A stretch of 64,000 bases of DNA from Clostridia bacterium (GTDB taxonomy: Bacteria > Bacillota > Clostridia > TANB77 > CAG-508), in NCBI GenBank assembly GCA_017517685.1, contig JAFWYK010000010.1:66499-130498 (forward strand), in the 5' to 3' direction. The notes beneath the pieces were generated by a model, which was not told the origin of the DNA, did not search any database, and saw only the letters and a list, made by a program, of their open reading frames with translations. A program made the position numbers and the translations under genes. This document shows positions 1 through 64,000 of this stretch, one piece after another; positions within the stretch are counted from its first letter, which is position 1; every line of letters starts with the position of its first letter.

Positions 1-49
1 CAGTAAAGAAAGTCAAATAAATTATATTTAATTTTGGGAGGATAAAAAG

Positions 50-304
50 ATGGCTATGGATAAAACAATGAGCTTTAAAGTAGACAAAGACAAAAGCATG
101 AGAGCAAAAGAAATTTTAAAAGAAGTATACCAAGCATTGGTAGAAAAAGGATATAACCCAATTAATCAAATCGTAGGATATATTTTATCTGGGGATCCTA
201 CTTATATTACTAGCCATAATGATGCTAGAAATTTAATCAGATTAATCGAAAGAGATGAATTATTAGAAAAAATGGTTAAATATTATATAGGATTGGAAGA
301 CTAA
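50..304 (+). CDS. ireB: IreB-family regulatory phosphoprotein (UPF0297 / YrzL-like)
   Basis: 84-aa ORF. Core [39 protein letters not shown] matches the UPF0297 family as I remember it. SD gggagg upstream. Conserved order ireB-ruvX-DUF1292. Confidence 0.8.
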
Positions 305-307
305 TAA

Positions 308-724
308 ATGAGAACATTAGGAATCGACTATGGTGATAGCAGAGTGGGTGTTGCAATAACAGATCCACTAGGCTTTACTGCTCAAGGTCTTGAAACTATT
401 TCACATGGTGGTAGCGACAAAGTATTGCTAAGAAGATTAGATGAAATCTTTGCACAATATGAAATTGATACTATTGTAGTTGGCATGCCATTAAATATGG
501 ATGGTACAAAAACTGAAAGAGCAGAAATAACAGAAAAATTTATCCATAAACTAAAATGTAAATATAATAAAGTAAAAATTGAAACTGTAGATGAAAGATT
601 AACTACAGTTGCAGCACATAAAACAATGAATTTTTTAGATGTTAATAAAACAAAGAAAAGAGGCATTGTTGATACTATTTCAGCGGTTTACATACTAGAA
701 ATGTATATGAATAAAAATAAGTAA
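308..724 (+). CDS. ruvX: Holliday junction resolvase-like nuclease RuvX (YqgF)
   Basis: 138 aa. N-terminus MRTLGIDYGDSRVGVAITD is the typical YqgF/RuvX start. Starts 4 nt after the ireB stop. Confidence 0.9.
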   Translation: MRTLGIDYGDSRVGVAITDPLGFTAQGLETISHGGSDKVLLRRLDEIFAQYEIDTIVVGMPLNMDGTKTERAEITEKFIHKLKCKYNKVKIETVDERLTTVAAHKTMNFLDVNKTKKRGIVDTISAVYILEMYMNKNK

Positions 725-840
725 GACTTTTAAGTTTGAAGATATTTTAAATTATTTGCAAAAAACTATTGCAAAAAAAATATCTTTAGTATATTATATT
801 TTTAGATTTGTATGAGAGGTACAAAGGAAGGAGAATTATA

Positions 841-1158
841 ATGAACGAAGAAAATAATGAATTAGATGAGAACATCAGCAACATCATAGTATTAAATGAT
901 GAAAACGGAAATGAAGTACAATTCGAATTTTTAGATTTAATAGAATATGATTCTGAAGAATACGTAGTATTATTACCAGTATTAGAAGACGGACAAGAAG
1001 ATGATGGAGAAGTTGTTATTCTTAAAGTTGATGATTCTGATGAAGCTAGTGATGAAGAATCTTATATCAGTGTTGATGACGAAGGAACATTAACAGCTGT
1101 ATTTGAAATCTTCAAAGAAAAATTCAAAGAAGAATTTAATTTCACAGATGGTGAATAA
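841..1158 (+). CDS. DUF1292 (UPF0473 / YrzB-like) acidic protein
   Basis: ORF-track frame trimmed to ATG 841, which follows SD aaggaaggag. The motif ...DENGNEVQFEFLDLIEYDSEEYVVLLP is typical of DUF1292. Usual partner of ireB/ruvX. Confidence 0.8.
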   Translation: MNEENNELDENISNIIVLNDENGNEVQFEFLDLIEYDSEEYVVLLPVLEDGQEDDGEVVILKVDDSDEASDEESYISVDDEGTLTAVFEIFKEKFKEEFNFTDGE

Positions 1159-1169
1159 TAAATAAAAAA

Positions 1170-1196
1170 TGCAGGCATAAGCCTGTATTTTTTTTA
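1170..1196 (+). terminator. Rho-independent terminator
   Basis: Hairpin tgcaggc-ataa-gcctgta followed by a T8 run. Confidence 0.7.
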
Positions 1197-1263
1197 TGTA
1201 AAATATCTTTTATTTTTTAAAAATATATGTTAAAATATATATGTTAAAAAGGAGGACATACAT

Positions 1264-1734
1264 ATGACAAGTTTGTTTAGTTATTTATTAACATTTTTAG
1301 CAATAATATTTTGGGCATTTAGAGCTGTAGTAACAGTTATGTATCAATTAGACAATCCACTTTTTTCAACACCTTCAAATGTTACATTTGAAATAGTGGT
1401 TTTATTCTTAACATTACCATGTTTAATAGGTGTTTGTAAAAGAAATATTGTTTTCGCAGCAGCATATTTAGGATTATATGCAACATATTTTGGAAATACA
1501 TTATTATTAGTTGTTCAAAACGCATCTAGTGTAGGAATAACATTAATTAACAGTGCAGATATGTTATGTACTGTTATAGGAATAATAATTCCATTATTAA
1601 CATTCTTTGATATTTTATTAAATAAACATAGAACAGTAGGTAAAAACGTTAAAAAAGAAGATTGGTTCTATGCAAACGAAGAATATGATAGAAAATTTGA
1701 TGAGAGAGCTGATAGAAATCAATATAGACTGTAG
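1264..1734 (+). CDS. hypothetical integral membrane protein
   Basis: 156-aa ORF with SD aaggagga 6 nt upstream. About 4 hydrophobic segments and a charged C-terminal tail. No family recognised. Confidence 0.6.
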   Translation: MTSLFSYLLTFLAIIFWAFRAVVTVMYQLDNPLFSTPSNVTFEIVVLFLTLPCLIGVCKRNIVFAAAYLGLYATYFGNTLLLVVQNASSVGITLINSADMLCTVIGIIIPLLTFFDILLNKHRTVGKNVKKEDWFYANEEYDRKFDERADRNQYRL

Positions 1735-1924
1735 TCAATATGATCAATGTTAGAAGCTTTGAAGAATGCGAAATATTCATTGCGTTCTGCAAAGCTTCTT
1801 TTGTGTTATAAAACTAAACTTAAGAGGAATAAAAGATGGAGATAAAAAATAGTATAAAAGTTCAATAGCGTTATTTATCAGTATAATTATTTTAATTATT
1901 TCTTCAATATATTGTAAATTAAAT

Positions 1925-2281
1925 ATGAATCAATTTAATAATACTGATGACTTTGTTAAGTCATTTGCTTGGATTGTTGGAAATGGTTTTTTAATTAATA
2001 TAGTATGGATAATTATAGTTCAAATAGCGATATTATTTTTAGTATTGATTAATAGAAAGAATAATACATTTATAAATGTGTTAGTATTTTTACTTGCACT
2101 TGCACATTTTGCTTATACAAATTTTAGTGCAATTCCATTTATTGCTTTAAATATATTAGAAAAAAGTAAAGTGATAGAAACGGTAGTTATTGTATTATTT
2201 GAAATTGTTAATATTTATGCAATAATTAATATTATAAAAAGAATACATTATACAAAAAAGAAAACAAAACGTTCTAAATAG
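1925..2281 (+). CDS. hypothetical membrane protein (5' end uncertain, possibly frameshifted)
   Basis: 118-aa ORF with about 3 TM segments. No SD before ATG 1925. ATG 1836 has SD aagagg and would read into this frame if the A4 run at 1856-1859 were A5. Confidence 0.5.
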   Translation: MNQFNNTDDFVKSFAWIVGNGFLINIVWIIIVQIAILFLVLINRKNNTFINVLVFLLALAHFAYTNFSAIPFIALNILEKSKVIETVVIVLFEIVNIYAIINIIKRIHYTKKKTKRSK

Positions 2282-2292
2282 GAGTTTAAATT

Positions 2293-2700
2293 ATGAAAAA
2301 TAAAAAGATTATCATTGCTATATTTTTAATACTTTTAATTGCAGCTGTAGTGGCTTTAGAACTAGTTTTATATAATAAGAATTATAATGACGTACCTGAA
2401 AATTACATTGCTGTTTTTGTTGGAACACCAAATAGTGAAATAACATATAGAACTTATATATACAAGGAAAATAATGAACAAGCCAACTTTGGTTTTACAT
2501 ATATAAATACAACTAGCAATACAATTTCGTGGGGAAGCCCAGAATGGGAGATGAAAGTTACAGGACGTGGAAAAGTTTCATGGACTGATGATGTTTTTAA
2601 AGTAGCAAAAGAAAATAATGCATATTCATTTGTTAGATTGCCAAATGATGATAAAATGTATACCATAGAAGAATTTATGACAATGTTTAGTATGGATTAA
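2293..2700 (+). CDS. hypothetical protein with N-terminal signal-anchor
   Basis: 135-aa ORF. SD aggag upstream. N-terminal hydrophobic helix IIIAIFLILLIAAVVALELVL. No family recognised. Confidence 0.6.
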   Translation: MKNKKIIIAIFLILLIAAVVALELVLYNKNYNDVPENYIAVFVGTPNSEITYRTYIYKENNEQANFGFTYINTTSNTISWGSPEWEMKVTGRGKVSWTDDVFKVAKENNAYSFVRLPNDDKMYTIEEFMTMFSMD

Positions 2701-2727
2701 AAGATATGAATAAAGGAAGTGAAAAAA

Positions 2728-3615
2728 TTGAATGGAGAAAATTTAAATCAATTAAATATTAACTGGTTCCCAGGGCATATGGCAAAAACAAGAAGACAAA
2801 TAGAAGAAGACTTAAAAATCATTGATGTTGTCATAGAATTACTAGATGCTAGAATACCATTATCTAGTAGAAATCCTGATATAAAATTTTTAACTAAGAA
2901 TAAAAGAAAAATAATTCTTTTAAATAAAGCGGATCTTGCTGATGATGCTATTAATAAAAAATGGGTAGAAAAACTTTCTAAAGAAGCACCAGTACTTTTA
3001 ACAGATTCTAATTCAGGAAAAGGAATTGAAAAAGTTACTAAAAAAATAGAAGAATTAATGGCTGAAGAACTTGCAAGACAAGCTGCAAAAGGAAGAATCA
3101 ATAAAACAATTAGAGTAATGATTTTAGGAATTCCAAATGTTGGTAAATCATCATTTATTAATAGAATTTCTAAAAAGACATCAATGGAAGTTGGAAATAG
3201 ACCTGGTGTAACAAAATCAAAACAATGGATTAGAATTTCTAAAAACCAAGAATTATTAGATACACCTGGTGTATTATGGCCAAAATTTCAAAGTAATGAA
3301 ATTGCTCTTAATTTAGCATTTACTGGAACTATTAAAGATGATATTTTAGAAAGAGTTGAAGTTGCTTATGAATTATTAAAAGTTCTTCATAAAGATTATA
3401 AAAAGAATCTTCAAGAAAGATATAAAATATCAGACGAAGAAATGAAAGAAATTGAAACACATTCAAATCATATTTATGAATTAATGCAAGTAATCGGTAA
3501 AAAAAGAGGAGCATTAGTTTCAGGTGGAAATACTGATGATGAAAAAGTTGCTAGAATTATATTAGATGATTTTAGAAATTGTAAAATAGGAAAAATAAGT
3601 TTAGAAAAACCATAA
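2728..3615 (+). CDS. rbgA: ribosome biogenesis GTPase A (RbgA/YlqF)
   Basis: WFPGHMAKTRRQI start motif and circularly permuted GTPase motifs (NKADL ... GIPNVGKSS ... DTPG). Start moved to TTG 2728 (SD aaggaag 8 nt upstream), because GTG 2719 abuts the SD. Confidence 0.9.
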   Translation: MNGENLNQLNINWFPGHMAKTRRQIEEDLKIIDVVIELLDARIPLSSRNPDIKFLTKNKRKIILLNKADLADDAINKKWVEKLSKEAPVLLTDSNSGKGIEKVTKKIEELMAEELARQAAKGRINKTIRVMILGIPNVGKSSFINRISKKTSMEVGNRPGVTKSKQWIRISKNQELLDTPGVLWPKFQSNEIALNLAFTGTIKDDILERVEVAYELLKVLHKDYKKNLQERYKISDEEMKEIETHSNHIYELMQVIGKKRGALVSGGNTDDEKVARIILDDFRNCKIGKISLEKP

Positions 3616-3626
3616 AGGAGATTAAT

Positions 3627-4022
3627 TTGGAATTTATAAAAAGAGAAAAAGATTTGCAAGATGCAAAAATGTTATCACCATTAGTTTGGGCTTATGTTGG
3701 AGATAGTGTATATGAATTATTTGTAAGAACAAAATTAACTAATAATTCAAATGCAAAACCACATAAATTACATATTGAATCAATTAAGTATGTTAAAGCA
3801 AAAGCGCAAGCGGATATTTTAAAAAGTATTATGGATGAGTTAACAGAGGAAGAAAAAGATATTGTAAGACGTGGAAGAAATACAGAAAATCATCATGTAG
3901 CTAAAAATTCTAATGTAGCTGATTATAGTCAATCAACAGCATTTGAAGCTTTAATTGGATACTTATATTTAACAAAACAAGATGAAAGATTAGAAGAAAT
4001 TTTAAATATGTGTATTAAATAA
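3627..4022 (+). CDS. mrnC: Mini-ribonuclease 3 (MrnC)
   Basis: 131 aa. The LVWAYVGDSVYELFVR motif and size fit Mini-III. TTG start after SD aaggag. Confidence 0.85.
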   Translation: MEFIKREKDLQDAKMLSPLVWAYVGDSVYELFVRTKLTNNSNAKPHKLHIESIKYVKAKAQADILKSIMDELTEEEKDIVRRGRNTENHHVAKNSNVADYSQSTAFEALIGYLYLTKQDERLEEILNMCIK

Positions 4023-4030
4023 AGATGAAA

Positions 4031-4060
4031 AAGATATAACGAAAATGTTATATCTTTTTT
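4031..4060 (+). terminator. Rho-independent terminator
   Basis: aagatataac-gaaaat-gttatatctt hairpin followed by a T-run. Confidence 0.75.
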
Positions 4061-4122
4061 CTTGATTTAAAAAATTCTTATATATATAATAAGTCTATAT
4101 AATTACTATATATGAGGGAGAT

Positions 4123-5613
4123 ATGACAAAAGAAAAGAATATAATTGATTTTAAGTTAATAGGAATTATTTTTGGAGTAGTAATGCTGTTCGTTTTATTA
4201 TTACTACCATATAATTATTGTTCAGATTATTATAATTTAAAAATTGATGGATATACAGATTATGCTAATTATTGGTTTGCTTCATCTGGTAGAACAGTTG
4301 GAATGGCAACATTATATCTATTTGATTACTTAAATGTAGAAATAGAATCTTTTGTTATCATTATGAAAATCTTAGCAATATTAATTGCAACGATTACTAT
4401 TTATACTTTTATAAACATGGTATATAGTAAGTTAGATTCGCGTAATGAAAACATAACTAAAAAGAAGAAAATTTTAGTTGTAGTAGCCTCACTTCTTGTG
4501 TTTTTAAATATGGGGGGATATCAATTTTTCTATTATTCTGAATCAGCAATAATGTGGCTTTCTGTTTTACTTACAGTACTTGCTGTAAAACATACAATCG
4601 ATAAAAATAATAAGTTAAGATTTATAAAAGGTTTTCTTCTATTATTTGTAGCTATGAATTGTTATCAATCAACAATTCTATTATATATTCCAGCAGCTCT
4701 TTTATTTGTTGGTATAGATAAAGAAAATAGAAAAGAACTAATAAAAGAAACGATAAAGCTTTGTGTTTTAGTTGCACTTTGTTTTATCTGTGGATATGCA
4801 ATCATACAAGGTTTAATTTATCTTTTTAATATAGAGCCATTTAGAGATAATACATTAACAGTTAGTTTAGAGTCTTTTATAGATTCTATAGTTCGTTTAT
4901 TATTTCTTAACTATGAAAAAGATCCTAATTATTTTTATGCAATTATTTATTTGATCTTATTTGTAATATCAAAATCGTTAGATAAAAGATGGTTTAAAAA
5001 CGACAAGTCTGTTTCAAATTTAATATTATTCTTTTTAATTGCTAGTGCTTTTTTTCAAATAGTATTAGTTGTTGCTTTAGTTCAATTTTATATAGCTGAT
5101 AGAATAGTTTTTGCATACTTTGCGGTATTGGGATTAATATTTTTATATTATTTAATGTATACTGATATTTTTAAAAATAATAGATTATTAGAAATGGCAA
5201 TTATATTAGCAACAATTTATTTATGCTATATGATTATTAAAGCTGGAAATATTTCGGTTTTAAATAGATATGCAAGGTATATGGATAGTGTAGAAGGATA
5301 TTCTATTGTTAGAGAAATTAAAGATTATGAGAATGCAAGTAAATGTAAAGTTACTAAAATAGTATATTGTATGGATGAGAGTACAGAACATGATTGGCCA
5401 GGATTGAGAGTTGTTGGTGATCCAACATATAGAATATTTGCTGGAGAATGGGTAATAAAAAGTGCAGTAGAATATTATTCGGGAAATAAAATTGAAAGTT
5501 GCATAAAAAATCAATATGCTCATGAACAAATATTTAACTTAAAAAATTGGGATAGTTTTGATGAAGAACAAATAGAATTTGATGGAGATACAATGTATTT
5601 CTGTATGTACTAA
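4123..5613 (+). CDS. polytopic membrane protein, possible GT-C-like glycosyltransferase (function unproven)
   Basis: 496 aa, at least 10 hydrophobic segments plus a ~110-aa soluble C-terminus. SD gagggag upstream. First-loop motif DGYTDYANYWFASSGR resembles DDYNY...NNWTGR in the 56146 protein. Confidence 0.55.
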   Translation: MTKEKNIIDFKLIGIIFGVVMLFVLLLLPYNYCSDYYNLKIDGYTDYANYWFASSGRTVGMATLYLFDYLNVEIESFVIIMKILAILIATITIYTFINMVYSKLDSRNENITKKKKILVVVASLLVFLNMGGYQFFYYSESAIMWLSVLLTVLAVKHTIDKNNKLRFIKGFLLLFVAMNCYQSTILLYIPAALLFVGIDKENRKELIKETIKLCVLVALCFICGYAIIQGLIYLFNIEPFRDNTLTVSLESFIDSIVRLLFLNYEKDPNYFYAIIYLILFVISKSLDKRWFKNDKSVSNLILFFLIASAFFQIVLVVALVQFYIADRIVFAYFAVLGLIFLYYLMYTDIFKNNRLLEMAIILATIYLCYMIIKAGNISVLNRYARYMDSVEGYSIVREIKDYENASKCKVTKIVYCMDESTEHDWPGLRVVGDPTYRIFAGEWVIKSAVEYYSGNKIESCIKNQYAHEQIFNLKNWDSFDEEQIEFDGDTMYFCMY

Positions 5614-5632
5614 TTATTAATAAAAATAAAAA

Positions 5633-5661
5633 AGATGGAAATGAAAATTTCCATCTTTTTT
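5633..5661. terminator. bidirectional terminator
   Basis: agatggaaa-tgaaaa-tttccatct hairpin flanked by an A-run (left) and a T-run (right). Sits between the convergent 4123 gene and the tRNA. Confidence 0.7.
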
Positions 5662-5736
5662 TGGTGACCCCTACGGGAATCGAACCCATGATTCCACCTT
5701 GAGAGGGTGGCGTCTTAGCCGCTTGACCAAGGGGCC
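5662..5736 (-). tRNA. tRNA-Glu (anticodon CUC)
   Basis: 75-nt cloverleaf folded by hand on the minus strand. Acceptor GGCCCCT/AGGGGTC, anticodon arm CCACC-CTCTCAA-GGTGG, T arm ATGGG-TTCGATT-CCCGT, encoded CCA end. Confidence 0.85.
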
Positions 5737-5755
5737 AACATTAGTCAGCTATTTA

Positions 5756-5784
5756 TTTATAACATATTTTTAATTCTTAGTCAA
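5756..5784 (-). promoter_or_regulatory. sigma-A-type promoter for the tRNA
   Basis: On the minus strand TTGACT-17 nt-TATAAA, ending about 19 nt upstream of the mature tRNA 5' end. Confidence 0.55.
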
Positions 5785-5930
5785 TAATTTTATAAGTAAA
5801 AGTTTTTTAAACATAAAAAAATGGTTAAAATTAGATTACTTTTACTTTACAAAATCCTGAAATTATTGAGAAAAAATACTCTATATGATATATATGAGAT
5901 ATGGGAAAATAGGATTCATAGGAGATTTTT

Positions 5931-8900
5931 ATGGAAGAACTAATTGATGTATTTTTAGATGAACTTATAGATAAAAAAGAAATATCTCAAAATGAAAGAA
6001 CAGATATGAAATTGACTCTTTTAGAAGCTATGCCAAATGGCTTAAATGACGAGACAAAGACAAGAGTAATGTCTACATTAAAAAGTAAAATGGAAACACC
6101 TTCAGCTAATATTTTTACTGACAAAGGTGTTAATATAGAAGCTGTTAGAACAATTGCAACTGAGACTGTAAAAAATGTTGTTGAAACAGTTGAAAAAGAA
6201 ACTTCAGCTAGAGAAGAGGCTGAAGCTAAACGTGCTGCAAAAGTAGATGATGCATTAAGTCAAACTATTGCTGAAGCTGATGAAAAAGAAAATATAATTA
6301 AAGAACAGGAAAATGTTAATGAAAAAAATGATGATGATCTTTATTATGAAGATCCAATTTATTTTAAAGTTTCACATAAATCTATGCAACAAGCATATAA
6401 AGAAATAGAAGAAGAATATGCAGGTCGTGAAATTGATGAAGATTTAAAACTAGAATTTGCATTATCTAAAGCTTCATACTTAGATTATAATAATTTAGTA
6501 AAAAAGTATATAGAACAAGGAAAGCCAATTGCAGAGGCTATATCTATTGCATTACTAGAGACGTCAGATGGTAATACTAATATAATAGAAGCAAATAGAG
6601 ATAGATTACTTGGTGAAGCACTTCAACGTGTATTGGTTTATTTAGATGATGCGATAGAACAAAAATTAAATGTATATGAATATATAAATGTAGTTTTGGA
6701 AGAACATGCTGATGAATTTGTAGGAATTGAAAACTTAGATGTTTTAGTAAAAAAAGTTTTTGAGTTTTATCAACACAAATGTGGTTGGGACGAGAAATAT
6801 TTAATGGGAGAAAAGGATACTTTTGAAATTGTTGAGAAAACGGATAATGCAAAGGAGCCAGATGAACTTGATGATAGTCAAAAAATTGAAATTGTTAAGG
6901 CTAGTATTATTAAAGAGTTATATGATGGATATGGTTTTGAAGAGGCATACAAACGAGCAATGCAAAAATATGAAAAATATTTTATCTCATTAGAGAATAC
7001 TTTTGATTTAGTAAGTAATCTAAGAGATAGTTTATTATCTTGGGGATTTACAGAAGAAGAGTTAGATAATGGTAATATAGATAAAAAGAAGTGGGATTTG
7101 TATGTAAAAGATAATGCAGCTCAAATTAAAGAATCTGAATCAGAGCAGGGAGAAATGAGTAGTGCAAGCGAATATACTAATAAAGTTTTATCTGTTACTG
7201 GAATAAAGATTGTTGTATTTGACAGAAGTGAAGCGTTTCAACATAGACAAAGTGTTGCAGATATACTTAGAAAGCAAAATATTGAAACATATAAAGATGC
7301 AATAAATGAAATTAATAAAAATAAAGATAGAGACGGGTATACTCTTTTAAATAAATTTGCTCAGGAAAAAAGAAAGATAGAGGCGCAGTACTTATTAGTT
7401 AAGCAAAATAGAAAACTGGATGACGAAGAAATTGCAAAAGGAGAATTAAGTACTGAAAGAAAAAATTTACTTGAACAAAGAGATTATTATATAAAAAGAG
7501 CAACAAAACTTTATATGACAGGTGAAAAATCCGTTTATGAGATTTTAGAAGAACTTGGAGAAAACGCAGTAAAATATGAAATAATACCAAAAGATATTAT
7601 TAATAGTGCTTCTGAAATTATAAAAAAGAATAATCCTAATGCAATTAGAGTAATTTCATCTAGTGAAACTACTATGATGTATAAACAAATGATGTTAGAA
7701 GTGGCTTATAAAGAGTTAGATGGATTGAAAGATAGTGATATTGAAAGGACTGAATTGATTGAAAATATAGCAAAAATAGAGAGAGAAATTACTGAATTAA
7801 GAAGAAAAGCTACAGAAATTAAAGTGCAATGTGGAACTTTTGATAAGGATAGAGCTATAGAATTAGAACAAGATTTATTGAATGATATACAAACGTCATA
7901 TAATCTTACGAATAAATTTGAAAAATTGTTAGAAATGCAAAGCTTGTATTTAGTTATTCAAGATAAATCAAAAGAAAAAGGTATTACGATGGAATCGGCA
8001 GCTAAAATAATATTTGCAGAAAAAAAGACATCAAGAGAGTTGTTTGGGATAGAATTAGTAGATGCAATGAATAAATATGATGATGGTGAATCTATAGAAG
8101 TTTTTCCTATAGTAAAAGAAAGTTTAAAAAGAGTTAATGATCAATATAAAGAATTGGTTGAACAAAATATAAGTAATATAGATAGGAATATATCGAAATC
8201 TATAATGCATGATACAATTGATATTGATTGTACAGCAGCCATACTTGAAAAAGAAAGATATTCTCGTGAAGTGCGTAGAATAGATAAAAGAGATTTAGCA
8301 CTTACAAAATCAAATCAAGCTTTTGATAGAAAAGAAGTAACTGATATTAAATATGGATATATAAAACAAGCTGTTGCAGCATATTATGAAAAAGGTATTA
8401 GTATAGCTGATATTTATGAAACGTTTAAGGCGAATGGTAAAAATATAGAGCCAAATGAAATTATAAAAGGCATACTTATGGTTGCAGAAAAATTTGGAGT
8501 TGGTACTAAAGATCAACATAAAGATTTTGCAACAAAAGAGCTGGAATCATTTAATGAACACTTGAAAATTAATGCGTGGAAATCATTAAGAAAAAACGCG
8601 CGAATTAGTTCTAATTTACCTGCAGTAGAAACATTTGATGAAGATATTGAACAATCAAAGAGAATAATAGCTCAAAATTTACAAGATAATAGTCTTTTAA
8701 GAGCGGCAGTAAGGGAACGAGATGAAGCTTACAAGAATATGTTTGGTGTTGAGCTGTTTGAAAATGAACCACAAAGAAGATTAAAATTAGCAAAAGGCCC
8801 TATGATTGTTGGAAAAGGTGCTTTTAAGAGAAAAAATAAACATCAAAAAGAAAGTGAAGCTTATGGAGATGAACAAAAAATTCATAGTGAGCAACCTAGA

Positions 8901-9047
8901 AGGGTTGGTTTGATGAATGTTGCTAAGGTGTTAGAAACATCAGGAACAACTTCACAAGAAATAGTTGGAGAAGTTACAGATTTAAATAAATTTGCAAGAG
9001 CACAAGACGATAGAGTAGTTGATTCATCAGAGCAAAGAGATTCATAA
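5931..9047 (+). CDS. large acidic, predicted all-helical/coiled-coil protein of unknown function
   Basis: 1038-aa uninterrupted ORF in a genome where long random ORFs are unlikely. SD aggag upstream. E/K/D-rich, no TM segment, no catalytic or nucleotide-binding motif recognised. Confidence 0.7.
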   Translation: MEELIDVFLDELIDKKEISQNERTDMKLTLLEAMPNGLNDETKTRVMSTLKSKMETPSANIFTDKGVNIEAVRTIATETVKNVVETVEKETSAREEAEAKRAAKVDDALSQTIAEADEKENIIKEQENVNEKNDDDLYYEDPIYFKVSHKSMQQAYKEIEEEYAGREIDEDLKLEFALSKASYLDYNNLVKKYIEQGKPIAEAISIALLETSDGNTNIIEANRDRLLGEALQRVLVYLDDAIEQKLNVYEYINVVLEEHADEFVGIENLDVLVKKVFEFYQHKCGWDEKYLMGEKDTFEIVEKTDNAKEPDELDDSQKIEIVKASIIKELYDGYGFEEAYKRAMQKYEKYFISLENTFDLVSNLRDSLLSWGFTEEELDNGNIDKKKWDLYVKDNAAQIKESESEQGEMSSASEYTNKVLSVTGIKIVVFDRSEAFQHRQSVADILRKQNIETYKDAINEINKNKDRDGYTLLNKFAQEKRKIEAQYLLVKQNRKLDDEEIAKGELSTERKNLLEQRDYYIKRATKLYMTGEKSVYEILEELGENAVKYEIIPKDIINSASEIIKKNNPNAIRVISSSETTMMYKQMMLEVAYKELDGLKDSDIERTELIENIAKIEREITELRRKATEIKVQCGTFDKDRAIELEQDLLNDIQTSYNLTNKFEKLLEMQSLYLVIQDKSKEKGITMESAAKIIFAEKKTSRELFGIELVDAMNKYDDGESIEVFPIVKESLKRVNDQYKELVEQNISNIDRNISKSIMHDTIDIDCTAAILEKERYSREVRRIDKRDLALTKSNQAFDRKEVTDIKYGYIKQAVAAYYEKGISIADIYETFKANGKNIEPNEIIKGILMVAEKFGVGTKDQHKDFATKELESFNEHLKINAWKSLRKNARISSNLPAVETFDEDIEQSKRIIAQNLQDNSLLRAAVRERDEAYKNMFGVELFENEPQRRLKLAKGPMIVGKGAFKRKNKHQKESEAYGDEQKIHSEQPRRVGLMNVAKVLETSGTTSQEIVGEVTDLNKFARAQDDRVVDSSEQRDS

Positions 9048-9054
9048 AAAATAA

Positions 9055-9095
9055 AACCAATAATCTAACAATTAAGTTGGATTATTGGTTTTTTT
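9055..9095. terminator. bidirectional terminator
   Basis: aaccaataatc ... gattattggtt 11-bp stem, with an A-run on the left and a T-run on the right. Overlaps the last codons of the convergent minus-strand gene. Confidence 0.7.
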
Positions 9096-9590
9096 AAATA
9101 TTTTAAATGCTAAATTTCTAAATGGAGTAAATAGTTTTTTGTACCATGGAAGAGAATTGTAATCTAAAAGTTGTGTAGTTTCTTCATTTAGTGTTTCTTC
9201 TATAGATACAGATTTAATAACAGCTGGTTCTTCAACTTGTTTTGAAGATTCAAAGATTTTATCTGGATGATATTGTTCTTTACGAGTTTCTTCAAGGTTT
9301 TTATCATTTTCAGCGATTACTTCTTTTAGAATAGTTATTTCTTCGTCTGTTTCACACCAATATTTTAAAGCAAGTACTGCAATAAGTGCAGCTGTTTTCT
9401 TTGAAATATTTTGTTCATGAATTGGAACAGATATATCTAAATGATTTTCATATGTAGTTAAAGCGTTTTTGTTAAAGATATTCATCATTTTTGAAGGAAT
9501 TTTGTCTATAAATTTTTTATTCAAAAATGAAAGAATTTCTAGTAACTCAGCATAAGCATAAGATTGCTCAGCAGAGATATCTGATGACAT
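9072..9590 (-). CDS. hypothetical protein
   Basis: ORF-track frame trimmed to ATG 9590 (MSSDISAEQ...), preceded by SD gaagga. The longer N-terminus would run through the promoter region. Divergent from the XRE regulator gene. No family recognised. Confidence 0.55.
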   Translation of the reverse strand: MSSDISAEQSYAYAELLEILSFLNKKFIDKIPSKMMNIFNKNALTTYENHLDISVPIHEQNISKKTAALIAVLALKYWCETDEEITILKEVIAENDKNLEETRKEQYHPDKIFESSKQVEEPAVIKSVSIEETLNEETTQLLDYNSLPWYKKLFTPFRNLAFKIFKKTNNPT

Positions 9591-9802
9591 ATTAAATCCT
9601 TCTTTCAATATAAAATAATATAGTATAATTGTATAAATAAGTTTTAAAGACTGCAATAACAAAAATATGTCATTTTTGTTAAAATTGTTGCAAAACAAGA
9701 GATGCAACCACTGGTTGTCAAATTTTAAAGTATAATTGGTAGTATTATTTTTAAATTATATGTATAATTAATATATGGATATCCTAAAAAGGGGTGATAC
9801 AA

Positions 9803-10801
9803 ATGAAATTAAATGAAAAAATATTTGAAAATAGAAAAAAACTTGGTTTATCTCAAGAAGATTTAGCTAATAAACTAGATGTTTCAAGACAAACTGTATC
9901 TAAATGGGAAGTAGGAAGTGCTACTCCAGAAGTTGAAAAAATAGTAAAATTATCAGATATATTTAATGTCTCTGTAGATTATTTAGTTAAAGAAAATGAA
10001 GAAAAATATATAAAAAAGGGTATTACTATTAATAAAAAATTAATAGTAAATATATTACTTGGATTATTAGTAGTATTATCAATAGTACTTGGTATAAATA
10101 AATTGATTGATATTACAAAAACCAATTTAAAAAGCCAATATGCTTTAGAAATGATAAATACATATATGACAAATGGTTATGAAGTTGGGCAGAAGCATTC
10201 TGGTAGAATTCTTATAGATAGAGAATTAAGTAAAGGCAATAATGTTACATTAGAAAAAGCTGAGTATTATTACTATATAAATGGTGATGATCGATTATTA
10301 AAATATAGACCTTATGATGATGATTTAAAAACAGTATCTAAAGAATATTTTATAAATCTTAATAATGTTGATTGTAACAGATATGAAGAAAATAAAATTG
10401 TTTATGATAATGTAGTAGAATTGAATTTAGAAGATTATTCACAAAGAGTGATTAATGATTATGAAATTGAATTTATTTCTTCTACTATAAGTGGAGCAAT
10501 TTGTCGAAGTTATTCAATAGTTACAACGTTTAGACCAGAATTAACAGCAAAAGCAATTGCTGAAAATGAGTCAGTTGAAATGATAAAATCAGCTTTTGCT
10601 GGAAAAACATCGTATCATATGTTATATGGAGATTACGAAAAAGATGAAGATTATTTATGGCTTTCAATCACAGAAGATTTTACTAGAATTATTTCAAAAA
10701 CATTTGACAATGATATTTTTGATAAAAAAGAATTTCTTAGAATAGACATAATTGAATTGAATTTTTTGGATAAAGCGTTTGTTTTACCACCAGAAGAATA
10801 A
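9803..10801 (+). CDS. XRE-family helix-turn-helix regulator with TM segment and C-terminal domain
   Basis: N-terminal LGLSQEDLANKLDVSRQTVSKWEVG is a classic Cro/C1-type HTH. Hydrophobic helix LIVNILLGLLVVLSIVLGI follows. ATG 9803 follows SD aaaagggg. Confidence 0.8.
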   Translation: MKLNEKIFENRKKLGLSQEDLANKLDVSRQTVSKWEVGSATPEVEKIVKLSDIFNVSVDYLVKENEEKYIKKGITINKKLIVNILLGLLVVLSIVLGINKLIDITKTNLKSQYALEMINTYMTNGYEVGQKHSGRILIDRELSKGNNVTLEKAEYYYYINGDDRLLKYRPYDDDLKTVSKEYFINLNNVDCNRYEENKIVYDNVVELNLEDYSQRVINDYEIEFISSTISGAICRSYSIVTTFRPELTAKAIAENESVEMIKSAFAGKTSYHMLYGDYEKDEDYLWLSITEDFTRIISKTFDNDIFDKKEFLRIDIIELNFLDKAFVLPPEE

Positions 10802-10807
10802 AATATT

Positions 10808-10839
10808 AGACTACAAATTTAATTATTTGTAGTCTTTTT
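10808..10839 (+). terminator. Rho-independent terminator
   Basis: agactacaaat-loop-atttgtagtct hairpin followed by a T-run. Confidence 0.75.
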
Positions 10840-10906
10840 AAATAGCTTAAATATATTGAAAAATGAGTGTATATGTGATATAAAAGCAATATAGAGGTGA
10901 TTTTAA

Positions 10907-11407
10907 ATGGAAAATAAAAATAGTTCAAATTCAAAAAGAGAAGATTATATCTCTTGGGACGAATATTTCATGGGAGTAGCAATGCTTTCAGCGGAAAGAA
11001 GTAAAGATCCAAATACAGATGTAGGAGCTTGTATTGTAAGTGATGATAATAGAATATTATCTATGGGATATAATGGAGCACCTAGAGGACTACATGATGA
11101 TAAAATGCATTGGCAAAGAAATGGTTCTTTTACAGAAACAAAATATGCATATGTATGTCATGCAGAACTTAATGCTATATTAAATTATAGAGGAGATCTA
11201 TCTGGATCAAAAATATATGTAAAATTATTTCCATGTAACGAATGTGCTAAAGCAATTATTCAGTCTGGTATTAAAGAAGTTATTTATAAAGAAGATAAAT
11301 ATGCTACATCAGATAATGTAATTGTGTCAAAAGCAATGTTTGATTCATGTGGTGTTAAATATACAGAATATAAATCTACAGGTAAAAAAATTACTTTAGA
11401 GTTATAA
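10907..11407 (+). CDS. comEB: deoxycytidylate (dCMP) deaminase, ComEB-like
   Basis: Zinc-deaminase motifs HAELNAI and PCNECAKAIIQSGIKEV. 166 aa. Confidence 0.85.
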   Translation: MENKNSSNSKREDYISWDEYFMGVAMLSAERSKDPNTDVGACIVSDDNRILSMGYNGAPRGLHDDKMHWQRNGSFTETKYAYVCHAELNAILNYRGDLSGSKIYVKLFPCNECAKAIIQSGIKEVIYKEDKYATSDNVIVSKAMFDSCGVKYTEYKSTGKKITLEL

Positions 11408-11431
11408 AAATAGTTTAAATAACTAGCAAAT

Positions 11432-11460
11432 TTGATATTTTATGTAAAATGTGGTATAAT
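11432..11460 (+). promoter_or_regulatory. sigma-A-type promoter with extended -10
   Basis: TTGATA-17 nt-TATAAT with TGg immediately upstream of the -10. 52 nt upstream of ATG 11512. Confidence 0.6.
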
Positions 11461-11511
11461 TAGTATGTAGGTATATTGAAGATTTTACAATATGATGAGG
11501 AGGTAATACCT

Positions 11512-11934
11512 ATGTACAAGATTGACACTTTTATGGAATACTGGATGATCGTCGAAGACAGACTCGTTGTTACAAATGATGTAACTCTCAAACAGATCAA
11601 GGCTATGGTTAAGGAGATGGAGTCCATCGACGCGGAGTACACTGTTGTTTTCGAAGTTGACGCTTTCGCAAGCTATCGTAAGATGCCTGAGTGCATTGCA
11701 AATCACATCAAGAATATGAATGTTGGTGACACCTGTGGTTTCGGCGATGTCGAAATTCGTAAGGTTTCTAACCATCTTTGTGTTGGCGTGATGCTCAATG
11801 TTCTCTATCAGTACAACGATCTCAAGCTCGTGGATGCACATGATCAGTTCGATGATGAGCTCACCCAGCTCGTTGAAGCAGCAGAGGAACATCCTCAGAC
11901 CGCAAAACTTCTGGAACTCCAGCTTTGCGGTTAA
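11512..11934 (+). CDS. orphan hypothetical protein on a GC-rich island
   Basis: 140 aa from ATG 11512, 8 nt after SD gaggagg. 29/60 GC on line 11581-11640 versus 10/60 on 11401-11460. Lys codons 7 AAG : 2 AAA, the opposite of the host. No family recognised. Confidence 0.65.
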   Translation: MYKIDTFMEYWMIVEDRLVVTNDVTLKQIKAMVKEMESIDAEYTVVFEVDAFASYRKMPECIANHIKNMNVGDTCGFGDVEIRKVSNHLCVGVMLNVLYQYNDLKLVDAHDQFDDELTQLVEAAEEHPQTAKLLELQLCG

Positions 11935-12008
11935 GTGAAATCAGTAACACAAGAAGCGGCGCACCACTAACATGGCGCGTCGTTTTCCGTTTTATAAAGG
12001 AGAAGAAA

Positions 12009-12632
12009 ATGAAAATTATTTATGGTACAACTAATAAAGCAAAATTGGAAGCAATGCATGGAATTATAAAATCTTATGGATTTGATGCAGAGCTTTATAC
12101 ATTAAAAGATATAGGATTTACAGATGAAATAATAGAAGATGGTGAAAGTTTTGAAGAAAATTCATTAATTAAAGCTAGAGCAATTGAAGCTTTTTGCAAA
12201 AAAGAAGGAATAGAAGATAAAATTATTCTTACTGATGATGCAGGATTATGCGTTGATTATTTAGGTGGTGCTCCTGGAATATATACAGGAAGATATGCAG
12301 GAGATCATGCACCACAAATCGATAATATAAATAAGCTTTTAACAAATATGAAAGGATGTACAAAACTTGAAGATAGATCTTGTAAGTTAGTTTGTGTATT
12401 AACTGCAATATTAACTGATGGAGAAGTATATGTTGCAAGGGGAGAGTGTACAGGGACAATAGCTTTTGAACATGGGAAATTAGGTGGACTAACTTTCGGA
12501 CCAGTATTTATTCCAAAAGGTTTTGATAAGCCAATGGGCGATATGGAGGAAGAAGAATATATTGCAGTACATAATCACAGAGATTTAGCAATGCAAGAAT
12601 TAATGGCAAAATTCAAAGCTTTAGGATATTAA
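12009..12632 (+). CDS. rdgB: non-canonical purine NTP pyrophosphatase (RdgB/HAM1 family)
   Basis: MKIIYGTTNKAKLEAM start and the ...DDAGLCVDYLGGAPGIYTGRYAG... motif. ORF-track frame trimmed to ATG 12009 after SD aaaggag. Confidence 0.85.
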   Translation: MKIIYGTTNKAKLEAMHGIIKSYGFDAELYTLKDIGFTDEIIEDGESFEENSLIKARAIEAFCKKEGIEDKIILTDDAGLCVDYLGGAPGIYTGRYAGDHAPQIDNINKLLTNMKGCTKLEDRSCKLVCVLTAILTDGEVYVARGECTGTIAFEHGKLGGLTFGPVFIPKGFDKPMGDMEEEEYIAVHNHRDLAMQELMAKFKALGY

Positions 12633-12657
12633 TTAAAATATTATAATAAATGAAATG

Positions 12658-12694
12658 CCGCTACAAATAGAGATTTTTGTAGCGGTTTTTTTTT
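12658..12694 (+). terminator. Rho-independent terminator
   Basis: ccgctacaaa-loop-tttgtagcgg hairpin followed by T9. Confidence 0.8.
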
Positions 12695-12717
12695 ATGTAA
12701 AAAATTTTTTAAAAAGG

Positions 12718-12778
12718 CGAACAAATGTATTGACAAAAATATAAAATAAGATATAATAATCATACGAACATTTATTTG
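12718..12778 (+). promoter_or_regulatory. recN promoter flanked by two degenerate SOS (Cheo-box-like) sites
   Basis: TTGACA (12730)-16 nt-TATAAT (12752). CGAACAAATGTATT (12718) and CGAACATTTATTTG (12765) keep the CGAAC half of CGAACnnnnGTTCG. recN is a classic LexA target. Confidence 0.4.
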
Positions 12779-12804
12779 TATTTTGTGATGAGGTGGTATT
12801 TGAA

Positions 12805-14445
12805 ATGATTAATACATTGCATATAAAAAATATTGGAATAATTGATGATATAACAATAAATTTAAATGAAGGATTTAACGTTTTAACAGGTGAAACAGGA
12901 GCTGGAAAAACGTTAATAATTGGATCACTTCAAATACTTGCAGGTGGTAGATTTTCTAAAGAAATGATAAGAAATGGTGAGAGTCATTCATTTGTAGAAA
13001 TGTCTATTTATTTACCAAATTATGGATATGAAGAAGATAACGTTATTGTTTCAAGAGAAATTAATATAAAAGGAAAAAATACATGTAAGATTAATGGAAG
13101 ACTTGTTACTGTAAATGAATTAAAAACATTTATGAATAATGTTATTGATATTCATGGACAAAATGATAATCAATCAATTTTAGATGTAAGTACTCATATT
13201 GAATTATTAGATGAATATGCAAACAAAGAATTAAAACTAATAAAAGAAGAATATAAAAATTTATATGAAGAGTATTTAAATATAAAAGCAGAACTTGCAA
13301 AAAATTATGGGGACGATAAAGAAAAACAAAGAAAGTTAGATCTTTTAAATTATCAAGTAAATGAAATAGAAGAAGCTAAACTTAAAGTTGGTGAAGAAGA
13401 TGAATTAGAAGCAAGAAGAAAAAGTATTATGGCAGCAGAAAAAATTGCAAGTAATCTTCAAGAAGCAGAAGGTCAAATAAATACTAATGCAATAGACGCA
13501 ATGAACATTGCTATAAAAGCTTTAGAAAAAATTGAATCTTATAATGAAGAGTATTCTGAGATTGCGAATAGATTAAAAGGAGCTTATTATGAGGTACAAG
13601 AAGCAGCTAGGGATTTAGCTTATTTAGGAGAAGATTTATATTTTGATGAAGATGAACAAACAAAAGTAGAAGAAAGATTAGATTTGATAAATTCATTAAA
13701 AAGAAAATACGGAAATGATATATCTGAAATACTAGAATATAAAGAAAAAGTAAATGATGAAATATATGAAATAGAAAACTTAGAAGGTTATATAAAATCA
13801 TTAAAATCAAAACTATCTAAACAAGAAGAGTTGCTAGCAGATTTAGCTAATAAAATGAATCAAATTAGAAATAAATATGCTAAAGAATTAATTAAGAAAA
13901 TTAATAAAGAGTTAAAAGAATTAGAAATGAAAAATGCAAGATTTAATGTAAGAATTGATTTTTCTGAAACTAATGATTTTAATAAAAATGGTTTAGATAA
14001 AGTTGAATTTTTAATTACAACAAATGTTGGAGAAGAAGAAAAACCATTAATTAAAATCGCATCAGGTGGAGAAATGTCTAGATTTATGCTTGCAATAAAA
14101 AATGTTTTAGCAGATGTAGATAAAATACCAGTAATTATTTTTGATGAGATTGATACAGGTATAAGTGGTGTTGCAGCTAATGTAACTGGAGAGAAAATTA
14201 AACAAATATCTAAAACACATCAAGTTATTTGTGTAACTCATTTAGCAAGTATTGCTGCTAAAGGTGATTATAATTATTTCATATGTAAAGAGATTGAAAA
14301 TAATAAAACAAGAACAAAAGTTAAACAACTAAACGAAGAAGAAGTTCTAGAAGAAATTGCAAGAATTTCTACTGGTAATGTATCAGAAATATCAATTAAT
14401 CATGCAAGAGAATTAAGAAATCTATCATTCAAAGAGATTGCTTAA
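12805..14445 (+). CDS. recN: DNA repair protein RecN
   Basis: N-terminal LHIKNIGIIDD...LTGETGAGKTLIIGSL Walker A, long coiled-coil middle, C-terminal SGGEMSRFMLAIK...IIFDEIDTGISG. ATG 12805 follows SD gaggtgg. Confidence 0.9.
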   Translation: MINTLHIKNIGIIDDITINLNEGFNVLTGETGAGKTLIIGSLQILAGGRFSKEMIRNGESHSFVEMSIYLPNYGYEEDNVIVSREINIKGKNTCKINGRLVTVNELKTFMNNVIDIHGQNDNQSILDVSTHIELLDEYANKELKLIKEEYKNLYEEYLNIKAELAKNYGDDKEKQRKLDLLNYQVNEIEEAKLKVGEEDELEARRKSIMAAEKIASNLQEAEGQINTNAIDAMNIAIKALEKIESYNEEYSEIANRLKGAYYEVQEAARDLAYLGEDLYFDEDEQTKVEERLDLINSLKRKYGNDISEILEYKEKVNDEIYEIENLEGYIKSLKSKLSKQEELLADLANKMNQIRNKYAKELIKKINKELKELEMKNARFNVRIDFSETNDFNKNGLDKVEFLITTNVGEEEKPLIKIASGGEMSRFMLAIKNVLADVDKIPVIIFDEIDTGISGVAANVTGEKIKQISKTHQVICVTHLASIAAKGDYNYFICKEIENNKTRTKVKQLNEEEVLEEIARISTGNVSEISINHARELRNLSFKEIA

Positions 14446-14481
14446 ATGTTAAGTTTATGTTAAATATTAGTTAAATAAATT

Positions 14482-14526
14482 GAAGCCATAGTGTATTATT
14501 GCTATAATATACTTGGCTTCTTTTTT
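14482..14526 (+). terminator. Rho-independent terminator
   Basis: gaagcca ... tggcttc stem followed by T6. Confidence 0.65.
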
Positions 14527-14588
14527 GAAGAAGTTGCAGTTCAAATTAATAACAAATGTTATATTTGTGAGGAAAGAGGTAAAACCAA

Positions 14589-15455
14589 ATGAAAAAGCAG
14601 CAGCAGATGTACCGTGATTGTCCCTACGAAGTATACTTTGAGAACACCTTCTGTGGAGACTGTCGGAACTGCCCCAACTACAGTAATTGCGTTCTGATGC
14701 GTTATCGCGCAAGTCAAAATGAGAAAAAACGTGCAAAGACCAAGAACGTTGTTCGGAATAGAATCATCGCCTTGTGTGCTGTCATTGCCCTGGTAATGAC
14801 CAGTATTACCGTCATGGCGAGTAATGCTATTAACACTCCTTCTGAGTATTCAGTAAGTGATGTTAACACAAGAAATAGTGACGTTGTGATTACAACTCTT
14901 CGCTATGATGACCCGACAATTGTTGTGACTCCTGAAGTCAACACTGAATCCGTTACGGAGCCTGTTTCTGAGGAAACGCTTCCGATCGTGATTGTGCCTG
15001 AAATCTCTGCATATGGCCCTGGCAAACTTTACTATTACGACTTGAACGAAAGTGAAAAGTTGTACTTAGCTAAAATGGTGTACAGGGAAGCTCGTGGTGA
15101 ATCGTTTGAAGGCAAAGTAGCTGTTGTAGCCGTCGCGCTGAACAGATATTTTTCCAATGATCGCCGTTTTGATCGCCGTTCCATCTACGCAATCGTTACT
15201 CAGTCTGGTCAGTTTGCTGACATCTCCGGTGTCACCCAGGGTATGTTGGATAGCATTCCTGAATGCATGGAAGCCGTCGAGGCAGCCTGCAAGGGATGGG
15301 ATCCTACTCGTGTGACTTTCGAGGACGGTGCTTTGTTCTTCTATTCTCCGAAGAATATGTCTGAGGAGGCATTGTTGAGCAGATCTGGCGTGGAAACTCT
15401 TACTATTGGAAACCACAATTTCCATGTAGATTTCAACCCTGATTACGCACCGTAA
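14589..15455 (+). CDS. SleB/CwlJ-type cell-wall hydrolase domain protein with Cys-rich N-terminus and TM anchor (GC-rich island)
   Basis: C-terminal YLAKMVYREARGESFEGKVAVVAVALNR ... GQFA matches the Hydrolase_2 (SleB) family as I remember it. N-terminal C-x10-C-x2-C-x2-C-x5-C, then a TM helix. 29/60 GC on 15121-15180. Confidence 0.7.
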   Translation: MKKQQQMYRDCPYEVYFENTFCGDCRNCPNYSNCVLMRYRASQNEKKRAKTKNVVRNRIIALCAVIALVMTSITVMASNAINTPSEYSVSDVNTRNSDVVITTLRYDDPTIVVTPEVNTESVTEPVSEETLPIVIVPEISAYGPGKLYYYDLNESEKLYLAKMVYREARGESFEGKVAVVAVALNRYFSNDRRFDRRSIYAIVTQSGQFADISGVTQGMLDSIPECMEAVEAACKGWDPTRVTFEDGALFFYSPKNMSEEALLSRSGVETLTIGNHNFHVDFNPDYAP

Positions 15456-15473
15456 TTCCAAAAAAAGAAAAAA

Positions 15474-15506
15474 AGTGGTTAAGTCAACTGACTGACCACT
15501 TTTTTC
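15474..15506 (+). terminator. Rho-independent terminator
   Basis: agtggttaagtca ... tgactgaccact imperfect hairpin followed by T6. Confidence 0.65.
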
Positions 15507-15520
15507 TTTTGTGTCCAGGC

Positions 15521-15547
15521 ACGTAGAGATTTTTATAGCATATATTA
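15521..15547 (+). promoter_or_regulatory. candidate mother-cell (sigma-K/sigma-E-type) promoter of sigK
   Basis: AC-16 nt-CATATATTA fits the B. subtilis sigma-K consensus AC-16/17-CATAnnnTA. 32 nt upstream of the sigK start. Confidence 0.35.
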
Positions 15548-15578
15548 AGATATAAACTAAAAAATAGTGGAGGTGAAA

Positions 15579-16280
15579 ATGATTACAGCTACTATATCAG
15601 AATTGCTAATAGTTTTAAGTGGTTTAATAATTGGTGTTGGATACATACAAAGCAGTAATTTATTTCCAGAACCATTAAGTTCAAAGGAGGAAAAAGAGTA
15701 TTTAGAACTAATGAAGAATGGAGATGATAATGCTAGAAAAGTTTTGATTGAAAGAAATTTAAGACTAGTAGCTCATATTGCTAAAAAATATTCTTCAACT
15801 GGAGTAGAGATTGATGATTTAATTTCTATTGGAAGCATAGGATTAATAAAGGGAATTAATAGTTTTAATCCTGATAAAAGTATAAAAATTGCTACATATG
15901 CTGCAAAATGTATCGAAAATGAGATTTTAATGTATTTAAGAAGTAATAAGAAAAGAATGGGTGATGTTTATTTAAATGAACCGATTGGAAAAGATAAAGA
16001 CGATAATGAAATAACTCTTCAAGAAATTTTAGAAAATGATTCTAAAAATATTGAAGATGAAGTTGATTTAAAGATAAAGACGAAGCTATTAAATGAAAAA
16101 ATGAAAGTTGTGCTTAAGAAAAGAGAAAAGGAAATTCTAGAATTAAGATTTGGACTTAATGGAAAGAATTCTAAGACGCAAAGTGAAATTGCAAAGATGT
16201 ATAATATCAGTAGATCATATGTATCTAGAATAGAAACCAAAGCGATTAATAAATTATCTAAAATTATTTTTGAATCATAA
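15579..16280 (+). CDS. sigK: sporulation sigma factor SigK (pro-sigma-K), uninterrupted
   Basis: FPEPLSSKEEKEYLELMKNGDDNARKVLIERNLRLVAHIAKKY, LIKGINSF and EPIGKDKDDNEITL match SigK rather than SigE. Hydrophobic pro-sequence. No spoIIGA upstream. ATG 15579 follows SD ggaggtg. Confidence 0.8.
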   Translation: MITATISELLIVLSGLIIGVGYIQSSNLFPEPLSSKEEKEYLELMKNGDDNARKVLIERNLRLVAHIAKKYSSTGVEIDDLISIGSIGLIKGINSFNPDKSIKIATYAAKCIENEILMYLRSNKKRMGDVYLNEPIGKDKDDNEITLQEILENDSKNIEDEVDLKIKTKLLNEKMKVVLKKREKEILELRFGLNGKNSKTQSEIAKMYNISRSYVSRIETKAINKLSKIIFES

Positions 16281-16309
16281 CTTCTTGTGTAACCCTTGAT
16301 AATAAAGGT

Positions 16310-16338
16310 TTGTAAAAGTATAAAATCTGTGTTATAAT
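16310..16338 (+). promoter_or_regulatory. sigma-A-type promoter
   Basis: TTGTAA-17 nt-TATAAT with TGt extension. Confidence 0.5.
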
Positions 16339-16384
16339 ATTTAGGAGCATTTTGAAAATGACATAGAAAGGAAGTGAATTGTCA

Positions 16385-17389
16385 ATGAATAATTTCAAGG
16401 CAAAAAGAATTTTCCGGAGATTGATGAAAATTTTGTCTTTCCTGGCTATTGTTGTTATTTTGCTTGTAATGCTGGTTGTTTTAAGGCTCTATGTAGTATC
16501 AAATCAGGATGAAGTCAATCCGCAGTTTACAGATGGAAATCTTGAAATACACATGATTGATGTAGGTCAAGGTGATTCATTTGTGCTTCTGCAAGATGAT
16601 AAAGTTCTGTTAATTGATGCTGGTACCATGTACAACATGGATGTAACAAATAAAGCTTTAAAAGAACTCGGAGTCAAGAAGATTGATTATGCTATTCTTA
16701 CGCATTATCATCAAGATCATTCTGCAGGACTTTTCAGCATAATGCTAAACTACAAAATTGATCACATGTATGTGACTGATATGTCGAAGCATAATTTTTT
16801 TGATCTTGATGCTTCTCATTTTGCAATCGGAGCACTTACTAAAGTTGCTCACTACTTTTCTGGTAGTAAAATGATTGAAGGTGTAAAAGCAGAAGATGGA
16901 ACATTTAAGACATTTTGGTTTGCAGACTCATATGTAGAATTCTTAGCGCCAATTGATGATGAATATGAAAAAATCAATAATTATTCATTGGTAGCAAAAG
17001 TGACATATGGTGAGAAAACAATCCTTTTTACAGGAGATATTGAAAAAGAAGTAGAACAGCAATTGCTAGATGCAGGAGTCGATCTTTCAGCCGATGTTTA
17101 CAAAGCTGCTCATCATGGGAGTATGACATCTAATACAGAAGCGTTTATGGATGCTGTAAATCCTGAAGTGGTATTAATATCCTCAGATAATGGAAACCAC
17201 AACTATTATGGACATCCAGTTAGGCCTTTTATGGACTACTTGGAAGAGAAATTTATTAGAGTGTATCGTACAGATGAATCAGGAACTGTAAAGATAATAA
17301 TTGATGGGTACAATGTAATTAGTAGTACGAGCAGAGATGACTATAGGTCAGGCACTCAAATCGTAGAGATGGAAGGTGAATCCAACTAA
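16385..17389 (+). CDS. membrane-anchored MBL-fold hydrolase related to the ComEC/Rec2 C-terminal domain
   Basis: LEIHMIDVGQGDSFVL, ILTHYHQDHSAG, FTGDIEKE and YKAAHHGS are the ComEC-type metallo-beta-lactamase motifs. N-terminal TM helix. 22/60 GC on 16441-16500, with many CTG/CTC/AAG codons. Confidence 0.75.
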   Translation: MNNFKAKRIFRRLMKILSFLAIVVILLVMLVVLRLYVVSNQDEVNPQFTDGNLEIHMIDVGQGDSFVLLQDDKVLLIDAGTMYNMDVTNKALKELGVKKIDYAILTHYHQDHSAGLFSIMLNYKIDHMYVTDMSKHNFFDLDASHFAIGALTKVAHYFSGSKMIEGVKAEDGTFKTFWFADSYVEFLAPIDDEYEKINNYSLVAKVTYGEKTILFTGDIEKEVEQQLLDAGVDLSADVYKAAHHGSMTSNTEAFMDAVNPEVVLISSDNGNHNYYGHPVRPFMDYLEEKFIRVYRTDESGTVKIIIDGYNVISSTSRDDYRSGTQIVEMEGESN

Positions 17390-17390
17390 A

Positions 17391-17420
17391 AGCCTCCCTG
17401 AAAAGGGAGGCTAAAGTTTT
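17391..17420 (+). terminator. Rho-independent terminator
   Basis: agcctccct-gaaa-agggaggct hairpin followed by aaagtttt. Confidence 0.6.
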
Positions 17421-17436
17421 AAAAAAGTGAGTAGAT

Positions 17437-18333
17437 ATGGAATTAGAAAATATATTAAAAGAATGTAGGCTATGCCCACATAATTGTAAAGTAAATAGAA
17501 TGGATGGAATGATAGGAAGATGTAAAGCTGGAATTAATCCTAAAGTAGCGCTTGCAAATCTTCATTATTTTGAAGAGCCTTGTATAAGTGGTGAAACTGG
17601 ATCTGGAACAGTTTTCTTTTCAGGTTGTAATTTATCTTGTAAGTTCTGTCAAAATTATAAAATAAGTCAAGAATATTTGGGTAAAGAAATATCAGTAAAT
17701 GATTTAGCAAATGAGTTTTTGAAACTTCAAGAAATGGGAGCTAATAATATTAATTTAGTAACTGGATTTATGTATATACCACAAATTATTGAGGCTTTAA
17801 AAATAGCAAAACAAAAAGGGTTAGTGCTTCCTGTGGTTTATAATTCAAGTGGGTATGAATCTTTAGATGGACTTAAACTGTTAGACGGATATATAGATGT
17901 ATATTTACCTGATTTTAAGTATTTTGATGATGTTTTAGCAGAGAAGTTATCTGGAATTAAGAATTATAAAGAAAATGCTATAATAGCGATTAAAGAGATG
18001 TATAAACAATGTGGAAAACTGGAAGTAAATAATGAAACTGGAATGATAAAAAAAGGATTGATTATTAGACATTTAGTTTTACCAAATTATATTGAAAATA
18101 GTAAAAATGTTTTAAAATGGATTAAAGAAAATATGCCAGATGTTTTGGTAAGCATAATGGCACAATATTTTCCAACTCATAAAGCTGTAGGTATGGATGA
18201 TATTGGAAGAAAGTTAACACAAGAAGAATATGAAGAGATTGAAAATTATGTATTTGAACTTGATTTAGACGGCTTTATGCAAGACTTAGAAGATGATGAA
18301 ACTAAATATGTACCAGACTTTGAAAATGGATAA
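17437..18333 (+). CDS. radical SAM protein (PflX / COG1313-like activase family)
   Basis: CNLSCKFCQNY is a CxxxCxxC radical-SAM cluster motif. An N-terminal C-rich segment CRLCPHNCKVNR precedes it. 298 aa. Confidence 0.75.
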   Translation: MELENILKECRLCPHNCKVNRMDGMIGRCKAGINPKVALANLHYFEEPCISGETGSGTVFFSGCNLSCKFCQNYKISQEYLGKEISVNDLANEFLKLQEMGANNINLVTGFMYIPQIIEALKIAKQKGLVLPVVYNSSGYESLDGLKLLDGYIDVYLPDFKYFDDVLAEKLSGIKNYKENAIIAIKEMYKQCGKLEVNNETGMIKKGLIIRHLVLPNYIENSKNVLKWIKENMPDVLVSIMAQYFPTHKAVGMDDIGRKLTQEEYEEIENYVFELDLDGFMQDLEDDETKYVPDFENG

Positions 18334-18548
18334 TTTTTACTATAACAGAGCAAAAAAATAACTCGTGAAAAAACCACGAGATTAATTAATTATACCATAT
18401 TTTTGATAAAAATTCAAGTTATCAAATTGGGTAAAAAAAGTGGAAAAAAGTGAGATATTTTATAAAAAAAGTAGATATATAGGTATAGTTAAATAATATA
18501 GGAAATTTGTGATTTGATGTTATGGTATAAATGTGGTATCATAATTAT

Positions 18549-18758
18549 ACAAAGTAAATATTAATTTTCCCTGCGCAGTGCGTATGACGGAATTTTTAGA
18601 ACCTACAAGTTTTGGATACGGGAGCTGATCTCTATTTATGGCGTGCATGCTTGCATTTATGTAAGAAGCCCAGGAATATTTAGGAAGCGCCCACCTGTGT
18701 GAGTACAGGTCCATAAAAATTCTTTTAACAACTTACGGCTAGACGTGGGGGTTTTTTA
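18549..18758 (+). ncRNA. ssrS: probable 6S RNA
   Basis: GC-enriched ~210-nt segment after TTGATG-17-TATCAT (18514-18542). It folds by hand into one long irregular hairpin: 18569-75 pairs 18744-50 and 18589-604 pairs 18707-22. The apical GCGTGCATGC...AAGAAGCC resembles E. coli and B. subtilis 6S as I recall them. Ends in T6. Ends approximate. Confidence 0.55.
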
Positions 18759-18773
18759 TTGCCTAAAATCACG

Positions 18774-18802
18774 TTGACATAATGCTAAAATGATGGTATA
18801 AT
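18774..18802 (+). promoter_or_regulatory. consensus sigma-A promoter
   Basis: TTGACA-17 nt-TATAAT, both hexamers perfect. Confidence 0.7.
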
Positions 18803-18945
18803 ATGTATTGTAAGGGAGTAATTACCATATAAATTATGGAACAAAGTCAACAATCGGAAAAAAGCCTGGCTTTGTTTTAAAAGATGAGACTTATTTGCTA
18901 GTATCAAATAGGTCGATTTTTAGGAAAAGAATAATAATAGTTAAG

Positions 18946-18985
18946 AGACATATTTGGTAAGACAGCAAATATGTCTTTGTTTTTA
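18946..18985 (+). terminator. Rho-independent terminator / attenuator inside a 5' leader
   Basis: agacatatttg-loop-caaatatgtct 11-bp stem followed by ttgttttt. Lies 44 nt upstream of ATG 19029. Confidence 0.65.
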
Positions 18986-19028
18986 ATAAATAACCTTATA
19001 AAAAGAATTAAATTTTTGGAGGGAAAAA

Positions 19029-19877
19029 ATGATTACATTACAACACACACTTGTTACACTTTTGGGATTAAGAGGAAACGAAAGAGAATTAGATGAAGAG
19101 ATTCAATATGTATTGTTACCAGATGCAATTAGAAGATATTGTGGACCAAGACAATATAGTCACTTTGAACAAAGTTATGATGGTAAAGATACATCATGGA
19201 TGAAATATCCATTAAATTTAAAAGAATTATCTAAAGAAGAAGTTGAAAGATTACCAAAGCATATTGTTAGTGAAATTAAACCTTGTGTACTTGGAGAGAC
19301 AACAAGTATTGAAACATTTGAGAATCATAATACACATTTACCACCTAAATATTTTGCAGGAGCAAAAAAACATTTAACACAAGATTTTATATTTGATAGA
19401 TTTATAAGAGAGAAAATAGATTGTTCAAAGATGTATGATGATGAATTTGAATTCAATGGACAAAAATTAGATGGAAAAGGCGTAAGAGGAGCTATCGCTG
19501 ATATTGAGAATCATGGTTTATATGTTTTAGCATATATGGTTGAAAAAACATATGGTATTAAAGTAAACCAAGAATGGTTTGATAAACATGTTAAAGCAAG
19601 ACTTGATAGTGAATATTCACAAGACTTAGCTGATGGTACATATAAATATATGAAAATACCAGATGTTATTAACGAAAGAATAACAAATGGTGATTGGTCA
19701 CATTTAAATGAAGGACCTTTACCACTTAAAGATTATATGGAAATGTATGAAGAAGTTGTTAAAGAAATGCCAAAAATTGATTATGAAAGAAAAACAGCTG
19801 AAGCAAGAGTTGCAGCAGGTAAACCAGCATATGATCTTAAAACAGCTAAAGTTGGTCATGAAGAACAGGCTGAATAA
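19029..19877 (+). CDS. hypothetical protein
   Basis: 282-aa ORF after SD ggaggg. Soluble, no motif recognised. Confidence 0.65.
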   Translation: MITLQHTLVTLLGLRGNERELDEEIQYVLLPDAIRRYCGPRQYSHFEQSYDGKDTSWMKYPLNLKELSKEEVERLPKHIVSEIKPCVLGETTSIETFENHNTHLPPKYFAGAKKHLTQDFIFDRFIREKIDCSKMYDDEFEFNGQKLDGKGVRGAIADIENHGLYVLAYMVEKTYGIKVNQEWFDKHVKARLDSEYSQDLADGTYKYMKIPDVINERITNGDWSHLNEGPLPLKDYMEMYEEVVKEMPKIDYERKTAEARVAAGKPAYDLKTAKVGHEEQAE

Positions 19878-19895
19878 TAATAAATAATTTTAAAA

Positions 19896-19930
19896 GTAAG
19901 GTAGACTTTGTAAGTCTACCTTATTTTTTG
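19896..19930 (+). terminator. Rho-independent terminator
   Basis: taaggtagact-ttgta-agtctacctta hairpin followed by T6. Confidence 0.8.
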
Positions 19931-19996
19931 CCTAAAAAGGTTTAAAAAATAAAGAAAATGTGATATATAAAGGATATAAGAAGGAGCTTTAAATTT

Positions 19997-20845
19997 ATGA
20001 TAATAAAAGAAGTTTTAAAAACTGCAATTGAGAGGCTAAAAAATAAAAATATTGAAGATGCTTCTATGAAAGTAAAAATGATTTTATCAGATACTTTAAA
20101 TAAAGAAAAAGAGTATTTATTAGTTCATGATCAAGATGAATTAGATGAAGATATATTAAAAGTATTTGATGAAAGATTAAATAAATTAATAAGTGGTAAG
20201 CCAATACAATACATATTAAATAAACAAGATTTTATGGGGCTTCATTTTTATGTAGATGAAAATGTTTTAATACCACAACCAGATACAGAAAATTTGGTAG
20301 AAGAAGTTATTAAAATATCAAAAACATTAAAAATGAGTAAGGAACAATTAAAAGTTTTAGATATGTGCACAGGAAGTGGAGCAATTGCTGTTTCTTTATC
20401 TAAATATGTTGATAAAGCGTTAATATATGCTTCTGATATTAGTATAAATGCATTAGATGTAGCAAAGAAAAATGCAAAAAGTAATTCTTTGGATATAACA
20501 TTTATACATTCAGATTTGTTTAATGATATCGAGATATCAAATCAGTTTGATATTATAGTATCAAATCCACCATATATCGAAACTGAAGTTATAAAATCTC
20601 TTTCAAAAGAAGTTCAAGAAGAACCTATTATAGCTTTAGATGGCGGTAAGGATGGATTAGATTTTTATAGGGAAATAATTAAATGTGCTAAAGAGTATTT
20701 AATAAAAGATGGTTATTTAGCATTAGAAATAGGATATGATCAAAAAGATTCTGTTATAAAACTTTTACAAGATAATGATTATAAAAATATTTATTCAAAA
20801 AAAGATTTATCAGGAAATGATAGAGTTGTTGTTGGTCAAAAATAA
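19997..20845 (+). CDS. prmC: peptide chain release factor N5-glutamine methyltransferase PrmC (HemK)
   Basis: SAM-binding DMCTGSGAIAV and catalytic SNPPYI motifs. 282 aa. Confidence 0.85.
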   Translation: MIIKEVLKTAIERLKNKNIEDASMKVKMILSDTLNKEKEYLLVHDQDELDEDILKVFDERLNKLISGKPIQYILNKQDFMGLHFYVDENVLIPQPDTENLVEEVIKISKTLKMSKEQLKVLDMCTGSGAIAVSLSKYVDKALIYASDISINALDVAKKNAKSNSLDITFIHSDLFNDIEISNQFDIIVSNPPYIETEVIKSLSKEVQEEPIIALDGGKDGLDFYREIIKCAKEYLIKDGYLALEIGYDQKDSVIKLLQDNDYKNIYSKKDLSGNDRVVVGQK

Positions 20846-20864
20846 ATAAGATAGGAGATAAAAC

Positions 20865-21725
20865 ATGTCTTTCTCATCAGAAATAAAAGAAGAATTAAGT
20901 AAAGTAAATAATTTAAAAGATAAAAAGCTTTTAGAAGCAGAATTTTTAGGTTATATATTAACAGGTAATACTGTAAATAATAATCAAAGTATAGAGTTTA
21001 TTACTGAAAATGAATTTAATATAGAAAGATTTTATAAAATATTGTTTAATTTAGGAATAGATTATGAACCAAGTACTAAAGGAAAAGTATTTGTTGCTAC
21101 TATCAATATTAATGAAAATCTTGAAGAATATATGACGTTAAAGTTAGATGCTGAAGAAGAGGTAAGAAAAGCTATTGTTAAAGGTGCATTTTTAGGTGCA
21201 GGATCTGTTAATGATCCAAATAAACAATATCATTTAGAAATTACATTCGGTGAACTAAATAATGCTGAATATATATTAAATCTTTGTAAACAATTTGGTG
21301 TTTTCTTAAAAATAATGGAAGTAAAAGAAAGAATTGTTTTATATATAAAAGAAGCTGAAGAAATTTCAAAATTCTTAGCATTAATAGGATCTAATAAAGG
21401 TGTATTAGCATTTGAAGATGTTAGAATAACTAAAGAAGTAAAAAATAATGTAAATAGATTAGTTAATTGCGAGACAGCTAATTTAAATAGAATTGTTAAT
21501 GCGTCAGTAGATCAAATTAATGATATTAAATTATTAAAGAATTTAAATAAGTTTGAAGAGCTTCCAGATTATTTAAAACAAGTGGCTTATTTACGTTTAG
21601 AAAATCCAGATGCATCTTTAAAAGCATTAGGAGAGATGCTTGAAAAACCACTTGGTAAATCAGGAGTAAATCATAGATTACAAAAGATACATGAAATAGC
21701 TGAAGAATTAAGAAAGCAAGGGTAA
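20865..21725 (+). CDS. whiA: DNA-binding protein WhiA
   Basis: MSFSSEIKEELSKV start, a degenerate LAGLIDADG-like middle, and a C-terminal HTH (LGKSGVNHRLQKI). Slightly short at 286 aa. Confidence 0.75.
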   Translation: MSFSSEIKEELSKVNNLKDKKLLEAEFLGYILTGNTVNNNQSIEFITENEFNIERFYKILFNLGIDYEPSTKGKVFVATININENLEEYMTLKLDAEEEVRKAIVKGAFLGAGSVNDPNKQYHLEITFGELNNAEYILNLCKQFGVFLKIMEVKERIVLYIKEAEEISKFLALIGSNKGVLAFEDVRITKEVKNNVNRLVNCETANLNRIVNASVDQINDIKLLKNLNKFEELPDYLKQVAYLRLENPDASLKALGEMLEKPLGKSGVNHRLQKIHEIAEELRKQG

Positions 21726-21728
21726 TTT

Positions 21729-22874
21729 ATGGAAAAATTAGGAATTTATGTTCATATACCTTTTTGTAAAAAGAAATGTAAATATTGTGATTTCATTTCT
21801 TTTTCTTGTGATGAGGGAAAATATAAAGAGTATATAGATGCATTAGAAAATGAAATAAAAAATACTAGTAAAAATATTGTGCCTAATATTCATGAAGTTT
21901 CTACTATATATATAGGTGGTGGCACACCATCATTAATAGATCCAATATATATAGAAAGAATATTAAAAACTATATATCAAAATATTAAGGTGGCTGGTAA
22001 TGTAGAAATAACAATCGAAATAAATCCAGGAACTGTTACAAGAGAAAAACTAGAAACGTATAAAAAGCTTGGAATAAATAGATTGAGTATTGGTCTTCAA
22101 ACAACTGATGACAAACTTTTAAATTTAATTGGAAGAATTCATACATATGGAGAATTTTTAGAAACATATAATACTGCAAGAGAAATTGGATTTACAAATA
22201 TAAATGTAGATTTAATGCTTGCTTTACCAACACAAACAGAAAAAATATTAGTTGATAGTTTGTTAAAAGTCATAAAGCTTAATCCAAATCATATATCATT
22301 ATATTCTTTAATTTTAGAAGAAGGTACTGTATTAGAGAAAGAAATTGAAGAAGGAAAATATGAATTAGTAGATGAAGACTTAGAAAGAAAGATGTATCAT
22401 AAAACGAAGAATATTCTAGAAAAAAATGGATATAATCATTATGAGATTTCTAATTTTGCTAAAAAGGGATATGAATCAAAACACAATTTAGATTGTTGGG
22501 AACAAAGAGAATATTTAGGTTTTGGTCTTGCAGCACATTCATATTATAGAAATAAAAGATTTTCTAATACAAATGATTTAGATGAATATATTAGAAATAT
22601 TAAAGAATTTAAATTTACTAAAAATGTGGAAACTCATGAGATTCAAGATAGAGAATCAAAAGCAAAAGAGTTTATGCTTTTAGGATTAAGAAAAATAAAT
22701 GGAGTAAGTATATCAGAATTTGAAAGACGATTTAGAGTACATCCTTTATTCTATTTTAGGTTTGAAATTAGTAGGTTAGATGAAGAGGGATTGTTAGAGG
22801 TAGATTTAGATAATATTAGATTAACTAAAAAAGGTTTAGACCTTGCAAATCAAGTGTTTGAGGCGTTTATATAA
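21729..22874 (+). CDS. hemW: radical SAM heme chaperone HemW (HemN-like)
   Basis: YVHIPFCKKKCKYCDF CxxxCxxC motif and GGGTPS. Canonical position upstream of hrcA. Confidence 0.85.
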   Translation: MEKLGIYVHIPFCKKKCKYCDFISFSCDEGKYKEYIDALENEIKNTSKNIVPNIHEVSTIYIGGGTPSLIDPIYIERILKTIYQNIKVAGNVEITIEINPGTVTREKLETYKKLGINRLSIGLQTTDDKLLNLIGRIHTYGEFLETYNTAREIGFTNINVDLMLALPTQTEKILVDSLLKVIKLNPNHISLYSLILEEGTVLEKEIEEGKYELVDEDLERKMYHKTKNILEKNGYNHYEISNFAKKGYESKHNLDCWEQREYLGFGLAAHSYYRNKRFSNTNDLDEYIRNIKEFKFTKNVETHEIQDRESKAKEFMLLGLRKINGVSISEFERRFRVHPLFYFRFEISRLDEEGLLEVDLDNIRLTKKGLDLANQVFEAFI

Positions 22875-22923
22875 ACGCCTTTAAATATGCCTATAAAATG
22901 CTTAAAAAATAATAAAATTTCTA

Positions 22924-22980
22924 TTGACAAACGGTAAATAAAGTTATATTATATTAGCAGTCAAACATCAAGTTTGCTAA
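22924..22980 (+). promoter_or_regulatory. hrcA-operon promoter plus degenerate CIRCE operator
   Basis: TTGACA-17-TATTAT, followed by TTAGCAGTC-N9-GTTTGCTAA (22954-22980). Consensus is TTAGCACTC-N9-GAGTGCTAA. Confidence 0.7.
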
Positions 22981-22993
22981 AAAGAGGTGTGAG

Positions 22994-24019
22994 ATGTCAG
23001 AGAAATTGGATAAAAGAAAGAAAAGAATATTGCAAGCTATTGTTGAAGAGTATATTGAGACTGCAGAGCCTGTTAGTTCTGGAAACTTAGTTAAAGAACT
23101 TGAAGTAAGTAGTGCTACAATAAGAAACGAAATGGCTGAACTTGAAAAAATTGGTTTTTTAGAGAAACCACATACTTCAGCTGGACGTGTACCTTCACAA
23201 AAAGGTTATAGATACTATGTTGATGAGCTTATAAGAGATGATAAGCTAAGCAAAAAGGAAATGGAATTAATCAGAGAAAGATTAGAAACAAAAGTTAATG
23301 CTTTAGAAGATTTAACAAAAATTGCTACAACGACATTATCAGAAATAACACATTATACAACAATAACAATTGCACCTGATGTACAAAATCATGCAATTAT
23401 AGATATAAAATTCGTTTTACTTGGTAGTAGAGTTTTGATGGCAGTAATATTAACTGACTCAGGAATAATAAGAGAATCAATTATAAAGTTTGATGAAGAT
23501 ATTTCTGATGAGCAAGTAAATGACTTAACATTTATATTTAAAAATAAACTAGTGGGAAAACCACTTGAAACAATGAATTCACCATTAGAAGAATTTATAA
23601 TGGCTGAAATGAAAACAGGAATAAATATTATTAAAAAAGTAATAGAAGAGATTAATAAAATTATAAGAGAATCTCAAGCTGTGTATCTAGATGGAGCAAA
23701 TAAGGTTATAGATATGCCAGAATTTAAAAAGGTAGATGTTGCAAAAGACTTTTTAAATGTGCTAGATGCAAAAGATTTAGTGGCAGATGTATTAAATACA
23801 GGTGTTGCTGATAATATTAATATTTATATAGGCGAGGAAACTGAAAAAGAAGAATTAAAAAACTTTAGTATAGTGACATTCAATCATTTATTAGAAGATA
23901 AAGATATCGGTACAATCGGTATTATTGGTCCAACAAGAATGGATTATTCTAAAGTAATTTCAGTTATGAAATACATAAGCAAAAAAATCAACGATGATTT
24001 TAAAAAAGGAAAATTCTAA
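22994..24019 (+). CDS. hrcA: heat-inducible transcription repressor HrcA
   Basis: RKKRILQAIVEEYIETAEPVSSGNLV N-terminal winged helix. Operon position. Confidence 0.9.
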   Translation: MSEKLDKRKKRILQAIVEEYIETAEPVSSGNLVKELEVSSATIRNEMAELEKIGFLEKPHTSAGRVPSQKGYRYYVDELIRDDKLSKKEMELIRERLETKVNALEDLTKIATTTLSEITHYTTITIAPDVQNHAIIDIKFVLLGSRVLMAVILTDSGIIRESIIKFDEDISDEQVNDLTFIFKNKLVGKPLETMNSPLEEFIMAEMKTGINIIKKVIEEINKIIRESQAVYLDGANKVIDMPEFKKVDVAKDFLNVLDAKDLVADVLNTGVADNINIYIGEETEKEELKNFSIVTFNHLLEDKDIGTIGIIGPTRMDYSKVISVMKYISKKINDDFKKGKF

Positions 24020-24037
24020 AGAAGGTGGGTATTAATT

Positions 24038-24517
24038 GTGGAAAACGAAGAAAACGTAGTAAATGAAGAAGTAGAAGTTAAAGAAGAAACAATTTCACTT
24101 GCAGAGTATAATGAATTAGATGATAGATTCAAAAGAATGCTTGCTGAATTTGAAAATTATAAAAAAAGAAGCCAAAAAGAAAAAGATGGTATTTATGGAA
24201 TGATTACTGGAGATGTTGTTGCAACAATGCTTCCAATAATGGATAATTTAGAAAAAGCAGTTGATGCAAAAACAGAAGATACAGCATATCAAGATGGAGT
24301 AAGACTTGTAGCAAGACAATTTGCAGATGCCTTAAAAAGATTAGGGCTTGAAGAAATTGAATCTGTTGGAGTTAAATTTGATCCTGAATTCCATGAAGCT
24401 GTTAGTCATATAGAAGATCCTGAAAAAGGAGAACAAGAAATTGTTCAAGAATATAGAAAAGGCTACAAAATTGGAAATAAAGTTGTAAGACATTCAATGG
24501 TAATAGTAGCTAACTAA
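24038..24517 (+). CDS. grpE: nucleotide exchange factor GrpE
   Basis: RMLAEFENYKKR and FDPEFHEAV motifs. GTG start after SD gaaggtggg. Confidence 0.9.
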   Translation: MENEENVVNEEVEVKEETISLAEYNELDDRFKRMLAEFENYKKRSQKEKDGIYGMITGDVVATMLPIMDNLEKAVDAKTEDTAYQDGVRLVARQFADALKRLGLEEIESVGVKFDPEFHEAVSHIEDPEKGEQEIVQEYRKGYKIGNKVVRHSMVIVAN

Positions 24518-24581
24518 TATTGTTTTTAAATTTTTAATTTATATATTAACTAAAGAGAAATTAAACAATTTATTTGTTTAA

Positions 24582-26492
<1,911 letters not shown>

Positions 26493-26584
26493 TTTGTAAT
26501 CAAATGATGGTTATAAGAGAGGTCAGATTATACTCTGGCCTCTATATAGCTATTATATTGAAATTATAGGAGGAAATAGTAGTA

Positions 26585-27739
26585 ATGGCACAAAAACGTG
26601 ATTATTATGAAGTGCTAGGTGTATCAAAGAGTGCAACAGATGAAGAATTAAAAAAAGCATTTAGAAAACTTGCAAAAAAATATCATCCTGATGCAAACCC
26701 AGATAATAAAGAAGAAGCAGAGAAAAAATTTAAAGAAGTAAATGAGGCATATGAAGTTCTTTCAGATAAACAAAAAAGACAAATGTATGATCAATTTGGA
26801 TTTAATGGACCACAAGGATTTAATGGAGGCCAAGGTGGAGGATATTATTCATATGGTGGATTTGATGGATTTAGCGGTTTCTCAGATTTTGGTGACTTTG
26901 GAGATTTAGGAGATATATTCTCATCATTTTTTGGTGGAAGTTCTACAAGAACAAGATCATCAAATGGACCTAGAAAAGGTGCAGATTTAAAAGTAAGTAT
27001 TGATATATCATTTGAAGAATCATATTTAGGAATTGAAAAAGAAATTAGTATTAGTAGAAATGAAAGATGTACAGAATGTGGTGGAAGTGGTGCAAAACCA
27101 GGAACATCACCTGAAAAATGTTCAGTTTGTAATGGTGTTGGTAAAATAAAACAAATAGTTACAACGCCATTTGGACAAATGGCAACACAAAAAATTTGTG
27201 GACATTGTAATGGAGAAGGAAAAGTTATTAAAGAACCTTGTTCTGTATGTCATGGTAAAGGATATTCTAAGAAAACAAAGAAAATTAAAGTTAAAATTCC
27301 TGAAGGAATTGATGATGGAAGAGCAATAGTATTTAAAGGTGAAGGTGAAGTTGGACCAAATGGTGGACCAAATGGAGACTTGTATGTTGTAGTACATATA
27401 AAAAGACATAGTATATATTCAAGACAAGCAGAACATGTTCTTTGCGAAGTACCAATAACATTTACTGGAGCTGCTCTTGGAACAGAACTTGAAATCCCAA
27501 TGGTTGATGGAACTAAAGAAAAATTTAGAATACCAGAAGGAACACAAACAGGAACAAGATTTACTATTAAAAATAGAGGATTCAAAAGCGTTAATGGAAA
27601 TTGGAGAGGTGATTTTGTATTTACAGTTATTGTTCAAACACCTAAAAAGCTTACAAAAGAGCAAAGGGATTTGTTTACAGAACTTGCAAAAACAATGAAT
27701 GAACAACCACCAATTAAAAGAAAAGGTATTTTTGGATAA
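26585..27739 (+). CDS. dnaJ: molecular chaperone DnaJ
   Basis: J-domain with HPD (KKYHPDANP), G/F-rich linker, four CxxCxGxG zinc-finger repeats. Confidence 0.95.
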
Positions 27740-27746
27740 AACAATT

Positions 27747-27776
27747 AGAGACTGTAATCAAACAGTCTCTTTTTTG
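27747..27776 (+). terminator. Rho-independent terminator
   Basis: agagactgt-aatcaa-acagtctct hairpin followed by T5. Confidence 0.8.
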
Positions 27777-27880
27777 TTACCAAAAAGATATGTTGTAATT
27801 TACATAATATCTTGAAAAGAATATTTAAATACGGTATAATAAAAGAGTAATGTTATATTTTGTAAAAGAAGGAAAATATT

Positions 27881-28510
27881 ATGAAAAAAGAAGAAATAAC
27901 AAGTAAAGAATTAAAACAATGCATTTGTTTAAAAACAGGAAAATTAAATTTTTCTGAAGTAACAGATGAAGATATTGAAAATATCACTGAAATTGATTTA
28001 AGAGGCGTTAAATTTAATGGAGAACCAACAGATGTAATTCTATCTGAATTAGATGTTTTTCCAAATTTAAATGGCCTTATGATTTCACATTTTGACTTAA
28101 AAGCAGAAGATATCGAATCAATCGCAAAACATGATAAATTAAAAGTTATTCAATTCTCATCTTGTGATTTTGAAAATATTACAACTATTGATTTAAATAA
28201 TCTTGATATATTAGTATTTGTAGGTTGTACAGATATGACAAAATTAAAAATGCCAAAATCAAGAGTATTAAGAGTAATTGGTAGTGAATTGAATTTTGAT
28301 GGTGTTGATCCAAGTGTTGTTGAAAAAATGTTAATTCAAAATTCATTAGTAAATAATTTCACAGGTCTAGATTCAAATGATAATTTAGTTGAAGTAAATT
28401 TTGATGGAACTACAATTCTTGATAAAGATGGTAAAGAAGTAAAAGATGTAAAAGTAATGCCACATGTATCATTTAGTAGAGAAGATGAGTTCTTACCAGA
28501 AGATAGATAG
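27881..28510 (+). CDS. leucine-rich-repeat-like protein, unknown function
   Basis: 209 aa with repeated LxxLxL-type units (ITEIDLRGVKF, FPNLNGLMISHFDL, LKVIQFSSCDF, LDILVFVGCTDM, LRVIGSELNF). No signal peptide seen. Confidence 0.55.
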   Translation: MKKEEITSKELKQCICLKTGKLNFSEVTDEDIENITEIDLRGVKFNGEPTDVILSELDVFPNLNGLMISHFDLKAEDIESIAKHDKLKVIQFSSCDFENITTIDLNNLDILVFVGCTDMTKLKMPKSRVLRVIGSELNFDGVDPSVVEKMLIQNSLVNNFTGLDSNDNLVEVNFDGTTILDKDGKEVKDVKVMPHVSFSREDEFLPEDR

Positions 28511-28527
28511 AATAGGGGTTTTTTATA

Positions 28528-31500
28528 ATGAATGTTAATTTAAAAAGTAAAGAATTAATTAGTTTATTTCAAAATAATGGTATCTTAACTCCAAGTATTG
28601 CTCAAAAAAGAGCAAATAATATTGAGATTAATTTAACTGGTCCAGTATCAAATGAATTAATAGAAGATATCAAACAAATTGCATATGAATTTCCTAACTT
28701 GTTAAGACATATAACTGTAAAGAATAATACAGATAAACCAATTGACATGCAAAAATTAGTTGATGCAATTGGTGAAGAAAAACGTTTTAATTCAAGATTT
28801 AAAAAGTTTATATCTTTTAAAGTCGAATCTACTCATAGAGAAGATTTTAATTTAGATTATGGAAATTTAACTCATGTAGATGGAATTGCACTTACAAATA
28901 CAGATCCAAATGCAATTGCTAGTTTAAATCTAGCTACATATAGACTTCCACAAGGAACTAAAGATTTAACTTTAGATGGATTTGATTTATCAACAATAGA
29001 TTTAAATTTAGCAAAAATCAAATCACTAACATTATCAGGAAGTAGAAATGTTGGATTTAGCAGGATGATGGGAAAAGATGGCTTAACATCATTATATGCT
29101 ATGAGAAGACAACTTGATAGTGAAGTAAGAGATATTATTGATTTTGCAAATAATTCAAGAAATTTACATACATTTGGACTATCTGATGTTAATCTTCAAG
29201 GAATGAAAATATTAGAAGTATTAAGAAATCCTGGATTAGCAGCAATTGTATTAAATAGAGTTGGATTAAATAGTTTAGATGGTTTAGAATTCTGGAATGG
29301 AAAATTAGATAGATTAAGCGTAATAAATAATCAATTAGGAATTTCAGATTTAGAAAGACTAAATGAATTTAGAAGAGTTAATAATGAGACATATGTTTCT
29401 TTAGGTGGAAATTCTGGAATAGTAACACATTTTAGAAGTTTATCAACAGAAGACTTTTCTCCACAAACAACAAGAAGCATTGCAGATTCTTTTACAAATG
29501 AAGTAAAAGATATGCCTAATAGAACAAATACATTAACATATTTGGCTGGAAATAAATATATGCCTTATTCAATCTATGATGCAGAAAGAGTAAGAGGACA
29601 AGCTAAAATAACATTAAATCCAATGTTTATTGAGAGAATGTCAGATTTAGAATCATTTGATTTTAATCAACCGCATTTAGCTGGTGGAACATTATTATTA
29701 ACAGTAGAACAAGTTGAAAGAATGATTGCTTTAAATAAACAAATTCCAATGAACATTAGTATTGGAATAAAAAATGCATCAGAACTTTCAAGTGAGAAAT
29801 TACAAGAAATATATCAAAAAGTTAAAATTACAGATATAAGAATGATTGGATCTGATATTAGTGATAATCAAAGAGATCCATATACACCAATAGAATATGT
29901 TAGAGCAAGAGAGTTACTAGATGAAGTTGTAAGTGGAATTGATCCAAAAGAATCTGATATTGATAAGTTTACAACTATTTATACAAGACTTGCCAAAACT
30001 ATGACTTATGATTATAGTGCTATAAAATCTGATACTGCAGCACAAATGAGACATTCAAGTAAAGTTTCAAACACATCAAGAAACTTAATTGGTGGATTAT
30101 CATCAGGACAATGTGTATGTGCAGGTTATGCTGAAACATTAAGAAATGCATTAGCATTAGTCGGAATTAGAGCAAGATATATTAGAGGCAAATGTTATGA
30201 TGATCCTGATTATACATCAAGACATGCATGGACTCATGTAGAACTAGCTAATTCAAAAGGTGAGAAAAAATGGTATCTTGCAGACTTAACTTGGGATTCA
30301 CAAGAAGCAACACGTGCTGGAGATAGAGCTAATTATAGATATATGTTAATTGGTGAACCTGATTTTAGAAAAGATCACCAAGTTACATATACAAAATATA
30401 TGCATCAATCAAGTGTAGAAGCTTTTGATAGAGATGAATTAAGAAGAGCTATGGATAAAGCAAATGGCAGATTCTTAAATCCTAGAGTTTCACTTAAAAA
30501 GAGAATGGAAGAACGTGAAAAAGCAAGAAAACTTGAAGAACAAAAAAGAAAAGAAGCTGAAGAGAAGAAAAGACAAGAAGAATTAAAGAAAAAATCTGAA
30601 GAAGAGAGAAAGAAAGAAGAAGAAAAGAGAAAAGCTTTACTTGAAAAAGTATCTTATGAAGGACTTGCAGATTTAAAAGGTAAAAGAGATAAAATAAAAA
30701 CTGAACTTGATAGTATATATGCTTTATTAAGACAAGTTAAAGATCTTCCACATGAAAAACAAGTTGATTATAGAAATAGAGCTCAAAAAATAGAAGAAGA
30801 AATTACAAAAATGAATTCTGATATTGAGACATATAAAGATCAATTATACACAAAAGAGATGAAGGCTCAAAATGAAGATAAAGCAAGACTTGAAGAATTA
30901 ATGAAACAAAAAGAAGAGCAAGAAAAAGCAGCAGCTAAGAAAGAAACTAAAAAACAAGAACTTCCAAAACCAAGACCAGTTGTTGAAGTTAATAAAGATT
31001 TCTTGGATGCAGCAAAAAATGCAAGAATTGCAATGCTTGAATCAATGATAGCCAATAGAGAAGCAGTACTTATTGGATATGGCGATAAAGCTCATCAAAA
31101 TAGAGAAATAGAACTTGCTGAATGGAAAAAAGAACTATCTGATCTTAAAACTGGAAAAATCTATGATTCATTAGTTGAAACAGCTAAGAAAAATGAGATA
31201 GAAGATTTAAAACAAAGAATTGCAAATCGTGAAGCTATGATAGCTGGACGTGGTGATTCATTAAATCCAATAAGATTTACAGAACTTGAAGAATGGAAGA
31301 AACGTTTAGGTTTATTAGAAGGTAACGAAACAGTTCAAGGTGAAACTGTTAAAGAAGAACCAAAACCAGAAGCACCAGTTATAGATCCAATGTTATTACA
31401 AGAAATTGCAGGGTTAGAAAAACGTATCAAAGAAAGAGAAGCAAGAATGGCAACTCTTACAGAAAGAGAAGTTACTGTATTTGAAAGATTTGAATTAAAA

Positions 31501-32010
31501 TCTGAAGAAGAAATTCAAAAAGCTGCAAAAAAATCTGAAAAAGAAAATCAAAAAGAGATTAAAGAAAGAGAAAAAGAAACTAAGATATACGCTCAAACAA
31601 ACATGACAAGTGCTTTAAAATTAAAAACAAAAGCTGATTTAATAGCTAATGAAAGAAAAATTAGAGTTGAACATGCAGAAGCTAGTATTCTTAGATTTTC
31701 AAATCGATTATTTAATAGAAGCGATGATTCACTTCCAGATTGGATGCTTTCAGTAGTAGATTTTGGAGTAGGAGCTACTATGACAGTTAGAAATGCATTT
31801 GATAGATGGATTCATGGTGAAGATAAATACGATGCAGAGTTAGAAGCTGTTAAGAATTCTCAAGTAGTCGTAACAAAAGAAGGGCCAAGAATGGAAGGTA
31901 GATCAAATCAATATAGAGTTGAACCAGCTGAAATTTCAGCTAACAAACCAAAAGTAAAAAATAGAAGAGTGAGACCAACAAATAATGATAAAGATCTAGA
32001 AGATAGATAA
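28528..32010 (+). CDS. LRR / transglutaminase-like (Cys-His-Asp) / long K,E-rich coiled-coil protein
   Basis: 1160 aa. N-terminal LRR-like units. GQCVCAGYAETLRNALALVGIRARYIRG...RHAWTHVEL...WYLADLTWD (nt 30106-30297) fits the transglutaminase-like core C..[FY]A...GI.AR..G...HAW..V...W..D. The C-terminal ~500 aa are charged helix with internal repeats. Confidence 0.75.
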   Translation: MNVNLKSKELISLFQNNGILTPSIAQKRANNIEINLTGPVSNELIEDIKQIAYEFPNLLRHITVKNNTDKPIDMQKLVDAIGEEKRFNSRFKKFISFKVESTHREDFNLDYGNLTHVDGIALTNTDPNAIASLNLATYRLPQGTKDLTLDGFDLSTIDLNLAKIKSLTLSGSRNVGFSRMMGKDGLTSLYAMRRQLDSEVRDIIDFANNSRNLHTFGLSDVNLQGMKILEVLRNPGLAAIVLNRVGLNSLDGLEFWNGKLDRLSVINNQLGISDLERLNEFRRVNNETYVSLGGNSGIVTHFRSLSTEDFSPQTTRSIADSFTNEVKDMPNRTNTLTYLAGNKYMPYSIYDAERVRGQAKITLNPMFIERMSDLESFDFNQPHLAGGTLLLTVEQVERMIALNKQIPMNISIGIKNASELSSEKLQEIYQKVKITDIRMIGSDISDNQRDPYTPIEYVRARELLDEVVSGIDPKESDIDKFTTIYTRLAKTMTYDYSAIKSDTAAQMRHSSKVSNTSRNLIGGLSSGQCVCAGYAETLRNALALVGIRARYIRGKCYDDPDYTSRHAWTHVELANSKGEKKWYLADLTWDSQEATRAGDRANYRYMLIGEPDFRKDHQVTYTKYMHQSSVEAFDRDELRRAMDKANGRFLNPRVSLKKRMEEREKARKLEEQKRKEAEEKKRQEELKKKSEEERKKEEEKRKALLEKVSYEGLADLKGKRDKIKTELDSIYALLRQVKDLPHEKQVDYRNRAQKIEEEITKMNSDIETYKDQLYTKEMKAQNEDKARLEELMKQKEEQEKAAAKKETKKQELPKPRPVVEVNKDFLDAAKNARIAMLESMIANREAVLIGYGDKAHQNREIELAEWKKELSDLKTGKIYDSLVETAKKNEIEDLKQRIANREAMIAGRGDSLNPIRFTELEEWKKRLGLLEGNETVQGETVKEEPKPEAPVIDPMLLQEIAGLEKRIKEREARMATLTEREVTVFERFELKSEEEIQKAAKKSEKENQKEIKEREKETKIYAQTNMTSALKLKTKADLIANERKIRVEHAEASILRFSNRLFNRSDDSLPDWMLSVVDFGVGATMTVRNAFDRWIHGEDKYDAELEAVKNSQVVVTKEGPRMEGRSNQYRVEPAEISANKPKVKNRRVRPTNNDKDLEDR

Positions 32011-32017
32011 AAAATTA

Positions 32018-32049
32018 AGCACTTAAATTAAATTTTAAGTGCTTTTTTC
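32018..32049 (+). terminator. Rho-independent terminator
   Basis: agcacttaaa-loop-tttaagtgct hairpin followed by T6. Confidence 0.8.
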
Positions 32050-32115
32050 TTGCTAAAAATAGATTATAATGATAGAATAAAACAAACATATTTTTGCTAT
32101 ATTAGGAGAGAAAAT

Positions 32116-34344
32116 TTGGAACTAAAAGGACATATAGAAGAGTTTATATATCAAAATGAATCAAATAGTTATTCAATTGCTGTGTTTGTACTAGAAAGTG
32201 GATTGGAAATGGTTACAGTAGTAGGATATCTTCCTTTTATTGCAGTTGGGGATACATTAAAATTAACTGGAAAAATGGTTGTTCATCAGGAATATGGTGA
32301 GCAATTTAAAATAGAAAGTTTTGAAAAATTAATGCCTGAAACTGTAGATGCTTTAGAGAAATACTTAGCGAGCGGAACTATAAAAGGAATTGGTCCTGCA
32401 ACTGCAAAAAAAATTATTGAAAAGTTTGGAGAAGAAACTTTAACAGTATTTAAATTTGAACCAATGCGACTTTCTGAAATTAAAGGAATATCAAAAGATA
32501 GAGCATATGAAATTGGTGAAGAATTTAATGAAAAATGGGAAGTTTGGCAGATTGTTAGTTTCTTAGAACAATTTGGTATAGGTGCTAATAATAGTAAAAA
32601 AGTTTATGATGCACTTGGAGTAAATGCAGTAGAAAAAATACAAGAAAATCCATATATATTAGTAGATATTGTATATGGTGTTAATTTCAATAATATTGAT
32701 AAAATAGCGATGCAAATTGGAATACCAATGGATAGTGATTATAGAATATCTAGTGGTATAAAATATGCACTTTTAGTTGCAAGTTATAATGGGAATACAT
32801 GTGTGCAAAAAGAGAATTTGGTGACATATGTAAAAAGCATTTTGGAAGTTGATGAAGCAAGAATTGAAGATTGTATTATCAACTTAAATGTAAAATCTGA
32901 GATTCATATTGTAGAAGATGAAAATTCTACATGGGTTTTCTTAGAACCATTATATAGAGCAGAAAAGAAAATTGCGGAAAGATTAGTAGCATTGAGAGAT
33001 TCTCAAAATACAAAATTTATGAGAAATTTTGAAAGAGAAATAAAGAAAAAAGAAGAAAAATTAGATATTGAATTATCAGAAAAACAATTTGATGCAATTA
33101 ATCAGATAAATGAGAATAATGTGTGTATAATTACCGGTGGACCTGGTACTGGTAAAACTACAATTATTAAATGTTTAATAGAAATTTATAAAGATCATAG
33201 AAGAAAAGTTGTGCTATGTGCTCCAACAGGAAGAGCTGCCAAAAGAATGAGTGAAACAACAGGAGAAGATGCAAAAACTATTCATAGACTTTTGGAAATA
33301 GGTAAATTTGAAGAAGATAAATTAGGAAGTATTGATACAGATGTAACACCAGTTGATGCAGATGTTTTGGTAGTAGATGAAATGTCTATGGTAGATGTAT
33401 TCTTAATGAACTACTTAGTAAAAGCTATATATCTAGGAACGAAAGTAGTTTTTGTTGGAGATCCAAATCAACTTCCATCTGTTGGACCAGGAAGTATACT
33501 TAAAGACTTAATTGATTGTGGAGAATTTAAAACTGTTCATTTAGATAAAATTTTTAGACAAGCAGCTAAAAGTAAAATAATAGTAAATGCACATAATGTA
33601 AATAATGGTATTAATTTTATTGGTAAGAATAATTATGATGAAGATTCTGAAAATGATTTCTTCTATATTAATGAGTCAAATCAAGAAAAAATGTTATATC
33701 AAGTTCTTTCATTATGTAAGGAAAGATTAAAGAATTATGGTGATTATGAATTCTTTAAAAATATACAAGTTTTAACACCTACTAAAAAAGGAAAAATGGG
33801 AACTAAAGAATTAAATAAGAGTCTACAAGAAGCTTTAAATCCTAAAGTTGATGAAATAGAAGAAAAAAATTATGGTGAATTTGTATTTAGAGAAGGCGAT
33901 AGAGTAATGCAAATTAAAAATAATTATGATATCTATTGGGAAAAGGGAAGTAGAAATGATTTAAGAACATATGAAGCAGGTACAGGTGTATTTAATGGTG
34001 AAATTGGAAGAATTGAAAAGATAGATACAAATGAAAGACAAGTTAAAGTTGAATATGATGATAAGAAAGTAGCGTGGTATGCATTTTCTGAATTAGATCA
34101 ACTTGAACATTCTTATGCAATTACAATTCATAAAGCACAAGGTAGTGAATTTGATGTTGTTATTTTAGTAGTGCCACCATCATCTAATATGCTTTTGACA
34201 AGAAATCTATTATACACAGGAATTACTAGAGCTAAAAAGTTATTAATAGTAATAGGTAATCGAAATCTAGTAGAATATATGATTAATAATTGTGATACTA
34301 AGAAAAGAAATACTGGATTAAAAATAAAATTTGAATCAATATAA
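32116..34344 (+). CDS. recD2: SF1B ATP-dependent DNA helicase RecD2
   Basis: GGPGTGKTT Walker A, VVDEMSMVD, FVGDPNQLPSVGPG and ITIHKAQGSEF motifs. Start set to TTG 32116 after SD aggagag, because the ORF-track start at 32050 overlaps the upstream terminator. Confidence 0.9.
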   Translation: MELKGHIEEFIYQNESNSYSIAVFVLESGLEMVTVVGYLPFIAVGDTLKLTGKMVVHQEYGEQFKIESFEKLMPETVDALEKYLASGTIKGIGPATAKKIIEKFGEETLTVFKFEPMRLSEIKGISKDRAYEIGEEFNEKWEVWQIVSFLEQFGIGANNSKKVYDALGVNAVEKIQENPYILVDIVYGVNFNNIDKIAMQIGIPMDSDYRISSGIKYALLVASYNGNTCVQKENLVTYVKSILEVDEARIEDCIINLNVKSEIHIVEDENSTWVFLEPLYRAEKKIAERLVALRDSQNTKFMRNFEREIKKKEEKLDIELSEKQFDAINQINENNVCIITGGPGTGKTTIIKCLIEIYKDHRRKVVLCAPTGRAAKRMSETTGEDAKTIHRLLEIGKFEEDKLGSIDTDVTPVDADVLVVDEMSMVDVFLMNYLVKAIYLGTKVVFVGDPNQLPSVGPGSILKDLIDCGEFKTVHLDKIFRQAAKSKIIVNAHNVNNGINFIGKNNYDEDSENDFFYINESNQEKMLYQVLSLCKERLKNYGDYEFFKNIQVLTPTKKGKMGTKELNKSLQEALNPKVDEIEEKNYGEFVFREGDRVMQIKNNYDIYWEKGSRNDLRTYEAGTGVFNGEIGRIEKIDTNERQVKVEYDDKKVAWYAFSELDQLEHSYAITIHKAQGSEFDVVILVVPPSSNMLLTRNLLYTGITRAKKLLIVIGNRNLVEYMINNCDTKKRNTGLKIKFESI

Positions 34345-34380
34345 GAACTCAAGACTAAATGTTTTGGGTTCTTTTTTTTT
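34344..34380 (+). terminator. Rho-independent terminator
   Basis: agaactcaa ... ttgggttct hairpin followed by T9. Confidence 0.75.
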
Positions 34381-34390
34381 GCTCATAAAA

Positions 34391-34462
34391 CGTCGAAAAG
34401 CTATTAAAATTCGACAAAACTAGATGAATTTCATCGAAGGAGAAATTAAATGTTTTTAGAAT
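34391..34462 (+). promoter_or_regulatory. candidate Spo0A boxes and sigma-H-type promoter of the spoIIA operon
   Basis: cGTCGAA (34391) and TTCGACA (34410, the reverse complement of TGTCGAA) form an inverted pair. AGGAgaa-14 nt-GAAT (34438-34462) resembles the sigma-H consensus. Confidence 0.4.
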
Positions 34463-34495
34463 ATTATAAAAGTAAAAACAAAAGAGGAGGTTATT

Positions 34496-34846
34496 ATGAT
34501 AGTTAAACATTTTATTGAGGACAAACTGTTAGTTTTTGAAGTAATAGAAGAAATTGATCATCATCAAGTTGAAAAAATAAGAGATAGAGCAGATTATGAA
34601 ATTCAAAGATTAATGCCAAAGAAAGTTGTATTTGATTTTAAAGGAGTAAGATTTATGGATAGTGCAGGAATTGGATTTATACTTGGTAGATATAAAACAA
34701 TAAATGTATATGGCGGAAAAGTAGAAATTATAAATGTTAACGAAAAAATAAAAAGAATATTTAATATGGCTGGTATTTCAAAAATAATAGAAATTAAAGA
34801 TGATTCATTAAATGATAATTTGAATAGTTTAAAACAAATAAGTTAA
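34496..34846 (+). CDS. spoIIAA: anti-sigma-F factor antagonist SpoIIAA (STAS domain)
   Basis: 116 aa. FMDSAGIGFILGRYK carries the phosphorylatable Ser context. Operon position. Confidence 0.85.
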   Translation: MIVKHFIEDKLLVFEVIEEIDHHQVEKIRDRADYEIQRLMPKKVVFDFKGVRFMDSAGIGFILGRYKTINVYGGKVEIINVNEKIKRIFNMAGISKIIEIKDDSLNDNLNSLKQIS

Positions 34847-34861
34847 AAGGAGAAAATACAT

Positions 34862-35284
34862 ATGAAAAATGAAATGAAATTAGAATTTTTAAGTAAGTCA
34901 AGTAATGAGGCATTTGCAAGGATTGCAGTAGCAGCTTTTGTTTCACAACTTGATCCTACAATTGAAGAAATCGCAGATATAAAGACAGTTGTTTCTGAAG
35001 CTGTAACAAATGCCATAATACATGCTTATCCAAATAGAGATGATGGAATTGTTAAAATAAAGGCATCTATTATAAATGATGAGATTGAAATTGAAATATC
35101 TGATACGGGAGCTGGAATTGAAAATGTTGAAGAAGCTAAAAAACCATTATTTACAACTAAATGTAATTTAGAAAGATCGGGAATGGGATTTGCTATTATG
35201 GAAAGTTTTATGGATGAATTAAAAGTTGAATCAATTTTAGGATTGGGAACTAAAATTACGATGACTAAGAAAATAAAAAAATAA
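34862..35284 (+). CDS. spoIIAB: anti-sigma-F factor / serine kinase SpoIIAB
   Basis: 140 aa. HATPase motifs [13 protein letters not shown] and DTGAGIEN...ERSGMGF. Confidence 0.9.
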
Positions 35285-35324
35285 ATAATTAACTAACTAA
35301 AGATAAAGTCTAAAGGAGGACAAG

Positions 35325-36039
35325 ATGCGAAAGTATAATGAAGATCTTGTTAGACAAGCTAAGATGGGTGATAACGATAAAATGATGCAAATATTAGAAG
35401 AGAATAGACGGTTTAATATGGAATACGGTAAGAAGATTTGCATATAGAGGTTATGATAAAGAAGATTTATATCAAATTGCATGTATTGGATTCATAGAGG
35501 CTGTGAAAAGGTTTGATTTTACTTTTAATGTTGAATTGTCTACATACTCAGTTCAATACATGCTAGGTGAAATAAAGAAATTTTTAAGGGATGATGGAAT
35601 GATAAAAGTTAGTAGAGATGTGAAAGAATTGGGGATAAAGATAAAAGAACTTGAAAGAATTTATTTAGTAAAAACAGGTGAAAGTTTGGATATAAATAGA
35701 ATATCAAAAATTTTGGAAATGCCTAAAGAAACGATTGTTTATGCAAAAGAAGCGTCCAAAACAGTTGAATCTATTAATGAAAAAGTAGGAGATGAAGGTA
35801 GCGAACTTATTGATATGTTAGCCTCTAAAGATGATGAGCAATCCAAAATTGTAGATAGAATAGCGGTTTTTGATTTGATAGAAAAATTAGATTTTAGAGA
35901 AAAAGAAATAATAAAGTTAAGATATTTTAAAGATAAGACTCAAACACAAGTTGCGAAAATATTGGGGATTTCTCAAGTTCATGTTTCAAGGATAGAGAAG
36001 AAAATATTAAATGATTTTAAAGATAAACTTATTGTTTAA
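35325..36039 (+). pseudogene. sigF: sporulation sigma factor SigF, frameshifted as sequenced
   Basis: ATG 35325 (SD aaaggagga) reads MRKYNEDLVRQAKMGDNDKMMQILEENRR, then hits TAG at 35445. The conserved region 2 (LIWNTVRRFAYRGYDKEDLYQIACIGFIEAVKRFD...) continues in the +1 frame from 35413. Removing one T from TTT 35412-35414 restores a 237-aa SigF. Confidence 0.8.
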
Positions 36040-36050
36040 GGAGCTTTTTT

Positions 36051-37010
36051 ATGAAAAAAGTAATGTTTTATATTTTGTTTGTTATTTTTTTAATAATCGT
36101 TTTGCCAATTGTTTTTACTAAAAGGTTTGAGACTGAAGAAGTAAGTAAAATTAATCCTTATGATTATGGAGACTATAGTAAAATTAGTCTTTTACATGTT
36201 CAAACTGGAGCTATAGAAGAGTTAACCCTTGATGAATATCTTTATGGAGTTGTAGCAAGTGAGATGCCAGCGAGTTTTGAAGTTGAAGCTTTAAAAGCAC
36301 AAAGTGTAGTAGCTAGAACTTATACAATTTATCAAATGAAAAATAGTGATAAGCATAAAGAAGCAGATTTATGCGATAGTTCGCTTTGCTGTCAAGCATG
36401 GATGACAAAAGAAAATAGATTTTCAAGATGGGAAGATGATAAAGAAAACGAGTATTGGAATAAAATTGTGAAAGCTGTAAATGATACTAAAGGTAAAATT
36501 ATTTTTTATAATGATGAACCAATAAATGCATTATTTCATAGTAATAGTGGTGGAATAACAGAACTTGCAATAAATGTTTGGGGTGGAGATTATCCGTATC
36601 TTCAAATTGTAGAAACAGCAGGAGAAGATGCTTATACTTCATTTAAATCAGAAGTGAAGATTTCAAAGGATCAACTTGTTGAAATTATGAATTCAAAATA
36701 TACAGATTTTTCAATAGATTTTTATAAAGATGATTATATTAAGATTAATAGTTATACGAATTCAAAAAGAGTTTCTAAAATTAAAATAGGAAATAAAGAA
36801 TTAACAGGAGTAGAAGCGAGAAATCTTTTGGGCTTAAAATCAACGCAATTTGATTTTAAGATTGAAGGAGATGATATATTTTTTTCAGTTATAGGTTATG
36901 GTCATGGTGTTGGTTTTAGTCAATGCGGTGGAGATGTGCTTGCAAAGCTGGGAAAATCGTATGAAGAAATAATTAAATATTATTATAAAGATGTAAGTAT
37001 ACATGAATAA
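36051..37010 (+). CDS. spoIID: stage II sporulation protein D (SpoIID)
   Basis: EALKAQSVVARTY, CDSSLCCQAW and SNSGGITE motifs of the SpoIID family. N-terminal TM anchor. Confidence 0.9.
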   Translation: MKKVMFYILFVIFLIIVLPIVFTKRFETEEVSKINPYDYGDYSKISLLHVQTGAIEELTLDEYLYGVVASEMPASFEVEALKAQSVVARTYTIYQMKNSDKHKEADLCDSSLCCQAWMTKENRFSRWEDDKENEYWNKIVKAVNDTKGKIIFYNDEPINALFHSNSGGITELAINVWGGDYPYLQIVETAGEDAYTSFKSEVKISKDQLVEIMNSKYTDFSIDFYKDDYIKINSYTNSKRVSKIKIGNKELTGVEARNLLGLKSTQFDFKIEGDDIFFSVIGYGHGVGFSQCGGDVLAKLGKSYEEIIKYYYKDVSIHE

Positions 37011-37062
37011 TTTTGAAAAATATGCAAATACTTATATTAATTTTTAATAATTGGAGGAAATT

Positions 37063-37881
37063 ATGGGAAAACATTTAAGTGATGAAAGAGATTCTAAAAG
37101 TTTGATATATGTATTTGGCGGTACACTTTTGATATCGATTGTTTTATTCTTTTCGGTATTTAATATATATGATAGTGAACAAAAGCAAGAAGCTCAAAAA
37201 GCGTTGTTAGGTTTACAGATGCAAAATTCTATTGTATCCAATGATGAATTAAAACAAGTAAGTTATTCTGATGATAAGACTGTATCATCAAGTATAAATG
37301 TTAATGTGGTAAATAATGCTTCTAAAAATCAAAATAAAGTAAGCAAAATGCCGGTTGAAGCTAAAGTTACTAAAAAGAATATAAGTAATACTATAAAAAA
37401 TGAAACAAGTAATACTGTACAGAATACTACAGCAAATATTGTTGATAATAATCAACTTGTTGAAACTAAAGAAGAATTAAAATTTATTGCTCCAGTATCA
37501 GGAGAAATATCAAAAGATTTTGCTAAAGATACATTAATATTTTCAAATACATTAGAAGAATGGACTACTCATTTAGGAATTGATATTAAAGCAGATAAAA
37601 CAACGATAGTAGTTGCTTCTGAAAAAGGTGTAGTTGAGAGTATAAAAAATGATCCGAGATTTGGGTTAACAGTAGTAATAAAACATTCAGGTGGATTTAA
37701 AACAGTATATTCTAATCTTTTAACTTCAGAATTTGTTAAAGAGGGTGAAAGTGTTGAGAAAGGACAAACTATTGGAACGGTTGGAGAAAGTGCTAGTTTT
37801 GAAATTGCAGAAGAAGCACATCTTCATTTCGAAATGTATAAAGACGGAGAGGTTTTAAACCCTACAATATATTTGAAATAA
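37063..37881 (+). CDS. membrane-anchored M23/LytM peptidase-domain protein, SpoIIQ-like
   Basis: HLGIDI ... HLHFEM M23 metal-binding motifs. N-terminal TM. Lies directly after spoIID, as in C. difficile spoIID-spoIIQ. ATG 37063 follows SD ggagga. Confidence 0.65.
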   Translation: MGKHLSDERDSKSLIYVFGGTLLISIVLFFSVFNIYDSEQKQEAQKALLGLQMQNSIVSNDELKQVSYSDDKTVSSSINVNVVNNASKNQNKVSKMPVEAKVTKKNISNTIKNETSNTVQNTTANIVDNNQLVETKEELKFIAPVSGEISKDFAKDTLIFSNTLEEWTTHLGIDIKADKTTIVVASEKGVVESIKNDPRFGLTVVIKHSGGFKTVYSNLLTSEFVKEGESVEKGQTIGTVGESASFEIAEEAHLHFEMYKDGEVLNPTIYLK

Positions 37882-37904
37882 GCACTAAAAAATAGTGCTT
37901 TTTC
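37881..37904 (+). terminator. Rho-independent terminator
   Basis: agcacta-aaaaa-tagtgct hairpin followed by a T-run. Confidence 0.7.
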
Positions 37905-37983
37905 TTTTATATTATATTGAAAAAAAGAATTCTATATGATAAAGTATATATATGATTTTACGGATAAATAAGGAGAATGAACA

Positions 37984-38088
37984 ATGGATAAGAAAAAATT
38001 ATTTATAAAAATTATGGCAGGATTACTTTTAGCAATGATGATTATTCCAACATTTGGAACATTATTATTTTATGTAATTGCTTTATAA
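37984..38088 (+). CDS. possible 34-aa membrane micro-protein
   Basis: My own translation gives MDKKKLFIKIMAGLLLAMMIIPTFGTLLFYVIAL. SD aaggag 8 nt upstream. Stop lies 20 nt before cdaA. Below the ORF-track size cut-off. Confidence 0.35.
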   Translation: MDKKKLFIKIMAGLLLAMMIIPTFGTLLFYVIAL

Positions 38089-38108
38089 TAAAAAATTGAG
38101 GTGAAAGT

Positions 38109-39017
38109 ATGCTTGGTAAATCATTTGAAAATTTAAATCAACAATTTATAGCTGAGTTTATACAAAAATTTACAAGTGGAGATGTAGGATTATTTACATA
38201 CTTAACAACATTTTTAGATTTAGTTATTGTTTTATTTATTTTAATAAAAGCAGTAACAATGTTAAAAAGAACAAGAGCTTGGCAATTATTTAAAGGATTA
38301 ATTGTTATAATATTAATTACTTTAATAAGTGGTGTACTAAATTTAACAATATTAAATTTTATATTAACATCAGTTATGTCATACGGAGCAATAATGCTTT
38401 TAATTGTATTTCAACCTGAACTAAGAAGAGGGCTAGAACAATTAGGAACAACAAATAGAATTAGTAGATTTTTAGGTATAGATCAAGATTTAAATGCTAA
38501 GAAGAAAGAAAATATATATAAAGTTGCGATTGCTGCAGTTGAATTATCAAAAAGAAAAATAGGAGCTTTAATTGTTATTGAAAGAGATATTAAAATTCAA
38601 GACGTTATTTCAACAGGAATTGTTATGAATTCTGAAATATCACCACAATTATTAGTTAATATTTTTGAACCAAATACACCACTTCATGATGGTGCAGTAA
38701 TAATTAGTGATAATAAGATTGCTGCTGCATCATGTATGTTACCTTTAGCTGATGATAAAGATATTGCTAGAGAACTTGGAACAAGACATAGAGCTGCAAT
38801 AGGTATATCAAAAGAAGCAGATGCTTTAGTTGTTGTTGTTTCAGAAGAAACAGGAAGAATATCAATTGCTAAAGATGGTACATTAATTGCTGATGTAAGA
38901 GAAGATGTATTAAAGAAAATATTAATTAAGAATTTAATTAATGAACCAATTCATACAACTAAACTTAGAAAAGCAGAAGATGTAATAAAAGAAAAAGAAG
39001 AAAGTCAAGATAAATAA
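38109..39017 (+). CDS. cdaA: diadenylate cyclase CdaA (DisA_N domain, membrane-bound)
   Basis: Three N-terminal TM helices. GALIVIERD, LHDGAVII, GTRHRAAIGISKEADALVVVVSEETGRIS motifs. Confidence 0.9.
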   Translation: MLGKSFENLNQQFIAEFIQKFTSGDVGLFTYLTTFLDLVIVLFILIKAVTMLKRTRAWQLFKGLIVIILITLISGVLNLTILNFILTSVMSYGAIMLLIVFQPELRRGLEQLGTTNRISRFLGIDQDLNAKKKENIYKVAIAAVELSKRKIGALIVIERDIKIQDVISTGIVMNSEISPQLLVNIFEPNTPLHDGAVIISDNKIAAASCMLPLADDKDIARELGTRHRAAIGISKEADALVVVVSEETGRISIAKDGTLIADVREDVLKKILIKNLINEPIHTTKLRKAEDVIKEKEESQDK

Positions 39018-39025
39018 AAAAGAAA

Positions 39026-39052
39026 CAGCATCCATGTGGATGCTGCTTTTTT
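39026..39052. terminator. bidirectional terminator
   Basis: cagcatcca-tg-tggatgctg hairpin with an A-run on the left and T6 on the right, between convergent cdaA and the HAD gene. Confidence 0.75.
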
Positions 39053-39055
39053 ATT

Positions 39056-39907
39056 TTAAATATATTTATAAATTGCTTCGGCGAAAGCCCCATCTGTAAC
39101 AGATGCTTTAGTAACATATTTTGCAACTTTTTTTAGTTCATCGTAGGCTTCACTAACTGCAACACCAAATCCAGAATCTCTTACCATTTCCAAATCATTT
39201 ACATTATCCCCAATTGCCATCATGTCTTTTTTATCAATATTTAAGTATTCTCCTAAGAAGTTTAATGCTTCGTTTTTGTTAATGTGAGTAGGAGAGACGT
39301 TTATATATTCATAATCTTTATTTATGATTCTATCTCTATATTTACCACGTTTGTTAATGTATGCATTATCAATGTTACTATTGATAGTTAACAATTGTTG
39401 GAAACTTTCAAGAGATGAATCTTCTGTTGTTATAACTGCTGAGAATACATCTGGTTTATTTGTTTCGATATAGTTTATAATATCTTTTACAACTTTAAAT
39501 TTTATTTCACCAGATGAGTTTTCGTTTCTAATGATAAAATTTCTTAAATCCATATATTTTAATTCTTCAGTAATTATTTCATTATCCGTATATAAATGAA
39601 TATGATAATGAAATCTTTTTGCTAAGGTAGTAACAAATAATAGATCTTTTTGAGATAGGATGTTTCTTAATAATTCTTTTCCAGTTCTTAAATCTATTAT
39701 TTGTGTACCATTACCAAATATTCCATATGTTGCATTAAATTGCTCACAAATTTTTTTTGAAACAGAATAAGACTTTCCAGTACATACTGCAAAGGGAATA
39801 TTCATGTTATGAATTTTAGATATTGCTTCAAAGTTTTTGTGTGCAATTTTGTTGTCTCTATCAATTATTGTGCCATCTAAATCGCTAGCAACTAATTTAA
39901 TATTCAT
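39056..39907 (-). CDS. Cof-type HAD-IIB family hydrolase
   Basis: LVASDLDGTIID motif I, and GDNVNDLEM motif near the C-terminus. 283 aa. Confidence 0.85.
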   Translation of the reverse strand: MNIKLVASDLDGTIIDRDNKIAHKNFEAISKIHNMNIPFAVCTGKSYSVSKKICEQFNATYGIFGNGTQIIDLRTGKELLRNILSQKDLLFVTTLAKRFHYHIHLYTDNEIITEELKYMDLRNFIIRNENSSGEIKFKVVKDIINYIETNKPDVFSAVITTEDSSLESFQQLLTINSNIDNAYINKRGKYRDRIINKDYEYINVSPTHINKNEALNFLGEYLNIDKKDMMAIGDNVNDLEMVRDSGFGVAVSEAYDELKKVAKYVTKASVTDGAFAEAIYKYI

Positions 39908-39942
39908 GTTTTATTGTTTTTCCGTTCTCATCTTATTCTAAC

Positions 39943-41046
39943 CTAATCTACAAGTCTAACTGTGTTGTCTGGGAAGAAGGATGTATTTTTTGCCTTTAGT
40001 GAAATTATATTAAATTGTTGATAAGTATAATCTTTGTTGATTTTGAATTCAACTTCAACATCATACACTGTATCAATGTAATCTAAAGTTCTTGTGATTT
40101 TTGCTGTAGCTGTATAGCTATCACCATGTTTTTCAGAGAATTTTAGGTCTTTACATTTATATTCTTCTCTATCTAATATTTTAATATCTTTTCCATATAG
40201 ATATGATTTTGTACTTTGTGCAAAACCAATATAGTTATTATATGATTGAATTGGATTTTTTCCTAAATCTTTACCAGTTAATTCTTTTAAGAATTTGTGC
40301 ATGTTTTCTACTGATTGTGTATATTTTGTTCCAACTTTTAATCCGTCATTTGAATGAGAATTAAAAAATTCTTTTGTTATAGCAAGTAGAATAGTGTTTG
40401 ATTCAAGTGTTTCTTCATCATAAGATATTCTATTGATACCTAAACTATACCATTCTAATGTATCTTTAAATGCTTCAACATCAATTTCACCACTATAATC
40501 TTTTTCAACTTCAGGAACTTTAGTTACGTTTGCTATAGTAACATTGTTTCTAGGTGGATCCATTACAACTACATTAGTTGATATTTCATTTGTAGTATTT
40601 TGATTGGTTATATTTTCATTAACTAAAGTGTTTTCATTTTCAGATGCTGTATTATCTATAGTGTTTGTATTATCTGCAACTTCGTTTTTATTAATTTCAA
40701 CAACATCGTCAACTTCTGTTTTTGATTCGTTATTTGGTTCATCTTGATCAATAGGAGCTGAAGTTGTTTTATCTGAATTATTAACTGGAAGTTTTATATT
40801 TTTAAATATATTAGCTTCTGGATATATAGTTATAAAAATATTATATGATACAGAGATTATTAATAAAACAATTAATATTACAATAACTTTCTTTTGTTTA
40901 TGAGTGTATTTATCAACTTTAATTTTTGTTTTTTCAAGATATGTTTCGAAACTATCTAAAACAGGTTGACTTACAATTTTATCTTCTTGAAAAACGCTTT
41001 TTATAAAGTCATCTTGATCTTTATGTAATTTATCGAAATTATCCAT
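39943..41046 (-). CDS. putative anti-sigma factor (single-pass membrane protein)
   Basis: 367 aa. ~60-aa cytoplasmic head, TM VIVILIVLLIISVSYNIFITIY, N/T-rich linker, ~200-aa extracytoplasmic domain. The start codon overlaps the upstream sigma gene's stop by one nucleotide (TAATG). Confidence 0.5.
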   Translation of the reverse strand: MDNFDKLHKDQDDFIKSVFQEDKIVSQPVLDSFETYLEKTKIKVDKYTHKQKKVIVILIVLLIISVSYNIFITIYPEANIFKNIKLPVNNSDKTTSAPIDQDEPNNESKTEVDDVVEINKNEVADNTNTIDNTASENENTLVNENITNQNTTNEISTNVVVMDPPRNNVTIANVTKVPEVEKDYSGEIDVEAFKDTLEWYSLGINRISYDEETLESNTILLAITKEFFNSHSNDGLKVGTKYTQSVENMHKFLKELTGKDLGKNPIQSYNNYIGFAQSTKSYLYGKDIKILDREEYKCKDLKFSEKHGDSYTATAKITRTLDYIDTVYDVEVEFKINKDYTYQQFNIISLKAKNTSFFPDNTVRLVD

Positions 41047-41612
41047 TATAAATCAACCTCCTTATTTTTAATCATTTCATAGATTTTTATTCTGATTGAT
41101 TTTAATTTGTTATTTACTGCGAATTCTGACATTTTTAAAATCTTGCCAATTTCATCAGTAGTAAGATTTGCGTAGTAGTATAAAAAGGCAATAGGTCTAA
41201 AACCTTCTTCGATACTTGTGATATATTCTTCAACTACAGAAGCTCTACGATAAGCTTGATATTCAGCGTTATCAACCATTGATTCAGTTGATGTGATTTT
41301 ATCACCAATATTTACTGAGAACTCTTTGTTTCTTATTTTTCTATCTACGTCTTTTGAATATTTTTGTTTTAATTCAGAACCGTATACAATAATTGTTCTT
41401 AATGTCCAACATAAAAATTCTTTTTCCGTTTTGAAGTTTACTACTTCACGAAATGCTTTGGATAAAGCATGTTCTAAAACAGCGTAAACATCTTTATCAC
41501 TTATAAAGTAAAGTCTTGCAGCCTTATAGAATATATGATTGTATTTCTCTACTAAGTCAATAAATGCTTGTTTATTTGATTTTTTTACTTCTTGTAATAA
41601 TTCCATAGACAA
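41046..41612 (-). CDS. ECF-type (sigma-70 family) RNA polymerase sigma factor
   Basis: 188 aa. Region-2-like N-terminus. C-terminal region-4 HTH LTTDEIGKILKMSEFAVNNKLKSIRIKI. Confidence 0.7.
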   Translation of the reverse strand: MSMELLQEVKKSNKQAFIDLVEKYNHIFYKAARLYFISDKDVYAVLEHALSKAFREVVNFKTEKEFLCWTLRTIIVYGSELKQKYSKDVDRKIRNKEFSVNIGDKITSTESMVDNAEYQAYRRASVVEEYITSIEEGFRPIAFLYYYANLTTDEIGKILKMSEFAVNNKLKSIRIKIYEMIKNKEVDL

Positions 41613-41766
41613 TACACCTTCCTTTGTATATTTATAGTTATAAAAAGTTTATCACATATATGATATTAAGACAATTAAATTTTGATTAAATTTGTGTTAA
41701 ATTGCAAGGAATTTGATGTTATTTGTCGAATAATATTATTAGAAGGGTATAATGGAGGTGGTCTTT

Positions 41767-41871
41767 ATGAAAGAAAGAGAATACACTCTAGGGAATATCA
41801 TTTCAGTATTTATATTTTTTAATGTTGTTGCAATTATAATTGCTGCAATAGGATATCAAGGAACATTATAA
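41767..41871 (+). CDS. possible 34-aa membrane micro-protein
   Basis: My own translation gives MKEREYTLGNIISVFIFFNVVAIIIAAIGYQGTL. SD ggaggtgg upstream. A hairpin cagtgaa...ttcactg lies downstream. Confidence 0.3.
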   Translation: MKEREYTLGNIISVFIFFNVVAIIIAAIGYQGTL

Positions 41872-42020
41872 AATAAAAAAATTAAGTAAATTTTAAGAGA
41901 ATTAGCGCAGTGAAAAAGTATTATTCACTGTGGTGGTTCTCTTTTTGAGTTTTTAACGCCTTGAAAAATAAGGTGTTACATAGTATAATAAATAAGTATT
42001 AATAATTTTTGGAGAGTATA

Positions 42021-42755
42021 ATGAGAAATATTAAATTAATTATTGAATATGATGGTAAATCTTTTAATGGTTGGCAAAAACAACCAACAAAATTAAATAT
42101 TCAAGGTGAAATAGAAAAGGCAATAGGAGAGATAACAGGAGAAGAAATAGAATTAATTGCTTCAGGAAGAACTGATGCAGGGGTACATAGCTTAGGACAA
42201 ACAGCAAATTTTAAAACAGAATCAAATATTCCTGTAGAGAAATTTCCAATTGCTATAAATTCGAAATTAAAGAAAAGTATAGTAATAAAATCAGCAGAAG
42301 AAGTAGAAGAAAGATTCCATAGTAGATATTCAGTAATTTCAAAAAGATATAGATATACAATAAATAATTCAAAGTATGGAAGTGCAATATATAGAGATAT
42401 GGAATATCATTTTCCAATAAAATTAGATGTTGATGAAATGAAAAAAGCAGCAAAACATTTTGAAGGGGAACATGATTTTAAAGGTTTCAAAGCTAGCGGA
42501 ACAAGTAGTAAAAGTAGTGTAAGAAAGATATTTAAAGCAGAAGTTATTTCTGATGGAGATAGAATCTACATTGAACTTACTGGAAGCGGATTTTTATATA
42601 ATATGGTAAGAATTATTTCTGGAACCTTACTAGATGTAGGCCAAGGAAAAATTAAAGCTGATGACATTCCAAGTATTATTTTATCAAAAGATAGAATGAA
42701 AGCAGGAAAAACACTTCCAGCTCATGGCCTTTGTTTGATGGAAGTTACATATTAA
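42021..42755 (+). CDS. truA: tRNA pseudouridine(38-40) synthase TruA
   Basis: IEYDGKSFNGWQKQP and ASGRTDAGVHSLGQ catalytic-Asp motif. ATG 42021 follows SD ggagag. Confidence 0.9.
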   Translation: MRNIKLIIEYDGKSFNGWQKQPTKLNIQGEIEKAIGEITGEEIELIASGRTDAGVHSLGQTANFKTESNIPVEKFPIAINSKLKKSIVIKSAEEVEERFHSRYSVISKRYRYTINNSKYGSAIYRDMEYHFPIKLDVDEMKKAAKHFEGEHDFKGFKASGTSSKSSVRKIFKAEVISDGDRIYIELTGSGFLYNMVRIISGTLLDVGQGKIKADDIPSIILSKDRMKAGKTLPAHGLCLMEVTY

Positions 42756-42810
42756 CAATTAAGAGATTAATAGAATATCATATATAAATACTAAAAAAGG
42801 AGTATTGAGT

Positions 42811-43107
42811 ATGAATATTTTATTAATCTTTTTTGCTATTCCGGTAGCAGTAATAATTCTTTCAATAATTTTGGAAAGATATATGAAGTGTCCACTTTCA
42901 GTTGCAGGAATATTCTTTTCTGTTTTCTTAGTTGTAGCATTTAGCTTAGGTGCTATTATAGAATATATTGTTGCAACTTTTGTATATACAATTATTTCAT
43001 TTTTAACAGCATTTTTATACGAAGCTATTAGTACTAGAAATAATTGTAATATGCAATCATCAAGTTGCACACTTTGCAATAGTTGTAGCCAAAACAGAAA
43101 TAGATAA
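42811..43107 (+). CDS. small membrane protein with Cys-rich C-terminal tail
   Basis: 98 aa from ATG 42811 (SD aaggag). Three hydrophobic helices, then a tail NNCNMQSSSCTLCNSCSQNRNR. Confidence 0.5.
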   Translation: MNILLIFFAIPVAVIILSIILERYMKCPLSVAGIFFSVFLVVAFSLGAIIEYIVATFVYTIISFLTAFLYEAISTRNNCNMQSSSCTLCNSCSQNRNR

Positions 43108-43160
43108 AACCTTGAAAAGAAGATATCTAGATGATATAATGAATGTGTAAAATTTAAGAG

Positions 43161-44054
43161 GTGATAAAAATTAAAATAGCAATTATAGCAGATATACACG
43201 GAAATTCAGTTGCACTAAAAGAAATTTTAAAAGATGCAAAAAATAATAATGTAGATGAAATTGTGTATTTAGGAGATTTAGTAAATGATTTTCCTTTTGG
43301 TAATGAAACTTTAGAATTAGTAAAAAACTCTAGTAGTAAAGTGTTAAGAGGAAATAAAGAACAATATTTAATAGAATATGATGAAGCAAAATACGAGTGG
43401 GATAATATTCAATTTAGAAATACAAAATTTATGTACAATGAACTTTCAAAAGAAAATTTAGAGTATATAAAAACTCTTCCTAAAAGTATCAAAGTAGAGT
43501 ATGAAGGTGTAAAAATTCTTTTTGCACATGGTTCTCCAGATTCTGTTGAAGTTCAAATTCATCAAGATGATAGAGATTTAATTAATAAGTATACTAAAGA
43601 TTTAGATGCTGATGCATTAATCTTTGGACATACTCATGATAAAATGTGGAAAGAAGTAGTTAATAATAAATTAGTTATTAATGCAGGATGCGCTGGAGTT
43701 TCACCATATTATATAGGTGGAGCAGAGTATGTATTATTAGATATAAATGGAAATGATATTAACGTAGATTTAAAAGTAGTTAATTATGATATAGAAGAAT
43801 TAAGAAATAAAATAAAAGAATGTGGAATTTTAGATGAAGATAAAGTCTTTATGAGCTTAACATTTTGTGGAATAGACGGTCATGGAAAAGAAAGATATAG
43901 CTTTTTTAGAGAAGCTAAATCTAGAATGTTGGAAAGAAACGGTAAATGGTATAGAGATGATGCAAAAGGAATATTCCAATATTTTAAATTGTTTGACGAT
44001 GATATATGGCTTGATTTAGCGGAAAAATATAAAGAGTATTTTTCATTTAATTAG
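43161..44054 (+). CDS. metallophosphoesterase family protein
   Basis: IAIIADIHGN, YLGDLVND and GHTHD calcineurin-like phosphoesterase motifs. True start may be ATT 43170 (SD aagaggtg, 6-nt spacing) rather than GTG 43161, which is part of the SD. Confidence 0.8.
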   Translation: MIKIKIAIIADIHGNSVALKEILKDAKNNNVDEIVYLGDLVNDFPFGNETLELVKNSSSKVLRGNKEQYLIEYDEAKYEWDNIQFRNTKFMYNELSKENLEYIKTLPKSIKVEYEGVKILFAHGSPDSVEVQIHQDDRDLINKYTKDLDADALIFGHTHDKMWKEVVNNKLVINAGCAGVSPYYIGGAEYVLLDINGNDINVDLKVVNYDIEELRNKIKECGILDEDKVFMSLTFCGIDGHGKERYSFFREAKSRMLERNGKWYRDDAKGIFQYFKLFDDDIWLDLAEKYKEYFSFN

Positions 44055-44068
44055 TAAAGGATGGAATT

Positions 44069-44305
44069 ATGAGACTAGATAAATTTTTAAAAGTAAGTAG
44101 AGTTATAAAAAGAAGAACTGTTGCAAATGACGCTGCTGATTCTGGTAGAATCGCAGTAAATGGAAAAATAGTAAAACCAAGTTACGAAGTAAAAGTTGGA
44201 GATATTGTAGAAATCAAATTTGGAGATAAAGTTTCTAGATTTGAAATATTAAAAATTCCAACAACACAAGGAAAAGGTTTAGAAGAAATTATTAAAATAA
44301 TATAA
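44069..44305 (+). CDS. RNA-binding S4-domain protein
   Basis: MRLDKFLKVSRVIKRRTVANDAADSGRIAVNGKIVKPS is a typical S4 domain. 78 aa. Confidence 0.8.
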   Translation: MRLDKFLKVSRVIKRRTVANDAADSGRIAVNGKIVKPSYEVKVGDIVEIKFGDKVSRFEILKIPTTQGKGLEEIIKII

Positions 44306-44313
44306 GTTTTAAA

Positions 44314-44338
44314 AGCATCAAATTATTTGGTGCTTTTT
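44314..44338 (+). terminator. Rho-independent terminator
   Basis: agcatca-aattatt-tggtgct hairpin (one G-U pair) followed by T5. Confidence 0.65.
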
Positions 44339-44429
44339 ATTTTTCTTTTTAAGTTAATTCGTTGATAATGTGGAAAAAATGTGATATAAAATAAAGTACA
44401 ATTTTGTTAAAGAAAAAGGAGTTAAATTT

Positions 44430-47400
44430 ATGCCAGACTTCGTTCATTTACATGTCCATAGTGAATTTAGTTTGTTAGATGGAATGTGCAGAATTAAAGA
44501 TTTACCAAAAAGAGCAAAAGAGTTAGGAATGAAAGCTATTGCCCTTACTGATCATGGGGTTATGTATGGTGCGGTAAATTTTTATAAAGAATGTGTAAAA
44601 GAAGGGATTAAGCCTATTATTGGTTGTGAAGTATATGTAGCACCAAGAAGTCGAATGGATAAAGAGGCTGGAATCGATGATAATTATGCACATTTAATTT
44701 TGCTTGCCAAAAATAAAACTGGTTATCAAAATTTAATTAAACTTGTTTCTTTAAGTTTTACTGATGGTTATTATTACAAACCAAGAATAGATTTAGAAAT
44801 TTTAGAAAAATATCATGAAGGTTTGATTTGTTTAAGTGCTTGTTTAGCAGGTACAATAAATCAAGCAATATTAAAAGATGATTTAGAAGAAGCAAAGAAG
44901 ATTGCTTTATGGCATAAAAATGTATTTGGTGAAGATTATTATTTAGAGATTCAAAATAATGGTCTACCAGAGCAAGTAATGGTTAATCAAAAGTTAATAA
45001 TGTTATCAAGAGAACTTGATATTCCTTTAGTTGCAACTAATGATGCCCATTATTTAAAACAAGAAGATTGTTATAATCATGAAATTTTACTTTGTATACA
45101 AACAGCAAAGAAAATGACTGATGAAGATAGAATGAAATTTGCTACTGATGAATTTTATATTAAATCACCAGAAGAAATGGCAGATTATTTTTCAAGTGTT
45201 CCAGAAGCTATTGAAAATACAGTTAAGATTGCAGATAAATGTAATTTTGATTTTGAATTTGGTGTAACAAAACTTCCAAACTATGATGTACCAGAAGAAT
45301 TTGAAACTCATGAAGATTACTTTAGATATTTAGTATCAAATGGTCTAGAAAAAAGATATGGTAAAGATTATGGGGAAGATGTAAAAACTAGAGCTGAATA
45401 TGAACTTGGAATAATTTCAAGAATGGGATATATAGATTATTATCTTATTGTTTGGGATTATATTAATTATGCAAAATCTATTGGAATTCCTGTAGGACCA
45501 GGACGTGGTTCTGGAGCAGGATCAATTGTTGCATATGCTATAGGAATAACTGATATAGATCCACTTAAATATAACTTGCTTTTTGAAAGATTCTTAAATC
45601 CAGATAGAATTAGTATGCCTGACTTTGACGTTGACTTTTCAGATGAAAGAAGACAAGAAGTTATAGACTATGTTGCAAGAAAATATGGAAGAGATCACGT
45701 ATCTCAAATTATTACTTTTGGTACAATGTCAGCAAAAAGCGTTATAAGAGATGTTGGTAGAGTATTAGATGTTCCATATAGTGATGTAGATAAAATTGCA
45801 AAAATGATTCCGTTTGAAGTACATATGACTTTAGATAAAGCGTTGGAACAAAATAGAGAACTTAGAGAACAATATGAAAATGATGAAGTAACTAAAAGAA
45901 TTATTGACATAGCAAGAGGCTTAGAAGGCATGCCAAGAAATGCTTCAACACATGCTTGTGGTGTTGTTATAACAAAAGATCCAGTAGATACATATGTACC
46001 ACTTTGTACAAATGATGGTAATGTTGTAGCTCAATATACAATGGTGCTTTTAGAAGAACTTGGACTTTTAAAGATGGACTTTTTAGGTTTAAGAACATTA
46101 AGTGTTATTGCAAACTGTTTAGAACTTGTTAAAAAGAATAGGGGAATAGACATTGTATTTGATGAAAAAATGGATGACCCTGAAGTATATAGATTATGGC
46201 AAGAAGGAAAGACTTTCGGTATATTCCAATTTGAAAGTACAGGTATTACAAATTTTATGAAAGAATTAAAACCTGACTGCTTTGAAGATATTGTTGCTGG
46301 TGTTTCACTTTATCGTCCGGGACCTATGGATCAAATCCCAAGATATATTAAAGGAAAATTAAATCCAGGTCATAATGAATATACACATCAAAGTTTAGAG
46401 CCTATACTAAACGTTACATATGGATGTATGGTATATCAAGAACAAGTTATGCAAATTGTTAGAGACTTAGCTGGTTATTCACTTGGTAGAGCTGACCTTG
46501 TTAGAAGAGCAATGGGTAAAAAGAAGTTAGATGTAATGGCTAAAGAAAGAGAAATTTTTATTAATGGACAAGTTAATGAAGATGGAACTATCGATGTACC
46601 AGGATGTGTAAGAAACGGTATAGATGCTCAATCAGCTGATAAGATATTCGATGAGATGAGCGAATTTGCAAAATATGCATTTAATAAATCACATGCTGCT
46701 GCATATGCAGTTGTATCATATAGAACTGCATACTTAAAAGCTTATTATAAAGAAGAATTAATGGCTGCTACTTTAAATAGTTTTTTAGGAAACTTAGATA
46801 AAATTCCTGTGTATATTCAAGATTGTAAGGATATGGGAATAGAAATATTAAATCCAAATATTAATGAATCAGAAACTAAATTTACTGTTGTTGATAATAA
46901 AATTAGATTTGGTTTGGGTTCTGTTAAAAATGTTGGTGTAGCTGTAATAGATTCAATTGTTGCAGAAAGAGAAAAGAATGGACCGTTTGAAAGTTTTACA
47001 TCATTCTGCGAAAGAGTTAAAGACGAAGCTGTTAATAAAAAATGTATTGAAAGCTTAATTAAAGCTGGAGCTTTTGATGATTTTGGAAAAACAAGAGCAA
47101 CACTTCTTGCTTCATTTGAAGGGATTGTTGAAAGTATAAATAACGAGAATAAAAACAAAATTGAAAATCAAGTTTCGATGTTTGATTTAATGGAAGATAT
47201 TGATGATAATATTGAAGCACAAAAATATACTTTTATTGAAAAAGAAGAGATGGAACAACGTGAACTTTTAAGTTTAGAAAAAGAGATGCTTGGTGTATAT
47301 ATATCAGGACATCCTTTAGATAAATTTAAATCAGCAATTGAGAAACATGCTAATATATCAACTTTAGATATGATAAAGATTGATGAAGAAGTTCAAGAGT

Positions 47401-47933
47401 TTGGTGAATCAAAAGAATATAAAGATGGACAAAATATAAAATTTGTAGGTATTATTTCAAAAGTAAATAAAAAGTTTACTAGAAAAAATACTACAATGGC
47501 ATTTGTTAATATTGAAGATTTTTATGGAACTGCAGAATTTGTTGTTTTTGATAGTGTATATACAAAATCAGGCCATATAATTGTTGAAGATAATATTGTG
47601 CTTGTAGAGGGTAGACTTAGCATGAGAGAAGATGAACCGGTTAAGGTTGTTGTATCAAATATTAAAGAGTTTACAGAAGATATGCCTATTACAAATAATG
47701 TTCAAAAGATTAATCAAGTAAAATCACTTAAGATTAATATTACTGGATTAACAGAAGAACAAAAATCAAGATTAAGAGGTGCTATAAAGTTTTTTTCCGG
47801 AGAGAAGTATAATGTAAAATTGTTTGTTGTTGATAGTGGTGAACTAAAACCATGTGGCGCATTATATTTAACAGATAAGGTAAAAGCTGTATTTGAAAGT
47901 ATTGTTGGAAAAGAAAACGTTAAACTTGACTAA
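44430..47933 (+). CDS. dnaE: DNA polymerase III subunit alpha (DnaE)
   Basis: PHP domain FVHLHVHSEFSLLDG, GPGRGSGAGS, and palm/fingers motifs. 1167 aa. Confidence 0.95.
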   Translation: MPDFVHLHVHSEFSLLDGMCRIKDLPKRAKELGMKAIALTDHGVMYGAVNFYKECVKEGIKPIIGCEVYVAPRSRMDKEAGIDDNYAHLILLAKNKTGYQNLIKLVSLSFTDGYYYKPRIDLEILEKYHEGLICLSACLAGTINQAILKDDLEEAKKIALWHKNVFGEDYYLEIQNNGLPEQVMVNQKLIMLSRELDIPLVATNDAHYLKQEDCYNHEILLCIQTAKKMTDEDRMKFATDEFYIKSPEEMADYFSSVPEAIENTVKIADKCNFDFEFGVTKLPNYDVPEEFETHEDYFRYLVSNGLEKRYGKDYGEDVKTRAEYELGIISRMGYIDYYLIVWDYINYAKSIGIPVGPGRGSGAGSIVAYAIGITDIDPLKYNLLFERFLNPDRISMPDFDVDFSDERRQEVIDYVARKYGRDHVSQIITFGTMSAKSVIRDVGRVLDVPYSDVDKIAKMIPFEVHMTLDKALEQNRELREQYENDEVTKRIIDIARGLEGMPRNASTHACGVVITKDPVDTYVPLCTNDGNVVAQYTMVLLEELGLLKMDFLGLRTLSVIANCLELVKKNRGIDIVFDEKMDDPEVYRLWQEGKTFGIFQFESTGITNFMKELKPDCFEDIVAGVSLYRPGPMDQIPRYIKGKLNPGHNEYTHQSLEPILNVTYGCMVYQEQVMQIVRDLAGYSLGRADLVRRAMGKKKLDVMAKEREIFINGQVNEDGTIDVPGCVRNGIDAQSADKIFDEMSEFAKYAFNKSHAAAYAVVSYRTAYLKAYYKEELMAATLNSFLGNLDKIPVYIQDCKDMGIEILNPNINESETKFTVVDNKIRFGLGSVKNVGVAVIDSIVAEREKNGPFESFTSFCERVKDEAVNKKCIESLIKAGAFDDFGKTRATLLASFEGIVESINNENKNKIENQVSMFDLMEDIDDNIEAQKYTFIEKEEMEQRELLSLEKEMLGVYISGHPLDKFKSAIEKHANISTLDMIKIDEEVQEFGESKEYKDGQNIKFVGIISKVNKKFTRKNTTMAFVNIEDFYGTAEFVVFDSVYTKSGHIIVEDNIVLVEGRLSMREDEPVKVVVSNIKEFTEDMPITNNVQKINQVKSLKINITGLTEEQKSRLRGAIKFFSGEKYNVKLFVVDSGELKPCGALYLTDKVKAVFESIVGKENVKLD

Positions 47934-48020
47934 CATCTTTTGCTATTGATAATATGACAAAATAAAGGTATAATAACGTAAAACAAAAGAAAATAATTAG
48001 AATATGAAGAGGGGAATAAA

Positions 48021-48536
48021 ATGAGAAAGCGTGAAGGCTTATCAGTTGTAATGGTATTATTAATAGGTTTTTTGTTAGCTTTTGGTATTGCTACTGCTGC
48101 TAAATTTGTGTGGATTAAAGTTTTAGAGATTAAAGAAGCAGACACAGAATATAACAAAGAAGAAGTTGTTAATAATTTAAACTTTATTATAAAAGAAAAG
48201 TATTTCTTTGAATATAAATATGCAACTGAAAATCATGTTAATTTTGAAGAATTATATAATACAGATGCTGTTATAAAATCGTTAATTGATAATGGTCATA
48301 TAGAACAGCTTAAAGATATAAATGATAATCCTGTTGAGAATCAGTACTATATTCATCCTGAAACATTAAAAAGCGATATTGAGCAAAGTGAGATTAATGA
48401 AAACGGATCAAACAGTAATGGTACAAAGGTGTTTAAGATAAAGAAAATAGAAGAAAAGTTCATGATATACTTTGTTGATAAGTATGGAGAAGAAGAGGAA
48501 CTTGGAGAACTAATTATTTATCCTGATATAAAATAA
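48021..48536 (+). CDS. hypothetical protein with N-terminal membrane anchor
   Basis: 171-aa ORF. SD gagggg upstream. Hydrophobic N-terminus LSVVMVLLIGFLLAFGIATAA. No family recognised. Confidence 0.55.
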   Translation: MRKREGLSVVMVLLIGFLLAFGIATAAKFVWIKVLEIKEADTEYNKEEVVNNLNFIIKEKYFFEYKYATENHVNFEELYNTDAVIKSLIDNGHIEQLKDINDNPVENQYYIHPETLKSDIEQSEINENGSNSNGTKVFKIKKIEEKFMIYFVDKYGEEEELGELIIYPDIK

Positions 48537-48541
48537 AAATA

Positions 48542-48567
48542 AAAGGCTTCCGTTTGGAAGCCTTTTT
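48542..48567. terminator. bidirectional terminator
   Basis: aaaggcttcc-gttt-ggaagccttt hairpin between convergent genes. Confidence 0.8.
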
Positions 48568-48571
48568 GTTA

Positions 48572-49441
48572 TTATTTATTTAATCCGTATAAATCTTGTT
48601 CAACTAAAAGTTTTGCTCTTTTGGCTGTTTTGCTATTATCTGAATTTAATGATTCTTCTAAGAATTCTGGATGTTCAATTAAGAATTGTCTCATAGAACC
48701 CATTTGATCTTTTTTGAAATCTCTTAATATTTGTAATTGTTTATCGTTTATTATTCCTAGTTCTAATGCTTTAACAAATAATTCGTCATTAATTTTTAAA
48801 AGTGAAAGAACTTCTACACCACAGTCTGTAAGTACTTGTGTTCCACCATCCATTCTATCGATAACGAAGATTGACCAAAGAATTTTTGAACCTAAGTTTT
48901 CAATAGCTGGAATCCAAGCTCTAGTAAAGCTTGCTGATTGATTTAAAAGGTCTGCTACGTGTAAGAAATCTTTTCCTTCGATTTTTTCTACGGGAGCGTT
49001 TTCTGTGAATTTATAATCACTAACTACTGTAGATAGATCTTTATAGATTGTTACGTGTGGTTTTTCTAAAATATAAGCAATCATATTAGAGAAGAACCAA
49101 TCTCTTCTCTCACCACCAGAGATGTAATCGATTTTTGCAATATCTACTGATTCTTTTATATATTCTACCATTGCATCAATTGTTGTTTTATATATTTCAT
49201 TTGAATTATAATGAGCTAATACTTTTTCAAAAATATGAGCTGGAATATTTTCTTTTGTTTCATTTTCTAGTTCACTATCGATGAATGCTAATAATTCTTT
49301 TGAATCAGCATCACTACCATAGAAGAATTCACCATTTACAAAGTATGGTCCAATTTTTCCAGATGTGTACCAGAATGGCTTGTTTTCTTTAGCAATGTTA
49401 AATGCGTTTGTTTCAAATAATAAATTTGTTAAATCTTTCAT
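48572..49441 (-). CDS. phosphoribosyltransferase-like protein (PyrE-like N-terminal motif; function uncertain)
   Basis: 290 aa from ATG 49441 (SD ggaggaaatt). FWYTSGKIGPYFVN resembles the OPRTase F.L.SG..SPYY motif. FLHVADLLNQSASF sits where the PRPP loop VDD..TTGGT would be. Long C-terminal extension. Confidence 0.45.
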   Translation of the reverse strand: MKDLTNLLFETNAFNIAKENKPFWYTSGKIGPYFVNGEFFYGSDADSKELLAFIDSELENETKENIPAHIFEKVLAHYNSNEIYKTTIDAMVEYIKESVDIAKIDYISGGERRDWFFSNMIAYILEKPHVTIYKDLSTVVSDYKFTENAPVEKIEGKDFLHVADLLNQSASFTRAWIPAIENLGSKILWSIFVIDRMDGGTQVLTDCGVEVLSLLKINDELFVKALELGIINDKQLQILRDFKKDQMGSMRQFLIEHPEFLEESLNSDNSKTAKRAKLLVEQDLYGLNK

Positions 49442-49598
49442 AATTTCCTCCAAATAATAACTTTTGAGCCAAAAAATATACGTTAATATATTTTTTATCA
49501 TAATATAGTAAAATTTTTTAATTGTCAATTGAAAAAACATCGTAATAGAAAATTATATATGATATAATTATTTTAGTTTTTTAAAGTGGGAGAAAATT

Positions 49599-50240
49599 AT
49601 GATTAAAAAATTAACTATTATATTTTTATTAATGGTTTTCTTTGGAATTGCAATTAATTTAACGTATGATTTTTTTATGATAGGTGACAATATAAGTGTT
49701 TATGATAATTTCTTTTATAGAAAAACATATGCTAATCGTGAAATATTAGAAGGTAATGTTAATGATGTATCACTTGAGCATAATTGTATGAGGGTTTGGG
49801 TAAGATCTAGTTCATATGATAAAGAAACTGGAAATTTAAAAATAGTATTTGAATTTGAAGATGTTAATAAAATTAAAATGAATAATTTGTGTATGAAAGC
49901 AAGAGTTCATGACGATTCATACATTTTTTATAACAAAGTAATCGGAGAAGAGTTATATTCTGATGAAATTGACTATTTTGTTTATAACTATGATTTATAT
50001 CATTTATTATCTACAGAGGGATTTAATACAGAAAAAGAAACTTTAACTGAAAAGTATTATTTTACTGGAGGAGAAAAAGGTGGCAGAATACCTATGGTAT
50101 TAAATTTAGGTAAAGGTTATGAAATAGATAATTATTTATATGTTGAATTTGTAGATATGCTGTATGATGAGTATTTTGATGTAGGAGTAAAAAAGATTTT
50201 TGAAGGTTTAGGTGAATTTAGATTTAAATTTGAGTTTTAA
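49599..50240 (+). CDS. hypothetical protein with signal-anchor
   Basis: 213-aa ORF. SD gggag upstream. N-terminal LTIIFLLMVFFGIAINL. No family recognised. Confidence 0.55.
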   Translation: MIKKLTIIFLLMVFFGIAINLTYDFFMIGDNISVYDNFFYRKTYANREILEGNVNDVSLEHNCMRVWVRSSSYDKETGNLKIVFEFEDVNKIKMNNLCMKARVHDDSYIFYNKVIGEELYSDEIDYFVYNYDLYHLLSTEGFNTEKETLTEKYYFTGGEKGGRIPMVLNLGKGYEIDNYLYVEFVDMLYDEYFDVGVKKIFEGLGEFRFKFEF

Positions 50241-50243
50241 AAA

Positions 50244-50278
50244 AGCAATGATTCCATTTAAGGAATCATTGCTTTTTC
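50244..50278. terminator. bidirectional terminator
   Basis: agcaatgattcc-loop-ggaatcattgct 12-bp stem flanked by an A-run and a T-run. Overlaps the last codons of the minus-strand gene. Confidence 0.8.
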
Positions 50279-50974
50279 TTTTTTATATTTATAATTTGGA
50301 TAATCTTCAATGTTGAATGTTTTTATATTATCTGCAGCGTTAAAGTGATACTCGTAGTCTACAGACCTAATAGGCGATGCGCCTTTATCTTCAATTGTTT
50401 CAGATCTTATAATTAGATTAGTGCTTAAATCAATATAATAAATGTGTTGTTTATATATATTGTCGTAATCAGTAGTGAATGATACTTTTATACAAGTTTT
50501 GCCATTAATCTGTTTTTTTCCATGATATTTGTAATGGTTTTCGTGAGTGTACTTGCCATGATAATAAACACAATTAAAAAAACTGTTGATAGGGGTTAAC
50601 ACTATATATTTTGAATCAGATGATGCTGGAAAATAATCTGTGTATTCTGTTATTGTTTTATTATTATGATCAATTTCAAAAAATTGATGTTCATAACGAA
50701 TAGTTAGAAAATTAAAATCTATATTATTAAGAGGATCTTTTACTTTTTGAATAGTATTAATCAATCCATCTTTATATAATATTTCGTATGAATTATTGCT
50801 GTATTCGTCGTTTACTTTTTTGATGTAATGAAAATTATCTGGAAGTTCCACAGTATTTAGTAGTGCACTAACTTGGTGTAATGGATATTGAGTTTTATAA
50901 TAAATATAGTATGCACCATATGAAATAAGTGCTATAAAAAATAAACTAAATAAAATAATAAAAAATTTTTTCAT
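50258..50974 (-). CDS. hypothetical exported/anchored protein
   Basis: Frame trimmed to ATG 50974 (MKKFFIILFSLFFIALISYGAYYIY) after SD acggagaag. No family recognised. Confidence 0.55.
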   Translation of the reverse strand: MKKFFIILFSLFFIALISYGAYYIYYKTQYPLHQVSALLNTVELPDNFHYIKKVNDEYSNNSYEILYKDGLINTIQKVKDPLNNIDFNFLTIRYEHQFFEIDHNNKTITEYTDYFPASSDSKYIVLTPINSFFNCVYYHGKYTHENHYKYHGKKQINGKTCIKVSFTTDYDNIYKQHIYYIDLSTNLIIRSETIEDKGASPIRSVDYEYHFNAADNIKTFNIEDYPNYKYKKEKAMIP

Positions 50975-51044
50975 TTTCTTCTCCGTAAAATATTTATAAA
51001 ATAATTTAATCATTAATTATAGTGTTTGTAAATATATTTAAGGG

Positions 51045-51070
51045 CAAAAAAATAACGCTATGTATAGCGT
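51045..51070 (-). terminator. Rho-independent terminator of the GC-rich ORF
   Basis: Minus strand reads acgcta-taca-tagcgt followed by tattttttt. Confidence 0.65.
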
Positions 51071-51113
51071 AAATAAGTTGTCACCGCAGGGCCCGAAGTT
51101 GGGCCCCGCAGCT

Positions 51114-51126
51114 AGAAAGGTAAGTG
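51114..51126. repeat. left arm of a 13-bp perfect inverted repeat (AGAAAGGTAAGTG)
   Basis: Its exact reverse complement occurs at 51635-51647. Similarity extends imperfectly (ttgaaca / ttcaaca) after a 2-3 nt gap. Confidence 0.8.
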
Positions 51127-51152
51127 TTGAACAACTAACGCATTAAATGCGT

Positions 51153-51542
51153 TTAGGGAAGATCGTTCGGATCCAAATCTTCGGCAGAATTGGCCTCGAC
51201 ACCAGGTCCGTTAGCAGGTCCCTTTTCGGGAGCTACGCCAGTAGTGTCGGTGGCATCATCTTCAGATTCTTCTTCGTCGAGTGCGACGAGAACGCCTTCG
51301 GGCAGCTTGATGGTGATGCAGTTGCCTGCGTCTTCCACGATGAAACCATCGTCTTTGAGTTCATCCAGCACATCAACGGGAACGTTGTGGGTAACAGAAA
51401 GCTCGAAGGCTTCGGGACCCTTATACTGGTTGAGCAGATCCTGGTAAAGATCGTTCATGGAAGAAGTGATGTTGCTCATGTGGTAATTGTGACGCTTAGT
51501 GAAAAGCTTGTCAGCCATGTTTTGTGCATTGAAAGTAGACAT
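51153..51542 (-). CDS. orphan hypothetical acidic protein on a GC-rich island
   Basis: 129 aa. SD aaggagg 10 nt upstream of ATG 51542. 32/60 GC on 51241-51300. Lys codons 5 AAG : 1 AAA. C-terminal D/E/P/G-rich tail. Chosen over two overlapping plus-strand ORFs that lack an SD and are low-complexity. Confidence 0.6.
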   Translation of the reverse strand: MSTFNAQNMADKLFTKRHNYHMSNITSSMNDLYQDLLNQYKGPEAFELSVTHNVPVDVLDELKDDGFIVEDAGNCITIKLPEGVLVALDEEESEDDATDTTGVAPEKGPANGPGVEANSAEDLDPNDLP

Positions 51543-51634
51543 TAGTTAAAGTCCTCCTTGTGTCTATAAAATAATGAATGTTGGGATTGGGGGTCTTGGT
51601 CTAAAATTGTCATTTGCTAAAACATGTTGAACTT

Positions 51635-51647
51635 CACTTACCTTTCT
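51635..51647. repeat. right arm of the 13-bp perfect inverted repeat (CACTTACCTTTCT)
   Basis: Reverse complement of 51114-51126. Lies in the predicted 5' UTR of the minus-strand ORF. Confidence 0.8.
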
Positions 51648-51706
51648 GTTTGAAGTGCAAATAAATTATTGCAAAAGCACTTCTTTAGGATAAAATCCTA
51701 ATTATT

Positions 51707-51735
51707 ATTATATCATAATTTACATAAAATAGCAA
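51707..51735 (-). promoter_or_regulatory. sigma-A-type promoter driving the GC-rich ORF
   Basis: Minus strand reads TTGCTA-17 nt-TATAAT with TGa extension. Predicts a ~155-nt 5' UTR containing hairpins aggat-ttt-atcct and gaagtgc...gcacttc. Confidence 0.55.
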
Positions 51736-51797
51736 ATTAGATAAAATGGTTAATTTTAATAAGGCGAAAATGGATGAAAGCGTTGAAAAAAGTGAGT

Positions 51798-51826
51798 TTG
51801 ACAAAAAGAATAAAAATGACTATATT
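51798..51826 (+). promoter_or_regulatory. sigma-A-type promoter of the pyr operon
   Basis: TTGACA-17 nt-TATATT, 70 nt upstream of pyrC. No PyrR-binding loop recognised. Confidence 0.55.
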
Positions 51827-51895
51827 ACTTGAAAATATTATTGAAAAATAACACTAAAAATGATAAAATGGTGAAAATTATTGAGGAGGTAAAAA

Positions 51896-53173
51896 ATGAA
51901 TACTTTACTAAAAAACGGAACTGTAATTGACTACGCAAGTAATACTAATCAAAAATTAGATGTATTAATTGAAAACGATATTATTGTTAAAATAGCTGAA
52001 AATATTGATGTACAAGCAGACAGAGTTATTGATTGTACTGGTTATTATATTATGCCTGGAATGATTGACGTTCATTGTCATTTAAGAGAACCAGGTGGAG
52101 AACACAAAGAAACTATAGAAACAGGTTCAAAAAGCGCTGTAGCTGGCGGATTTACAACTATTTGTCCTATGCCAAATACTAATCCAACTCCAGATAGCGC
52201 TATTGTTTTGCAACAAATTATTCAAAGAGCAAAAGAAGTAAATCTTTGTAATATACTTCCATACTCAAGTGTAACAAGAGGAGAAAAAGGACAAGAACTT
52301 GTTGATTTTAAATCACAACTTGAAGCTGGTGCTATAGCATTTTCTGATGACGGTATGCCAGTTGAAAATGCAAGAATGATAAGAGAAGCTTTGTTTGAAG
52401 CAAATAAACTTGGAACATTTGTAGCAGAACACTGTGAAGAAAAATCAGTTTCAGCAGGAGCAATAAATGCTGGACCAGTAGCTAGAAGATTAGAAGTTGA
52501 AGGTGTACTTCCAGAAGCAGAAGAAATTATGGCAGCTAGAGATATAGTTTTAGCTGAAACAAATAATCTACACGCTCATATCTGTCATATTAGCACAAAA
52601 ACATCAGTTGATATGATAAGAAGTGCAAAACAAAGAGGAGTTAAAGTAACATGTGAAACATGTCCTCATTATTATAGTTTTACAGTTGAAGAAGTTTTAG
52701 AGTCAGGTGTAAATGCAAAAATGAATCCTCCATTAAGAGAAGAAAAAGATAGACTTGCAATAATTGAAGGTATAAAAGATGGAACAATTGACTGTGTTAT
52801 AACAGATCATGCTCCACATGCTGAAGAAGAAAAAGCAAGAGGATTAGCAACAGCTCCAAACGGAATTATTGGATTTGAAACAGCACTTGGTGCAACAATA
52901 ACAAATTTAGTAGATCCTGGTTTAATAACATACTTAGATATGGTAAGAGTAATGTGCTATAATCCAGCAAAACTTTTAAAAATAGATAGAGGTGAAATTG
53001 CAGAAGGTAAAGTTGCAGATATCACAATATTTGATCCAAATAGAGAATATGTATTTTTAAAAGATAGAATAGTTTCAAAATCAAAAAATACTCCATGGAT
53101 AAATAAAAAATTAAAAGGACAAGTTAGATATACAATCGTATCAGGAAGAGTTGTATATGAAAGAGGAGAGTAG
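51896..53173 (+). CDS. pyrC: dihydroorotase
   Basis: DVHCHLREPG metal-binding motif, and the DHAPH motif. 425 aa. Confidence 0.9.
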   Translation: MNTLLKNGTVIDYASNTNQKLDVLIENDIIVKIAENIDVQADRVIDCTGYYIMPGMIDVHCHLREPGGEHKETIETGSKSAVAGGFTTICPMPNTNPTPDSAIVLQQIIQRAKEVNLCNILPYSSVTRGEKGQELVDFKSQLEAGAIAFSDDGMPVENARMIREALFEANKLGTFVAEHCEEKSVSAGAINAGPVARRLEVEGVLPEAEEIMAARDIVLAETNNLHAHICHISTKTSVDMIRSAKQRGVKVTCETCPHYYSFTVEEVLESGVNAKMNPPLREEKDRLAIIEGIKDGTIDCVITDHAPHAEEEKARGLATAPNGIIGFETALGATITNLVDPGLITYLDMVRVMCYNPAKLLKIDRGEIAEGKVADITIFDPNREYVFLKDRIVSKSKNTPWINKKLKGQVRYTIVSGRVVYERGE

Positions 53174-53177
53174 AATA

Positions 53178-54101
53178 ATGAAAAATGCAATTGATATATT
53201 AATTGATAAAATAAAAGCAACAAATAATCCAACAGTAATGGGATTAGATCCAAGATATGAGATGCTTCCAGAATGTATTAAAGCAAAATATGGAACTGAT
53301 GTAAAAAGTGTTTGTGAAGGAATTTTAGAATATAATAAAGCATTAATAGATGCTACATATGATATTGTTCCTGCAGTAAAACCACAAATAGCATTTTATG
53401 AAATGTTTGGAATAGAAGGAATGAAATGTTTTAAAGAAACATGTAAATACGCAAAAGAAAAAGGAATGCTTGTTATTGCTGATATTAAACGTGGTGATAT
53501 TGGAACAACAGCAGCTGGATATTCAAATGCATATTTAGGACAAACTTTAGTTGGAGATAAAGAAGAAAGTTTTTATGATATTGATTGGGTAACAGTAAAC
53601 CCATACTTAGGAGTTGATGGTGTAAAACCATTTATAGAAGATTGCAAAAAATATAATAAAGGTATATTTGTTTTAGTTAAAACATCAAATAAATCATCTG
53701 GAGAATTACAAGATTTAAAATTAGAAGATGGAAAAACAGTTTATGAAAAAGTTGCTGAGCTTGTTAATTCGTGGGGTGAAGATCTAATAGGAGAATATGG
53801 ATATAGTTCTGTTGCATCAGTTGTTGGTGCTACATATCCTGTTCAAATGGAAAATTTAAGAAAAATTATGCCACATTCATATTTCTTAATCCCTGGATAT
53901 GGAGCACAAGGTGGAAAAGCAGAAGATTTAGCTGTAGGATTTAAAGATGGTCTTGGTGGAATAGTAAATGCATCAAGAAGTTTAATGTGTGCTTTTAAAT
54001 CAGATAGATGGAAAGATGAATATAAAGATGAAGAATATGCGATGGCTACAAGAGCAGAAGCTATTCGTATGAGAGATGAATTAAATCAAGCTATAAAATA
54101 A
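53178..54101 (+). CDS. pyrF: orotidine 5'-phosphate decarboxylase (long, type 2)
   Basis: GLDPR... and ADIKRGDIGTTA motifs. Start set to ATG 53178 after SD gaggagag. Confidence 0.85.
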   Translation: MKNAIDILIDKIKATNNPTVMGLDPRYEMLPECIKAKYGTDVKSVCEGILEYNKALIDATYDIVPAVKPQIAFYEMFGIEGMKCFKETCKYAKEKGMLVIADIKRGDIGTTAAGYSNAYLGQTLVGDKEESFYDIDWVTVNPYLGVDGVKPFIEDCKKYNKGIFVLVKTSNKSSGELQDLKLEDGKTVYEKVAELVNSWGEDLIGEYGYSSVASVVGATYPVQMENLRKIMPHSYFLIPGYGAQGGKAEDLAVGFKDGLGGIVNASRSLMCAFKSDRWKDEYKDEEYAMATRAEAIRMRDELNQAIK

Positions 54102-54110
54102 GGAGCGCTT

Positions 54111-54515
54111 ATGAAAATACATGCTTTTAGATTAACTAGAGGAATGGATTTAAAAAAATCCATTGAAGATTATGTTGTAGAAAAAAATATTAGATCAGGA
54201 GTAATATTATCTGCTGTAGGATGTTTATATAAAGTAAATTTAAGATGTGCAGATGGAGTAACTGTAAAGACTATTGATAAAGATTATGAAATAGTATCCG
54301 CAACAGGTACATTATCTGTAGATGGATGTCATATACATGTAAGTTTGTCGGATGAAGACTTAAATACAATTGGTGGACATTTAAAAAATGATTGTCTAGT
54401 TAATGTAACAGCTGAAATTGTACTTGGTGAGTTTGATGAATTTGAATTTTCAAGGGAATATGATGAAAATACTGGATACAAAGAACTTGTTATAAAGGAG
54501 AGAAAAGATGATTAA
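54111..54515 (+). CDS. PPC (DUF296) domain protein
   Basis: 134 aa. Pattern ...RSGVILSAVGCL...ATGTLSVDGCHIHVSLSD..G...GGHL is typical of DUF296/PPC proteins. Confidence 0.6.
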   Translation: MKIHAFRLTRGMDLKKSIEDYVVEKNIRSGVILSAVGCLYKVNLRCADGVTVKTIDKDYEIVSATGTLSVDGCHIHVSLSDEDLNTIGGHLKNDCLVNVTAEIVLGEFDEFEFSREYDENTGYKELVIKERKDD

Positions 54516-55326
54516 GATACAAACAGTAAAAAAAGGGGCAGAACTTGTCTCAATAAAAATGAATGATATAGAAAAAATGCATGATGGAGAATCTTTTTGG
54601 AATAGACATAGCCCAGTTTTATTCCCAATAGTTGGAAAATTAAAAGATGGAAAAACAACAATAATGGGAAATGAATATTTCATGGGACAACATGGATTTG
54701 CTAGAGATATGGAATTTGAAGAAATAGGAGAACATCAATATGTTTTAAAAGCTAATGATGAAACTCTTTCTAAATTCCCATTTAGATTTGAATTATATAT
54801 TTCATATGAAGTTGAAGGAAATAAAGTTATAACAAAATATAAAGTTGTTAATAAAGATGATAAAACAATGTATTTTGGTCTTGGTGGGCACCCAGCATTT
54901 GCTTGTGAATATTCAAGTGGAAAATATAGATTAGAATTTGAAGATATTGAAACAGATGTTGAAATATATCAATTAGAAGATGGGCTTGTAAAATTAGAGC
55001 CAGAAAAAACAAATAAATTTATTAGAGAAAATAGAGTGTTTTTAGATAATCATGTGTTCCAAAAAGATGCGGTTATCATGAAAAATCTAAATTCAAGCAA
55101 AGTATATTTAAAGACAGAAACAAAAACAATTTTAGCTTTTGAATTTAAAGAATTTCCTTATCTTGCATTCTGGTCAAAACCAGATGCACCATTTGTATGT
55201 ATTGAACCTTGGTTTAATACTGCTGACAAAGTTAATTCAAATGGAATATTTGAAGAAAAAGAAGATTTAATAGAGATAGAGCCAAATCAAGAATTTACAG
55301 CAGAATATAGTGTAGAATTCTTTTAA
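54508..55326 (+). CDS. aldose 1-epimerase family protein
   Basis: HSPVLFPIVGKLKDGKT...GQHGFAR and GGHPAF motifs of the YihR/aldose-epimerase-like family. Overlaps the previous gene by 8 nt. Confidence 0.7.
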   Translation: MIKIQTVKKGAELVSIKMNDIEKMHDGESFWNRHSPVLFPIVGKLKDGKTTIMGNEYFMGQHGFARDMEFEEIGEHQYVLKANDETLSKFPFRFELYISYEVEGNKVITKYKVVNKDDKTMYFGLGGHPAFACEYSSGKYRLEFEDIETDVEIYQLEDGLVKLEPEKTNKFIRENRVFLDNHVFQKDAVIMKNLNSSKVYLKTETKTILAFEFKEFPYLAFWSKPDAPFVCIEPWFNTADKVNSNGIFEEKEDLIEIEPNQEFTAEYSVEFF

Positions 55327-55352
55327 AAAGCCCAAGAATAAAGGAGGAAAAA

Positions 55353-56135
55353 ATGGGAGTAAAAGTTAATTGCGAATTAGTAAAAAAAGAAGTAGTAGCT
55401 GAAGGTATTTACAAATTTACTGTAAAAGCTCCAGCAATTGCAAGTAAAGCAAAAGCAGGACAATTTTTAGAAATTAAAGTTTCTAAAACAGGAGCACCAT
55501 TCTTAAGAAGACCAATTAGTATTTATAACATTTGTAAAGAAGAAGGTTTAGTAGAGTTTATTTTCCAAGTTAAAGGAGAAGGAACAAAATTACTAGCAGA
55601 AGAAAATGTTGGTGCAGAAATAGATATCATGGGACCATTAGGAAATGGATCATTTGATATAAGTGATTATAAAAAAGTTGCAATTATAGGTGGTGGAATT
55701 GGAACATATCCACTTCATGAACTTGCAAAAGAATTAAATGAAAAATCAGATGTTACTGTATATATGGGATTTAGAAATAAAGACTTAGTAACATTAGAAG
55801 ATGAATTTGCAAAAGTATCTAATAGATTAGTTATTACAACAGATGATGGATCTTATAAAGAAAAAGGATTTGCAATTAATTTCTTAAAAGAAGATTGTAA
55901 AAAAGAAAAACCAGATATGATTTATGCTTGTGGACCACTTCCAATGCTAAAAGCAGTTAGAGAATTTGCTTTGGAAGAAAATATCCCATGTCAAGTTTCT
56001 TTAGAAGAAAGAATGGGATGTGGTATAGGTGCATGTTTAGGTTGTGCTATAAAAATAATATCAGGTGAAGAACCAAGATTTGGACATGTTTGTAAAGATG
56101 GTCCAGTATTTAATGCTAAGGATGTAGAGATTTAG
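55353..56135 (+). CDS. pyrK: dihydroorotate dehydrogenase electron-transfer subunit PyrK
   Basis: FAD/NAD-binding RRPISI and GGGIG motifs. C-terminal 2Fe-2S cluster CGIGACLGCA...C. Confidence 0.9.
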   Translation: MGVKVNCELVKKEVVAEGIYKFTVKAPAIASKAKAGQFLEIKVSKTGAPFLRRPISIYNICKEEGLVEFIFQVKGEGTKLLAEENVGAEIDIMGPLGNGSFDISDYKKVAIIGGGIGTYPLHELAKELNEKSDVTVYMGFRNKDLVTLEDEFAKVSNRLVITTDDGSYKEKGFAINFLKEDCKKEKPDMIYACGPLPMLKAVREFALEENIPCQVSLEERMGCGIGACLGCAIKIISGEEPRFGHVCKDGPVFNAKDVEI

Positions 56136-56145
56136 GAGGAAGATT

Positions 56146-57843
56146 ATGAACCAAGAAGAATATAAACTTTTGGGTTTAAGAATTAATAAAGCAAAATTTT
56201 CTACATTCATAAAAATATCAGCTTTAATAGGACTTTTATTATTAATATTTGGAAGTATTTTAATTTTAAATCATTCAGTATTATTAAGTCCTGATGATTA
56301 TAATTACACTTTTGTACCAGCAACAGGTAATTCAAGAAGAGTTGATAGTTTGGAAAATGCGTTAATGTCTGCAAAATTCTTTTATAACAATTGGACAGGA
56401 CGTGTAATTCCACATGTATTAATAGGAGTCTTTAGAAGTTTAGATCCAAATGTATATACAGTAGTTAATTCACTAATGTTTATGTTTTTAATAATATTAG
56501 TTGGAAAAGTTTTAAATAAGAAAACATCATTTTTTGCTATATTATCTGTTTTTGGATATTTAACATTTAGTATGATGTTTGGTGAAAAATTTGCTTGGAT
56601 AAGTGGTGCATTTAACTACTTATGGCCAGCAACAATGATGACTATACTTGTATATTATTTTTATAAGTATTATACAGGAGAAAAAGAATTAAATATCTTA
56701 GGAAAAATTGCTTTAATTTTATTTGCTTTTATAGCAGCATTTATGCATGAAAATACAGCTTTTGTTGGTGGTTCATTCTTGCTTTGCATGTTTATATTTA
56801 AATTTAAAGATTATCTAAATTTTGAAAAGAGTAAAAAAATTACGTTAGCAATAATATTTGTAATGTTTTGTTTAGGTGCTGCAGCGACAATATTTGCACC
56901 AGGTAATTTAGTAAGAATGGAAGGAGAAGGTGGAAATTTCTCTTGGGCATTTTTAGACAATTACAAAAACAATCAAAAAGTTTTAAAAGCAGTGCTTTTA
57001 AGTATGGTTGCTGTATTTGTATTAGAAAATATTAAAGTCTTAAAAGATGATGAAAATGTAAATATAAGTTTTAAAAGAAATTTTAAAAAGCTTAATTACT
57101 CATTAGTAAAAGAAGAGTTTTTACATTTTATACTACCAGCGTTAATTGCAACAGTACCAATGGCAGTTATTGCATATTTTCCACCAAGAGCATTCTTGGC
57201 ATATGAAGTAATGTTTATGATAGTGTTTGCGAAAAACGTATGTTATGTGATAGAATATTTTAGTAACTATGAAAAACTAATAGCGGCATGCTCAATAGTT
57301 GCCACACTATTTGTTTTTGCACAGTTCTCACCAAGTACTTTAGCTCAAATAAATTATATAATACCTTATAAACAAAAAGTAACAGCACAATATGAAGAAG
57401 CACAAAAAAGAGGCGAAAAAGATGTTATAGTAAGTTTATTTGAATATAGTCCATGGATTCATATTTATGATTGGATTAATATATCAAACTTCTATCCAGA
57501 ATTTAATTTTAAAATGCCAGTAAATAGATTAATATCAACATATTATGGCTTTGATAGACTAACAGCATTAAGTGAAAATGAATATATAATAGAACTTACT
57601 GTTGATACAGAAGGAATAAATCCATATTCAGTATATGATGTTGAAGCAGAGCAATTTACATTAACTTTTGAATATGATAATTTAATCAGATTTAGTATTC
57701 CAAAAGATAAATTTAAGGTATGGAAATTAGACTGTAGAGAAAATGATATAGAAAATTTAGTATTAGATTATAAAGTAAGATTTGTGGGTGGAGATTTATC
57801 AAAAGATGAATATTCACTAGATGATTTACTATTAACTAAATAA
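56146..57843 (+). CDS. polytopic membrane protein, possible GT-C-like glycosyltransferase (function unproven)
   Basis: 565 aa, at least 10 hydrophobic segments plus a ~150-aa soluble C-terminus. SD aggagg. Begins 10 nt after the pyrK stop and ends 18 nt before pyrD. Confidence 0.6.
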   Translation: MNQEEYKLLGLRINKAKFSTFIKISALIGLLLLIFGSILILNHSVLLSPDDYNYTFVPATGNSRRVDSLENALMSAKFFYNNWTGRVIPHVLIGVFRSLDPNVYTVVNSLMFMFLIILVGKVLNKKTSFFAILSVFGYLTFSMMFGEKFAWISGAFNYLWPATMMTILVYYFYKYYTGEKELNILGKIALILFAFIAAFMHENTAFVGGSFLLCMFIFKFKDYLNFEKSKKITLAIIFVMFCLGAAATIFAPGNLVRMEGEGGNFSWAFLDNYKNNQKVLKAVLLSMVAVFVLENIKVLKDDENVNISFKRNFKKLNYSLVKEEFLHFILPALIATVPMAVIAYFPPRAFLAYEVMFMIVFAKNVCYVIEYFSNYEKLIAACSIVATLFVFAQFSPSTLAQINYIIPYKQKVTAQYEEAQKRGEKDVIVSLFEYSPWIHIYDWINISNFYPEFNFKMPVNRLISTYYGFDRLTALSENEYIIELTVDTEGINPYSVYDVEAEQFTLTFEYDNLIRFSIPKDKFKVWKLDCRENDIENLVLDYKVRFVGGDLSKDEYSLDDLLLTK

Positions 57844-57861
57844 AATATAAGGAGAAAAAAT

Positions 57862-58773
57862 ATGAAAACAGAAGTAAATTTATGTGGGATTAAAATGAAA
57901 AATCCAGTAACTGTTGCATCAGGAACTTTTGGCTATGGAAGAGAGTATGATGAGTATATTGACTTAAATAAATTAGGTGGAATCATAACAAAAGGTACAT
58001 CTTTAAAATTAAGACCAGGTAATAAACCACCAAGAATTTGTGAAGTTCCAGGAGGAATGCTTAACAGTATAGGACTTCAAAATCCAGGTGTTGAATATTT
58101 TGCAGAAAAGGATTTACCATGGCTAAGAAAATTTGATACAAAGATAATTGTTAATGCTTGTGGAAGTACAATTGAAGAATATGTTGAACTTTGCAAAATA
58201 TTAAATACTTTAGATATAGATGGTGTAGAATTGAATCTTTCTTGTCCAAACGTTAAAGCTGGATGCTTAGCATTTGGTACAAGTTATGAAGGTGTAAAAG
58301 AAGTTACAAGTCAAGTAAGAAAAGTATTAACAGATAAACCATTAATAGTTAAATTAACTCCAAATGTAACAGATATTACAGCTCCAGCCAAAGGTGCTGA
58401 AGATGCAGGTGCAGATGGCGTTTCAGGTATTAATACATTACTTGGAATGAAAATTGATATTGATAAGAGAAGACCAGTTTTAGCTAATAATACAGGTGGA
58501 TATTCAGGACCTGGTATTAGAGCAGTTGGTGTAAGAGCTGTATATCAAATGGCTCAAGCAGTTAATATTCCAGTGCTTGGAATGGGCGGAATAATGAATG
58601 GCGATGACGCTATTGAATATATGCTTGCAGGAGCTACAGCAGTATCAATTGGAGCTGGAAACTTTGTTGATCCAGAAACAAGTATAAAAACAATTGAAGG
58701 AATCGAAAACTATATGAAAAAACATAATATAGATGATATCAATTCAATTATTGGAACAGTTCAAATGAATTAA
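57862..58773 (+). CDS. pyrD: dihydroorotate dehydrogenase B, catalytic subunit PyrD
   Basis: ASGTFGYG, NLSCPN and GGI..G motifs of class 1B DHODH. 303 aa. Confidence 0.9.
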   Translation: MKTEVNLCGIKMKNPVTVASGTFGYGREYDEYIDLNKLGGIITKGTSLKLRPGNKPPRICEVPGGMLNSIGLQNPGVEYFAEKDLPWLRKFDTKIIVNACGSTIEEYVELCKILNTLDIDGVELNLSCPNVKAGCLAFGTSYEGVKEVTSQVRKVLTDKPLIVKLTPNVTDITAPAKGAEDAGADGVSGINTLLGMKIDIDKRRPVLANNTGGYSGPGIRAVGVRAVYQMAQAVNIPVLGMGGIMNGDDAIEYMLAGATAVSIGAGNFVDPETSIKTIEGIENYMKKHNIDDINSIIGTVQMN

Positions 58774-58795
58774 TTAATAGAAAAGAGGAATAAAA

Positions 58796-59392
58796 ATGTC
58801 AGATACAATGTTACAAATTGCAGCAACAACTGCTGAAAGAGAACCATTATTTTCAATTAATCCACTTGCGGTAGTAGGATTTATTGCAATTGTTGCAATA
58901 TTGTTTATAATTGCTGAATATAATAGATTTGTGCAATTAAGACATAAAATTAAACAAGCGAAATCTGGTATTGATGTTTATTTAACACAAAGATTTGACT
59001 TAATACCTAATCTTGTAGAATGTGTAAAAGGATATGCGGCACACGAAGAAAGAGTATTTACAGAAATGGCAAGACTTCGTGGTGAATATGATATGAATAA
59101 GAATTTAAAAGCAGGATCTGAATTATACAATAAATGTAATGAAGTTCTTGCTATCGGAGAATCAAATCCATATCTTCAAGCTAGTGAACAATTTTTAAAT
59201 CTTCAAAAGAATTTAACAAAAATGGAAAGTCAACTACAAGCTGCTAGAAGAATTTATAATGGAGATGTTACACTTTATAATACAACAATATCAACATTTC
59301 CAAATTCATTCTTTGCATCATTATTTGGATTTCATGAAGAAGAATTATTTGTTATTGAAGAATATAAGAAAGAAAATGTTAAAATTAACTAA
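58796..59392 (+). CDS. lemA: LemA family protein
   Basis: N-terminal TM, then YNRFVQL...YL.QRFDLIPNLVE...ARRIYNGDV..YNT.I..FP pattern typical of LemA. Confidence 0.8.
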   Translation: MSDTMLQIAATTAEREPLFSINPLAVVGFIAIVAILFIIAEYNRFVQLRHKIKQAKSGIDVYLTQRFDLIPNLVECVKGYAAHEERVFTEMARLRGEYDMNKNLKAGSELYNKCNEVLAIGESNPYLQASEQFLNLQKNLTKMESQLQAARRIYNGDVTLYNTTISTFPNSFFASLFGFHEEELFVIEEYKKENVKIN

Positions 59393-59426
59393 CTAAAATT
59401 AAAGCATAACGAAGTGGGTGTTGTTT

Positions 59427-60338
59427 ATGAATATGGATCAAGAATTTGAAAGTATATATCAAAAAATATATGATTCTAGCTATTCAAGATTAGCAGAAGT
59501 AAAAGATAAGAATAGAAAGTTTTTACTAATATTTGGACTTGCATTATTAGTAATTAATCTTTTTATTTATATAATACCAGCAACTAAGCTATTTTCAGTA
59601 TTATTTATTTGTATGTCTGTATGTTTGCTAATATTTTTTATAATATTAGGAAATCAAGCATATACTAGTGCATATAAAAAATGTGTAATAGAAGGGTTAG
59701 TAAAGTCATATAATCCGTCTATACATTTTGATCCTGCGATTGGTATATCTGAAATGGAATATAGAGCATCAGGATTTGATAATGATTTTAATGAATATAA
59801 TTCTGAAGATAGAATTTATGGTAGATTTGATAATGGAGATTCATTCCAACTTGCAGAAGTTACTACTTATAGAATTACAAGAAGAGTAAATGATGAAGGC
59901 GTTGAAATGGAAGATAGAGTAGAGACATACAGAGGAATGTATGGAGTAGTTTATCTAAATAAGAGTTCAATGTTTAAAGCTGGAATTTATGGAGATTCTA
60001 TTATGAGAAGATATAGACAAGATAGAATAGAAATGGATTCTTCAGAATTTGAAAAATATTATGATTTAGTAACTGATGATAAAATTAGAGCAATGAGAAT
60101 ATTTACAGCTGACTTGATGGAAAAATATTTAGATATCAGAAGAAATCATAAACATGGTGTTGAACTTATAATTGACTGGGATAAAGTTTACTTTAGATTT
60201 AGATGTGGAGAAATTTTTGAACCACCTAAGTTTATGAAGGCCTTAACAAGAGAAGTATTAAGAGGTTTCTATAATCAAATTTATTATCCACTTGAATTGT
60301 TAGATAAAACAGTTGAATCAATTAATGAAATACACTAA
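59427..60338 (+). CDS. membrane protein, DUF3137-like (usual LemA partner)
   Basis: About 300 aa. Two TM helices after a short N-terminus, then a soluble domain. Position directly after lemA. The family call is from memory. Confidence 0.45.
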   Translation: MNMDQEFESIYQKIYDSSYSRLAEVKDKNRKFLLIFGLALLVINLFIYIIPATKLFSVLFICMSVCLLIFFIILGNQAYTSAYKKCVIEGLVKSYNPSIHFDPAIGISEMEYRASGFDNDFNEYNSEDRIYGRFDNGDSFQLAEVTTYRITRRVNDEGVEMEDRVETYRGMYGVVYLNKSSMFKAGIYGDSIMRRYRQDRIEMDSSEFEKYYDLVTDDKIRAMRIFTADLMEKYLDIRRNHKHGVELIIDWDKVYFRFRCGEIFEPPKFMKALTREVLRGFYNQIYYPLELLDKTVESINEIH

Positions 60339-60347
60339 AATAGATAA

Positions 60348-60381
60348 AAAGCTTTCTGCATAAAAGTAGAGAGCTTTTTTT
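60348..60381 (+). terminator. Rho-independent terminator
   Basis: aaagctttct-loop-agagagcttt hairpin followed by T7. Confidence 0.75.
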
Positions 60382-60444
60382 GTTTTGAAAAAAGTTCTTG
60401 ATTTTTAAACTAAATTATGTTAATATAGTTACATATTTAAATAC

Positions 60445-60690
60445 GAAGAAAAAGAGGAGTAAGTAAAAAACTACTAGCAAGAGAAAAGAAGTGATGCGCT
60501 GAGAGCTTCTTATAGAAAGATTTACTGAAAGTAGCTTTGGAGTAGATATACCGAAAATAACTTTAAGTATATCCGTCTAAGTAACGTTAAAAACTTAAAT
60601 GAGATGATTGCTAATAAGCAATTAATTAAGGTGGTACCGTGATTTTGATAAATCGCCCTTATACATTTTAGTGTATAAGGGCTTTTTTGT
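60445..60690 (+). promoter_or_regulatory. T-box riboswitch leader, valine specifier
   Basis: Conserved T-box AATTAAGGTGGTACCGTG (60624-60641). Terminator gcccttatac...gtataagggc followed by T6 (60655-60686). GTA codon in the GAAAGTAGC specifier context (60531-60533). Upstream of valS. Confidence 0.85.
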
Positions 60691-60756
60691 TTTTATATGC
60701 AAAAAAGTCCTTTGGCTAAAAATCTTAAATTTTAAAATTTAAAGGGAGGAAATTTT

Positions 60757-63435
60757 ATGAACGAAAAACACAAATTAAACGATAAGTTTGATCCAAAAGA
60801 ATTTGAAGACAGATTGTACAGAGATTGGGAAACAAAAGGTTATTTTAGACCATCAGATGATAAAACAAAAGAACCTTACTGTATAATGATGCCACCACCA
60901 AATGTAACTGGTAAATTACATATGGGGCATGCACTTGATGATACAATTCAAGATATCCTAATCCGTTATAAAAGAATGAGAGGATATAGAACATTATGGC
61001 TTCCAGGAACAGACCATGCAGCTATATCTACAGAAATGAAAGTCGTTCAAAAATTAAAAGCTGAAGGTAAATCAAAAGAAGATTTAGGAAGAGATGGATT
61101 CTTAGAAGAAGCTTGGGCATGGACAAAAGAATATGGTGGAATTATTCAAAAACAACAAAGAAAATTAGGATGTTCTTGTGATTGGGAAAGAAATAGATTT
61201 ACTCTTGATGAAGGAATGTCTGATGCAGTTTTAGAACAATTCATTAAACTTTATGAAAAAGGATTAATTTATAAAGGAAAAAGAATGGTTAACTGGTGTA
61301 CAAGTTGTAATACATCAATTTCTGATGCTGAAGTAGAATATAAATAAGAACCATCACATTTATGGCATATTAGATATAAAATTACAGGTAGCGATGATAA
61401 ATATATCGAAGTTGCAACAACAAGACCAGAAACAATGCTTGGAGATACAGCTGTTGCTGTTCATCCAGATGATGAAAGATATAAAGATTTAGTTGGAAAA
61501 ACATGTATACTTCCAATTATGAATAAAGAGATTCCAATTATAGCAGATGATTTTGTTGAAATGGAATTTGGAACAGGTTGTGTTAAAATAACACCAGCTC
61601 ATGATATGAATGACTATCAAGCTGGTTTAAGACATAATTTAGAATTTATTGAAGTATTTGATAAAGAATTTAAAATGGGAGATTTAGTTCCTGAATATAA
61701 AGGAATGGATCTTAAAGAAGCAAGAATTAAAATTGTTGAAAAATTAGAAGAATTAGGTGCATTAGTAAATACTGAAGACTATACACATAATGTTGCAAAA
61801 TGTGAAAGATGTAAAAATACTATCGAACCAAAAGTTTCTGAGCAATGGTTTGTAAGTATGAAAGACTTAGCAAAAAGAGCTGCAGATAGTGTAAGAAATG
61901 GTGAAACAAGATTTGTACCACAAAGATATGAAAAACAATATTTCCATTGGCTTGATAATATACAAGATTGGTGTATATCAAGACAACTTTGGTGGGGACA
62001 TAGAATACCTGCATATTATTGTAAAGATTGTGGAGAAATTCATGTTGCAAAAGCAGCACCTGAAAAATGTACAAAATGTGGAAGTACTAATTTAGTTCAA
62101 GATCCAGATACATTAGATACATGGTTTAGTTCTGCATTATGGCCATTTAGTACTTTAGGTTGGCCAAATATGACAGAAGATTATAAGGATTTCTACCCAA
62201 CACAAACATTAGTAACTGGATTTGATATTATAACATTCTGGATTTCAAGAATGATGACACAAGGATTAGAATTTACAGGAGAAGTTCCATTTAAAGATGT
62301 TCTTGTTCATGGTATCGTAAGAGATAGCCAAGGAAGAAAAATGTCAAAAACACTTGGAAATGGTATTGATCCATTAGATGTAATCGAAAAAAACGGAACT
62401 GATAGCTTAAGATTTTCACTTCTTTCTGGAACAACTATGGGTAATGATATTAGATTTATGCCAGAAAAATTAGATCAAGCTTCTAACTTTGCAAATAAAA
62501 TTTGGAATGCAGCAAAATTCATTACAATGAACTTAGCTGATGATGAAAAAGTAAGAGAATTCTGCTATGAAGTTTATGAAAAGAATAATGCATATAATCC
62601 AGATTTATTAAAAATTGAGGATAAATGGATATTAAATAAATTCGATAAATTAGTTCAAGATGTATCTAAAAACTTAGATAATTATGACTTAGGTATAGCT
62701 TTAGATAAAATTTATGGATTTATGTGGAATGAATTCTGTGACTGGTATATAGAAATGGTTAAACCAAGAATATATTCTGAAAGTGAAGAAGAAAGAGTGG
62801 CAGTAAGTGACATATTAAATCATGTATTTGGTTCATCACTTAAGCTTTTACATCCATTTATGCCATTTGTTACATCTGAAATTTATTCAAAATTAATATG
62901 CTTTGGAACAGAAGATTTAATGGTTTCTAAATGGCCAAAAATTAGAGATGAATTTGTTTTTGATAAAGAAGAAGCAATTATTGAAAAAATGAAAAAATTA
63001 ATTGTTGAAATTAGAAATATTAGAACAAAAATGAATGTTCATCCAACAAAAAAATCTAAATTATTAATTATTTCAAATTCAATCGAAAAAGAAATAAAAG
63101 AAGCAGAAGAATTCTTATTAAAACTTGGATTTGCAAATGAGATAGTAATAGTAAAAGATGAAAAAGAAGTTCCACAAAATGCTGTATCAATTGTAGTAGA
63201 TGAATTGAAAGTATTTATTCCATTTGAAGAATTAGTAGATATCGAAGAAGAAAGAAAAAGATTAGAAGGAGAAAAAGCAAAACTTGAAGCAGAAGTGCTA
63301 AGAGGTGAAAAAATGCTTTCAAATCCAGGATTTGTTAACAAAGCTCCAGAAGCAAAAGTTAATGAAGAAAAAGCTAAACTTGAAAATTATAAACAAATGC
63401 TTCAAAATGTGGAAGAAAGATTAAAATCATTATAA
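60757..63435 (+). pseudogene. valS: valine--tRNA ligase, reading frame interrupted by an in-frame TAA at 61345-61347
   Basis: [15 protein letters not shown] (HIGH) and KMSKTLGN (KMSKS) motifs. The two ORF-track pieces (60757-61347 and 61435-63435) are in the same frame. The codons between them encode conserved ValRS sequence (EPSHLWHIRYKI...ATTRPETMLGDTAVAVHP). Confidence 0.85.
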
Positions 63436-63443
63436 AAACTAAG

Positions 63444-63475
63444 GAAAGCCTTTAAAAATGAGGGCTTTCTTTTTG
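63444..63475 (+). terminator. Rho-independent terminator
   Basis: gaaagcc-loop-ggctttc hairpin followed by a T-run. Confidence 0.7.
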
Positions 63476-63603
63476 TTATTTTATAGAGATATTTTGATAT
63501 ATAAAATTGTAATTTTTTTGTAAAAAAGTTGTAAAATTTTTAAATTTATATGATATAATAACTTCGTGATAAATGGACAAAATAAAAAGATTAGGAGGAA
63601 CAA

Positions 63604-64000
63604 ATGGAAGATTTAGTTGAAAGCATATTAGATTATGTTCGTGCAGACTATACTGATTATGCGATAATGATTAATGGTGAATGGGGTAGTGGTAAAACTT
63701 ATTTCTGGAATAATAAAATTAGAAATAAAATTGATTCACTAACATTTAACGGTAAAAAATATACAACTATTTATATGTCTTTATATGGTATTTCTAATCT
63801 AGAGGATATAAGTAAGAAGATTTATATTGAAACTACACAACTTATGGATAAAAACATGAAAAAATACATGGCAACACATGAGAAAACTGTAGTTCCAGAA
63901 TATGCAAAAACAGGATTAGATATGGCTCATTCATTTGGCCTAATGCATAATAATGATAAAATTGATTATGATAAATTCTTTTCAACTGATGATAAAGTAC
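63604..64000 (+). CDS. KAP-family P-loop NTPase (5' part only; runs off the window)
   Basis: My own translation from ATG 63604 (SD aggagga) gives MEDLVESILDYVRADYTDYAIMINGEWGSGKTYFWNNKI..., open to the window end. The GEWGSGKT Walker A in this N-terminal context is typical of KAP NTPases. Absent from the ORF track because it has no stop in the window. Confidence 0.6.
   Translation, partial: MEDLVESILDYVRADYTDYAIMINGEWGSGKTYFWNNKIRNKIDSLTFNGKKYTTIYMSLYGISNLEDISKKIYIETTQLMDKNMKKYMATHEKTVVPEYAKTGLDMAHSFGLMHNNDKIDYDKFFSTDDKV

Follow-up and report, generated by a model that had tools for sequence, protein, structure and literature searches.

An old GC-rich orphan gene between comEB and rdgB in an AT-rich gut Clostridium, with a codon usage probably held by selection

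The window, that is, the whole 64,000-nt stretch of DNA that was analysed, derives from a Candidatus Scatovivens genome of 28% GC and carries, between comEB and rdgB, an open reading frame on the plus strand (11512-11934, with its ATG at 11512 and not at 11513) that codes for 140 amino acids and has a GC content of 0.444 and a GC3 of 0.51. The first-pass annotation had singled out this orphan for its composition, and its counts (10/60 GC at 11401-11460, 29/60 at 11581-11640, 14/60 at 12061-12120, and seven AAG to two AAA among the lysine codons) were all reproduced exactly. In 200-nt windows the GC content rises from 0.23-0.29 to 0.43-0.48 across 11500-11999 and falls back to 0.27; the cassette stands at 0.44 against 0.25-0.30 in its flanks, which corresponds to about the 99th percentile of a genome whose mean is 0.280 (sd 0.048, 300-nt windows). 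Specifically, the shift begins at the start codon, the leader remaining at 23% GC. Among the codons listed as favoured, AAG, CAG (six, with no CAA) and CTC (9 of the 13 leucine codons) stand, whereas GTC is minor (2 of 16 valine codons, with 11 GTT) and GGC (two) is outnumbered by GGT (three). Arginine is encoded by two CGT and one AGA; as the frame lacks CGG altogether, a gating of its translation by CGG codons was rejected. The orphan had been taken for a real gene, and it is one: its dN/dS against the orthologs is 0.1-0.3 over 131-140 codons, which identifies the reading frame as coding, and a 99%-identical protein is found on 20 independent contigs.

The gene is preceded by a near-consensus promoter of the sigma-A type (11432-11460, plus strand), composed of TTGATA at 11432, a 17-nt spacer and TATAAT up to 11460, which matches 11 of the 12 consensus positions and has a TGn extension besides, as the first-pass annotation had described. 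The spacer holds the conserved word TTTTATGTAAAAT, and the promoter is invariant or nearly so at six orthologous loci, including that of G016, in which the cassette follows rdgB; the promoter word also precedes distant homologs in other genera. Moreover, TGTAAAAT (11443-11450) and ATTTTACA (11482-11489), taken from the inverted-repeat listing, form a perfect 8-nt inverted repeat that encloses the -10 box together with the probable start of transcription. Both arms lie inside blocks that are invariant among the orthologs, and the two are a candidate operator pair. The spacer word was also considered, by eye, as a strictly palindromic operator and was set aside, as its TG and CA variants differ in their distance to the -10 box; because of these unequal distances the operator reading is put forward only tentatively. 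Downstream, an AT-rich conserved 5' leader (11467-11511, plus strand) contains the Shine-Dalgarno sequence GAGGAGG (11497-11503), 8 nt upstream of the ATG and as strong as had been stated; the promoter and leader of the orthologs align with a mean column identity of 84%, and the start of transcription is predicted from the -10 box. A leader stem that would sequester the start codon was rejected: the 12-nt pairing of the 5' end of the leader with the start-codon region is no stronger than in shuffled sequences (z -0.25) and is absent in G016.

At the 3' end, a nested hairpin (11899-11931, plus strand; stem ACCGCAAA/TTTGCGGT, inner CTGGA/TCCAG) covers the last codons of the gene; it appears in the inverted-repeat listing and is real, as claimed at first (-16.2 kcal/mol, z -3.3), and its function is doubtful because the orthologs have, by eye, only weaker and different hairpins at this position. 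Conversely, a terminator-like GC-rich hairpin followed by UUUUCCGUUUU (11953-11993, plus strand; -19.3 kcal/mol, z -3.4) is kept in the orthologs, where 5 of its 11 pairs have changed on both sides in a compensatory manner, and probably functions either as an incomplete intrinsic terminator or as an element that stabilises the 3' end. The earlier statement that no clear U-tract terminator precedes rdgB has to be revised in the light of this conserved hairpin and its interrupted U-tract, which a simple terminator scan missed owing to the bulge in the stem and the break in the U-tract. The proposed co-transcription of the orphan with rdgB is affected in two ways: the hairpin that lies between the two genes speaks against it, whereas no promoter-like site was found between the hairpin and rdgB, and read-through therefore remains plausible. 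Promoter strength, start site, termination and read-through of the orphan unit are all predictions made from the sequence.

The 601-nt interval between comEB and rdgB is edged at the left by TTATAAAA (11402-11409), which contains the comEB stop codon (11405-11407), and at the right by its inverted partner TTTTATAA (11990-11997), directly before the Shine-Dalgarno sequence and the ATG (12009) of rdgB; this repeat is an A/T-only 8-mer and quite likely a product of chance. Apart from it, nothing that suggests mobility was found at the edges: no mobility gene lies closer than 5 kb to the cassette, and it has no tRNA anchor. An integron gene cassette is a promoterless open reading frame with an attC site, located beside an integrase/attI platform; the orphan unit, unlike typical cassettes, has its own promoter, and no attC-like imperfect palindrome of 60-140 nt was seen on inspection of its 3' region. 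No Rfam match was obtained within the cassette.

The orphan had been described as inserted between its neighbours, and comEB and rdgB are indeed adjacent in relatives that are devoid of it, with gaps of 17 nt in G051 and 66 nt in G005; the empty site of G051 consists of a single TTATAAA and then the 17-nt spacer. This adjacency in a relative makes the cassette an addition. The order comEB-orphan-rdgB is shared by the window, L044, G046, L043, L009 and L010; in L011 it is comEB-orphan-membrane gene, and in G016 comEB-rdgB-orphan-recN. At least five related species carry an ortholog that has the same promoter, leader and terminator. The tree of the flanks is compatible with one gain, at the base of G016 and the two other clades, and the gene tree agrees with it in its order. 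The flanks differ by a dS of 0.46-0.80 among the orthologous loci, and at such values (0.5-0.8) the gene predates several speciations. Within the species, the cassette has the same location on 20 contigs, which come from different samples and were assembled independently, and it is fixed and nearly invariant in nine independent metagenome contigs, with a SNP density of 0.7% against 0.4-1.0% in the flanks; only three within-species SNPs fall inside the reading frame, which is all that a polymorphism direction test can draw upon. Between species, the protein diverges 5-10 times as much as the flanking genes, and the dS of the orphan is at least 1.1, not being computable against G016. For the pair G046 and L009, dS is 0.11 in the orphan and 0.25 in the flank, and for other pairs it is 0.8-1.1 against 0.3-0.5; the relation between the two is not clock-like and thereby leaves room for allele exchange between species. 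Judged from these comparisons, the cassette is not a recent addition and is an old resident of the locus.

This age bears on the explanation offered first, that is, a recent or repeated import from a moderately GC-rich donor (for example, gut Clostridia of 40-50% GC), placed behind a host-like promoter and not yet ameliorated. Such an origin would account for the fact that the GC-rich genes of this genome are atypical at all three codon positions (GC1 0.49, GC2 0.345 and GC3 0.44, against 0.41, 0.29 and 0.13 in bulk genes), and the orphan codon pattern (AAG, CAG, CTC, GTT, GGT, CGT) seems to resemble Lachnospiraceae-type usage. The search for the donor, however, gave none: an exhaustive HMM search of 1.84 billion cluster representatives returned 21 representatives of the family, which counts 25 clusters among 5.8 billion, and no donor of matching composition, and the family is absent from the phage, plasmid and IMG/VR collections (50,697 phage records). 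All 14 of the family contexts examined are in AT-rich hosts. The empty site in G051, the different position in G016 and the patchy distribution within the genus (2 of 24 other species in one sample) are compatible with import, although the promoter, leader and terminator are orthologous between species and the gene is older than several of them, with gene and flank trees in the same order. A recent import is, on balance, unlikely, and repeated acquisition from one moderately GC-rich lineage, as first suggested, is not supported by the same evidence.

Phage morons are independent transcription units that carry their own promoter and terminator (Cumby, Davidson & Maxwell 2012, PMC3594210). The orphan unit resembles them in its predicted promoter and terminator hairpin and in being a GC-rich element (0.44 against 0.25-0.30) between genes that are adjacent in G051; unlike morons, which are part of a phage or prophage genome and spread among phages, it resides among chromosomal housekeeping genes (comEB, rdgB, recN), searches of the 50,697 phage records, IMG/VR and PHROGs returned no relative, and it has been inherited through several speciations with a composition that seems to be held and is no sign of recent transfer. 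In the concept of Lawrence and Ochman, horizontally acquired genomic islets and ORFans reportedly undergo amelioration. The orphan shares with these elements its atypical composition and patchy distribution; it differs from them in the lack of an identifiable donor, mobility genes or a tRNA anchor, and in a composition that has not relaxed despite flank dS of 0.5-0.8, A-ending codons being avoided and T left untouched.

The composition of the synonymous sites indicates what is being held. GC3 is 0.50-0.59 in the orthologs (6 of 6) and 0.08-0.13 in their neighbours, and the pooled four-fold sites of the orthologs contain A 0.14, T 0.44, G 0.16 and C 0.26, against A 0.52, T 0.42, G 0.04 and C 0.02 in bulk genes. 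The deficit of A tracks the coding strand, and the gene at 51153, which lies on the minus strand, shows this too. If the orphan had come long ago from a very GC-rich donor and were still decaying neutrally, the similar GC3 at the tips would be explained by their equal age alone: the tips are equidistant in time from the insertion, and equal GC3 is therefore, by itself, no proof of equilibrium. Polarised third-position changes on shallow branches (S>W 12-14 against W>S 2) favour this view, so that some decay towards AT may be under way, whereas those on deep branches are balanced (S>W 4-8, W>S 5-8). Among the distant members, some come close to the host in composition, being only mildly enriched in GC (GC3 0.19 in L046 and 0.29 in L045), and maintenance is therefore not universal. 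Against neutral decay, at a host GC3 of about 0.12 the decay of G/C sites outpaces the synonymous divergence of the host several-fold, and the depth between the window and G016 (flank dS of about 0.75) would require an ancestral GC3 of at least 0.9, a rough figure from a back-of-envelope two-rate model of amelioration. Furthermore, neutral drift towards A 0.52 and T 0.42 should lift A at least as fast as T, and the four-fold sites retain little A. We hold this slow decay to be improbable.

GC-biased gene conversion at a recombination hot spot could also keep the cassette GC-rich, as recombining bacterial genes have a higher GC3, which has been linked to this process (Lassalle et al. 2015, PMC4450053). 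The orphan is similar to such genes in that its GC3 is locally raised in an AT-biased genome, and its dS, about twice that of the flanks and not clock-like, could reflect allele exchange; what sets it apart from those genes is a much greater shift (GC3 +0.38), which is limited to the reading frame and asymmetric between A and T. Gene conversion of this kind makes no difference between the strands and should lower A and T equally, whereas only A is depleted here; moreover, the shift begins at the start codon after a leader of low GC, and the within-species diversity of the cassette equals that of the flanks. The strand-specific shift argues against both biased gene conversion and plain amelioration, and gene conversion has very little probability in our view. 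Lastly, a native translational bias of highly expressed genes, a possibility that the first-pass annotation had itself raised, and an assembly chimera are already refuted, as the ribosomal-protein and EF genes (GC3 0.07-0.17; AAA 95%, CAA 99%, TTA 78%; AAG 5%, CAG 1%, CTC 0%) are the opposite of the orphan (codon fractions in the orphan against these genes: AAG 0.80 and 0.05, CAG 0.86 and 0.01, CTC 0.64 and 0.00) in spite of a shared preference of the ribosomal-protein genes and the orphan for the C-ending two-fold pyrimidine codons TTC, TAC and ATC, and as the 20 contigs from different samples place the cassette at the same location.

The product is a small acidic cytosolic protein (pI 4.5) of an undescribed and taxonomically narrow family. 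About 95 residues at its N terminus make up an alpha/beta domain, which is followed by an acidic linker predicted with low confidence and by a C-terminal tip (...LELQLCG); the AlphaFold2 model reaches a pLDDT of about 90 at residues 11-95, an earlier model from six sequences (pLDDT 49) having been too poor for use. No motif had been recognised in it at first sight, and in keeping with this the protein has no significant match in Pfam, NCBIfam, PHROGs, PADLOC or the PDB sequence profiles, and Foldseek searches with the model returned nothing significant in the PDB (best E 0.085, TM at most 0.37) or in BFVD (best E 0.039). No homology was detected between the family and the other acidic GC-rich protein, encoded at 51153 on the minus strand, and no conserved partner gene was found, as the neighbours differ in every genus examined. 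Most likely, the protein would act alone as a binding or inhibitor protein in a fast-evolving interaction; this is the weakest step of the interpretation, suggested by how acidic and how quickly diverging the protein is and by its disordered acidic tail, which has the conserved hydrophobic/Cys tip LxLC[GC].

The explanation that we favour, and consider reasonably probable, is that the orphan is a self-sufficient monocistronic gene, added once to the comEB-rdgB-recN region and inherited since, whose protein evolves fast under purifying selection and whose codon usage is held by selection on the coding strand. Specifically, a unit made of promoter, conserved leader, Shine-Dalgarno sequence, 140-aa reading frame and hairpin terminator would have been added beside comEB-rdgB-recN at the base of a Candidatus Scatovivens subclade, and would have been passed on, with a single local move across rdgB. 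Its G/C-ending, A-avoiding codons would be held at the level of the mRNA or of decoding, and would not be a fading foreign trace. Transcription would start at the near-consensus promoter, where the inverted 8-mer in spacer and leader may bind a repressor; the message would be decoded mainly via G34, C34 and I34 tRNAs (Lys-CUU, Glu-CUC, Thr-GGU, Gly-GCC, Arg-ACG) and not via the U34 tRNAs that serve bulk genes; finally, the hairpin would end or stabilise the transcript, some read-through probably reaching rdgB.

The codon usage of the orphan is not restricted to it. The resemblance noted early on to the reading frames at 14589 and 51153 (minus strand) is borne out by four-fold A of 0.10-0.16 and T of 0.44-0.48 in all three genes, and a genome-wide check of codon usage finds the signature in about 60 reading frames. 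The promoter, initially regarded as host-type, belongs instead to a conserved class: the word TTATGTAAA is common to some 15 further GC-rich genes in the genome and lies upstream of 9 of 85 GC-rich genes against 4 of 1368 AT-rich ones, an enrichment of about 36-fold, and a near-consensus extended -10 promoter precedes 43% of the GC-rich genes against 7% of the AT-rich ones. The codons of this dialect are nearly unused in bulk genes (CTC 0.00, CAG 0.03, ACC 0.01), and its translation could therefore depend, by analogy, on a distinct subset of tRNAs. A search of the assembly revealed neither a Gln-CUG nor a Leu-GAG tRNA. Co-regulation of the C34/G34 tRNA genes with the cassettes through the promoter word was considered and rejected, as the tRNA promoters are plain TTGACA-17-TATAAT elements without the word. 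The bldA/TTA codon regulon is a Streptomyces system, to which the present case bears a functional analogy only, in that a minority of genes is written in codons nearly unused by the rest of the genome; it differs from it in that the orphan is recoded over its whole coding sequence and not at one rare codon, and in that no dedicated, regulated tRNA was found here, the tRNA promoters being devoid of the cassette word. A more speculative proposal, to which we attach a low probability, is that the orphan is one of about 60 monocistronic units (about 4-5% of the reading frames) with near-consensus promoters, a subset of them with TTATGTAAA, and with A-ending codons avoided, in which the dialect would be selected for G34/C34/I34 over U34 decoding and translation would be kept when the bulk NNA-dependent translation is throttled. 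If this is true, throttling may occur, for instance, by U34 hypomodification, by anticodon-nuclease attack during phage infection or by starvation, and the system would mirror that of Streptomyces at the scale of whole genes, in a gut Clostridium that is reduced and very AT-rich.

Genes are routinely called horizontally acquired on the strength of an atypical composition, and such a call would be wrong on timing, and probably on cause, both for the orphan and for the approximately 60 similar genes of this genome. With the orphan family comes a small protein not described before, which evolves fast and whose confidently predicted domain has no match among known folds. The avoidance of A-ending codons appears to persist against the mutational pull that took the rest of the genome to a GC3 of 0.13, and the cassettes may thus serve as a natural test bed for why G/C-ending codons are selected in bacteria, and for whether a single genome may hold two codon dialects with different regulatory meaning.

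The assembly that holds the window (1.63 Mb in 12 contigs, 28.0% GC) has its closest named relatives among the Candidatus Scatovivens MAGs (Clostridia). In the window, the 601 nt between comEB (dCMP deaminase, 10907-11407) and rdgB (Ham1 family, 12009-12632), both assigned to their families by search, contain a 140-codon ORF on the plus strand (11512-11934; hereafter the orphan), with a GC content of 0.444 and a GC3 of 0.51, the GC of the preceding 104 nt being 0.23. The first-pass annotation described a composition jump here; its counts are reproduced exactly on recounting, and 200-nt windows climb from GC 0.23-0.29 to 0.43-0.48 and then back down. A sequence scan places a promoter at 11432-11460 (TTGATA-17-TATAAT, extended by a TG), and the leader of about 45 nt has GAGGAGG 8 nt ahead of the start codon. 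A perfect 8-nt inverted repeat (TGTAAAAT / ATTTTACA) flanks the -10 box together with the probable start site, each of its arms lying within invariant blocks of the ortholog alignment. At the 3' end, a hairpin (11953-11986; -19.3 kcal/mol, z -3.4) is followed by UUUUCCGUUUU; all close orthologs have such a hairpin in a differing sequence, with 5 of 11 pairs preserved by two-sided changes, so that the earlier statement that no clear terminator is present needs correcting. Promoter and terminator function are assigned here from sequence and conservation. Partial read-through from this cassette into rdgB is likely, because the U-tract is interrupted and the promoter scan found no promoter-like site between the hairpin and rdgB. 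The hairpin previously noted over the coding end (11899-11931) is confirmed by folding and shows no clear conservation among orthologs. Separately, the leader word GATTTTAC (11482-11489) is complementary to GTGAAATC (11935-11942), immediately after the stop codon, in place of which orthologs carry GTAAAATC; both words are conserved in close orthologs, and the match could reflect pairing between the two mRNA ends, 5' and 3', a DNA site present in a third copy, or coincidence given how AT-rich the sequence is.

The orphan is a real gene. Its dN/dS against orthologs is 0.1-0.3, and 20 contigs from independent assemblies encode a product 99% identical to it, between comEB and rdgB in every one; this shared placement, together with a SNP density in the ORF equal to that of the flanks (0.7% and 0.4-1.0%, respectively, in 9 of these contigs), rules out an assembly chimera. 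The protein (140 aa, pI 4.5) belongs to a family with a core of ~95 residues, in whose alignment E35, P59, G72, S86, and C90 are almost invariant. The linker that follows the core is acidic and variable, and many members then end in a tip of the L-x-L-C-[GCN] type. AlphaFold2, run on a 21-sequence alignment, models residues 11-95 at pLDDT ~90 as three strands, a helix, a strand, two helices, and three strands, with a low-confidence tail. As in the first reading, which recognised no motif, family and structure searches return no recognisable match, and none of the profile, structure, and defence-system libraries matches the protein; nor was a neighbour conserved across genera found in the contexts examined. 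That it is a stand-alone binding or inhibitor protein engaged in a fast-evolving interaction is the best guess on offer, though no more than a guess.

The family is narrow and lives in AT-rich hosts: a word-indexed search of 5.8 billion proteins recovers 4 clusters, exhaustive profile searching through 1.84 billion representatives finds 21, and a profile built on 25 diverse members finds 25 clusters. Among 400 genomes scanned from the GTDB family, the profile is detected in 6, belonging to 3 genera, and 50,697 phage records, 72,556 plasmids, and IMG/VR yield no match. The GC-rich donor lineage proposed previously therefore has no counterpart in the protein, phage, plasmid, and IMG/VR searches. 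At one locus (L041, 1860-3000), the family is represented by two paralogs in tandem, of 103 and 97 aa, both with promoter and leader; after them the promoter occurs a third time (TTGACTATTTATGTAAATTATAGTATAAT), here not followed by an ORF, and this copy may be a relic or belong to a small RNA. In the related genome G005, a 26%-identical member (L014, 471-1848) lies inside a patch of 35-42% GC; judged by eye from similar N-termini, an adjoining 290-aa orphan seems related to two GC-rich genes on contig C7 of the window's genome (53947-54684 and 74058-74867).

The composition of the gene is shared by its relatives, as GC3 is 0.50-0.59 in 6/6 orthologs and 0.08-0.13 in the adjoining genes. At four-fold sites, A / T / G / C shares are 0.52 / 0.42 / 0.04 / 0.02 in bulk genes and 0.14 / 0.44 / 0.16 / 0.26 in the pooled orthologs, while the G share of two-fold purine-ending codons is 0.10 against 0.64 and the C share of pyrimidine-ending ones 0.15 against 0.56. 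Because A falls and T does not, the shift is a replacement of A-ending codons that spares T-ending ones, not a symmetric GC enrichment, and the A deficit tracks the coding strand, the minus-strand gene at 51153 included. Across the wider family, GC3 is 0.45-0.50 (L031, L032), 0.33-0.40 (L033-L035, L038, L041, L047), 0.29 (L045), or 0.19 (L046), exceeding the neighbours (0.06-0.21) in every case; its maintenance is thus not universal.

Polarised third-position changes are balanced in deep triplets (4-8 from G/C to A/T, 5-8 in the opposite direction) and skewed in the shallowest (12-14 versus 2), a pattern that fits mutation pressure countered by selection and equally some ongoing decay; taxa are few and sequences short for such rate and polarity tests. 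Neutral decay towards a host with A 0.52 and T 0.42 should lift A no slower than T. Moreover, host third positions are only ~12% G/C and, therefore, G/C to A/T change is several-fold faster than the average host synonymous change; at the depth separating the window from the related genome G016 (flank dS ~0.75), a neutral insert would have shed some half to two thirds of the GC3 it had in excess of the host, and its ancestor would have needed a GC3 close to 0.9 or higher. This rough estimate comes from an approximate two-rate inference from flank divergence and polarised changes and not from a fitted model. GC-biased gene conversion (PMC4450053) is a strand-symmetric process, as is mutation bias, and neither can yield a deficit that is A-specific and tied to the coding strand. 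Nor is the signature a native bias of highly expressed genes, an option left open by the first-pass annotation: 30 ribosomal-protein and elongation-factor genes have a GC3 of 0.07-0.17 and prefer the opposite codons (AAA 95%, CAA 99%, GAA 91%, TTA 78%), their sole G/C preference being C in two-fold pyrimidine codons, whereas the orphan uses AAG at 80%, CAG at 86%, and CTC at 64% (0.13, 0.03, and 0.00 in bulk genes).

The assembly (90% complete) encodes tRNAs Lys-CUU, Glu-CUC, Thr-GGU, Thr-CGU, Gly-GCC, Arg-ACG, and Arg-CCU, and lacks Gln-CUG, Leu-GAG, and Leu-CAG. The C34 and G34 tRNA genes found (Lys-CUU, Glu-CUC, Thr-CGU, Arg-CCU, Leu-CAA, Thr-GGU) are all solo, including a tRNA-Glu(CUC) gene at 5662-5736 on the minus strand (contig C10, 72160-72234), and their plain consensus promoters speak against co-regulation with the cassettes. 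The CGG share of Arg codons is 0.00 both in bulk genes and in ribosomal-protein genes, and 0.11 in the GC-rich gene set; the orphan has no CGG.

Among 1,526 non-overlapping ORFs of the genome, GC3 has a mode of 0.13 and a tail beyond 0.28, and the genome-wide codon-usage check suggested earlier yields ~60 ORFs, 90 aa or longer, whose GC3 is 0.33 or higher, dispersed as single genes or pairs across all contigs, most with no Pfam domain. Their amino-acid usage is shifted less than their codons (FYMINK 0.315 vs 0.371), with GC1 of 0.49 vs 0.41 and GC2 of 0.345 vs 0.293 in bulk. The orphan promoter, previously called host-type, belongs instead to a class enriched before GC-rich ORFs: the word TTA(TG/CA)TAAA, separated by a few nucleotides from a following TRnTATAAT, lies upstream of 9/85 GC-rich and 4/1,368 AT-rich ORFs, and also precedes distant homologs in other genera. 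The genome has 147 extended -10 sites of near-perfect TTGnnn-17-TATAAT form; DNA of at least 37% GC follows 41 of them, and 12 of these 41 carry the word, compared with 3/89 AT-rich-followed sites (Fisher p 6e-5). A near-consensus promoter within 300 nt upstream is found for 43% of GC-rich and 7% of AT-rich ORFs (odds ratio 9.7, p 7e-14), in part because GC-rich genes are monocistronic. The word is thus far a candidate operator; among the genes bearing it are the one at 51153, those for a GNAT acetyltransferase and for a radical-SAM/SPASM enzyme whose membrane partner is Cys-rich, and several orphans. Beside the TTATGTAAA word, other spacer types, such as TTGATTTT(A/T)AGC... and TTGAAAAA(C/G)...., seem to recur. 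The 51153 gene (51153-51542, minus strand) has the same promoter word (TTGCTATTTTATGTAAATTATGATATAAT; promoter 51707-51735), a leader of ~165 nt, and a 129-aa product (pI 4.05) with a disordered acidic/Pro-Gly tail, for which family searches and direct comparison found no family match and no homology to the orphan. The remaining GC-rich gene of the window, at 14589-15455 (plus strand), encodes a 288-aa protein that is rich in Cys at its N-terminus, has a single TM helix, and carries a cell-wall hydrolase domain (PF07486, E 4e-16) at its C-terminus; the gene also follows recN in G046 and G016, where it is 48-66% identical (recN 87-89%) and again 40-47% GC.

Placement in relatives indicates that the orphan is both insertion and resident, on different time scales. 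As the first-pass annotation asked, comEB and rdgB are adjacent without it in some relatives, 17 nt apart in G051 and 66 nt in G005, and in G020 the gap holds an AT-rich membrane-protein gene. The order is comEB-orphan-rdgB in the window, L044, and L010; a 274-aa membrane gene follows the orphan before rdgB in G046 and L043, and a membrane gene follows it in L011; the L009 contig ends directly after comEB-orphan; and G016 has comEB-rdgB-orphan-51-aa cassette-recN. This last cassette (L013, 1985-2300), directly after the orphan terminator, has the same promoter type (TTGTTATTTTATGTAAAGTGTGTTATAAT), its own terminator, and a Cys-rich 51-aa product (...CNFGYKNCTACKKKDCKIRQYVE). The unit conserved in every arrangement runs from just upstream of the -35 box through the terminator T-tract.

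Between the window and relatives, comEB, rdgB, and recN are 86-96% identical (dN 0.02-0.11; NG86 dS 0.46-0.80) and the orphan 41-66% (dN 0.31-0.60; dS at least 1.1, not computable against G016). Across pairs, orphan divergence does not scale with flank divergence in a clock-like way (dS 0.11 for the orphan and 0.25 for comEB in G046 vs L009; 0.55-0.95 and 0.32 in L009 vs L010), although with sequences this short the errors are large, and some between-species exchange of alleles is conceivable. The comEB+rdgB tree is ((G046,L043),(win,L044),(G016,(G051,(G020,G005)))), with the relevant splits supported at 0.97-1.0; when it is rooted on the most distant pair, a single gain at the base of G016 and the two other clades, plus one local shift across rdgB, suffices. 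comEB is itself patchy, with a match at E<=1e-20 in only 12/61 sampled genomes of the genus. Since the orphan is present in just 2 of the 24 further species sampled from the genus, it is accessory there, yet fixed in one subclade.

What the first reader, a model, noticed from the sequence alone, without database searches (positions are those of the whole stretch)
27881..32010. Two-gene LRR / LRR-transglutaminase-coiled-coil locus downstream of dnaJ
Directly after the dnaJ terminator come two same-strand genes 17 nt apart. The first encodes a 209-aa LRR-like protein. The second encodes a 1160-aa protein with N-terminal LRR-like units, a clear transglutaminase-like Cys-His-Asp core (nt 30106-30297) and about 500 aa of K/E-rich helix with internal repeats. 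Neither has an obvious signal peptide or TM segment. I do not know of a characterised bacterial system combining LRR recognition modules with a papain-like transglutaminase or protease core and a very long coiled coil. Speculative roles include a sensor-effector pair, a cytoskeletal or spore-associated scaffold, or a host-interaction protein. From memory, prmA-rsmE-type housekeeping genes often follow dnaJ in Firmicutes, so this may be lineage-specific cargo.
Basis: partly seen in the sequence, partly recalled or inferred. Interest (0 to 1): 0.6.

Follow-up and report, generated by a model that had tools for sequence, protein, structure and literature searches.

The report
Conserved LRR plus transglutaminase-fold pair
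Two adjacent genes of an uncultured gut Clostridium encode a small leucine-rich-repeat protein and a 1160-residue partner that joins a leucine-rich-repeat domain, an intact transglutaminase/papain-type cysteine enzyme and a long coiled coil; the pair is real, rare, always found together and fast-evolving, its function is unknown, and both proteins end in a short acidic tail with a final arginine that about twenty other unexplained proteins of the genome share.

Summary
ORF209 (27881-28510) and ORF1160 (28528-32010) form their own operon between the dnaJ terminator and recD2.

- **Structure.** ORF209 models as an internalin-type LRR. ORF1160 has an LRR solenoid, a middle domain, a transglutaminase-fold core, about 400 residues of charged helix with three 57-residue repeats, and a disordered tail. 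Neither protein has a signal peptide or TM segment.
- **Catalytic residues.** Cys531/His566/Asp586 are invariant in 14 homologues down to 34% identity.
- **Pairing.** The small and large genes are adjacent at every one of the roughly ten loci inspected, in at least three genomic contexts.
- **Cargo.** Three congeners have dnaJ directly followed by recD2, so the pair is lineage-specific cargo.
- **Evolution.** dN/dS is 0.2-0.5 against 0.04-0.09 for the flanking genes.
- **Rarity.** About 25 clusters in 1.84 billion proteins carry the full LRR-TGase unit. There are no defence, phage, plasmid or T7SS links.
- **Promoter.** It is a conserved σA type, which argues against sporulation-specific expression.
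- **New finding.** Both proteins, most homologues and about 12-25 other mostly family-less proteins of this genome end in an acidic run plus a C-terminal Arg. One of these proteins (C5:540-3734) is fused to the LRR-TGase unit in other lineages.

Function is unproven. The most likely reading is an intracellular LRR-guided cysteine enzyme on a coiled-coil scaffold. The scan had not found this before.

The parts
27747..27770 (+). Intrinsic terminator of the hrcA-grpE-dnaK-dnaJ operon. It marks the upstream boundary of the unit.
   Evidence: 9-bp stem, 4 GC pairs, followed by a T-run.
27799..27840 (+). Promoter of the pair: upstream element TTTACATAA (27799-27807), -35 TTGAAA (27812-27817), 17-nt spacer, -10 TATAAT (27835-27840).
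   Evidence: 11 of 12 consensus matches, the best in the 4.6-kb region. The layout ATTTACATAA-n3-5-TTGAaA-17-TATAAT is conserved in 6-7 of 8 orthologous loci, including ones with 32-37% protein identity. The upstream element also precedes the -35 box of about 8 unrelated promoters in this genome.
27881..28510 (+). ORF209: 209-aa acidic (pI 4.5) internalin-type LRR protein with an N-terminal helical cap. It ends ...EFLPEDR.
   Evidence: There are 44 homologue clusters. dN/dS is 0.20-0.53.
28499..28507 (+). C-terminal E-D-R tail motif of ORF209.
   Evidence: Conserved as PEDR, PEER or LEDR in close homologues. Distant homologues have DDRM, DRDRE, YDRMKE or EELR.
28528..29412 (+). ORF1160 residues 1-295: N-terminal cap and an irregular LRR solenoid with alternating strand/helix units.
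   Evidence: AF2 secondary structure. Profile hits to InlH and designed LRRs at positions about 134-350. Weak SspH2 LRR hit. hhalign to ORF209 gives E 3e-4 and probability 40%.
29413..29886 (+). ORF1160 residues 296-453: helical and small alpha/beta 'middle' domain that precedes the catalytic core.
   Evidence: Model pLDDT is mostly above 90. The region from about residue 385 to 470 is shared with 78 of 124 broader homologues and with the paralogue C3:17303-19081.
29887..30447 (+). ORF1160 residues 454-640: transglutaminase-fold (papain-like) catalytic domain. Cys531 is at nt 30118-30120, His566 at 30223-30225 and Asp586 at 30283-30285.
   Evidence: PF01841 scores 29.1 bits against a cut-off of 23. 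The triad is invariant in 14 sequences. Foldseek hits: 9CRN TglA 4e-6, 4XZ7 TGase, 3ISR, LapG, PeiP.
30448..31557 (+). ORF1160 residues 641-1010: highly charged K/E/R-rich helical (coiled-coil-like) region.
   Evidence: 40-54% charged residues per 100-residue block. It is present in most full-unit homologues. dN/dS is 0.27-0.48.
30994..31527 (+). Three repeats of about 57 aa (…A[KR]…I…L…IANREA.I.G.GD……ELEEWKK.L…).
   Evidence: The region is 43% identical over 107 aa to repeats in C5:540-3734.
31558..31857 (+). ORF1160 residues 1011-1110: conserved C-terminal region, including the amphipathic segment …LPDWMLSVVDFGVGATMTVRNAFDRW…
   Evidence: Conserved in 1150-1230-aa homologues and in P0010. 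dN/dS is 0.14-0.54. It is not hydrophobic enough for a TM helix.
31858..32007 (+). ORF1160 residues 1111-1160: fast-drifting, basic, low-complexity linker that ends in the conserved acidic-Arg terminus (…NNDKDLEDR; EDR at nt 31999-32007).
   Evidence: dN/dS is 0.57-1.06 for the linker while the terminus is kept. 18 of 22 complete full-unit homologues end in Arg.
32017..32044 (+). Intrinsic terminator that closes the two-gene operon.
   Evidence: 11-bp stem followed by a T-run. recD2 follows with its own promoter-like site (32050-32078) and a probable TTG start at 32116 behind an AGGAG (orthologues are 742 aa).

Best explanation
**What is shown.** The locus is an autonomous, constitutively transcribed two-gene operon of Candidatus Scatovivens-type gut Clostridia. 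It encodes an obligate protein pair.
- ORF209 is a small acidic internalin-type LRR protein.
- ORF1160 is a large basic protein built from an LRR solenoid, a middle domain, a catalytically intact transglutaminase-fold (papain-like Cys-His-Asp) domain, a long charged coiled-coil stalk with three repeats, a conserved C-terminal region and a disordered tail.

**What is inferred.**
- Both proteins stay inside the cell.
- The LRR surfaces select a protein partner or substrate.
- The Cys531 enzyme then cuts, deamidates or cross-links that target.
- The coiled coil and its repeats assemble the enzyme with a second large protein, C5:540-3734. That protein carries the same repeats, and in other lineages its C-terminal module is fused to the LRR-TGase unit.
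- ORF209 acts as adaptor or regulator of the enzyme.
- The acidic-Arg C-terminus on both proteins, on the C5 partner and on about 12-25 other signal-less, mostly family-less proteins of the genome is a shared short linear docking signal. It ties these proteins into one lineage-specific network.
For: - **Real, selected genes.** dN/dS is 0.20-0.53, with dS equal to that of the flanking genes.
- **Own operon.** Terminator, sigma-A-type promoter (11/12 consensus, conserved across distant loci), two genes 17 nt apart, terminator.
- **Folds.** ORF209 pLDDT 93, internalin LRR. ORF1160 residues 1-659 pLDDT 89.4; best fold matches are TglA, a TGase, LapG and LRR proteins. PF01841 scores above its cut-off. 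The profile hits InlH and TglA.
- **Active site.** Cys531/His566/Asp586 are invariant in 14 homologues down to 34% identity. 108 of 124 broader homologues keep the C-x-[GAS]-[FYH] and H[AS][WFY] motifs.
- **Pairing.** The small and large genes are adjacent at all related loci inspected (L002/L023, L018/L019, L020, L021, L022, L024, L025, L067-L070), in at least three contexts.
- **Intracellular.** No signal peptide or TM segment. None of 149 homologues has an N-terminal hydrophobic segment. No WXG100 protein and a single FtsK/SpoIIIE.
- **Partner.** C5:540-3734 residues 388-1038 are about 40% identical to residues about 930-1590 of the fused 1.6-kaa homologues. G002 has the parts contiguous. 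The repeats are 43% identical. G016 has both genes.
- **Tail.** 12 ORFs end [DE][DEG]R against 1.3-2.9 expected (Poisson P about 5e-5). 18 of 22 full-unit and 43 of 124 core-only homologues end in Arg, against 84 of 1308 genome ORFs (P about 1e-17). Orthologues of the unrelated 417-aa family keep the terminus while the preceding 30 residues are unalignable. The motif is at protein level, not DNA level.
Against: - No biochemical or expression data exist.
- Intracellular location is inferred only from the absence of known export signals, and the genome is 89.7% complete.
- TGase-fold domains can be catalytically inert binding modules or have quite different chemistries, so the reaction type is open.
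- Interaction of ORF209 with ORF1160, and of ORF1160 with the C5 protein, is inferred from gene order, fusion and shared repeats. No complex model could be run.
- The tail is also kept in congeners that lack ORF1160 (G005, G006, G017). Whatever reads it is therefore not ORF1160 alone.
- Internalin-like LRRs and fast evolution would also fit an extracellular or conflict role.
Confidence: 0.45

Rival explanations
1. The proteins are exported by an unrecognised, signal-peptide-independent route, with the acidic-Arg C-terminus as the export or sorting signal. The internalin-like LRRs and the TGase-fold enzyme then act on host, mucus, phage or neighbouring-cell targets.
For: - The LRR fold is closest to Listeria internalins.
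- Evolution is fast compared with the flanks, with the LRR among the faster-evolving globular regions at dN/dS 0.24-0.51.
- A C-terminal tag is shared by many signal-less proteins.
- The nearest TGase relatives by profile include a Mycoplasma lipoprotein family (NF045980) and S. pyogenes TglA.
Against: - No Sec, Tat or lipoprotein signal in any of 149 homologues.
- No T7SS markers.
- No known Gram-positive pathway uses an acidic-Arg C-terminus.
- Tail-bearing proteins include an mTERF-like and a HAD-like protein, which look cytoplasmic.
- The long charged coiled coil and the basic tail are not typical of secreted enzymes.
Confidence: 0.2
2. The pair is an anti-phage or other conflict system. 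The LRRs sense an invader protein and release or activate the cysteine protease effector, with ORF209 as co-sensor or inhibitor.
For: - The architecture of a repeat sensor plus a protease is common in bacterial immunity.
- Distribution is patchy. Only 1 of 24 congeners has a full-length 1160-type orthologue, and two more carry fused or longer variants.
- The pair occupies a variable chromosomal slot.
- dN/dS is elevated.
Against: - No PADLOC hit for either protein, the fused form or the partner.
- No NTPase switch domain.
- The neighbours are housekeeping genes at every locus, and the alternative cargo in the same slot is not defence-like.
- The promoter is strong and constitutive.
- dS equals that of the flanks, which means vertical descent and not island turnover.
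- The tail and the coiled-coil repeats are shared with non-defence-like proteins.
Confidence: 0.1
3. The pair is a spore-coat or sporulation scaffold. Signal-less, fast-evolving proteins made in the mother cell assemble on the forespore, the TGase domain cross-links coat proteins, and the tail targets proteins to the coat.
For: - The organism has spoIIAA-spoIIAB-sigF immediately downstream.
- By general knowledge, coat proteins are typically lineage-specific, hydrophilic, signal-less and encoded by dispersed single genes. The tail-bearing genes here have those properties.
- B. subtilis Tgl is a precedent for coat cross-linking (general knowledge).
Against: - The promoter is a near-consensus sigma-A type (TTGAAA-17-TATAAT) and is conserved across distant loci. 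It is not a sigma-E or sigma-K type.
- Adjacency to spoIIA is lost in the other contexts.
- No similarity to Tgl or any known coat protein family was found in Pfam or NCBIfam.
- No literature link was found.
Confidence: 0.1

Closest known systems
Streptococcus pyogenes TglA (PDB 9CRN, 'transglutaminase-like domain-containing protein')
   Same: It is the best structural match (Foldseek E 4e-6) and the best sequence-profile match in the PDB (1.4e-5 to 2.6e-8). It shares the VC[AN]GYA…HAW core around the nucleophile.
   Different: It is 379 aa with no LRR, no coiled coil and no partner. I found no published function. Identity is about 14%.
Pfam Transglut_core (PF01841) superfamily, including BTLCP/LapG periplasmic cysteine proteases and pseudomurein endoisopeptidases PeiP/PeiW
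   Same: Papain-like fold with a Cys-His-Asp triad. LapG, PeiP and a Cytophaga putative cysteine protease are among the fold hits.
   Different: LapG and PeiP act outside the cytoplasm on adhesins or cell wall. By general knowledge, LapG is exported and calcium-dependent. ORF1160 has no export signal, and it carries the LRR, the coiled coil and the tail.
Eukaryotic DRC7/CCDC135 (nexin-dynein regulatory complex subunit 7) and related ciliary TGL-domain proteins
   Same: The same combination of LRR, transglutaminase-like peptidase domain and coiled coil in a large scaffold protein. Its TGL domain is predicted to bind glutamylated, i.e. acidic, protein tails (PMC3623635; PMC10318531). An axonemal central-pair chain (7N6G_6E) is the second-best fold match, over 658 columns.
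   Different: It is eukaryotic and axonemal. No direct homology was tested, and the similarity may be convergent domain assembly.
Vasohibin-SVBP tubulin carboxypeptidase
   Same: A transglutaminase-like cysteine peptidase that needs a small partner protein and removes the last residue of an acidic C-terminal tail (PMC4866520, PMC6642083). It is a mechanistic analogy for a TGase-fold enzyme plus small partner in a proteome rich in acidic-X-COOH tails.
   Different: There is no sequence or fold hit to vasohibin here. Vasohibin uses a Cys-His-Ser triad, and SVBP is a short helix, not an LRR. The analogy is untested.
Listeria internalins, and LRR-plus-catalytic-Cys effectors of the SspH2/IpaH type
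   Same: ORF209 and the N-terminus of ORF1160 have an internalin-type capped LRR fold. There is a weak SspH2 LRR hit. The logic of an LRR recognition module fused to a Cys-dependent enzyme is the same.
   Different: Internalins have signal peptides and wall anchors (general knowledge). IpaH/SspH2 carry an NEL ubiquitin-ligase domain and are type III substrates (general knowledge). No Pfam LRR model matches here.
NCBIfam NF045980, MAG6410 family transglutaminase-related lipoprotein (Mycoplasma)
   Same: It is the best NCBIfam profile for the core and following helix: 54 bits for ORF1160, 70 bits for P0014 and 41 bits for the C3 paralogue.
   Different: All scores are far below the 450-bit cut-off. 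There is no lipoprotein signal. Only about 200 residues align.

Membership tests
Transglutaminase-like superfamily (Pfam PF01841 Transglut_core) | HMM score above the gathering threshold | tested here: met
   29.1 bits against a cut-off of 23, E 1.3e-6, residues 472-586.
Transglutaminase-like superfamily (Pfam PF01841 Transglut_core) | Cys-His-Asp catalytic triad present and conserved | tested here: met
   C531, H566 and D586 are invariant in 14 homologues. C531 aligns with the TglA VCNGYA cysteine.
Transglutaminase-like superfamily (Pfam PF01841 Transglut_core) | Papain-like/TGase core fold | tested here: met
   The AF2 model has pLDDT 89.4. Foldseek hits are 9CRN, 4XZ7, 3ISR, LapG, PeiP and TG3.
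Transglutaminase-like superfamily (Pfam PF01841 Transglut_core) | Demonstrated enzymatic activity (protease, transamidase or deamidase) | not testable with these tools
   This needs purified protein and a C531A control.
Leucine-rich repeat proteins (internalin type) | Curved solenoid of strand-turn-helix repeats with an N-terminal cap | tested here: met
   ORF209 model against InlC2, InlH and InlB: E about 2e-4, TM 0.45-0.59. The ORF1160 family profile hits InlH at 7e-6.
Leucine-rich repeat proteins (internalin type) | Match to a curated LRR sequence model | tested here: not met
   No Pfam LRR family matches either protein at E <= 1. There is only a weak SspH2 hit at E 0.009. The repeats are irregular.
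Leucine-rich repeat proteins (internalin type) | Signal peptide and surface anchoring, as in internalins | tested here: not met
   No N-terminal hydrophobic segment.
BTLCP / LapG-type periplasmic cysteine proteinases | Exported protein with a C-H-D triad that acts on an adhesin | tested here: not met
   The triad is present, but there is no export signal and no adhesin or LapD-like neighbour. LapG is only a distant fold hit at E 5.6e-3.
NCBIfam NF045980 MAG6410 transglutaminase-related lipoprotein | Score above the curated cut-off, plus a lipoprotein signal | tested here: not met
   54.3 bits against 450, and no lipobox.
Known anti-phage defence systems (PADLOC-DB 2.0) | Match of any component to a defence-system model | tested here: not met
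   Zero hits for ORF209, ORF1160, the C5 partner and the fused homologue.
Type VII secretion substrates (WXG100/LXG) | T7SS machinery (EssC-type FtsK/SpoIIIE ATPase, WXG100) in the genome, and an LXG/WXG domain | tested here: not met
   No WXG100 match. There is a single 837-aa FtsK/SpoIIIE. The genome is 89.7% complete.
Vasohibin-type tubulin carboxypeptidases (PF14822) | Sequence or fold match, and a Cys-His-Ser triad | tested here: not met
   No Pfam hit and no vasohibin among the 50 listed fold matches. The triad here is Cys-His-Asp. The resemblance is one of mechanism only.
Phage or plasmid cargo | Relatives on phage, plasmid or viral contigs, or PHROG membership | tested here: not met
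   No PHROG hit. Only generic TGase-core hits in phages and plasmids. None in IMG/VR. The viral fold library gives only giant-virus LRRs.

The most novel reading that the evidence does not exclude
The acidic run ending in a C-terminal arginine is a previously undescribed C-terminal short linear signal of small-genome gut Clostridia. It marks a set of signal-less, mostly family-less proteins. The LRR/TGase-fold proteins would be its readers or editors: the LRR or TGL domain binds the acidic tail, and the Cys enzyme trims or ligates at the terminal Arg. This would be a bacterial counterpart of the vasohibin-SVBP and DRC7 logic on acidic tubulin tails, with ORF209 as the small obligatory partner.
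Probability: 0.12. Interest if true: 0.85.

Novelty: new variant of a known kind. Interest (0 to 1): 0.55.

Why it matters
TGase-fold cysteine enzymes and LRR proteins are both well known. A conserved bacterial operon that pairs a free LRR protein with an LRR-TGase-coiled-coil giant has not been described, and it is rare: about 25 clusters at 50% identity in 1.84 billion proteins.

The pair would give an entry point into the unannotated proteins of abundant but uncultured gut Clostridia. These proteins are linked to one another in three ways:
- a shared repeat module;
- a gene fusion with a second unannotated 1064-residue protein;
- a shared C-terminal acidic-Arg tail that is kept while the sequence around it drifts almost neutrally.

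If the tail is a true docking, sorting or editing signal, it would be a new kind of C-terminal signal in Firmicutes. It is directly testable with peptides, a C531A mutant and metaproteomic C-terminal peptides.

If instead the pair is just a lineage-specific structural protein, the finding is a well-documented new architecture of modest interest.

Tried and rejected
- **DNA- or RNA-level explanation of the tail.** Rejected. Codons vary synonymously (GGA CGT, GGT AGA, GAC GGA AGA) and the DNA downstream of the stops is unrelated.
- **TTTACATAA element as a regulon marker for tail genes.** Rejected. The 9-mer is not enriched (89 found, 116 expected). It precedes the -35 box of about 8 unrelated genes, and it often serves as a TTTACA -35 box itself.
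- **T7SS export.** No WXG100 protein and no EssC-like ATPase.
- **Phage, plasmid or viral origin.** No PHROG hit, no IMG/VR relatives, and only generic TGase-core hits.
- **Known defence system.** No PADLOC hit. Other cargo in the dnaJ slot of congeners is a TetR-like regulator with an MMPL-type transporter, small acidic ORFs, a RelB/DinJ-like antitoxin and pheS, judged by eye only.
- **ORF209 as a duplicate of the ORF1160 LRR.** Only weak support (hhalign probability 40%, E 3e-4), so this is left open.
- **Identity of the C5-type C-terminal module.** No Pfam, NCBIfam or PDB-sequence relative.
- **Literature on S. pyogenes TglA / 9CRN.** Nothing found. The 'TglA' papers concern the unrelated 3-thiaglutamate peptide.
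- **Literature on TGase-like clostridial coat proteins.** Nothing found.
- **Link to the nearby 1139-aa HExxH module from earlier notes.** Its proteins have no tail, and a sequence look-up of ORF209 found nothing.

Full report
**Observation.** The two ORFs are exactly as described: 27881..28510 (209 aa) and 28528..32010 (1160 aa), on the + strand and 17 nt apart. The gene order is hrcA-grpE-dnaK-dnaJ, then the pair, then recD2, then spoIIAA-spoIIAB-sigF. The pair is a separate transcription unit. It is bounded upstream by the dnaJ terminator (27747-27770). Its promoter is TTGAAA-17-TATAAT (27812-27840), which matches 11 of 12 consensus positions and is the best in the region. A terminator (32017-32044) closes the unit. 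recD2 then has its own promoter-like site and, by comparison with 742-aa orthologues, probably starts at the TTG at 32116 behind an AGGAG.

**Anatomy of the proteins.**
- ORF209 is acidic (pI 4.5), and its AF2 model is confident (pLDDT 93, pTM 0.88). The best PDB matches are the capped LRR domains of internalins C2, H and B (E about 2e-4, TM 0.45-0.59).
- ORF1160 residues 1-659 also model confidently (pLDDT 89.4, pTM 0.86). The layout is an alternating strand/helix solenoid to about residue 295, a helical plus small alpha/beta middle domain, and a papain-like core at residues 454-640.
- Fold search returns S. pyogenes TglA (9CRN, 4e-6), a TGase (4XZ7), a Cytophaga putative cysteine protease, LapG and PeiP for the core. 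For the N-terminus it returns NLR, internalin and Legionella LRR proteins. An axonemal central-pair chain aligns over the whole length.
- At sequence level, PF01841 passes its cut-off (29.1 against 23 bits). The family profile hits InlH (7e-6), designed LRRs (5e-6) and TglA (1.4e-5). No Pfam LRR model matches.
- Cys531, His566 and Asp586 are invariant in 14 homologues down to 34% identity.
- Residues about 641-1010 are 40-54% charged and hold three repeats of about 57 residues (IANREA…ELEEWKK). Residues 1011-1110 are conserved. The last 50 residues are a basic low-complexity linker.
- Neither protein has a TM segment or signal peptide.

**Is the pair a unit?** Every related locus inspected has a 209-230-aa ORF209 homologue immediately upstream of a large LRR-TGase gene.
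- The loci are the Ca. Scatovivens MAGs L022 and L023/L002, the metagenome contigs L067, L068, L069 and L070, and L018/L019, L020, L021, L024 and L025.
- The contexts differ. They are after dnaJ (with recD2 following where the contig extends), between tuf and plsX, and between an Hsp33-like and an rsmA-like gene.
- The system is rare. Only four GTDB species representatives and four JGI metagenome contigs carry a detectable ORF209 relative. In a HMMER pass over 1.84 billion cluster representatives, only about 25 cover the whole LRR-TGase unit. About 300 (E <= 1e-10) to 1,447 (E <= 1e-3) share only residues about 385-620.

**Cargo and evolution.**
- Three congeners (G006, G002, G004) have dnaJ directly followed by recD2-spoIIAA-spoIIAB. 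Other congeners carry unrelated genes in that slot. More distant families of the order have an rsmE-like gene there.
- It is not recent cargo. In L069 the pair occupies the same slot with dnaJ 81% and recD2 76% identical, while ORF209 and ORF1160 are only 33-35% identical.
- Among Scatovivens species, dS of the pair equals dS of the flanks (about 0.5-0.7). dN/dS is 0.20-0.53 for the pair against 0.04-0.09 for the flanks. The TGase core is always among the most constrained parts of ORF1160 (0.16-0.35), together with the mid or C-terminal region depending on the comparison. The final 50 residues are almost neutral (0.57-1.06).
- Both genes are therefore functional, vertically inherited and fast-evolving.

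**What it is not.**
- There is no hit in PADLOC or PHROGs for the pair, the fused form or the partner.
- There are no relatives on phage, plasmid or IMG/VR contigs beyond generic core similarity. The viral fold library gives only giant-virus LRRs.
- The genome has no WXG100 protein and only a single FtsK/SpoIIIE, so no T7SS is evident in this 89.7%-complete genome.
- The promoter architecture ATTTACATAA-n3-5-TTGAaA-17-TATAAT is conserved even at loci with 32-37% protein identity. The upstream element occurs before the -35 box of about eight unrelated promoters, so it is a general promoter feature.
- A sigma-A-type promoter and the non-conserved adjacency to spoIIA both argue against a sporulation-specific role.

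**New leads.**
- *The tail on the pair.* Both proteins end in an acidic run plus a terminal Arg (…EFLPEDR, …DKDLEDR), and so do nearly all homologues.
- *The tail across this genome.* 12 of 1308 ORFs of at least 120 aa end [DE][DEG]R, against 1.3-2.9 expected. With looser criteria, about 20-25 ORFs carry an acidic tail ending in Arg. Among Arg-ending ORFs, 18% have at least 3 acidic residues in the five preceding positions, against 5% of Lys-ending ORFs.
- *What the tail-bearing proteins are.* Eight of the ten others tested have no Pfam family. They are single genes scattered between housekeeping genes.
- *Conservation of the tail.* In the unrelated 417-aa family the last 30 residues are unalignable between species, yet the terminus is kept as HEDR, HDER, EDGR, RDER, RDER and DEER, with DLLR in the most distant (33% identical) member.
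- *The tail across homologues.* 18 of 22 complete full-unit homologues and 43 of 124 core-only homologues end in Arg, against 6.4% of ORFs in this genome. None has an N-terminal hydrophobic segment.
- *Level of the signal.* It is at protein level, not DNA level.
- *Caveat on the background.* The background frequency comes from one genome, while the homologues come from many.
- *The fused partner.* One tail-bearing protein, C5:540-3734 (1064 aa), shares the IANREA repeats with ORF1160 (43% identity over 107 aa). Its residues 388-1038 are about 40% identical to the C-terminal half of the 1.6-kaa homologues P0014 and P0015, where that module is fused behind the LRR-TGase unit.
- *Distribution of the partner.* In G002 the pieces are contiguous. 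G016 has both separate genes. This is gene-fusion evidence that ORF1160 and the C5 protein work together.
- *Identity of the C5 module.* It has no detectable relative.
- *A broader paralogue family.* The 592-aa paralogue C3:17303-19081 has an LRR-like stretch (judged by eye), the middle domain and the TGase core. It represents a broader family of about 580 aa found across the genus and order.

**Mechanism.**
- Shown: the operon structure, the folds, the intact conserved triad, obligate gene pairing, purifying selection with fast divergence, absence of known export signals, the fusion link to the C5 module, and conservation of the tail.
- Inferred: the proteins are intracellular; the LRRs choose a protein target for the Cys531 enzyme; the coiled coil and repeats build a complex with the C5 protein; ORF209 is adaptor or regulator; the tail is a docking signal.
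- I give this composite 0.45.
- The rivals are non-classical export with an extracellular or host role (0.2), conflict or defence (0.1) and spore coat (0.1). The remainder is unassigned.

**Comparison with known systems.**
- The protein is a member of the Transglut_core superfamily. Score, triad and fold are all met.
- It is LRR-like by fold only.
- It is not a member of BTLCP/LapG, the MAG6410 lipoproteins, vasohibins, any PADLOC defence family or T7SS substrates.
- In architecture it resembles eukaryotic DRC7/CCDC135 (LRR + TGL peptidase domain + coiled coil), whose TGL domain is predicted to bind glutamylated tails (PMC3623635, PMC10318531).
- In logic it resembles vasohibin-SVBP, a TGase-like Cys peptidase with a small partner that trims the last residue of an acidic tail (PMC4866520, PMC6642083).
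- These two parallels motivate the most novel reading: a tail reader or editor. The evidence does not exclude it and does not yet support it beyond co-occurrence.
- Against an exclusive link, the tail persists in congeners that lack ORF1160.

**Organism.** Close relatives are titled Candidatus Scatovivens sp. MAGs, which agrees with earlier scan notes. The genus was named from chicken-gut metagenomes (PMC8035907, found). NCBI places it in Clostridiaceae incertae sedis. The genome is 1.63 Mb in 12 contigs and 89.7% complete.

**Limits.** No complex prediction was possible. My ORF set for the genome-wide statistics is a crude longest-ORF call. Presence/absence statements refer only to the genomes searched.

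Noticed in passing
Genome G000 outside the window. Strict [DE][DEG]R enders: C1:139975-140616, C1:183878-185737, C4:176247-176930, C5:540-3734, C7:17339-17839, C9:100782-101828, C9:105093-106112, C10:339904-341448(-), C12:22812-24065(-), C12:97377-99704(-). Looser members include C3:903-2561, C6:50989-53193, C8:45755-46300(-), C10:196110-196931 and C10:241383-242771.: A class of about 12-25 signal-less proteins, mostly without any Pfam family, end in an acidic run plus a C-terminal Arg. This is enriched 4-9 fold over expectation. In orthologues the terminus is conserved while the preceding linker is unalignable. The genes are single and scattered between housekeeping genes.
   Followed up: partly
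G000 C5:540-3734 (locus L027): A 1064-aa protein with no detectable family has a coiled coil, the same IANREA…ELEEWKK repeats as ORF1160, a 650-residue module with no detectable relatives, and the acidic-Arg tail. That module is fused to the LRR-TGase unit in the 1.6-kaa homologues (P0014, P0015, L024, L025) and lies contiguous with it in G002:C24.
   Followed up: partly
G000 C3:17303-19081: A 592-aa paralogue has an LRR-like N-terminus, the middle domain and the TGase core (38-39% identical to ORF1160 residues about 414-590). It ends …EESDKEV, without the tail. Proteins of similar size (about 545-650 aa) occur in most congeners and in other families of the order. A 152-aa ORF follows it after 3 nt.
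   Followed up: partly
G000 C9:105093-106112: A 339-aa protein after mutS has a TGase-like C…H…D pattern by eye (…FICRQIAEMYAELL…HAYTVIKL…FIADLVYD…) and the tail …IPGFEDR. It has no Pfam hit. A second tail-bearing protein (348 aa, mTERF-like, …EYFDGR) lies 3.3 kb upstream.
   Followed up: no
window 27799-27807, and about 8 other promoters of G000 (for example C1:186356, C3:9519, C6:24599, C10:153235): The element (A)TTTACATAA sits 2-5 nt upstream of a TTGAnn -35 box. At this locus it is conserved across genera. It looks like a lineage-typical UP-like or extended -35 promoter feature. The same 9-mer lies directly before a TGnTATAAT at C10:135203, upstream of the 611-aa GC-rich orphan gene described in earlier notes.
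   Followed up: partly
window 32050-32118: The mechanical recD2 ORF starts at TTG 32050 (764 aa), but orthologues are 742 aa and begin MELKGH. The likely start is TTG 32116, behind AGGAG at 32104-32108. The sequence 32050-32078 then reads as a TTGCTA-17-TAGAAT promoter with a TG extension.
   Followed up: partly
Loci L055-L062 (downstream of dnaJ in congeners) and L002/L023 (G016): The dnaJ-downstream slot is a variable spot in the genus. It is empty (dnaJ|recD2) in G006, G002 and G004. G001 has a TetR-like regulator, an MMPL-type transporter and a large secreted protein. G011, G014 and G009 have small acidic ORFs, and G009 also has a RelB/DinJ-like antitoxin. In G016 an IS3-like transposase fragment lies next to the pair where recD2 would be expected.
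   Followed up: partly
P0014, P0015, P0067-P0079 (fused homologues), residues 1 to about 260: The 1.5-1.67-kaa fused forms carry an extra N-terminal domain that looks like a degenerate TGase-like core without the nucleophile cysteine (…DSAGLASIFYEAMKRNGIPCKYI…AWNEIQI…YYPLDV…).
   Followed up: no

Follow-up and report, generated by a model that had tools for sequence, protein, structure and literature searches.

A rapidly evolving acidic-protein gene of Candidatus Scatovivens in an mRNA predicted to be closed by a helix between its leader and 3'UTR

We found that a small orphan gene in the 64,000-nt stretch of DNA analysed here (the window) has a leader of which nt ~55–88 are predicted to pair with the entire 3'UTR, enclosing the CDS in a long-range helix. 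Judged from sequence comparison, this 5'/3'-UTR closing helix would be a new finding, and pairing with the 3'UTR appears to be the main conserved role of the leader, one that had been missed in an earlier sequence-only reading of the same DNA. The features listed in that reading all lie at the coordinates it gave. As it had described, the gene stands as a self-contained unit, monocistronic and equipped with a promoter, leader, Shine-Dalgarno sequence (SD), ORF and terminators of its own (Table 1). It lies between a divergent PRTase-like gene and pyrC, among genes of pyrimidine biosynthesis; the pyrC of the window is 98% identical to that of a Candidatus Scatovivens MAG, and the host lineage consists of such MAGs (~28% GC), representing an uncultured gut Clostridium.

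Table 1. Elements of the orphan gene, in the order of the predicted transcript (positions of the window)
Feature	Position	Strand	Description
Sigma-A-type promoter	51707..51735	minus	-35 TTGCTA, 17-nt spacer TTTTATGTAAATTATGA, extended -10 TG-n-TATAAT
Hairpin SL1	51686..51700	minus	UAGGAU-UUU-AUCCUA, at the predicted transcript 5' end
Hairpin SL2	51652..51683	minus	stem GAAGUGC/GCACUUC, loop containing conserved AAUAAUUUAU
Closing helix, 5' arm	51615..51648	minus	core AGAAAGGUAAGUG at 51635-51647; inverted repeat I2
C-rich stretch	51580..51595	minus	GACCCCCAAUCCCAAC, between closing helix and SD; mostly unpaired in the predicted fold
Shine-Dalgarno	51553..51559	minus	AAGGAGG, 10 nt upstream of ATG; invariant in close lineages
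CDS, 129 aa	51153..51542	minus	acidic protein, GC3 0.54
3'UTR (closing helix, 3' arm)	51113..51151	minus	core CACUUACCUUUCU, complement of 51114-51126
GC-rich hairpin	51084..51111	minus	CUGCGGGGCCC-AACUUC-GGGCCCUGCGG, two G-U pairs
Second, canonical intrinsic terminator	51045..51070	minus	ACGCUAU-ACA-AUAGCGU, then U-run

The helix consists of a 13-bp core within an interrupted duplex of ~30 bp. It closes the CDS in the minimum-free-energy fold of the whole transcript (z −6.3), and the energy of the leader/3'UTR duplex of the window (−26.9 kcal/mol by RNAduplex) was matched by none of 300 shuffles. At seven homologous loci, drawn from five allele classes, the best duplex between leader and 3'UTR fell at homologous positions, its energies lying between −26.6 and −35.3 kcal/mol and its z values between −2.3 and −6.7, and at all seven tested the 3' arm ended 1–2 nt short of the GC-rich hairpin. 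In an alignment limited to six distinct sequences, with the register set by hand and one bulged base removed, 94% of cells were paired and five pairs carried two-sided changes; the covariation score was 0.207 vs 0.108 in shuffles, with 0 of 500 shuffles reaching 0.207 and none in slid controls. One U-G pair of the helix in L096 is a pair only in the sense RNA. The helix leaves the SD uncovered, its distance upstream of the start codon being ~55–70 nt.

The whole leader measures ~158 nt, from a predicted start at ~51700 to the ATG at 51542, and also holds two conserved hairpins. In SL1 the stem is invariant across lineages and the loop variable, and its AGGAUUUUAUCCU sequence recurs in the distant homologue L088; SL2 has undergone compensatory changes in L090 (GAAACGC/GCGUUUC), L009 (GAAGCG/CGCUUC) and L088 (AAUGC/GCAUU). 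At the position of the C-rich stretch a CCCC-type run occurs in all lineages, the distant L088 and L089 among them. The sequence-only reading had taken a long structured leader as a sign of regulated expression; the two hairpins are indeed there, but the fold of the leader alone does not surpass that of shuffles (z −0.6), and a search of Rfam found no family for it at either threshold, the gathering scan of the window returning only a T-box, 6S and tRNA elsewhere and the E-value scan of 50950-51900 only noise (E ≥ 4). A candidate uORF in the leader (ATG at ~51606, ending in TAATG) was dropped, its ATG not being conserved in L008.

The proposed TTGCTA-17-TATAAT promoter is present on the minus strand, with a TG extended -10, and is kept in all homologous loci. 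Its 29-nt pattern occurs at two sites in the window (51707-51735 and 11432-11460) with 0 expected in shuffles, and a shared promoter might be thought a sign of common origin; we downgraded this idea because the motif is also found in unrelated phage contigs of 21–54% GC, so that it represents a generic strong clostridial promoter and no proof of a special class. At the other end, the GC-rich hairpin was correctly recognised earlier as one whose wobble pairing exists only in minus-strand RNA (−23.1 kcal/mol, vs −17.3 as plus-strand RNA), although it has two G-U pairs and not the single one claimed. Both are replaced by Watson-Crick pairs in L009, where, as in L088, a T-run comes immediately after the homologous hairpin, which acts as the terminator. 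The canonical terminator reported for the window is likewise present (stem 51055-51070, then T-run).

The pattern of substitution indicates that the 129-aa ORF is a real coding gene, because changes are most frequent at third, then first, then second codon positions (window vs L008, 37/30/70 at positions 1/2/3). Homologous CDSs measure 327–390 nt, with all length differences preserving the frame; the family alignment has a conserved N-domain with invariant residues, and an ATG-initiated ORF as long as 129 aa arose in 0.5% of island shuffles. An antisense ORF of equal length on the plus strand (51147-51545) was rejected as the real gene, since it lacks an SD and position 1 of its codons is the most variable. 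Selected secondary structure inside the CDS was unconvincing, the excess over synonymous-codon shuffles being weak at most (z −0.35 to −2.9). As had been described, the product is acidic, with a pI of 4.05 and a net charge of −20, and an orphan with no family match. It is predicted to comprise an N-domain, with a helix at residues 6-38 followed by beta-alpha-beta-beta to residue 79, and an acidic, disordered tail (86-129) with a C-terminal DPNDLP motif; confidence in the AlphaFold models is moderate (pLDDT 58 for the full protein, 73 for the N-domain).

The family is tiny and unannotated: searches of 5.8 billion proteins gave 18 clusters, and searches of 1.84 billion representatives gave seven matches. 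Searches of Pfam, PHROGs, NCBIfam and PADLOC with the 129-aa protein gave no meaningful match, a 14-bit sigma-54 match being treated as spurious, and the best PDB match by sequence or profile was a putative lipoprotein at E 0.011. Foldseek searches with the AlphaFold models found nothing significant (best E 0.23 in the PDB and 0.044 among the viral structures of BFVD); the best PDB match, the SMR domain 2d9i (TM 0.55/0.51, E 0.23, 14% identity), is not significant, and no Smr-type catalytic motif was seen by eye. Phage and plasmid collections (blastn, tblastn) and an IMG/VR scan contained no relative. Among GTDB genomes, a peptide-pattern scan missed the divergent homologues, which were found via pyrC. 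Whether by sequence, profile, structure or context, the searches lent no support to the anti-defence, anti-sigma and small-regulator roles suggested earlier, and no likeness to described anti-defence, anti-sigma or defence proteins was seen in libraries that cover anti-defence proteins poorly.

Homologues occupy the same slot in L001-L009, L090-L096 and L120-L121, and the distant homologue P0021 likewise adjoins a PRTase-like gene. Most relatives have nothing in the slot between the PRTase-like gene and pyrC, while in others its cargo varies; insertion into it is clean, between the two divergent promoters. The slot sequences inspected showed neither a recombinase nor mobile-element repeats at the flanks, and no transposase or recombinase was seen near the cassette. 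In L012, L013, L016 and L022 the slot carries a 72-aa gene under the same promoter, which we rejected as a relative of the 129-aa gene (hhalign probability 0.2%). Sister species, compared at pyrC nucleotide identities of 90–99%, have at least five allele classes in this slot, all GC-rich. Between the window and L002, identity is 0.984 for pyrC, 0.97 for the leader, 0.99 for the 3'UTR and 0.90 for the CDS; between the window and L008 it is 0.93 for pyrC, 0.87 for the promoter, 0.85 for the leader, 0.80 for the 3'UTR and 0.65 for the CDS (nucleotides), and 0.50 for the CDS in amino acids. The CDS is thus hyperdivergent, with 50% amino acid identity where pyrC has 98%, and evolves several-fold faster than its own, better kept UTRs and its neighbour genes. 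In part this is to be expected, as G/C sites would be hypermutable under the strong AT mutation bias of the host; weak protein constraint, exchange of old alleles, or both would add to the speed.

The composition of the gene is as anomalous as had been reported, with 32/60 GC in 51241-51300 and lysine codons divided between five AAG and one AAA; in 300-nt segments, GC reaches 0.51 at 51050-51499 vs 0.21–0.30 in the flanks. In a set of 60 ORFs from the window, each 90 aa or longer, native genes have a GC3 of 0.06–0.20, and three islands are outliers: 11512-11934 (0.51), 14589-15455 (0.48) and the orphan CDS; an MBL-fold gene at 16385-17389 is intermediate (0.28). At four-fold sites the three islands have T at ~0.45, C at 0.23–0.36 and A and G at 0.07–0.16, as against A at ~0.6, T at ~0.4 and C and G near 0 in native genes, so both measures agree with the claim that the islands at 11.5 and 14.6 kb share a codon signature alien to the host. 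Across all homologue lineages GC3 is 0.50–0.63, vs 0.08–0.10 for pyrC, and polarised third-position changes run in both directions (W>S 7, S>W 6). Neutral amelioration, in which GC3 would have fallen from ~0.65 in the ancestor, may be compatible with pyrC third-position divergence at the sampled depth, and we therefore do not claim selection on GC3 as proven.

These observations bear on the description of the unit as a tiny foreign gene. The alien composition stands, as does the lack of this codon bias in native genes, but foreignness as stated is not supported: a synteny comparison of relatives revealed that sister species have a homologue in this position, and that it is just as GC-rich. Sequence comparison therefore indicates that the gene is a long-term resident of the clade, and not a fresh insertion or recent one-off import. 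Of the marks of a moron or recent island, it has its own promoter and terminator and a composition unlike its flanks; it is not absent from close relatives, nor associated with a mobile element. A recent acquisition from a GC-richer donor, phage or plasmid, encoding an anti-defence or anti-sigma-like factor, would account for the GC3, the variable and mostly empty hot spot, a promoter type also seen in phage contigs of 46–54% GC, and an acidic orphan product. We nevertheless regard it as quite unlikely, given the allele classes shared among sister species, the absence of a relative from phage, plasmid and IMG/VR collections, of PHROG and PADLOC matches and of recombinases or mobile-element repeats, and the balance of third-position changes, where recent amelioration predicts a dominance of GC>AT.

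The remaining alternatives concern what the RNA does. GC-rich islands in AT-rich genomes are often structured RNAs, and together with the equally long antisense ORF this might suggest that there is no gene at all, the ORF being a by-product of few stop codons in GC-rich sequence; conservation of the ORF at 50% amino acid identity with in-frame length differences, a correctly spaced consensus SD, the variability of position 1 in the antisense frame, the lack of an Rfam match and, above all, third positions that change most, which largely refutes it, leave this reading scarcely tenable. One could also envision a mainly regulatory RNA that happens to contain an ORF, like RNAIII of Staphylococcus aureus or VR-RNA of Clostridium perfringens, a dual RNA/ORF, with the UTR scaffold and C-rich motif acting in trans on other mRNAs, at their G-rich ribosome-binding sites. 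The better conservation of the UTRs and the conserved CCCC-type motif, largely unpaired by prediction, would fit, as would the 5'-3' closing helix of RNAIII (PMC7821165); clear protein-level constraint, in the order of codon positions and the invariant residues, and the lack of an Rfam match make such a role improbable to much the same degree as recent acquisition. Slightly less improbable, if still unlikely, is negative control by the UTR duplex, through RNase III cleavage or by keeping the mRNA in a state of poor translation, as in S. aureus icaR (PMC7821165): the ~30-bp duplex is long and conserved and could be an RNase III substrate, and there is a C-rich stretch upstream of the SD. However, the pairing is upstream of the start codon and spares the SD, and the C-rich motif belongs to the 5'UTR and not the 3'UTR and, judged by eye, can be matched to AAGGAGG only if an internal mismatch is allowed. 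Finally, the inverted repeats bracket exactly the hypervariable CDS, which resembles exchangeable alleles between conserved flanks, so they might act as DNA, in the way of terminal repeats that bound a small cassette able to move or recombine; but the arms co-vary by compensation instead of keeping one recognition sequence, the U-G pair of L096 and the hairpin wobbles pair only in sense RNA, and there is no transposase or recombinase nearby, and we consider this very improbable.

The explanation we favour, with moderate confidence, is that of a lineage-restricted, moron-like Candidatus Scatovivens cassette, old in the subclade, that makes a hardened mRNA for an acidic protein. Carrying a strong sigma-A promoter, an SD and terminators of its own, and located at one site in sister species, the cassette would yield a transcript of ~650 nt hardened by a 5'-terminal hairpin, a second conserved hairpin, the ~30-bp closing helix, the consensus SD, the GC hairpin with a second terminator behind it, and a GC-rich CDS with pyrimidine-ending codons. 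By analogy with hbs, and from this anatomy, these features would guard the RNA against 5' and 3' exonucleases and AU-preferring endonucleases, and the outcome would be high, stable expression. The product, as modelled, would combine a folded alpha/beta N-domain of ~80 residues with a variable disordered acidic tail, and most likely would act by binding another macromolecule. A wider proposal, which we hold to be rather doubtful, is that the orphan cassette, island 1 (11.4-12.0 kb) and possibly other promoter-sharing small ORFs of related genomes form a class of hardened mini-genes within an extremely AT-rich genome. Their GC-rich codon usage, with its pyrimidine endings, would be maintained by selection for an mRNA that resists AU-preferring RNases and decays slowly, along with the 5'/3'-UTR clamp, and would not be a fading foreign signature; an atypical composition would in that case point to how a gene is expressed and not to horizontal transfer.

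If confirmed, this would be a bacterial 5'/3'-UTR pairing with phylogenetic support, through natural compensatory mutations, in an uncultured gut Clostridium, and it would define a small, unannotated and fast-evolving family of acidic proteins. It would also counsel caution to callers of genomic islands, since a GC3 anomaly of 0.54 vs ~0.1 is common to sister species at one locus; with substitutions in both directions and sharing by sister species, the equation of atypical composition with recent transfer is not simply valid. That the RNA scaffold is conserved and the CDS inside it hypervariable suggests that evolution is driven by conflict or else that constraint is weak.

Like a phage moron, the cassette is an independent transcription unit of differing base composition between unrelated conserved genes, in a slot whose cargo varies; unlike one, it lies outside a prophage, has no phage homologues, adjoins pyrimidine-biosynthesis genes and keeps to a single site in sister species. 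Ocr, ArdA, Arn and Ugi exemplify the small acidic inhibitors or DNA mimics, which the small, strongly acidic product with its acidic disordered region resembles, although it has no sequence or fold similarity to solved or viral predicted structures and no mobile-element context. At the RNA level, pairing of the 5'UTR with the 3'UTR in bacterial mRNAs has been described in a handful of cases, namely RNAIII/hld, icaR and hbs (review PMC7821165). With icaR and RNAIII the transcript shares intramolecular 5'-3' end pairing and a C-rich motif, and with RNAIII, in which the ORF is hld, an ORF embedded in a scaffold that a long-range helix closes; it differs from RNAIII in that its ORF is 129 aa long and clearly under protein-level constraint, and from icaR, where a C-rich 3'UTR motif pairs with the SD, in that its 3'UTR pairs with the leader, its SD is free and its C-rich motif is in the 5'UTR. 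In the hbs mRNA of Bacillus subtilis, a 14-bp interaction between the UTRs modulates cleavage by RNase Y (Braun, Durand & Condon 2017, PMC5737220). The protein here is unrelated to HU (no Pfam or NCBIfam match identifies it as HU/Hbs), the CDS is hypervariable and of a composition alien to the genome, and the helix uses up the entire 3'UTR and abuts the terminator hairpin. In common, both have long-range pairing of the 5'UTR with the 3'UTR of the same mRNA, and both are monocistronic mRNAs for a small protein of the abundant type, with a structured 5'UTR, an SD of consensus strength and a helix between the UTRs that spares the SD, its core of 13 bp here close to the 14 bp of hbs.

The interval 51045-51735 is a sharp GC-rich island (up to 0.51 GC in 300-nt windows, against 0.21-0.30 on both flanks), one of three of this kind in a 64-kb window of ~28% GC. 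Our analysis confirmed the sequence-only reading of it at the level of observation: every element named is present (promoter, leader hairpins, Shine-Dalgarno sequence, ORF, GC hairpin, terminator), as are the GC-rich line at 51241-51300 (32/60) and the unusual Lys codons of the 129-aa ORF (five AAG, one AAA). The GC hairpin is indeed better folded as minus-strand RNA (-23.1 kcal/mol versus -17.3 as opposite-strand RNA), but it holds two G-U pairs rather than the single one described. Across the 60 ORFs kept in the window, third-position GC (GC3) is 0.06-0.20 in native genes, 0.48-0.54 in the three island genes and 0.28 in a metallo-beta-lactamase-fold gene. In the island genes, four-fold sites carry T (~0.45) and C (0.23-0.36), against 0.07-0.16 for A and G; in native genes, dnaK among them, they carry A (~0.6) and T (~0.4), and C and G are nearly absent. 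The codon signature is specific and, as had been noticed, common to the islands at 11.5 and 14.6 kb. The window also carries a 6S RNA, a T-box leader and a tRNA-Glu with anticodon CUC, reading GAG, a codon that the genome's native genes seldom use.

Coordinates of features in the window
Feature	Position	Strand	Detail
Promoter	51735-51707	minus	TTGCTA-17-TATAAT, TG extension
Leader		minus	~158 nt, two hairpins
Shine-Dalgarno	51553-51559	minus	AAGGAGG
129-aa ORF	51153-51542	minus	
First 20 codons	51483-51542		
DPNDLP codons	within 51153-51179		
C-rich motif	51580-51595		GACCCCCAAUCCCAAC
Inverted repeat	51114-51135 / 51626-51647		
GC hairpin	51084-51111	minus	
Terminator	51055-51070	minus	canonical, T-run
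Equal-length ORF	51147-51545	plus	
AT-rich gene pair	49599-51013	plus; minus	213 aa; 251 aa
289-aa gene	48572-49441	minus	
Island 1 module	11432-11990		SD GAGGAGG; terminator-like hairpin
Island 1 promoter	11432-11460		
Island 1 CDS	11512-11934		
Island 2	14589-15455		
Metallo-beta-lactamase-fold gene	16385-17389		
tRNA-Glu	5662-5736	minus	
6S RNA	18565-18755	plus	
T-box leader	60437-60663	plus	

An inverted repeat flanks the CDS on both sides, and in the minimum-free-energy fold of the whole predicted transcript the helix formed by it closes the CDS; this fold reaches -202 kcal/mol versus -156 in shuffles (z -6.3, 20 shuffles), and the leader folded alone is unremarkable (z -0.6). When each lineage's leader was paired by RNAduplex with its own 3'UTR (stop codon to GC hairpin), the best duplex lay at the homologous place in 7/7 homologous loci tested, with energies of -26.6 to -35.3 kcal/mol (z -2.3 to -6.7), starting ~49-64 nt into the predicted transcript (except at L002, where the transcript start was mis-set) and ending 1-2 nt short of the hairpin, with nearly the whole 3'UTR used. 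The arms co-vary across lineages: GGUAAGUG / CACUUACC in the window, GGUAUG / CAUACC at L008 and L096, GGUA(U)GGUG / CACCUACC at L093, and GCAAGCGAC / GUCGCUUGC at L009. The second leader hairpin co-varies as well (GAAGUGC/GCACUUC, GAAACGC/GCGUUUC, GAAGCG/CGCUUC). Counted over only six distinct arm sets, with the register set by hand and one bulged base taken out, 94% of cells are paired, five pairs show two-sided changes, and the covariation score is 0.207 versus 0.108 in shuffles, a value reached in 0/500 of them; none of the slid controls gave any two-sided change. One could read the arms instead as terminal repeats acting at the DNA level, but the G-U pairs of the L096 helix and of the hairpin beside it can form only in the sense RNA, and we therefore favour an RNA helix. 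The module matched no family in Rfam, the check that had been proposed for the leader. The kinds of element involved, an accessory orphan cassette and UTR-UTR pairing, are known; the predicted closing helix around a compositionally aberrant, fast-evolving CDS is phylogenetically supported and appears to be previously unrecorded.

The enclosed ORF is in all probability a real coding gene, because substitutions between allele classes fall in the order third > first > second codon position (70/37/30 for the window versus L008) and the frame is maintained at 50% amino acid identity, all length differences among homologues being frame-preserving. The plus-strand ORF of equal length is a by-product, most variable at codon position 1 and without a Shine-Dalgarno sequence. 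Between L008 and the window, identity is 0.93 in pyrC (nucleotide), 0.87 in the promoter, 0.85 in the leader and 0.80 in the 3'UTR, falling to 0.65 in the CDS (0.50 for amino acids); for L002 the corresponding values are 0.984, 0.93, 0.97, 0.99 and 0.90 (0.88). Third positions differ at 55% in the CDS versus 19% in pyrC. The CDS is hypervariable, and the RNA frame around it is conserved. Where the allele classes agree in amino acid, their synonymous identity peaks in the first 20 codons (0.69-0.77 versus ~0.45-0.6 in most later blocks), which hints at RNA-level constraint around the initiation region.

Part of the excess divergence is expected, because G/C sites should be hypermutable in a host whose neutral equilibrium GC3 is ~0.1: they would mutate at about nine times the rate of A/T sites, and by our own calculation a gene of GC3 ~0.55 would evolve at about three times the neutral rate. 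Third-position changes between the window and L002, polarised by outgroups, are seven W>S and six S>W, small numbers from outgroups near saturation, and argue against simple ongoing amelioration. Because the changes are few, the outgroups nearly saturated, and neutral decay from an ancestral GC3 of ~0.65 compatible with the data at this depth, GC3 may be selected, upheld by biased conversion or allele exchange, or in slow decay.

The 129-aa protein (pI 4.05, net charge -20) had no family match in Pfam, PHROG, NCBIfam or PADLOC. Among 5.8 billion proteins searched by word index, the single sequence retrieved 2 clusters and a profile 18. An HMM run exhaustively against 1.84 billion representatives gave seven matches, only five of which appear to be genuinely related (P0009 and P0014, with P0019, P0021 and P0023 more distant); the remaining two were repeat proteins with a short P-x-D-x-x-x-E-x-x-x-x-G-F-like motif in common. 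No relatives were found in phage, plasmid or IMG/VR collections. AlphaFold with the family alignment gave pLDDT 58 for the full protein and 73 (pTM 0.55) for the N-domain alone, modelled as a helix (6-38) followed by beta-alpha-beta-beta to residue 79; from residue ~84 the tail is predicted disordered and varies in length and sequence. Its C-terminal D-P-N-D-L-P is invariant in three allele classes (alignment A2, leaving out the fragmentary or frameshifted P0011), and two others have acidic ends (…EEAE, …DDAD) in its place. The motif is loosely reminiscent of the acidic SSB C-terminal tip, without the terminal Phe. Foldseek against PDB and BFVD returned nothing significant, the best hit being an Smr domain (TM ~0.55, E 0.23). 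We regard this as a new, unannotated small-protein family; because a folded acidic domain is joined to an acidic tail that is disordered and has a short conserved motif at the C-terminus, it would seem to bind a partner. The roles floated earlier (anti-defense, anti-sigma-like factor, small regulator) found nothing in support.

The adjacent pyrC is 98% identical to that of a Candidatus Scatovivens MAG (placed by NCBI in Clostridiaceae incertae sedis) and 72-92% to those of about 80 related uncultured Clostridia; sigK in the window marks a spore-former lineage. In every contig recovered the gene order is constant (pyrC leftward, 129-aa-family gene, 289-aa PRTase-like gene), and the contigs fall into at least five allele classes (window/L001/L002; L008/L096/L120; L090; L093/L121; L009) from sister species with pyrC 90-99% identical in nucleotides to that of the window. 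GC3 of the gene is 0.50-0.63 in all five. The sequence-only reading, which saw a tiny foreign gene, had counted against itself the presence of the same gene in close relatives, alike in position and composition, and that is what we found; the module is evidently not a recent one-off import. It had also counted against itself a bias shared by many native genes, and native genes lack it. Its interpretation is partly supported. The distant P0021 gene (GC3 0.37, flank 25% GC) also adjoins the PRTase-like gene, and that of P0019 (GC3 0.57) shares the module's promoter, 5' hairpin and terminator hairpin.

In most of L010-L087 the PRTase-like gene and pyrC are separated by an empty slot of 130-320 bp. 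In others the slot spans 600-2700 bp, and cargo of unrelated kinds (a 72-aa gene, membrane proteins of 86 aa and 117 aa, a permease, a GC-rich ORF of 209 aa and others) sits cleanly between the two divergent promoters; no repeats or recombinase were seen in the slot sequences inspected. The 72-aa occupant is unrelated to the 129-aa family. The slot is an insertion hot spot, and the cassette that carries the family is moron-like and has long resided in a Scatovivens subclade. Two AT-rich hypothetical genes between the module and the PRTase-like gene are absent from L001, L008, L009 and L090; L001 lacks them despite a 129-aa gene 99.5% identical to that of the window, and the difference is a strain-level indel within the slot. 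The 289-aa gene itself, conserved and divergent from pyrC throughout the clade, has no Pfam match and only a weak resemblance, below threshold, to orotate/adenine phosphoribosyltransferases in NCBIfam (E 8e-9), and may encode an uncharacterised PRTase tied to pyrimidine metabolism.

Island 1 behaves like the 129-aa module. It encodes a 140-aa orphan (GC3 0.51; 0.51-0.53 with relatives, 0.53 in both examined) with only four homologous clusters; it occupies the same locus after dCMP deaminase in L098, the one relative with the upstream gene resolved, its promoter and leader are also conserved in L097, and its protein shows 49-70% identity, against 96% for the deaminase next to it. The two modules share a 29-nt promoter pattern (two occurrences in the window, none expected), and in related genomes a promoter of this type drives other monocistronic small orphans (GC3 0.26-0.48). 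Because the motif also occurs in 21 IMG/VR contigs of 21-54% GC, it is best seen as a generic strong clostridial promoter and no proof of common descent. The exact AT-rich motif TTTATGTAAAnTnTGnTATAAT follows TTGACA or TTGCAT in phage contigs of 46-54% GC (L100, L102, L105, L112, L115 and L119), suggesting a strong promoter architecture in wide use among Clostridia and their phages. Island 2, between recN and sigK, encodes a 288-aa protein (GC3 0.48) with a Cys-rich N-terminus, one predicted transmembrane segment and a SleB/Hydrolase_2 cell-wall hydrolase domain (Pfam 3.8e-16, TIGR02869 4e-18), and has the pyrimidine-ending codon signature in common with the other islands. The metallo-beta-lactamase-fold gene, of intermediate composition (GC 0.35, GC3 0.28), may be an accessory gene that is older or has been partly ameliorated.

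The anatomy and conservation of the module are observations; its function we infer. The promoter is near-consensus with an extended -10, a hairpin sits at the 5' end, the UTR-UTR pairing leaves the consensus Shine-Dalgarno sequence free, the 3' hairpins stand in tandem, and the CDS is strongly folded (composition alone raises stability by about half, to -100 to -110 from -61 to -74 kcal/mol per 390 nt). Taken together, these features would make for an mRNA built to be stable and highly expressed. The main alternative is an icaR-like negative role via RNase III. A lesser one is an RNAIII-like trans-acting role for the conserved scaffold, to which the C-rich motif, kept in all lineages including the distant ones, would lend itself. 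For a stable mRNA, the documented analogue of the 5'/3'-UTR pairing is hbs of B. subtilis, in which a 14-bp interaction of the 5'UTR with the 3'UTR modulates cleavage by RNase Y and ribosomes initiating on a strong Shine-Dalgarno sequence obstruct RNase J1 (PMC5737220; PMC7821165).

Follow-up and report, generated by a model that had tools for sequence, protein, structure and literature searches.

Single-base consensus errors and minority variants give rise to apparent pseudogenes in metagenome-assembled genomes (MAGs). The gene described here, valS, which encodes valyl-tRNA synthetase (ValRS) and is interrupted by one in-frame TAA, resembles such cases in two respects: the change is an isolated substitution in a conserved, single-copy, essential gene, and independent assemblies of the same strain do not carry it. 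It differs from them in that such an origin is a probable one here, and in that the assembly holding the gene shows a low rate of differences (about 4 in 92 kb). Ochre suppressor tRNAs would be the classical route by which an essential gene such as valS survives a UAA codon; in E. coli, these suppressors are mutant forms of tRNA-Lys, tRNA-Gln and tRNA-Tyr. The genome studied here differs from those systems, as none of the tRNA genes found in it carries the UUA anticodon.

Two further systems are relevant to this locus. Split class Ia synthetases exist elsewhere, for example the two-subunit LeuRS of Aquifex aeolicus, and in valS, too, the break coincides with a domain boundary in the catalytic core. 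However, in natural split synthetases the two genes form a conserved pair, each with start signals of its own, whereas the downstream part of valS has neither a start nor a ribosome-binding site of its own, and the position of the break is unconserved. In addition, aminoacyl-tRNA synthetase genes in Firmicutes are controlled by T-box leaders (Rfam RF00230). The valS leader matches that system, being full-length with a Val specifier and a terminator; we found no difference from it, and this is ordinary regulation for valS.

We analysed a stretch of 64,000 nucleotides, here called the window, from the genome assembly G000 (1.63 Mb in 12 contigs, 28% GC, estimated 89.7% complete), which is related to uncultured Clostridia of the gut; several of these relatives carry the label Candidatus Scatovivens. 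Positions given without a contig prefix are those of the window. The valS gene lies at 60757-63435 on the plus strand and comprises 892 codons if codon 197 is counted as sense, with its own stop, TAA, at 63433-63435. Read from the ATG at 60757, the frame gives 196 residues, meets the TAA at codon 197 (61345-61347, plus strand), and then continues for 695 residues in the zero frame to the TAA at 63433-63435. The codon at 197 is GAA (Glu) in other assemblies of the species, and a G-to-T change at 61345 (C10:127843 in the coordinates of G000) makes it a stop. A preliminary description of this DNA had reported the in-frame TAA and the resumption of ValRS homology in the same frame beyond it. Both observations hold: the letters at 61321-61360 (...GAT GCT GAA GTA GAA TAT AAA TAA GAA CCA TCA CAT...) and their translation place the stop in the assembly, and the Pfam domain tRNA-synt_1 is matched on both sides of it.

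The N-terminal open reading frame (ORF; 60757-61347, plus strand, 196 aa) covers the first half of the Rossmann fold, including the HIGH motif, and breaks off on entering the CP1 editing insertion, 13 residues past the first CxxC zinc knuckle. The in-frame continuation (61348-63435, plus strand, 695 codons) holds the editing domain, the second catalytic half with KMSKS, the anticodon-binding domain and the C-terminal arm. Positions 2-181 of the tRNA-synt_1 profile fall on the N-terminal fragment and positions 184-413 on the C-terminal part, where Anticodon_1 and Val_tRNA-synt_C follow. Since both halves match one Pfam catalytic domain, this is a single gene broken by one codon, and chance is no explanation for the arrangement. 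The HIGH motif (HMGH) occupies residues 55-58 (60919-60930) and the KMSKS motif (KMSK) residues 528-531 (62338-62349). With tRNA-synt_1, both motifs, the editing insertion, Anticodon_1 and the C-terminal arm, the product is a class Ia valyl-tRNA synthetase, and the window's valS is 53-96% identical to that of its relatives. The Pfam matches and motif positions thus bear out the earlier statement that the HIGH, KMSKS, editing, anticodon-binding and C-terminal regions are intact; so does a lesion count of one for the view that the gene is not decaying.

The leader of valS was also as first described. A T-box at 60437-60663 (plus strand) matches RF00230 over the full model (1-219) with 112 bits, above the gathering score of 93 (E = 6.6e-26). 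Its specifier loop is GAA-A-GUA-G, and the specifier codon, read from the Rfam alignment, is GUA (Val), which fits the regulated gene. A terminator hairpin (GCCCTTATACA ... TGTATAAGGGC) followed by a T run is seen in the sequence at 60655-60694 (plus strand), overlapping the 3' end of the Rfam match, and a strong Shine-Dalgarno sequence, GGGAGGA, is likewise seen at 60743-60749 (plus strand), 7 nt upstream of the valS ATG.

The stop among strains, relatives and assemblies

To place the stop within the species, we compared G000 with other public assemblies. We found that position 61345 is G (GAA, Glu) in assemblies from 14 other samples of the species, reached through eight loci fetched with the 892-aa ValRS protein and seven fetched with an unrelated neighbouring gene. 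A contig from the same strain (ERZ28018841 k141_786438) differs from G000 at 2 of 22,679 bases, one of which is 61345; other strains have 101-117 differing positions across the same 22,679-bp stretch. The second difference, C10:131588, lies 1,090 bases past the window's end and is A in G000 and T in the same-strain contig; G000 alone has the A, all four loci compared having T. The A changes Ile496 to Lys (I496K) in a gene for a 657-aa KAP-family NTPase just downstream of valS. At the protein level, the intact 892-aa ValRS with Glu197 and all other residues unchanged is encoded on 11 public metagenome contigs, and a collection of about 15 billion proteins contains neither of the truncated products (196 and 666 aa). 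The strain is also carried by the public runs SRR13872444, SRR12529280 and SRR32129109 and by the samples behind ERZ28018841 and ERZ28654085. Protein look-ups with DnaK and PyrC yielded loci of other strains alone, at a divergence of about 0.5%; these served for allele polarity and natural variation and were left out of the same-strain error count. An exact 45-mer with N at the site had no match in genome_contigs or JGI metagenome_contigs, searches in which the window's own or near records were possibly left out. Judged from these sequence records, the valS stop is private to G000 and missing even from its own strain in other samples. The preliminary description had listed three possible causes, namely an error in base calling, a nonsense mutation of very recent date, and read-through; because the T is private to G000, the choice narrows to the first two.

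The wider comparison gave the same picture. Residue 197 is Glu in 79 of 80 species-level relatives (GAA in 74, GAG in 5) and Asp in the remaining one, with the frame open in all, in agreement with the earlier remark that the position is usually acidic. No stop was present in valS in any of the 30 genomes searched in the genus and order, and in the relatives aligned from those 30 genomes the site reads GAA within the context EYK-E-E. The comparison with the valS of the closest relatives, which had been proposed as a check, therefore turned up no relative that carries the stop; with GAA at the DNA level in every relative examined in it, the change to TAA is indeed a single substitution.

Within the species, the variable sites of valS comprise 31 synonymous and 4 conservative nonsynonymous changes, and the gene is under strong purifying selection. 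A decaying pseudogene was rejected on the basis of this 31:4 ratio and of the single substitution, the rest of the protein being identical to the intact form in other samples. At natural biallelic sites, 69% of changes are transitions (208:95); the G to T of the valS stop is a transversion. G-to-T changes are a signature of oxidative damage during library preparation. In this AT-rich genome, a random coding substitution creates a stop in 5.9% of cases, and the stop is TAA in 56% of these. A rare random error that happened to give TAA here would on these figures be unremarkable; it would be remarkable for a nonsense change in a single-copy valS to have been exposed to selection and to have survived.

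We also asked how accurate G000 is in general. Across about 92 kb in five regions, G000 and same-strain assemblies differ by 4 substitutions and 0 indels: G>T at 61345 (nonsense, valS), T>A at C10:131588 (I496K), T>C at C4:103401 (synonymous by our own codon reading), and a T/A difference at C1:200836, of either direction, which is intergenic. Consensus errors are rare in G000. Nonetheless, this low rate does not by itself discriminate between rare errors and real micro-diversity.

Decoding of stop codons in the genome

The preliminary description had suggested a genome search for a second valS. We ran this search and found none: the other matches in G000 were only the paralogues IleRS (C11) and LeuRS (C4), so that valS is single-copy in an assembly that is about 90% complete. 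Similarly, no second full-length valS occurs among the matches listed in 30 relatives. None of the 31 tRNAs predicted by ARAGORN has the anticodon UUA, in a set without tRNA-Ala and tRNA-Ile from a genome about 90% complete; the lack of these two tRNAs indicates that the set is incomplete.

TAA is the normal terminator in G000, ending 488 of the 641 ORFs of at least 300 aa, valS included. This stop usage excludes a reassignment of TAA and agrees with the earlier argument that wholesale reassignment is unlikely where TAA ends many genes. Because TAA is the dominant terminator, a strong ochre suppressor would be costly in G000. A genome-wide scan for in-frame stops found only two clear in-frame TAAs in conserved genes, one in valS and one in a NUDIX gene; the remaining candidates were mostly shadow ORFs on the antisense strand or neighbouring genes that share a frame.

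A single class I release factor was detected, of the RF1 type (C1:3976-5004, minus strand; PxT motif PDT, plus GGQ), and prfB was not found in G000 (about 90% complete). TGA ends only 17 of the 641 long ORFs, and the next stop follows at a median of 3 codons. Of 41 genomes in the genus, prfB scores above the curated cut-off in 26, and in several of the rest it is fragmented or carries stops. Among the relatives, G016 has the valS most like that of G000 (96% identity over the portion present in G016). The 13 kb around its prfB have no counterpart in G000; the absence of prfB may thus reflect incompleteness of the assembly.

Near the stop itself, we looked for signs of adaptation. The first in-frame ATG, GTG or TTG after the stop is the ATG at 61435, 30 codons downstream and beyond the conserved TTRPET motif, and no Shine-Dalgarno sequence for it is present in the sequence. 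The 121 nt at 61330-61450 fold with -12.5 kcal/mol (z = -0.76 against shuffled sequences), which gives no sign of RNA structure after the stop. From these and the preceding comparisons, four candidates were rejected. Slippage by +1 or -1 at AAA-TAA fails because the conserved sequence runs on in the zero frame. A programmed read-through or recoding site is contradicted by the lack of conservation of the stop (GAA, GAG or GAT in 80 of 80 relatives, G in 14 same-species samples) and by the lack of a downstream stimulatory structure. Reassignment of TAA falls to the termination counts and to the mere two interrupted conserved genes, and a split synthetase to the missing Shine-Dalgarno sequence at 61435 and to the lack of any relative with a split gene.

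Origin of the T at position 61345

Because the stop occurs in no other assembly of the species or strain, a wrong base or a short-lived, dead-end variant is the most likely explanation, not recoding. Specifically, we consider it probable (roughly 70%) that the consensus base T at 61345, in one metagenome-style assembly, is wrong or unrepresentative. It is present and private there, in a gene that is otherwise intact, single-copy and strongly constrained, and no compensating feature was found. The T could have arisen through a sequencing, assembly or polishing error, or could be a damaged-DNA or minority variant that was chosen by the assembler. The organism's real valS would then read GAA (Glu197) and encode a normal 892-aa class Ia ValRS, and the Val-specific T-box riboswitch would control transcription of this intact gene. 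Our inference is that T would not prove to be the true majority base in the source reads. For annotation, one base is no ground for calling this valS a pseudogene or a case of recoding, since the true protein of the species is the 892-aa form with Glu197.

Alternatively, the T could mark a real nonsense allele of very recent origin, dominant in the sampled population and rescued by read-through, a suppressor or a second valS. Several observations are compatible with such an allele: the assembly is accurate elsewhere, with its 4 substitutions and no indels in about 92 kb; the nearby private I496K change also alters a protein, as changes not yet filtered by selection would be expected to do; and the real in-frame TAA in the NUDIX gene indicates that nonsense alleles occur in the lineage, though that gene has an intact paralogue. 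As for the means of rescue, near-cognate read-through of UAA would yield a little full-length ValRS, and uncharged tRNA-Val would antiterminate the T-box and raise valS transcription. The T-box is intact and Val-specific, so that the feedback loop exists, and with one RF1-type class I release factor and no prfB found, UAA may be read by RF1 alone. Otherwise, an ochre suppressor tRNA or a second valS could lie in the unassembled 10% or so of the genome, as the incomplete tRNA set would allow. Yet valS is essential, and read-through of UAA in bacteria is usually far below 1%. Moreover, valS is single-copy in G000, no suppressor was among the 31 tRNAs found, an ochre suppressor that worked efficiently would cause read-through at three quarters of the genome's terminators as well, and the T is in no other assembly, the same strain included. 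We therefore judge a real and dominant nonsense allele unlikely. Its more specific version, in which a read-through trickle of ValRS is buffered by T-box feedback, perhaps aided by RF1-only termination, seems to us very improbable. If the T were real and dominant, this would be a rare natural case of an essential synthetase gene that tolerates an ochre codon; if the read-through and T-box version were true, a riboswitch feedback would naturally buffer a nonsense mutation in an essential gene. The valS T-box is relevant to the stop only in this way, as a possible amplifier if the nonsense allele is real.

The other explanations fare worse against the same data. That valS is a fresh pseudogene, with Val-tRNA charged otherwise (for example by an unbinned, divergent ValRS) or in cells already non-viable, would accord with a stop in the middle of the catalytic domain and with two other broken genes that are real in the lineage, the NUDIX gene and a split sigF; we hold it to be highly improbable, given that there is only one lesion, that every other codon matches the intact protein of other samples, and that neither G000 nor the matches listed in 30 relatives include a second full-length valS. 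The resumption of conserved coding sequence in frame past the stop, and the second in-frame TAA in the genome, would be compatible with programmed recoding, whether by an evolved read-through or by reassignment of TAA to an amino acid. However, a stop that is unconserved even within the strain effectively refutes this idea, and the 488 of 641 long ORFs that end in TAA, the only two clear interruptions of conserved genes genome-wide, the lack of a UUA anticodon among the tRNAs found and the lack of a stimulatory RNA structure leave it with almost no probability. Hardly more credible is a ValRS assembled, without a covalent link, from the 196-aa part and a restarted C-terminal part: the break does coincide with a domain boundary, where the CP1 editing insertion is entered 13 residues past the first CxxC, but no start with a Shine-Dalgarno sequence follows the stop, a start at ATG 61435 would delete the conserved TTRPET motif, and no relative has such an arrangement. 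A wrong or unrepresentative consensus base thus remains our preferred explanation for the T.

Other interrupted genes and a variable spot in dnaE

The second conserved gene with an in-frame TAA lies outside the window. It encodes a zinc-ribbon-NUDIX (MutT-like) protein (C1:193857-194435), and its stop, at C1:194121-194123, immediately precedes the NUDIX box GGLWEFPGGKIEPGES (...GKILIT*RNFKK...). In contrast to the stop in valS, this TAA is identical in three other same-strain assemblies (L043, L044 and L048), which indicates a real nonsense allele. The gene adjoins an integrase and a mobile element, and an intact NUDIX paralogue with 52% identity is located at C7:2039-2407.

Two other loci have divided reading frames. 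Within the window, sigF (35325-36039) is called as products of 40 aa and 178 aa, and the same split is called in eight other assemblies of the species; judged by this pattern of gene calls, the interruption appears to belong to the species and not to stem from an error in the assembly. Outside the window, C6:55585-59553 contains ORFs of 748 aa and 565 aa in the same frame, with one TAA between them (C6:57829-57831). The second of these (565 aa) has no obvious ribosome-binding site, and no homologue of the pair was found in 20 relatives. This locus is either one interrupted gene or two genes.

A different type of irregularity was seen in dnaE (44430-47933 of the window). Its exact 1167-aa product is not on record anywhere, and within this gene, at 46701-46763, lie the ends of three Logan contigs from the same strain that match the window at 100% identity. 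Next to these contig ends is site 46718, at which none of the ten other-strain loci compared agrees with the window. Together, these observations suggest that dnaE has a polymorphic or hard-to-assemble spot near 46701-46763.
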